DNA from: Podarcis erhardii
Taxonomy: Eukaryota
Reading direction: 5' to 3' (one strand)
Length of the DNA stretch: 64,000 nt
NCBI GenBank assembly: GCA_964252035.1
Contig: OZ176205.1
Part shown: positions 1-64,000 of the stretch, in pieces
Layout of the letters: the number at the start of each line of letters is the position of its first letter
Numbering within the stretch: position 1 is the stretch's first letter
The notes under the pieces: model-generated
Seen by the model: the letters and a program-made list of their open reading frames with translations, nothing else
Database searches by the model: none
Told to the model about the DNA's origin: nothing
Made by a program: the position numbers and the translations under genes

Positions 1-1372
1 CCTGGCTCTGCCCATGGCCCATGCATGAGGAGCTGTGCGGATCCCAGCCCTGACTGGTTCAGAGGACTGTGTCCTGGCTTGGAGGAGCTGTCTGCCTCCT
101 TTGTGGGGATGCGGGAAAGGCCAAGACTACACCTTCGCCTTGCCCCAGCCTTTGGCTGAAGCCCACCTCCTGATCACTAGTCAGTTCTCCACAGTGCCCT
201 TCACAGGTTGGGGAGGAAGTGTGAGTGTGTCATGGTGCCTGGCGCAGCGCTTAGGGGTCCTGGGCACAGCCAAGCCCCACTCCTGGCTGGAAGGCACTGA
301 GAGCAGAGAAACCTTGTGCAGGTTCTTGAACCTCCCTATCCTCTCCCAGAACTTTTCACAAAGCGGCATCCCTTAAGGATCCCGGAAGTACAGTACAGGT
401 AGTTGTTTTCCTTTCCTCTCAGTGTGCAAGAGTGCCGTTTGAGCCTTCCTTCCAGGGGGTGGCCTGGCCTTACGACAAATGCCAGCTCACAAGGTGTCCA
501 GGTGGTTCACTCGTGCCCAGCTGAGGAGAAGCTCTTCCAAAGGAGAAGCTCTCATGGGCCTGGCCACTGCCCACCTCCATTCATGGCTTGGTGCTGTCCC
601 CCTGCTGGGCCCTGGGTGTCACTTCTGGCTCCAGTAACACAGGGGTGTTTTATACAAAACCCTCATTAGAATACTTGAGTGCTTCCTGGGTTAGTGTGAC
701 AGGTAGCCTGTCTGTCAAGGGACAACAGGTCATTCTTCCTAGCAGTGTTTGCTCTTCTGTCTGTGAATGGGGAATATTGGTTGGGCAGTGTGTGCTTCAT
801 TTCTCAGCAAGGGTGGAATCAAAATGGCATGGTTCGGCCTACTCTCTGGTGTGGGCTAGCTCCTCTTTTTTACAGGCACCGATGGGCCTATGGCCATGGC
901 TACAGAACAGAGGAAGGTGAAGTTGGCTTCTTGCTGCCTGTCCCCTACCTCTCACCTCCAACCCACTTACCCCATACCAACCCTCACTCACCAATCAACC
1001 TTCCCGCCATCTGCCAGGCAACCTGCCGTTGACCACTCATCGTGCCCTCTTTGTCAAGCTGCCATCTGCCACCACCTGAGGCCAGGCCCCTGGGTCCGAC
1101 CGTCTGCTCATGACACATGGTGGCCGTGTGCCTAATTCCTGGAGCTAGGAAGCTGCTGGTGTCCCTCATCTCTGGTTATGGTGCCTGGCAGGTAGAATCT
1201 CCTGCGCCGGTCCACTTTGGGATGGCAGCTGGGCCAGGCTTGAAGCCAGGCACCAGCGTGTTGCACAGCCCAGGTGTTGGTGACTTTTGTACATTTGAAT
1301 GTTTTGATCCCTTTTCAAGCCTATGGTGAATGCAGCACTGGTCACTACGATCAGACTTTTGTATTCAATAAA
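1..1372 (+). other. Probable 3' UTR of an upstream gene (B4GALT2 expected by synteny)
   Basis: No coding exon recognisable; ends in AATAAA at 1367-1372. Human order is B4GALT2(+)-CCDC24(+)-SLC6A9(-). Identity is inferred from synteny only. Confidence 0.3.
1367..1372 (+). terminator. Candidate polyadenylation signal AATAAA of the upstream gene
   Basis: gtattcAATAAAgtttc. Confidence 0.4.
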
Positions 1373-1623
1373 GTTTCAAAACTTGGGAGACTCCTTGCCT
1401 ATGGGATTCAGGTGGGGTCTGTGGATAGAGGCAACACTGCAGGTTTATGCAATCTATCTTGGCAAGGTACAAAATTAAGAATTAAATTAGTTTCCAAATG
1501 AATGGCACCTCATTGTGCTTCCCCAACATGTTTGTTTAAAGCAGGGACTGGGTTTTCTGGCCCAGGAAACTCTGGGCGTAGTTACTCAGCCCAGAAGACG
1601 AGAGAACTATTCTACAAGGTTCT

Positions 1624-1629
1624 TTTATT
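1624..1629 (-). terminator. Candidate polyadenylation signal (AATAAA) of the VWC-domain gene
   Basis: TTTATT on + strand, ~470 bp downstream of the TGA at 2098-2100. Confidence 0.5.
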
Positions 1630-1734
1630 GATGCTCACACACAGAGAAAAACTGTTAAATAGTAGCAAAAGATGCTATGTTTAGTTGAAGCTGGAGTGGG
1701 AATGTGGTGGTGGTTGGTGGGTGATTCCCTAAAT

Positions 1735-1857
1735 CATATGGGGAACCTCTAGCTCTCAAGATGTGGCTAAATTATTCCTAACCATTAGCCACGCTGGCTA
1801 CAGCTGATGGGAGCTGGGAGTCCAACTATATCTGAATGGCCACAGGTTGCCCACCCA
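1735..1857. mobile_element. hAT-type MITE in the 3' UTR of the VWC gene
   Basis: Palindromic core, degenerate GGGAACC...GGTTGCCC termini; flanks CCCTAAAT (1727-1734) / TCCTAAAT (1858-1865). Confidence 0.55.
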
Positions 1858-2097
1858 TCCTAAATAAAATGGGCTTTCTCATATGAGCTACTCCCCTGTG
1901 TAATAACTCTAGACATTGTCAAGGGAAAGGGGGTAGATCTGGAAAGGGGTCTGCGACTGGCAATTGCTTATGTGTATGGTTGAAGGAGTTGGGCCAGGGC
2001 TGGGTGTAAGGGCACACTAGGGCTTGTCTGGGTAAGCAGAAGCCTTGCAGGTGCTGAAGAATGGCTGGCCCAGGAATTGTTTGGTGTTTGGAGCAGC

Positions 2098-2282
2098 TCA
2101 GGTGTGATGTGCACCTGTAGCCCGGCATCCCCGTAGCCGCTCACATTTAGCTAAGCGGTTTCCTTCCCAGTAACCGGCGTCCTGGCCATCATGACAGCGG
2201 CAACGGGTGCAGGGCCCCACCCATATGCTCTCCCCAGCAGGAATTACATGTTGCTGGCTCCCATCCACGTAGCAGTTGGGCC
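2098..2282 (-). CDS. VWC-family gene, last coding exon (GPNCYVDG...GAHHT*)
   Basis: Acceptor ctctccacAG at 2283-2285, TGA at 2098-2100, 185 bp. Confidence 0.9.
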
Positions 2283-5200
2283 CTGTGGAGAGACATGTCC
2301 ATGTATTAGAGTCTGCCATTGTTTGCAGAAGTCTCATCATGACTTTTAGAAGCAGAAATGGCAAGCAGTTTAAGAGTACATGTGTAGGTGGGGGCAACCC
2401 AGCCAGATGGGCGGGGTATAAATAATAAAATTATAAATTATTATTACTCCAGCCTTGCACCCCTATCCTCTACCGGGAGCTCACCTAGTGCCTGTTCGTC
2501 CACAGGTTCTGTGCTACAGGCTGCTTTTGTACCAGGAGGACATTTTTCATTTTGGGGGGAGCCCCTCTTCTAACACTAGGGCCAAACACCTGCCAAATCC
2601 TTCAAGATGAGGTGGGGGCTACCAGGTGTCCCACCATCATTTCTAAGTAGGAGGCTTCCTGTTCAGTTAAGCAACCTTGTGTCTGGTCAGCTTGGCCCAA
2701 TTCCTCTCACTTCCCTGCTCCAGTAGGACAGGGGCCCTGAACAGCGAGGGAGACAAAGTTCTCTCCCCCTTCTGGACAGCTTGAAGTGGAACACTTGTCC
2801 CTTGCTGTGAAGGTGTGTCTTTCTCACCGTCCTCACAGGTGGGGCAGCAGTGGCCCTTCTCGTAGACTGGATTGACACAGGGCGGAGGGGCGCAGTCTGC
2901 CACTAGGCAACGAGCGATGCCATCTAGGTCACAGGTACACTGCTCACACTCTGAGGGCTGTGAGAGACAAATATTGGTCAATAGAGCAAGGCAGCTTTAC
3001 GTGGACAGCACACGGTTATGATGATGATGATGCAGCTCCAGAACTATTTTGCATCAGTGGTGCAGAAGCTTATTCTTTTCTGAGAATTGCATTCCCTTGG
3101 GAATCTGTTCAGAATTGCATGCCAGTGGTGTGCTGGTCCAGAGTCAAAGTGGGTAGGGCACCTCGTCTGCTACCCTGTTTCCCTCCCCCTTTTCCTCCTA
3201 ATGAAATTAGGCTGAGAGAAATAGGTTACCCATCCACCCCACACCACCAGGTTGCAGAATTGACTGGATTTTGCAGTTCCAGAATGAATTAGTCATGTCT
3301 TCTGTCTGTAACTTGCAAAAAGAGATGTGTGTATGCAAGCAGGTGGGAAACTCATGCCTCAGATACTTAATTGGATTAGGCTCCTGGCTGCATCTTTGCT
3401 TACCTGTATCTGTGCTTTAAGCTTCAGGGGAGGGGGTGATCCCAAAAGAAATATAAGGCCCATCATCTTCCTTTTTTTGTAATGTGTGAAGAAGCATTCC
3501 AAACTGAATGCATAGCCATGGCAGTACTGGGATTATACCATCAGATGGCACTATCAATCAAGAATTGATAGATAATGAGGGATGAAAAGCTTCTGTCCCA
3601 ATCTCCCTTGACTTTGTGTATCTTGTCAGCTCTGGTCAACTCAAGATTACTCTCAAATAATCATGTGGCTGGCCACTGGGAAAATTGACTGGTCATAAGA
3701 AAATGTTGAATAGAGAAAACTGTGAGTGAGTGAGAGATTGTCCCCAGTAGCACAGAACCATCAAGGATCCCAATATGTTAAAAAGGCCCATGAATGTGTT
3801 TTGGAACCCATTAACCAATCAAGCTCCTCCTTAAAATATCCAGCAAAGGATACTGAAGTCATTTTCAGCACCTCACCTCTCATTGCCTTCTCACTTGCAA
3901 AACATGAGGTAATTCTAGCCAAGCCACATGCTTTTGTTCTCTGCCCTAAGGGGAAAGGTCCAAGATTCTACCTTCTGTCAAATTCCCTCCCTCCTGAACT
4001 AATAGATTGGTTGTCTGATTTCACACCTTCAGGGTGGGTGATGATAAAGACTGGGCTCCACTGAAGTTCAAGTGGTTGCAAATAAAAACATTGGTCACTT
4101 GTTCTAGATCACTCGTCACAATACTTTAAAACAACAAAGCTGGAAGATGGCATCAACATTTAACACCAAAAATCATATCTTAATGATGTAATTGTCCATG
4201 ATCATCTTTATAACTCCAGGGAAGGAGATTGCACAACTTCACTGGCAAGTTGATATCTTGTTCTTACTACAAACCTGCAGTACAAAGGAAAGTGTTTACC
4301 CTTCCTAATTACAGGACTTTTCTCTCTCTAGGTCTACAGCACTTGTCTTGCTTGTAGGCAAATGCAAGATAACCTAGTTCCAGGAGGTGCTGGGAAGCAG
4401 CCCTATATTATTGTATCCACCACCCAGATGTTCTGGACCTAGAGCAAAATGGCCATCCCTAGTAAAGAACTGAGAAGCTTTGACTGAGCAAAGTATTTTA
4501 GGGCAAGTTAGGCCCCAGCTAAATGGTTCTGGATAATCAAAAGCTTGCTTGCTATTATATGATATTTTGGTTGGCCATAATAAAGTTATTATTTGGGGGG
4601 AAATTATGGCTCAATATGGCTTTGCAGAAAGCATTTACTTTCTGTGTACCTTTCAATAGAATTTTGTGTTTGGGTAAATGGGACAGGCCAAGAGATAAGT
4701 CATCAAACAGACACACAATAATTTGGTGTTTAGCTAACGGATAATTCACCTAGGAAGAACCCCAATGCCCATTCTTTGACTATATGTAGCAACTGGTCCT
4801 TTCTTCATCAATACACTTATTTTTTGCAAACACTCAATTCATGCTATCCAAAGAGGCATGGAGCCCAGGAATGGAGGGCTTTGATCTTCCACCTGCAGCC
4901 TCAGGGCCAGAATTTGACTCCCTTCGGCTAGTGCAGGCGTAGTGCCAAAAATACTCCTTTCCGAACCCACCCTCAATTGTCCAAGTCAGCCATGCTAGAG
5001 ATTGTTTGGTCTGACTCAAGTCCTAAAATAAACTACACACATTTTTGGCAGCAACAGACAATAGCCAGAAGCAAGGTCTGAACAGGTCAATGTCAGGCCT
5101 AAGAAATGGATGAAAATGAAATTCAATTAGTCAAAGGATGCTCAGCTAGGTACTACAGCCAATAAAATTGCCTTCTGAATTATTGGTTTTATGGGAACAT

Positions 5201-5916
5201 CTTAAGAGCACCTCCAGCTTCATAGAGCACTTTTGATTTGGTGCTTCTCGCCCACTTTGGAAAAATGCAATTTATTAGTTTTGTTTGTATTTTCTTTTGC
5301 TTCAGCCAGTAATGAACAAACTATAAAGACACAGCGTTCCTGCTTCCAGTCTCTTACTCTCCTGCCTAGGCCTCCCTTTCAGAACAAGATTTAAGAAACA
5401 GAAGGGACTGCTTGAGATTCTTTTTCAGGAGCGTTCGCTTTTTCTCCTGCTTTTGAATATCCTCACTTTGCCCATCCATCACCTATTCATCCCTGCCCAC
5501 CTCACTCTAGATTCCTTCTCATGCCACCCCTTTGCCTAATTCTCCCTTGAATGCCTTACCTGGAAATGCTGCCCCAGCTCATACACTTGTCCACGGTGCT
5601 CACAGCCAACCCTTTCGCAGCGTGGGCAGCAGTCGCTGGGGTAGTGGCTGACGTGAATGCAGGCAGGTGGCAGAGCGGTGCAGTCCGTGCGGGCGCAGGC
5701 GGGCCCCTCCGCTGTGCACTCGCACTGGGTGCAGTGGTCACTGTCCAGGAAATACCACTCCCCAACATAGTACAGGCTCCCGTTGGCATCGCACGTGGTC
5801 ACTGGCCCTGCCAGTCCTGGGATGGGCACCAGAGTCAGCAGCAGCAGCAGCAGCGCTAAGCTCAGCTGTGCCAACGGAAAGGGCATCGCTGAACTCGAGG
5901 GACAGATGCCGGGCAT
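2098..5916 (-). CDS. Secreted von Willebrand factor C domain protein, Brorin (VWC2/VWC2L) family paralog; join(5560..5916,2828..2957,2098..2282); 223 aa from ATG 5916 or 213 aa from ATG 5886
   Basis: Signal peptide (LSLALLLLLLTLVPIPGLAG), two complete 10-Cys VWC domains and a truncated 6-Cys third repeat. GT-AG introns in phase 0 (FQ|PSEC) and phase 1 (DG|PNC). Motifs PSxCExCxC, CxVADCAxPxCVNPVYExxxCCPxC and GPNC...IPAG are shared with VWC2/VWC2L. Confidence 0.93.
2388..2446 (+). mobile_element. L2-type LINE 3' tail fragment
   Basis: ggggcaacccagccagatgggcggggtataaataat.. matches the tail at 7010-7097. Confidence 0.7.
2828..2957 (-). CDS. VWC-family gene, middle coding exon (PSECEQC...CCPTCEDG)
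   Basis: Acceptor tctctcacAG, donor G|GTGAGA, 130 bp, phase 0 to 1. Confidence 0.93.
5560..5916 (-). CDS. VWC-family gene, first coding exon (signal peptide, VWC1, start of VWC2)
   Basis: In-frame ATGs at 5916 and 5886; donor CAG|GTAAGG at 5560/5559. Confidence 0.92.
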
Positions 5917-6850
5917 GGGAGTTGGCGAGAGGGAGGAGCAGAGCAGCAGCAGCAGCAGTAGGGAAGCGAAGCGGAGGAGAGCTGGCGGGGAAAGTGGGCA
6001 TCCAGTCCGCTCCAATGCCGCCCGCGGGGTTGCCTGCTGAAGCTGCGGCTAAGAACCGCCCTGGCGTGCCTCGGCCTTTGTGCAGCCGCCGCCCGGCCCG
6101 GTCCGCCCCTTCTTGCAACCCGAGCCCGCCCAGGGGCACAACACCCCCTCCCCAACCGAGCGGGCGGGACCGGGGCGGTGGGAGGGACCTGGCCCCCTAT
6201 CTGCACCTCAGGAAAAGCCTGCTAAGAAAAGTCCACTGTGCTCCCTCTCCTAACCCCTCGAACACTCATCCGGGCAGCGAATGCTGCGTCTCCCCAGTTC
6301 CCAGTCTCCGCGGCCTCCAAAACACGCGCGGCGCTGGATCTCTCCCCCCCCCCCCATTCCTAGGAACATTAATGGGCAAAGAAAGAAGTTTCTCAATACT
6401 GTACTGTTGCCAAAGCGTAAAGCCAGTGGGACCCCTTCCGGATGAAAACTGGCCGACGTGTGGCTGCTCTTTACCTCCGATTGCTTGGGTGCAAGCGCGG
6501 GCGCACCAAGAGCTTCAACGCACACGCTTCCTTCCCCCGGGACCCCCGTCTCCACGCTCGACCGACATCCTGTCTGCCTCGTGGGCACGGCTCCTTTAAG
6601 AGGCGAGACTTCAGAGGAACGCGGCGGGGCGTTTCCATGGAGACGGCGAGTTTATATTCCAGAGAGTTAGAGGTTGGAGGGGGCTCGGATAGGGCAAGAC
6701 GCCTGGCCCTCTGCCCCTCCGCCCGGTGTCGCAGGTGAGGGCTACCGCAGAGTTATGTCCGTGAGTCCGTAGTGAGTGAGGAAGTGTGGGGAGAGTAAAA
6801 GGTCTGGGGCGGAAGTGGGCTCGGGGGGCCGAGACGTAGGTGAGTTAAGC
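5600..6850. promoter_or_regulatory. CpG island / probable bidirectional promoter of the VWC gene and CCDC24
   Basis: Only long CpG-dense stretch in a CpG-depleted window; GC boxes (6162-6176, 6806-6811), ETS-like GGAAGT (6811-6816), G4-prone GGGCGGGACCGGGGCGGTGGGAGGG (6162-6186). Confidence 0.8.
6600..6839 (+). other. CCDC24: Candidate non-coding first exon of CCDC24 (start approximate)
   Basis: Strong donors AG|GTGAGT (6839/6840) and CAG|GTGAGG (6734/6735) at the island edge; the ATG exon has an acceptor at 8075/8076, so an upstream exon is needed. Confidence 0.4.
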
Positions 6851-6902
6851 ACTGGGGAGCAACTATGGGGAGGGATAATGGGCAATAGGTTACATTTGGG
6901 GC

Positions 6903-7053
6903 TATAAACAACTACCTGACATTCAGAAGACATCTGAAGGCAGTCCTGTTCAGGGAAGTTTTTAATGTGTGACATTTTAATGTATTTTTAATCTTTGTTG
7001 GAAGCCGCCCAGAGTGGCTGGGGAAACCCAGCAAGATGGGCGGGGTACAAATA

Positions 7054-7097
<44 letters not shown>
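6903..7097 (+). mobile_element. 5'-truncated L2 LINE 3' end with (TAA)n tail
   Basis: Encodes INNYLTFRRHLKAVLFREVFNV* (L2 ORF2 C-terminus), then 3' UTR and (AAT)n at 7054-7097. Confidence 0.85.
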
Positions 7098-7100
<3 letters not shown>

Positions 7101-8107
7101 CGATTAACGGGAATTAGTATGACTCTCGAGGTTAATGTGAAGGGATGAGTTTGGTATATGGAGAGCAAGAAAAATTATATGCTCTTATACTCTGGTGGCC
7201 CACGTGGGAGAAAGGTGAGTGCAAGTAACATGATTTGTAGACAGTAGTGCAACTCAGGGGGAAAGTACAGAGCACCACAAAAATGGGGTGCCTCAAATGG
7301 CCATCTAGAGAGTGTCAGGTGATGGAGTCAGGAACAAACGACCTGTGGCAGCACCTGGGCTGTCATGGGCATGTTGTGGTCTATTGGCACTGATGGTAGT
7401 CACAGCGGCATCCTTGTTTTCTACAACAGTTTTAGTCAGAGGGTGGTTAGCCAGACATGTACATGGCACTCAATTCTATTTTTTACTTTTATTTTCATCC
7501 TTGGTGCCCCCCCCCCAATAAACGTGTCTAACATCAGGGCAGCAGAAGCAAATTCCATTGTATTCCTGTAATGCTAGTGCTATGACTTAAGTGAGTTTAG
7601 AATGTGAAACTGTACATGCTCAGAGTATTTCACAACCATTTATCTATTGTGCTAATGTATCAGGAATGTAGGAGCAGTTATAAAACATGGGAATGGCTTA
7701 ACTGACAACTGACAAATGTAATATGTGTGGCTGTCTAATGGGAGAGGTGTGTAAAACCATGGATGTGGCCAGGATTTTAGTTGGGGAGGGACAAAGTTGT
7801 TGAGCTTTTCTTGGGAAATCATGGGTGAAAATACATCATAAATAGGACATTGCGGGGGGCCAGGCTTCTGTTGGGGGGGCCAGAACCTCAGATAATTGAA
7901 TACTTTCAATGGTTTTCAATATTTGTGAATCTTGGGAGGACAGCAGCCCATGTGCAAAAGCATTAAGTTCAGTGTCTAAAATTACCTAGGTGCACCATTG
8001 CATGTTGCACCAAGTAGTTGTGATGTGGAGCTTCTACTCACTGTCTCATTGGCACAATCTTTTTTTCCTTTAAAGCCTCATTTATCGTGGAATCGGATAC
8101 AGCACCC

Positions 8108-8263
8108 ATGTTGCCCTTGACTGGTGCATCTGGGGAATCCCTGCAGTCCGTACCATCACTCTGGACAATGGTAGAGGAACAATTAGCACCCAGTGAGAGG
8201 CTTGAGGCGAAAGCTATCTTGGGTCATGGCCTTGTGGAACGGAGCTTGGAACTTCATGCTGAG
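8108..8263 (+). CDS. CCDC24: CCDC24 coding exon 1 (exon starts at 8076)
   Basis: Acceptor ttttttcctttaaAG 8075, ATG 8108, donor GAG|GTTAAG. Confidence 0.85.
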
Positions 8264-11200
8264 GTTAAGTACCAAAATACTGGATCTCCTATTCAAAATG
8301 ATTCACAAAAGAGCAGAACAAATAAACCACCTCTCTTACTACACAATTTAGAAGTGGCTGGTGAGTGGTGACAAAGGGATATCTGAATAAAGCATCAAAT
8401 CTAGAGGCAGCACTAATTTTGTAAGGGGATTTGACTGATGAAAGGGTCCGCCTTTCATGTCTATAGATTGAGTGGAGTGGACAGTGCTAAAATTGAGTGG
8501 AGCTAAGGGAGGGCTTATAAATTGTATTAAGCCCCCTTCCACTGAGCAATGGCCACTAGTTTTGGCATACATGCATTTTCATATAGAGTAGCATTCATGT
8601 GTATGATAATCTTGTATGGAGAAAACCTCTGGTTTGCCACTTACATCTGCTTTGAGTGCTGTTTAATTTAAGTGAAAGGAAAGCATATCTGAGAAGGCAA
8701 GTCAAGGAGGGGATAAAATATTGCAACCACCCCCTCCCTATTTGACAAGGTCCCCATTTGCCAGCTCCCAGCTCAGCTGGTTCCTAATGCTTGGCCAGAG
8801 CCCCTAATCCATGCTATTCCAGGCCCTTTGTTCTCCTCCAGCCATTCATGCCCTTTCTTTATTCAGCATGGTCCTGACTGCAGCTGAGAAGAACAGTAAA
8901 CATCCCAGAGGCTTTTCACATGGTAATTGCCTTACCTCCTCCTGAAACCAGAAGAGCAAGCACAGCACACCCTGACAAGATGGCACCTTTTTCACTCTAG
9001 CAGTTCTTCATGTTAGAGCTTTGCTTGAGATCCAGCCCCCCATTGTGATTAGTGACCCCTCCCCAGCCTTTATGGGGTCTCTCACCTCGCTGTCTATTAC
9101 CTCTTCATCACAAGCCTGATAAATGTAGCCCAGGTACTGCCTGTCTCCCTGCTGTGTTCTTGCATGTGTCTCCGCTCCCCTCCCCAATTGGATATCTGAG
9201 AGGCCGCCCAGGGAAGCAGCTGTACCATAACGTTCCTCTTGTGGATGTGTGGGGCCAGAAAGGGAGTTCTGGCGCTCGCCTGCCTTACAAATATCCTGCA
9301 GATATTTTTGCGGCATGACCTTGACTTTCCTCATGGGGGGAGGGAGAGAATGATTGTGGGTGGGCTGTCTGCAGCTTTGCACCTTTTATGGAGTGTACAG
9401 ACAGCAACAAAGTAGTGCCCTCTTGCCAGCTACATTGGAATGACAGTGTCCTGGCTGGTGTTCTTATCTTCTGCAGGCAACTTTGCCCACTTTCTGCAAA
9501 AGAGTTGTGTTTTTTTAAACCTAAAAACTTCACTCTTAATCCTAAAATACACTTCACATAAACTAATAGCCTCATAGTCTGTTCCCAGTCTTTGGGGAGA
9601 TGCAACGTTTTACTGAATTCAGTGTGCTCTCACACACATTTATCACATTTGAGGCATCTTTTATTCCCTTGATGCATGACATACTTCCAAAAAGTTGTCA
9701 GTTCCCTGACTGTGGCCTTTATGAAATGTAATTGTCTACCATCAGGTGAGTAATTAACCCATGGCTAGGTATTGGTTTTCTTTTCTTGCAGGCAGGCACC
9801 TGGCTTGATTTCCAGGTGTGCAGAATAGCAGTACTGGGAATGGGAGTGCAACTTGTATTTTTAGGTTGTGTCAGTGCTTCATCATTTGGGGAGGTGGAGG
9901 GTGGGGGAAAGATTACTTTGAGAAAATTACTGCAGTTTGTGTCAATGTGCACATGTGTGAATTTCTGCATGTGGCAATGCACTGTCCCTAATGCAGTCCA
10001 ACCCCTTTCCTATTTACAGGTGCGGACACTGTTGGAATTACATCAGGAGTTGCAGTCAGGCCGCCTTGGAGTGGAGCAAAGCCCACTGCAAGCAGATGAC
10101 AGCTGGGCCTTGCTGGCAGCTCCCCCCAACCTCAAGGAGCTGGTGAGGGAGGAGATCCGCCTTCTTCTAATTGGCCTACAGCAGAAGGCATCGCAGGAGG
10201 GCAGGTACTGGAGATTGGAAGAGAAGGGACTTGAGAGAATTAAGGGCTGAGTTGAGGGGGAGCAGGTAGTAGGGATAGAAGAAAAGCAAGCAGAATATCT
10301 TAGGACCTGGAGCCTATTTGATATAAAAATGAGCCCATTAGTTTCCAACTGATGTGGCTGGTGGTATTTATGTGTGCGGAATGGGTGAGTTTTATATCAT
10401 CTTTTGGCCAAAGCAGTCTAGATTGAGGAAGCCATAACTATTTGTTATGAGAGGCTTAGAGTTTCATGGGACAAATCAGTTAGGAGGCTAGACAATAACC
10501 TGAATGTCTCTCTTAACAAGAACAGGATGAGGGAAACCTCTGATTCCACGCAGATATAAATAAGTCCAGTGCCACCTAGTGACTAAACTATATATTTACA
10601 CTATTGACACAGTATTCTTTCTCCCTTTGTCTTCTAAGGGTGACTGTTCCAGAAATGCTTACTAGGAAATATCAGCTCCAATGCAATTTAATTGGCAGTT
10701 CCAGTATAGTTTCAACATGATTGCCGCTCGGATGGCCAATGTCCAGCAAAAATAACCTGTACCAAACATATGTTTGCACCACACACCTCCATCTGTAACT
10801 TGCGCTCCCATTCAAGTGCAGCTTGTCAGTTTGTGTGTCTCTCTAGTCTTTTTTATCTGTAGAATTAATTCCAGCCTTACATTCCCATTCTTTGGGTCTC
10901 AATCATATAACCTTTGTCATTCCCACTTAGCTCCCTTACATCATGCAGGAATTGCATTGCTGAGCGCCTCTATCAAGAATGCCAGTCCTGCTAGTGCGTT
11001 TGTTTTTTATGGTGTGTTCAGTCCATAGCCTGAGGCTGGGATTATGTTCCACCTCCAAGTTCAAAGTGAGCATTCATCCAAGTGAGCACTGGGATCAGCA
11101 CCTGCTGGAACCCTTGCCTGAGGATTTGCTCCCTGCCTTAGCCCTGTGTAACCAATGAATAGCTCAGTGAAGGCACGGATTAGAACAGGCTGGCTAGTAA

Positions 11201-14200
11201 GGGATGAGCTCTCAAACTCCTCATGCTGGAGTTGTTTGTACCATGTTGCCATATCGGAGAATCCCTTCACACCCTTTAAACCTTTCTACTATCTCTCAGT
11301 CACAACCTGAAATTCTGCATTTGTTACTTACTTTCAAATAGCTCCCCTCTTGTTGAATTGACATGAGCACAGGCCATGGCTCCCTTTGTTCTGCCTAGAA
11401 CTGGGTGGTCCAATAAATGGCCTGAGGGCTGCATGTAGCCCTCAAGGCCTGTTTTGTTGGCACGGGGCAACATTTGACACCCTCCCCAGCCCTCATGCTG
11501 CCTTCCCAAAGCCAGATAAGCAAGGCACTAGGCTTAGCGAAGGAGGTGTAAAGGATCTGGCAGGGTCTTAAAGGCCTCCTGTCTCCTACCCAAAGGTTCT
11601 GTGTCAAACTACTTTTGTGGTCTACCTTGGTATGGAAAATTGGACCTCATTGGGCTCTTTAGTCCAGCTTGTTTTTTCTTTTAGGCTTCTATTCATTCCA
11701 GCTACTGGGTGGTTTTGTGACCCAGCACTGCCACCAACTGGTCTTCTCTTGTCCTTGTCAGCCCAAAGACTGGGGATGAACAAGACTTATAGTTGTATGT
11801 TTTCTGCTTCACAGGAACCAAGATTGTGCCATCGCTAAATACAGCCCTCATGTGGTCACCTTTGCACTGAAGGCAAATGCTGGCAATAGTCAGTCTTCAT
11901 CTGGGAGCAGTGCCCTAATCAGGTAAGACTGAAGGAAGCTGCAGCCTCCACACAATGAGCTTCTGGGCTGTGACTTGTTCTTACCCGGAACACCATGAAC
12001 TGTATCATCACAGGAGGTCTCAGAATCCAGGACTGATTTTGTCTGTAGGAAGCCCAACACCACAGAGTGCCATATGCCATAGACTTAGAAACCTAGCAGC
12101 GATAGGTTCTTTTTGCATCTTGATTTCTGGAGAGTCAATTTCCCTTCTTTTTTGTTCTATGAATTTAAGGAGTTTTTTTGGCTCCTGTTTGTTTGTAGTG
12201 TGATGACAAGGTTGAAATGTCTTGTTTTAATTTACCAATTTTTGAGGAAGTTTGTTTTTTAAGGGATGTCCTCTCCTTTATGTAAGCTCCTCTGATGACC
12301 ACTTTCATTGTGTCCCAGAGAAGGGGGATTGCAATGTCGTCTACATCGTTGTCCTTAAAGTAGTTTTGGAGAGTTTTCAAGAGACTCTCTAGGTAGTTTG
12401 TTTGTGGTTAGGATGGGGCTGAAGGACCATGATTGGGTAGTTTATGCTTCCTCTCCTGTTAGGAGGGTTGCTTCTACTGGGGCATGGTCTGTGATTTTAA
12501 TGTTCTGTGTCTGAGTCCTAAGAAGCATGCTAGTTCGGTTTGATGAATCCCTGTCCTGTGACAGCCATACAGAGAGGATGGGAGTACAACTCATTGAAAG
12601 AGACTAGGGGTCCTGGAAAGAAAATGACTGACATCCCCAACCAAATTCTGTTACCTGATCCTTGTGCCAGTGTCCCATTCAAGCTTTGTTTAGTGCAGGA
12701 ATGCCCAGTTGCAGGCATCAAGCCCGTCTGGTCACAGGAAAATGCAAGTCTCACCCAATTTCTGTTTCCTTAGGCCATTATTCTCCAGAACCGCTAATCT
12801 GGAATCCTTCTGTAATAAACTGAATATTGCCCATATCAGTGAGGTAGCCTCTCAACTTCGGTAAGTTTTTGCTCTTTTAGGTTTTTTACTTGCACAAATA
12901 TTGTAAGAGGGAAGAAGGCACAAGAGGGTTACAGGTATCCGTTGCAGGTGTCTGGAAGGCAGATATAACAGAAGACCTTGTGTCTGAGAACAGTAAACTC
13001 ACTGCAGAGACAGAAGGGAAGCTGGGGATGGCATTGTGTGAAAATGTGTGCAGATGGACCCAAGCAGCTTGTATTCTACCTTCTAACTCTCCCCATCAGC
13101 TGTCTCCCAGTCTGGCCTATACCACAATCATGAAGACAAGGAGGGGCAAGAGTCTCTTTCCAAACTTCCTCTGGGTACAGATATAGTTTCTATGGCACAT
13201 TTTGCTCTGTGTAATTGCAAGGAGTGAAGCAGATGAAACAACAGTTGTGACAGAACTTGGTGGGAAGGGCATAGCATAAAAAGGTGGGAACCTCAAGAGA
13301 AGGTCAAGAAGCAACACAGGAGTGTGGTGTCTAAGCCATACATAGTCTTGGCTCCCAGTGCAATCTCCAGTGGGGAACACACAAAGGGCTTTGTAAAGAT
13401 TCTTCCATCTTGTGCCACTGGGCATCCTACATATTCCAGGCAGTATGGCGTTATTGAAGGGAGCTTGCTCAAGTCCACCCCAAGAAATGCCAGAAAGTGT
13501 TCACCAGCCAGGAACTTGGGGAACTCTGAACAAGGAGAACAGCAGAGTACAAAACAAGGTTTAGAAACACTGTCGGCATTAGAGATACTTGTGCCTAGTT
13601 ACGAACTGCTTCAAAGTAGTGTGGTTTTCTCATCCCTAGCAACATGAGCTGCCATTGCAAGCAGATGGTGGCTATCCTCACATCTAACTTTCATTTGAAT
13701 TGCCAGCCCCTACATTGGGAACGTAAACAAAAAGTGAGGAAGATGTGGAGACACCAAGTCTGCAATGCTGGCAATTGCTTTCTGTCCCAAATGTATCACC
13801 TCCTTTGGGTCTCACTGGCTGTACTATTTTTTCTAGAACCTTGCTAGAGGATGAGTGCTGTGATCTGGAAAGATACATCCCCTATTTACAGGTAAGGGCT
13901 GAACCTTTCTCATCTCAAGGAGGGTCTCTAGAGTTCCTCATAAGCAGTGTTTCTCCCATGCACTTCCAAGCATCTGCTTCAAGTTTTGGTCAATAGGTCT
14001 GTGAGACTGGTTTTTGTTGCAGCTTGGGTGGAGCATCTGCGGCAACATTTCCTCAGCCCTTCTAGACTATTGTGTAAGAACAGAGGCAAGGCTCTGTGGG
14101 ATCTGACCAAAGCCCCATCTAGTCTAGCACCCTGTTCTCACAGATGCTTATAGTAAATTTGCATGCAGGATATCCCCACGGCAAGTCATCTAAGTTGGCA

Positions 14201-16371
14201 CCCATCCCTATATCTCATGGGGGCAACTTCCATAGTTACTTTTGTTTGTCCTGAATGTTGCAACCATCTTCTTCATTGGATGGACCCAAGTTCTAGTATT
14301 ACCGCTCTCATGTCTTCTCTCCTGCCCACGTACATAGGAGCTTGGTCTCAGAGCTGTACCTACAAAGCTGTTCCCATGGCTATGGCAGCCTGGGTTAGAA
14401 CAGAGTGTGGGCAGGCCTAGGGTCAGAACTCTTGAGAGGAGTGACAAGGGTGTTTGGCTTCCATACCAGTTCTACAACTGCCCAAATAGCTAGCTTTTTT
14501 GTTTCCTTCCCAAATCTGGGGGACAGGGAGGGGCTGAGGAGTGAGTGGCAGGAAAACTGTTATGATGATTTGGATGTGAAAACACCATTACATTGGGCTG
14601 CAGGACTGCTGCAAGAGTACTTCCTGTCACCAGTGTCTGATGATGATGATTATTTATTAAAAAACACACCTTTGCAGCAGTACACCCATAGTGCTGAGAG
14701 CTGCCAAGTTATGAAATCACAGTGACTTGTGACTGTGGAATCAGGGTCAAAAGAATTGTAGAACTGCAGTTGGAATGATCATCTAATCCCAATGAATCTG
14801 CTCCAACCTCCAACAATGTAGGCTACGCACTGCTAGAGCATCCCTGAGAAGTGGCCATTTAGCCTCTGCTTAAAAACCTCTAACAAATGAGAGCCTATTA
14901 AGTCAGCCCACTAAGTTTCTATTTTCCAGAAGAATATGAAAAGAGCATCATCAGCTGAAGGGACTGGATATGCTGGTGCCTCTCCATTAGCTTTCTGCAG
15001 CAACTGGGGCAACTAGAAGGCTGGGAGGAAAAGTAAAGTATTTAATACGGGAAGACATTCCAACACGAGGAAAACTTGTAAGCAGAGACATGTACATCTT
15101 TAAGAGAAATGGTATAGTTAAAGGAGCAGCTTCTTTCTTCTGTGTTGTGTTTCCTATAGCATTTTTTATGTTCCACAGTGCCAACTGGAAGAGGCGCATC
15201 ACCATGTTACAGAGCTGCTAGAGGCAACACATGAGCCCACCATGGCTGGTATGCAGAACCCGAGTCTCGGATAAGGCCAGGCTGGGAATTGGGGAAGGGA
15301 TGCAGCATCATGGTGCCTATACACATCATCTTTAGGCAGGTGTTGCCAAGGAGTGGCGTTTGCAGTGGGGCATGGTCTCTTTGTGAGTGCCAGCCCCAAT
15401 GCTCTTCATGATTGTTGCTTCCCCCAACCCCCATGAAACAGGGTCTTCTTTCCACAGAATTACAAGAGGAGAAGCGCGCCATGGAACGGGATTTGCAGCT
15501 AAGCCAGCCTAAGCCAGGCACCAGCCCTTCCCTGATGTCGAAACATCTTGGGAGTAGCAGCTACCAGCCGCAATTCAGGTGAGCCTGCAGGCACCAAAGC
15601 TATGATACCATGAAACTGCATAATATTATAACTGAGGGGTAGCTGTCAAACTGGCGCCTGCAGCAGAGAGGTCCAAGCATAGTTCAGGGTTGGTTTATTA
15701 TTCTATGGCAGGGGTCACCATGCAGTGCCCTCCAAGTGGGGCTGTTGGGAGTCTAACATCTAGAGGGGGCATCTTGTTGGCTCTTTGTGCTGTATGGTCT
15801 CTAGCATACCTGCCATATTTTAAGTAAAAATTCTGGAGTTTGTTCTGTGCAGGACCCATTAGTTCTGCTGTAGTGACTAAGGCTCTTCTGTCCTTGATGC
15901 TTTACATAGAAAGATGCTTGGGCAACAACACCTGCTTCTTGGTAACCCCTTCCTTTCCTTTCCTTTCCTTTCCTTTCCTTTCCTTTCCTTTCCTTTCGCA
16001 GTGGCTTAAGAGGCTCGGCAAAAGGACCAAGCTTTGGAGAGATCAGTCCGGCTTCTTCACCAGCTCTCAGAGACCAGACTTCTCCTTTATGCTATCAGGC
16101 ACTACCCCGGCGGGGCCACTCAGCACGAGGGTCCTATGGATGGCCGCAGCGAGATGGTGAGGAACCCAACCATGCCAGGAAGGACAATGATGTTCTGTTG
16201 CCCAGACCTGTGCTGTCAGTGCCTCTGAAAGGGGGCAGGATTGCTTCAGCCTGCGGGCTGGCAGTAGCAGGGTTGGACCATGTCTTCCACCCCATGCCTC
16301 CTACAGAGCCATGCCCAGTGCCCCGCTTCTGCCCTCGCACTCGGCTGCTGCGATGCAAAGGACCCAGCTAG
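8108..16371 (+). CDS. CCDC24: Coiled-coil domain-containing protein 24; join(8108..8263,10020..10204,11815..11922,12774..12860,13837..13891,15179..15248,15458..15578,16002..16371), 383 aa
   Basis: Motifs PSLWxxVEE..ER.E.K.ILG...V..SLELHAE, LAAPPNLKELVREEIRLLLIGLQQKA..EGR, YSP.V..FAL, LN...I.EVA..LR, LLEDEC..LE, EPTMAELQEEKRAMERDLQ match human CCDC24 from memory. All introns GT-AG with compatible phases; 1152 bp total; position next to SLC6A9 is syntenic. Confidence 0.9.
10020..10204 (+). CDS. CCDC24: CCDC24 coding exon 2
   Basis: tttacAG|GTG; VRTLLELHQE...QKASQEG; AG|GTACTG. Confidence 0.9.
11815..11922 (+). CDS. CCDC24: CCDC24 coding exon 3
   Basis: cttcacAG|; NQDCAIAKYSPHVVTFALK..; AG|GTAAGA; 108 bp. 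Confidence 0.85.
12095..12400 (-). mobile_element. L1/Tx1-type LINE ORF2 fragment
   Basis: YFKDNDVDDIAIPLLWDTMKVVIRGAYI.. resembles the post-endonuclease LWDxxKAVIRG motif of L1 ORF2; continues with frameshifts. Confidence 0.75.
12774..12860 (+). CDS. CCDC24: CCDC24 coding exon 4
   Basis: tttccttAG|; PLFSRTANLESFCNKLNIAHISEVASQLR; CG|GTAAGT; 87 bp. Confidence 0.85.
13837..13891 (+). CDS. CCDC24: CCDC24 coding exon 5
   Basis: ttttttctAG|; TLLEDECCDLERYIPYLQ; CAG|GTAAGG; 55 bp. Confidence 0.88.
14750..14900 (-). mobile_element. Degraded CR1 LINE 3' fragment
   Basis: agaattgtagaa..gatcatctaatcc.. and tggccatttagcctctgcttaaaaacctc resemble squamate CR1 3' sequence. Confidence 0.5.
15179..15248 (+). 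CDS. CCDC24: CCDC24 coding exon 6
   Basis: ttccacAG|; CQLEEAHHHVTELLEATHEPTMA; G|GTATGC; 70 bp. Confidence 0.85.
15458..15578 (+). CDS. CCDC24: CCDC24 coding exon 7
   Basis: tttccacAG|; ELQEEKRAMERDLQ..; AG|GTGAGC; 121 bp. Confidence 0.85.
15951..15995 (+). repeat. (TCCTT)9 microsatellite forming the polypyrimidine tract of the last CCDC24 intron
   Basis: Pentamer repeat ends 6 bp before the acceptor at 16001/16002. Confidence 0.95.
16002..16371 (+). CDS. CCDC24: CCDC24 last coding exon (ends PRFCPRTRLLRCKGPS*)
   Basis: Acceptor tttcgcAG, open in the required phase for 122 codons to TAG 16369-16371. Confidence 0.75.
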
Positions 16372-16758
16372 GGAATGGAGAGTTGCCGCCTTCCCTTAAG
16401 TACCCTATTTCCCGCTCCCATGCTGCAGAGTCTTCAAGGGACCTAGCCCTGCAGCATCCTGTGCCTCAAGAGTTGCTGCGGTTGCCTTTTGCTCATCCTT
16501 GTGAACAGGGTCAATGGGATTCCAGGGAAAGCGAAAAGGCAAAGAAATGCATACACACAACTTCCCCCAACCCATGAATGCAGATAAACTACTTGCAAGT
16601 GGGACCCATGCCAGTGAGATGCTTCTTCTCCTTCTTGTCCACAACACAGGACAGTGGGCCTTGTGGCAGTGAGGCTGTGAACCCAACCCCACACCTTCCC
16701 CATTCCTCCACGCACACCAAAGAACTGTACCACCCAAGGTTCAGGAATATAAATTTCA

Positions 16759-16764
16759 TTAAAA
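16759..16764 (+). terminator. Candidate CCDC24 polyA signal ATTAAA (another at 16902-16907)
   Basis: Variant hexamer ~390 bp after the stop. Confidence 0.35.
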
Positions 16765-17552
16765 TCTATCAGACTTTAAAAATCTACAACTGGAAGAGTC
16801 ACAGTATGGGAGACGCGTCACAATTATTGCTATGAACAATGAGGCGGCAATGCTAGCTGCCGCCTTCGACACAGGAGGAAAGGACAGACACGGAACCATG
16901 CATTAAATAGTGCAGCCTCGGCGCAGAGGAGGGAAGGTCTGGGGGCTTGCGGCTTAGGGCAAATGTACCATCATGGCATGGAGCCATCTGTCCCCCCTCT
17001 CCCTCTTAACTGCTCACGATGCAGACGTTTGGCACTTGAACGCTGGCTGCTATGCCCATGCCACCGGCTGGAGCAGGTACCACGTGGGTAGGAGCCAGGT
17101 GTGCCCTTGCTGTTGGCACCATGGCTACACCGCAGCAATCGTGCACGGCTGGGAGCTGAGGGGTGCCCCCCGACATGCACTGTTTGGCATTGGTTAAGTG
17201 AATTGGCATCGGGGTACAAGACAGGATTGTGGCTGCCGGGGTCTCCTGTCTCCTCCACCCAGGCGTTTCTAGGGGGTAAAGTGCAGGCGGCAACACTGAC
17301 ATGGAAACACGGGACGGTGAGGCCGGAAGACGGAACCATTAGTACCTCCTACCCATCTGAGGCAGCACAGGCCCTGCTTTGTGTTAGGGAGAAAAGCCTT
17401 GGAGCTGGAGGCGGGGCTGGTGCCTATGGCCAACTTCTCCAAAGCTTCACCATGAAGCTAGCAGCTTCTGCCCCCACCACTAGTGGAGAAGTGGGCCACA
17501 TGGAACCCAGGCCTGGCCAGGATAGCCTTTAGGGAAGCTTGTGCTTTTGCTC

Positions 17553-17576
17553 TGTGTGTGTGTGTGTGTGTGTGTG
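17553..17576. repeat. (TG)12 microsatellite
   Basis: Direct reading. Confidence 0.95.
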
Positions 17577-17721
17577 TCTTTCCCACCTGCAATGGTGTGG
17601 GCAGGACTTGGCACATCATCTGCTCTTAGCACCATGGTTGGCTCTGTCCCTTTCCCTGTAGGATAGGGCAGAGCTAGGTCCCAATGGTCTCTTACCTTTG
17701 TGGAGACCCCATTCAAATTAA

Positions 17722-17727
17722 TTTATT
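17722..17727 (-). terminator. Candidate SLC6A9 polyA signal AATAAA
   Basis: TTTATT on + strand, 1.2 kb downstream of the SLC6A9 stop. Confidence 0.5.
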
Positions 17728-18923
17728 CCCTTTAGGGGAAGAGTGTAGAAAAGTGCTTCAGAATAACAGGCTTGGGGGAGCATCCAGAAGATGCTGTCTA
17801 GACCAGGAATGCACACCTGGGCAAAATCTGTCCAGTGGGCTGCATGTGCTGCCCAGAGTCTGTGGCACTGCCCAAGATGTCTATCATGGTAATACGGTGC
17901 ATCCAGCCTCTCAGCTGTCGCTTTTTCTATTTGTGAGAGATGCTGTTTGCTTATGTTTCACTCTGCAGGTGTGCGATTCTGGATTGTGTGCAAATAAGGC
18001 TCAATATTAAGATCAGGAGGGAGACAAGTGCATATTTTTGTTCATGGAGTTGTGATCCTCCCATGCTCTTGCAACCCAATTAAAGAGAGCTCTCCTGCCC
18101 CCTACCCACCCACCCCAATCATTAACCTGCCAAATTCAATACCTAGTTTCTAGCAGGAACGTTTCTTATCATGGGAGGCCATGGCGAGAAGTGCAAATTG
18201 GTAAGTGCTGGGGAAGCTAGCTTTCCTTTCCTAGGTGGGGAAGCTGGGAAGGTCTGTGCAGTGGTTGGGGGGGGGGAGGTGCAGTCTTAAGTGCATCTCT
18301 GGAAAAGCCCTCGCAGGGGCAACAGCCTAGCTGAAGGCTGCCTAGCCTGTGGCCAAGCGATGCCTAGAATGTCAGGACTAACATTTACAATTAAAACCAA
18401 CCCTCTTGCCCTCCCCCTCCCCCCACCCCAACCCCCCATTTGCTTATCTGTGGGGCCAGTCCCCAGGGCCCTGATCCAGGGCAGTATGGGGCATACCACC
18501 CCCATTAGATACCAGACCCCCTGGGCCCAGGTGCAGCTGCCAGAATCCACCCCCAAAGGGGTTGCTGAGCCAGCGAGGCTCCCACCGACCCTCCTCCTGG
18601 TGCCCTTTCCCAAGGCACCCCCAACGGTTCAGCCAGTGCACACCCTCCCCACCCCTGACCCTGGTCCTGGTTGCGAATTGGGGCCATCCGAACGTGACTG
18701 TAAACATGAGGGTTACAAGATGGCACGGGGGCACTAATGAGGTGGGTGGGGTTGGAACTCACAGCCCCTCCCCCAGAGTCCGGCGCAGCCCGGGAGCCAG
18801 GGCTCCCCCACCCAGTGGGGGGGCGCTGTCATATATCTGAGCAGAGTAGGGTTTGGAGAACCAGGGCAGGTGGGAGAGGGGAGGTGCAAGGAGGGCTCCC
18901 TGCCCTGCCTCCCAGGCTCATGT

Positions 18924-60736
<41,813 letters not shown>

Positions 60737-60918
60737 GGTTGGGGGCCGTGATGTGAGCGCCCAGCTGCCCACTGTCCGTCTTGATGGCTAGGCTTCCCAG
60801 GCTACACAGAGAGCTCAGACAGAAGCGCAAATTAGACCAAAGAGACAGGAAGCTGTGGAGAATAAAACGGGCTTTGGTTAGAGAAAATGAAACAAGAGAA
60901 GACTCCTGTCCTCTAAAT

Positions 60919-61347
60919 TAGGGGTGACAAAACTTTTTTGGGGAGAGGTTCAAAGGCCGCATTCACTCCTGGCCAGTCCTGCAGGGGCCACATACTAATG
61001 GTGGGTGTGGCCTAAAGTTATTGCAGTCACCTCACATTTGCGCGCGCGCGCGCACACGCACACACACAGAGCTCCCCTCTCCAGCAGATCAATGTGGAAG
61101 GAGGGGGTTATTCCTCATCTCTGCTCATCAAATGATTGATCTGATGACCACAGAATGAGAGATTTGCATCCCCATCAGGGTGCTGAGCAGAGAGCTTGAA
61201 CCCTCCCTGACCACTCAAGTTCTGTGTCTACTTTACTTCATCCACACCAGCACTACTTTTTTGCCACTGCCATCAAAATTAGGGGCGGGGGAGGTGGTTT
61301 GGGAAGGTGGCTGGATCAGGCCTCTGGGCCAGGGGTAGTTACCCCTG
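60919..61347. mobile_element. 429-bp non-autonomous hAT element
   Basis: Perfect TSD CTCTAAAT (60911-60918, 61348-61355); termini TAGGGGTGAC / GTTACCCCTG. Confidence 0.8.
61039..61068. repeat. (GC)n(CA)n alternating purine-pyrimidine tract
   Basis: tgcgcgcgcgcgcgcacacgcacacacaca. Confidence 0.9.
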
Positions 61348-63351
61348 CTCTAAATATTCAATGAGGGGAACACACACACAAACACACGTGACCAAGACTG
61401 GTGCATTTGCAAGGACCATCTCTTTTTACAGCAAAAATTATGTTGCCGTTTCCCAGTCTACATTCAGCATATGCCCAAAGATGGTAAAATGAGAGCAGGG
61501 CTGGGAGAGGATGCAGAGTTTGGGTTAACAGGCACTTATATCTGCCCCATCATTTCTGGTTCCTTCAGCCCATTGCCATCTCTGAAGCGGGAAGAAGCTG
61601 CAAGAATCACACACGTGGCTGCAAAGAGCGTAGCCAGTGCTCAGGGCAGGGGAAGTCTTCAGGGCAACAAACACGCACAGGGGCACAGCTGCCACTGAGG
61701 ACACAGATGGGAGGCAATTGCCTTCCACCCTGGTGCACCTAGTCACGTGCCAGGTCAGCTCTGCCATTGTGCTAGAGACCAGGTGGTACTGCCAGGCAGT
61801 GAAAAAGGGACAGCCATGGTGTCTGTGTGTCTGTCTGTGGCAGGGAAAGGCATCGCCCGAGATAGTTTGTAAGACATCGGTGACAAAAGTGCATTGGTTG
61901 TTGGTCATGAAGGGGGCAGAGCATGAAAGGTTGCCTCTATAAACTGTAGCACATGGGGAACAGGGTGGATGGGGAGAGGACAGGGTGGGTACTTAGAGGG
62001 ACCTTGCTGGTGGCTGAGCCTGAGCCAGTGAGATAAGGAGCTGAATGAAGTGTGCAAGCTCTTCTCTACTGTCTCACACAAAGGGGACGCAAATTCCGAG
62101 TCATTTTTGTCTCTTCTGCGATGACTCAACTCCAGATAAGGTGACTTGGAGAAAGCAAACCTGAATTGACTTTTGTTCAGACCCTCAACTCAAATGGCCC
62201 AGCTTCATGTTAAATGCCAGGGGTCAAATACGCCATGGAGACTGTATACCAACCACCCAAAATGCACGCAGCAATTGGTAGTGTTAAAAATTCTTTTTAA
62301 TGTACTATCACTGCACTTAGCCGCCACTCCAAGGATGTGGCTACTGTAAGGAAAGGGTTCTGGTAATTCTGTCTTCTCAGCTCCTAGCAGATCTATCTGA
62401 GCATCCACTTCTGCCTGTGCCTTCCAATGGTGGGCCCCAGGTGCCCTCCCCCCCCAGGGGGCTGACCTAGCTGCATCAGACATTTCTGGTCACCAGGGAG
62501 GAAACATCACCTCATTCTCTTCACCTGGTCTCCAGCTAGGGGAATGTGCACATGTAAGCATGAATACCAGAGTCCTGGTCTTCTCTTTACTTCCATAATA
62601 TACTTGGCTCTGAGTACCAGGGTAAACTGGCGCTGAAAGCAGAACTCGGCAACAAGAAAGTAGACACAGACTGTCATTCAGTCTCTCTAAATTATTGAAT
62701 TAAAATTCAGAACCCAAATTCGGGAACACTAACGACTAAATAAATAACATCAGGACCCCAGGATCTGTGATCGAATATAAATTATGAAAACCAATATAAT
62801 TAAGCAAATTAAGCAGCTTGGGTTTTTGCAAATGTAGAACAGGGCAAAAGAGAGAGGTGTTTATAAATAACATGGTGGACTCACTAGTTTGGTTGAAATG
62901 CAGCGAGCCATGGGGTTGGGTGGGGGGACAGCGCTTCATTTCAGCTTCAGGACAAGGCTAGATCCTTTTGCTTGACATTCTATGGATGCTAATTGTATTC
63001 AGCAAGCAATAAAGCTGAACAAATTGTGCTTCACTTCCTGTGAACAGGACTGTGAACACAAAACTGGGTCCTGGATATCTTATTGTGAGACAACCACTAA
63101 ACAGCTGGCACATTCACTACAGAAAAACAGAAGGTGGTCACTGCCATTTTTTTTTTTCAATTCTCCAGGACAGAGGTGGCAACCTCAATACCACAGGGCA
63201 CGTTTGGTTCCTGGACACTTGAAAGGGCAGCTCCTGAATAGTTAAAGACAGTGAACTGGAACAGATGCGTCATGAGTATGAGCACACAGACTTGCCTCTC
63301 ATCCCATTTCTTCCATCAACTATTTTCTCATGGATTAGTTAAAATATATTC

Positions 63352-63548
63352 ATTTTTTATTTTTATTAATTAAATTTCACACCACCCTTCATCCAAAGAT
63401 CACAGGATTGTTTACAATATAAAAACACAAAAATGTATAACATAATGACAAAAACAATAACACCCCCACCCCCCGTTTAAAAGGCTTTAATTAGCCAAAG
63501 GCCTGAAAGAAGAGAAATGTTTTTTGCTTGGCACCCAAAAATATGCCA
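63352..63548 (-). mobile_element. L2-type LINE 3' end
   Basis: tttatt..aaatttcacaccacccttcatccaaagatcacagg..ttagccaaaggcctg..ttttttgcttggcacc. Confidence 0.7.
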
Positions 63549-64000
63549 TTCTTTGGAGACATGATTATATTCATACTTAATATTGTATATTTTTCAAAGC
63601 ACTTTACACACACTGTCAGTTGCCCTTACAACAGCCATCTAGGGTACTCTGTATTATTAGCCCTGTACTGCAGACTGGAGAAAAATATGTCTCGTCCAAC
63701 ATCCTCTACCAAATCCATAGCAGAGGGGATATTTAACAAGGGACTTCCTGGTTCAAAGCTTAGTCATTTAGTTACTACACTGTGCTGTGTTGGGAGCTGG
63801 TCAGTGAAATCCCTGCCCTGGAACTTGTGTAGAAATGAATTCTCTCTACCACAAGAATAAGTTTCAAAGCTTTACTGCAGAACCATCTTAAACACTAGTT
63901 AAAATAAGATAAACATTGCAAAATAACAAAAGTAATACATTGGAAATGGGGTCCAGTCCTTTATGCAGTTCAGTAAACATTTCTCTCTCTGAACCCAGAG

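Follow-up and report, generated by a model that had tools for sequence, protein, structure and literature searches.

The gene encoding VWC2 (Brorin) adjoins IKZF1, and its product is a secreted protein that combines two chordin-type VWC domains of ten cysteines each and a VWC2L_C tail with an acidic N-terminal region of ~130 residues and the motif DYRGKGC. VWC2L (Brorin-like) is a protein of 222 amino acids encoded by a gene that covers tens of kb (69 kb in zebrafish). Brorin figures in PMC5407822 as a secreted, neural antagonist of BMP, and that paper ascribes BMP antagonism to Brorin-like as well, by way of its reference 17. More distant relatives include the 'brorin-like' proteins of tunicates and molluscs, and the VWC fold is also found in Crossveinless-2 and chordin, which are large multi-domain proteins.

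Here we describe a gene of this family in the lizard Podarcis erhardii, located in a stretch of 64,000 nucleotides of contig OZ176205.1 (the window). We put at roughly 0.85 the probability that it is a functional Brorin-family gene, the squamate ortholog of genes recorded elsewhere as 'VWC2L-like', 'brorin-like' or zgc:113531, and that these genes together form a deep subfamily of their own.

A gene model built anew from the sequence comprises three exons on the minus strand and spans ~4.3 kb (Table 1), a far smaller extent than that of VWC2L. It encodes a product of 213 amino acids without internal stop and both introns are GT..AG, in line with the clean three-exon reading frame and canonical splice sites of the preliminary description. 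The predicted start of the protein (MPFPL...) agrees with that of snake orthologs. The preliminary description had extended the gene to 5916, where an in-frame ATG does indeed lie, but the coding part of exon 1 is better modelled from 5886, which has G at -3 and thus a stronger context. The 5' UTR falls within a GC-rich island (5600-6800, GC 0.61-0.65) that is common to the divergent CCDC24 gene. At the other end of the gene, the polyadenylation signal noted previously is borne out by RNA contigs that end 16 nt beyond it. Intron 2 holds a high-copy repeat (~2344-2517), where contig depth reaches 7000-16000.

Table 1. Coordinates of the Podarcis gene and its neighbours within the window
Feature	Position	Strand	Basis or content
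B4GALT2 3' UTR (convergent neighbour)	1..1443 (end approximate)	+	blastn to Phrynocephalus, Candoia and Thamnophis loci
3' UTR	1608..2097	-	AATAAA at 1629-1624; transcript end near 1608
Exon 3, coding part, 185 nt including TGA	2098..2282	-	6-cysteine C-terminal domain; VWC2L_C E=4.9e-17
Intron 2, 545 nt, phase 1, GT..AG	2283..2827	-	joint in 4/4 RNA runs
Exon 2, 130 nt	2828..2957	-	remainder of second VWC domain; VWC2L_2nd E=4.7e-10
Intron 1, 2602 nt, phase 0, GT..AG	2958..5559	-	joint 2957|5560 in 4/4 RNA runs
Exon 1, coding part, 327 nt	5560..5886	-	start codon, predicted signal sequence, first VWC domain, start of second; VWC2L_1st E=1.5e-14; RNA contig over 5560-5876
In-frame upstream ATG	5914..5916	-	context: C at -3
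5' UTR, at least	5887..6183	-	one RNA contig spanning 5560-6183
CCDC24 exons (divergent neighbour, head-to-head)	8087..10250	+	Pfam CCDC24

The gene is transcribed and spliced, going by RNA from close relatives: the evidence consists of contigs from four sequencing runs of relatives that belong to other species and are ~97% identical. The joint between exons 1 and 2 is exact in the contigs of all four runs, and that between exons 2 and 3 (2282|2828) is likewise present in all four, with one synonymous change adjoining. Exons are covered 20-70 times more deeply than introns in two of the runs. Spliced contigs reach a depth of up to ~1100 as against ~17 for introns. Five of the seven listed differences between the exons and the relatives' RNA are synonymous.

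The gene is also under purifying selection. For the mature protein, pairwise dN/dS within squamates is 0.05-0.16 by the NG86 method and 0.10-0.36 by YN00; pairs of turtle or pike with a squamate are saturated and for these NG86 alone was used. The lack of a counterpart among annotated bird and mammal proteins suggests that some lineages can do without the gene, and one could therefore imagine a decaying or silent copy whose open frame has survived by chance. Set against this are the spliced RNA of the relatives, the low dN/dS (NG86) values and the retention of 26 out of 26 cysteines from shark to lizard, and we consider such a copy highly improbable. The preliminary description had left expression and selection to be checked, and on both the gene behaves as a working one.

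All three Pfam domains of VWC2L (PF23333, PF23334 and PF23331) are present in the Podarcis protein and in the same order, with scores of 54, 40 and 62 bits for VWC2L_1st, VWC2L_2nd and VWC2L_C, respectively (cut-offs 27 bits). The mature protein has 26 cysteines, arranged 10+10+6, so the two full VWC domains and truncated third repeat of the preliminary description correspond to two ten-cysteine domains and a six-cysteine tail. In an alignment of 56 Brorin-family members, 23 cysteine columns are invariant and one more is nearly so. The N-terminus ahead of the first cysteine is leucine-rich and hydrophobic, and was judged by eye to be a putative signal sequence; an AlphaFold model of the agamid ortholog (87% identical to the Podarcis protein, mean pLDDT 85) has a helix at residues 12-26. 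An N-glycosylation sequon reported earlier is found as N-G-S at residues 35-37 and is kept in most orthologs, although not in those of Emys and Chiloscyllium.

Core identity to VWC2 is 35-45%, and neither the acidic N-terminal stretch nor the DYRGK motif, which VWC2L also possesses, is found in the aligned Podarcis protein, in agreement with the earlier remark that the acidic linker DDYRGKGC is missing. Relative to VWC2 there are three indels in domain 1 and the linker, together with tail gains of 3 and 2 residues. The first of these gains lies immediately after GPNC. The second accounts for what had been described as an insertion in repeat 3: rather than being a 16-residue insert, DGQDAGYWEGNRLAKC lies opposite TYEEGTWRIERQAMC of VWC2 in the alignment and exceeds it by 2 residues, so that the supposed insertion gives way to two small indels.

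In a search of PDB structures with the agamid model, the best fold matches are the tandem-VWC proteins NEL and NELL2 and single VWC domains of collagen IIA, CCN3 and the Crossveinless-2 VWC1 domain bound to BMP-2. At the level of sequence the resemblance to Crossveinless-2 and chordin is marginal (E=0.5), and a PDB sequence search with exon 1 returned marginal matches only.

In a maximum-likelihood tree, the Podarcis gene and its orthologs form their own clade (support 100/96), parted by a branch of 100/96 from VWC2 (99/96), VWC2L (99/97), the cyclostome genes and a fourth group of Brorin-family genes that is confined to fish. Ciona joins the Podarcis clade, weakly (92/35). Three indel states are common to this clade, Ciona, a mollusc and three further homologs and are absent in VWC2-type genes, in agreement with the placement of the clade outside VWC2 and VWC2L. 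The tunicate and mollusc 'brorin-like' proteins share with the Podarcis protein the C-x-x-C-x-C spacing, a loop longer by 2 residues before the CC pair and a short inter-domain linker, but are only ~40% identical to it and have very long branches, and the mollusc protein contains extra repeats. The subfamily probably parted from the lineage leading to VWC2 and VWC2L at a time before living vertebrates had their common ancestor. The preliminary description was right to call the gene an old paralog distinct from both VWC2 and VWC2L, as the separate clades and the co-occurrence of the genes in single species make clear; its designation as the 'third' family gene is apt in that sense, but is relative given that a fourth, fish-only group exists. 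Exon structure is shared with VWC2L and the fourth group: introns interrupt the zebrafish VWC2L gene and a fourth-group gene of Lates at the same points and in the same phases (phase 0 before P/L-S-x-C, phase 1 at G|PNC), both genes also have a middle exon of 130 nt, and the VWC2L-like intron placement of the preliminary description is accurate. The neighbours of the Lates gene, an HMG-box gene and a ribosomal L14 gene, are uninformative as to paralogy region.

Database records label orthologs of the Podarcis gene 'VWC2L' or 'brorin-like', and its Pfam domains and intron positions equal those of VWC2L, all of which might suggest a genuine ortholog of VWC2 or VWC2L that was relocated on the chromosomes in reptiles. 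Several observations speak against this. The VWC2, VWC2L and Podarcis-gene clades are separate with 99-100% bootstrap, each of them containing tetrapods, and identity to VWC2L is ~38-41%. The same species carry two of the paralogs: Rhinatrema, Geotrypetes, Esox, Leptobrachium and Nanorana have the Podarcis-gene ortholog together with brorin, and Chrysemys has it together with VWC2L. A separate VWC2L is present in squamates and turtles, that of Anolis being bona fide and 92% identical to bird VWC2L. The tree test proposed at the outset places the gene outside both clades, and we regard a translocated ortholog as scarcely conceivable.

The chromosomal neighbourhood leads to the same view. As previously reported, the gene lies at the B4GALT2-CCDC24 junction, tail-to-tail with the former and head-to-head with the latter, a setting unlike that of VWC2. 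The B4GALT2 coding sequence ends ~11 nt ahead of the window and its AATAAA is at 1367-1372, with RNA contigs ending at 1388-1411; CCDC24 is recognised by Pfam, with E=1.2e-10 for 9786-10250 and weakly for 8087-8371. The ortholog of pike, garter snake, agamid and boa is likewise flanked by a divergent CCDC24 and a convergent B4GALT gene, whilst the neighbours on record are CCDC24 alone for a caecilian and B4GALT alone for a turtle. Since pike shares the position, there has been no reptile-specific move, and the arrangement has been kept since at least the bony-vertebrate ancestor.

Orthologs with 60-94% identity are found in squamates, turtles, caecilians, frogs, lungfish, gar, teleosts and sharks; the agamid and a shark protein, for example, are 62% identical. 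The three-exon structure with its 130-nt middle exon recurs in Emys, Esox, Thamnophis, Phrynocephalus and Candoia, and the Podarcis protein has the G-Y-W-E-G-N-R tail motif of the zgc:113531-type subfamily. Nothing of substance sets the Podarcis copy apart from zgc:113531 or from the LOC genes that are called 'VWC2L-like' in fishes, amphibians, turtles and squamates. Retention in reptiles, as first suggested, applies to turtles and squamates, but the gene is by no means restricted to reptiles. The proposed loss in mammals is consistent with the fact that no ortholog was found among the annotated mammalian proteins of the protein databases, and it must be widened, as annotated bird proteins lack one too. 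In databases the orthologs go by the names 'von Willebrand factor C domain-containing protein 2-like', 'VWC2L-like', 'brorin-like' and zgc:113531, the last being a source's name for the fish orthologs on which the presence of the gene in zebrafish rests. A literature search with zgc:113531 and possible gene names found no paper on this subfamily, so that 'uncharacterised' is a fair term, but the gene is already annotated in many genomes. It follows that the gene itself is not new; what may be new is to see in it a deep subfamily in its own right.

What might the protein do? The product would be a predicted secreted, disulfide-rich protein of ~186 residues, with two chordin-type VWC domains and a VWC2L_C tail, lacking the acidic N-terminal extension. 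Like Brorin and Brorin-like, it could use its VWC domains to bind BMP ligands and so block their access to receptors, and on the strength of homology we put BMP binding and antagonism at about even odds. Counting against a BMP role are the modest identity to VWC2 and VWC2L and the absence of their acidic N-terminal region. Other VWC partners are on record, namely NELL2-ROS1 and NEL-NICOL (among the fold matches) and VWC2L-CD36 (PMC9578707).

A somewhat less probable possibility is that the main partner of this secreted VWC protein is not a BMP but the AMPA-receptor complex, a CD36-like scavenger receptor or a receptor kinase (compare NELL2-ROS1). VWC2 and VWC2L occur in native AMPA-receptor complexes, the top fold matches are NEL/NELL2 complexes unrelated to BMP, and the surface encoded by exon 2, the best-conserved portion of the Podarcis protein, is near-invariant in a way that points to one conserved partner. 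The VWC fold is, however, the classic BMP-binding module, and the fold matches include Crossveinless-2 VWC1 in complex with BMP-2. VWC2L did bind CD36 in a CRISPRa screen (PMC9578707), but BMP antagonism is the sole activity given for both characterised relatives in PMC5407822.

More tentatively still, the subfamily may be the direct descendant of a single ancestral chordate brorin-type gene, with VWC2 and VWC2L a derived, vertebrate-only offshoot. This would fit with its retention of the indel states seen in tunicate and invertebrate homologs and with its position outside the clade of cyclostome, VWC2, VWC2L and fourth-group genes. In such a scheme, which we think rather doubtful as a whole, the gene, with its near-frozen exon 2 surface, would serve a partner or tissue that is both distinct and conserved, and would have been lost independently in mammals and birds.

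Work on Brorin-type BMP antagonists has so far been framed by two mammalian genes, and the subfamily described here is a third and deeper one. The name 'VWC2L-like' covers at least two further subfamilies and can lead astray the orthology-based assignment of function in transcriptomic work on fishes, amphibians and reptiles. The subfamily is highly conserved (dN/dS near 0.1) and is present in frogs and, by name, in zebrafish, and is hence open to knockout and BMP assays. In terms of the extracellular control of BMP, it bears both on how early vertebrates assembled that control and on what was given up by mammals and birds.

The minus-strand gene at the B4GALT2–CCDC24 junction encodes a small, disulfide-locked, predicted secreted protein with tandem VWC domains, and is expressed and strongly constrained. 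Between 2080 and 5900, three open segments join cleanly, with introns in phases 0 and 1, to specify 213 residues. The intact three-exon frame and canonical splice sites of the preliminary description were thus recovered on rebuilding, and the exon translations match three family-specific Pfam models (VWC2L_1st, E=1.5e-14; VWC2L_2nd, E=4.7e-10; VWC2L_C, E=4.9e-17), each exceeding the curated cut-off of 27 bits. The Leu-rich N-terminus is followed by 26 cysteines arranged 10+10+6; these domain matches and this cysteine layout are well past chance expectation. The gene had previously been extended to 5916, where there is indeed an in-frame ATG, ten codons 5′ of that at 5886, but the context there is poorer (C rather than G at -3) and snake orthologs begin at the position equivalent to 5886.

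Features in and around the gene, with neighbouring genes in the window
Feature	Position	Strand	Detail
Exon 1, coding part	5886-5560	-	327 nt; GTAAGG directly after
Exon 2	2957-2828	-	130 nt; pyrimidine-rich tract and CACAG before, GTGAGA after
Exon 3	2282-2098	-	185 nt; CCACAG before, TGA at end
Interspersed repeat, intron 2	2344-2517		AT-rich (ATT/ATA) tail
Upstream ATG	6001		out of frame; 87-codon frame overlapping main start, if 5′ UTR reaches it
GC-rich island	5600-6800		GC 0.61-0.65; between gene start and divergent CCDC24
Conserved block	6573-6666		kept at 77-81% in three other squamates
B4GALT2 3′ UTR	1-~1443	convergent to gene	blastn to squamate loci
CCDC24, weak match	8087-8371	+	Pfam
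CCDC24	9786-10250	+	Pfam, E=1.2e-10
Last coding exon of SLC6A9-type (SNF family) transporter	19136-19510	-	Pfam, E=2.4e-12

Among public sequencing runs, twelve of RNA type from a single organism, together with some from other organisms, contain roughly one quarter of the words sampled, the share expected from exons alone. Contigs from four of these runs were aligned to 1300-6500. All four carry a joint at 2957|5560, which is intron 1 exactly, and a second at 2283/2830 with one extra letter, which is explained by the predicted 2282|2828 junction together with a synonymous G>A at 2829 (GAC to GAT). Exon depth is 230-1240 against an intron depth of 17-18 in runs X5 and X13, the contrast being smaller in X1 and X8. 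The contigs end at 1608, 16 nt past the AATAAA at 1629-1624, in keeping with the polyA signal noted earlier and around 200 nt from the end of the convergent B4GALT2 transcript (1388-1411). The 5′ UTR extends to at least 6183 in one run, and a single long contig beyond 6500 may fuse with the transcript of the divergent neighbour. With ~2-3% divergence from the window, the contigs come from close relatives rather than the sequenced animal. RNA contig depth over the intron 2 repeat reaches 7000-16000 with many loose ends, indicating a high-copy transcribed element.

Exact coding sequences were reassembled for the orthologs at five loci (Emys, Esox, Thamnophis, Phrynocephalus and Candoia), each with three exons and a middle exon of 130 nt. 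Pairwise dN/dS, calculated from the first cysteine onward, indicates purifying selection: 0.05-0.16 (NG86) or 0.10-0.36 (YN00) between squamates, and ~0.1-0.24 for squamate or turtle against pike, where dS is saturated. Five of the seven listed differences between window and RNA contigs in exons 2 and 3 are synonymous, the other two sitting in the variable loop after GPNC, and exon 2 is near-invariant in the alignment of sampled orthologs.

Named family proteins were gathered by exhaustive HMMER search, cluster look-ups and profile search. They comprised VWC2 (mouse, cat, birds, turtle, frogs, caecilians, teleosts, skate), VWC2L (whale, birds, sharks, bowfin, sturgeon, teleosts, Anolis, Chrysemys), a fourth group found in ray-finned fishes only (si:dkey-283b1.7 type, motif DYRGKWC), two lamprey/hagfish pairs, Ciona and a mollusc. 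The IQ-TREE analysis (58 rows x 248 columns, LG+C20+F+G4; aberrant fragment P0154 left out) bears out the proposal of a paralog distinct from VWC2 and VWC2L, with separate clades for the gene under study (zgc:113531 type, 100/96), VWC2 (99/96), VWC2L (99/97) and the fourth group (100/100). That it might instead be a translocated VWC2 or VWC2L ortholog is ruled out, since several single species have an ortholog alongside brorin or VWC2L.

A 100/96 branch sets the zgc:113531-type clade and the two invertebrate outgroups apart from all else, including the four cyclostome genes. Three indel states agree with this placement: C-x-x-C-x-C in domain 1, a loop before the CC pair two residues longer and a linker two residues shorter are common to the clade, Ciona, the mollusc and three unnamed homologs, while VWC2, VWC2L, the fourth group and the cyclostome genes have the opposite states. 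On the simplest reading, VWC2-type genes would be a derived clade and the zgc:113531-type subfamily would have split off before living vertebrates last shared an ancestor; the root is insecure, given very long outgroup branches and Ciona joining the clade at only 92/35. The fourth group (L006:10001-19179 from Lates and proteins P0316, P0321, P0336, P0111 and P0289) is sister to VWC2 at 99/93, and a Polypterus protein named 'brorin' groups with it rather than with VWC2.

Identity to VWC2/VWC2L is 35-41% in global alignment and 42-45% in local matches. The mature product begins just a few residues ahead of the first cysteine and, as the alignment confirms, is missing the long acidic region and DYRGK motif of those proteins. 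The 'insertion' earlier described in repeat 3 was overstated: H-D-G-Q-D-A-G-Y-W-E-G-N-R aligns with T-Y-E-E-G-T-W-R-I-E-R of VWC2 and is two residues longer, with three more gained directly after GPNC. Zebrafish VWC2L shares its intron positions and phases with this gene, which agrees with the preliminary description, and so does the Lates fourth-group gene. In isoform X1 of zebrafish VWC2L (L007:2001-71213), an additional 105-nt exon lies between the first and 130-nt exons and places a 35-residue insert within the second VWC domain.

Word-indexed protein searches with exon 1 and with the turtle ortholog returned full-length matches at 60-94% identity, from squamates (Gekko, Phrynocephalus, Candoia, Thamnophis, Pituophis, Pseudonaja), turtles (Emys, Gopherus, Chrysemys, Platysternon), caecilians, frogs, lungfish, gar, sturgeon, many teleosts, sharks and rays. 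Database names include 'von Willebrand factor C domain-containing protein 2-like', 'brorin-like' and 'Zgc:113531'. Neither match list contains a bird, crocodilian or mammal protein. With the annotated proteomes of hundreds of these species in the databases, this is reasonable evidence, but not proof, that birds and mammals have no intact ortholog. The suggestion of a gene kept in reptiles and lost in mammals is supported for mammals at the level of annotated proteins but was too narrow, the range running from sharks to squamates and birds also being without a match. Proteins P0353 and P0072 have unusual records: a Platysternon fragment of this subfamily bears the source name 'lysine-specific demethylase 3B', apparently a mis-annotation, and in one fish gene model (354 aa) a transposase-like insert separates exons 1 and 2.

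Both neighbours named in the preliminary description are present in the window, the B4GALT2 stop codon lying ~11 nt before its start by blastn to squamate loci. The same arrangement, with CCDC24 head-to-head and a B4GALT gene tail-to-tail, surrounds the ortholog in pike, garter snake, agamid and boa, and so dates at least to the bony-vertebrate ancestor; synteny is recorded for one neighbour each in caecilian (CCDC24) and Emys (B4GALT gene). The order DPH2/ATP6V0B ... B4GALT2, gene under study, CCDC24, SLC6A9 is, minus the extra gene, that of human 1p34. The B4GALT2 3′ UTR is unusually conserved in squamates (74-90%), with 89.6% identity to garter snake at 1131-1397, and the GC-rich island is probably a shared bidirectional promoter.

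The agamid ortholog, 87% identical over 212 columns, was folded in place of the window protein using a 56-sequence family alignment. The model (mean pLDDT 85, above 90 at residues 41-190) has an all-beta fold preceded by a helix at the predicted N-terminal signal sequence. Foldseek against the PDB places the tandem-VWC proteins NEL/NELL2 first (E=8e-7), followed by the single VWC domains of collagen IIA, CCN3 and Crossveinless-2 (VWC1, from its BMP-2 complex). The VWC module is the BMP-binding unit of the chordin family. Brorin is described as a secreted neural BMP antagonist, and the same source cites Brorin-like as another (PMC5407822). From these two lines, the most likely mechanism, at about even odds, would be that the protein captures BMP-type ligands outside the cell and blocks receptor engagement. 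A different conserved partner is the main rival, though less probable, towards which point the binding of VWC2L to CD36 in a receptor screen (PMC9578707) and of NEL/NELL2 VWC arrays to ROS1 and NICOL (titles of the PDB matches); the near-invariant exon 2 fits a single ancient interface, whichever the partner.

Many genomes already have an annotation of this gene. Our literature search found no paper on the zgc:113531-type gene and no account of a separate deep subfamily, and it is an uncharacterised member of the Brorin family. It is not rare for a gene to be retained in fishes, amphibians and reptiles but lost in mammals, which makes the surprise only moderate. The value of the finding lies in correcting the misleading database name of the orthologs and in adding to the known BMP regulators a clean candidate that can be tested.
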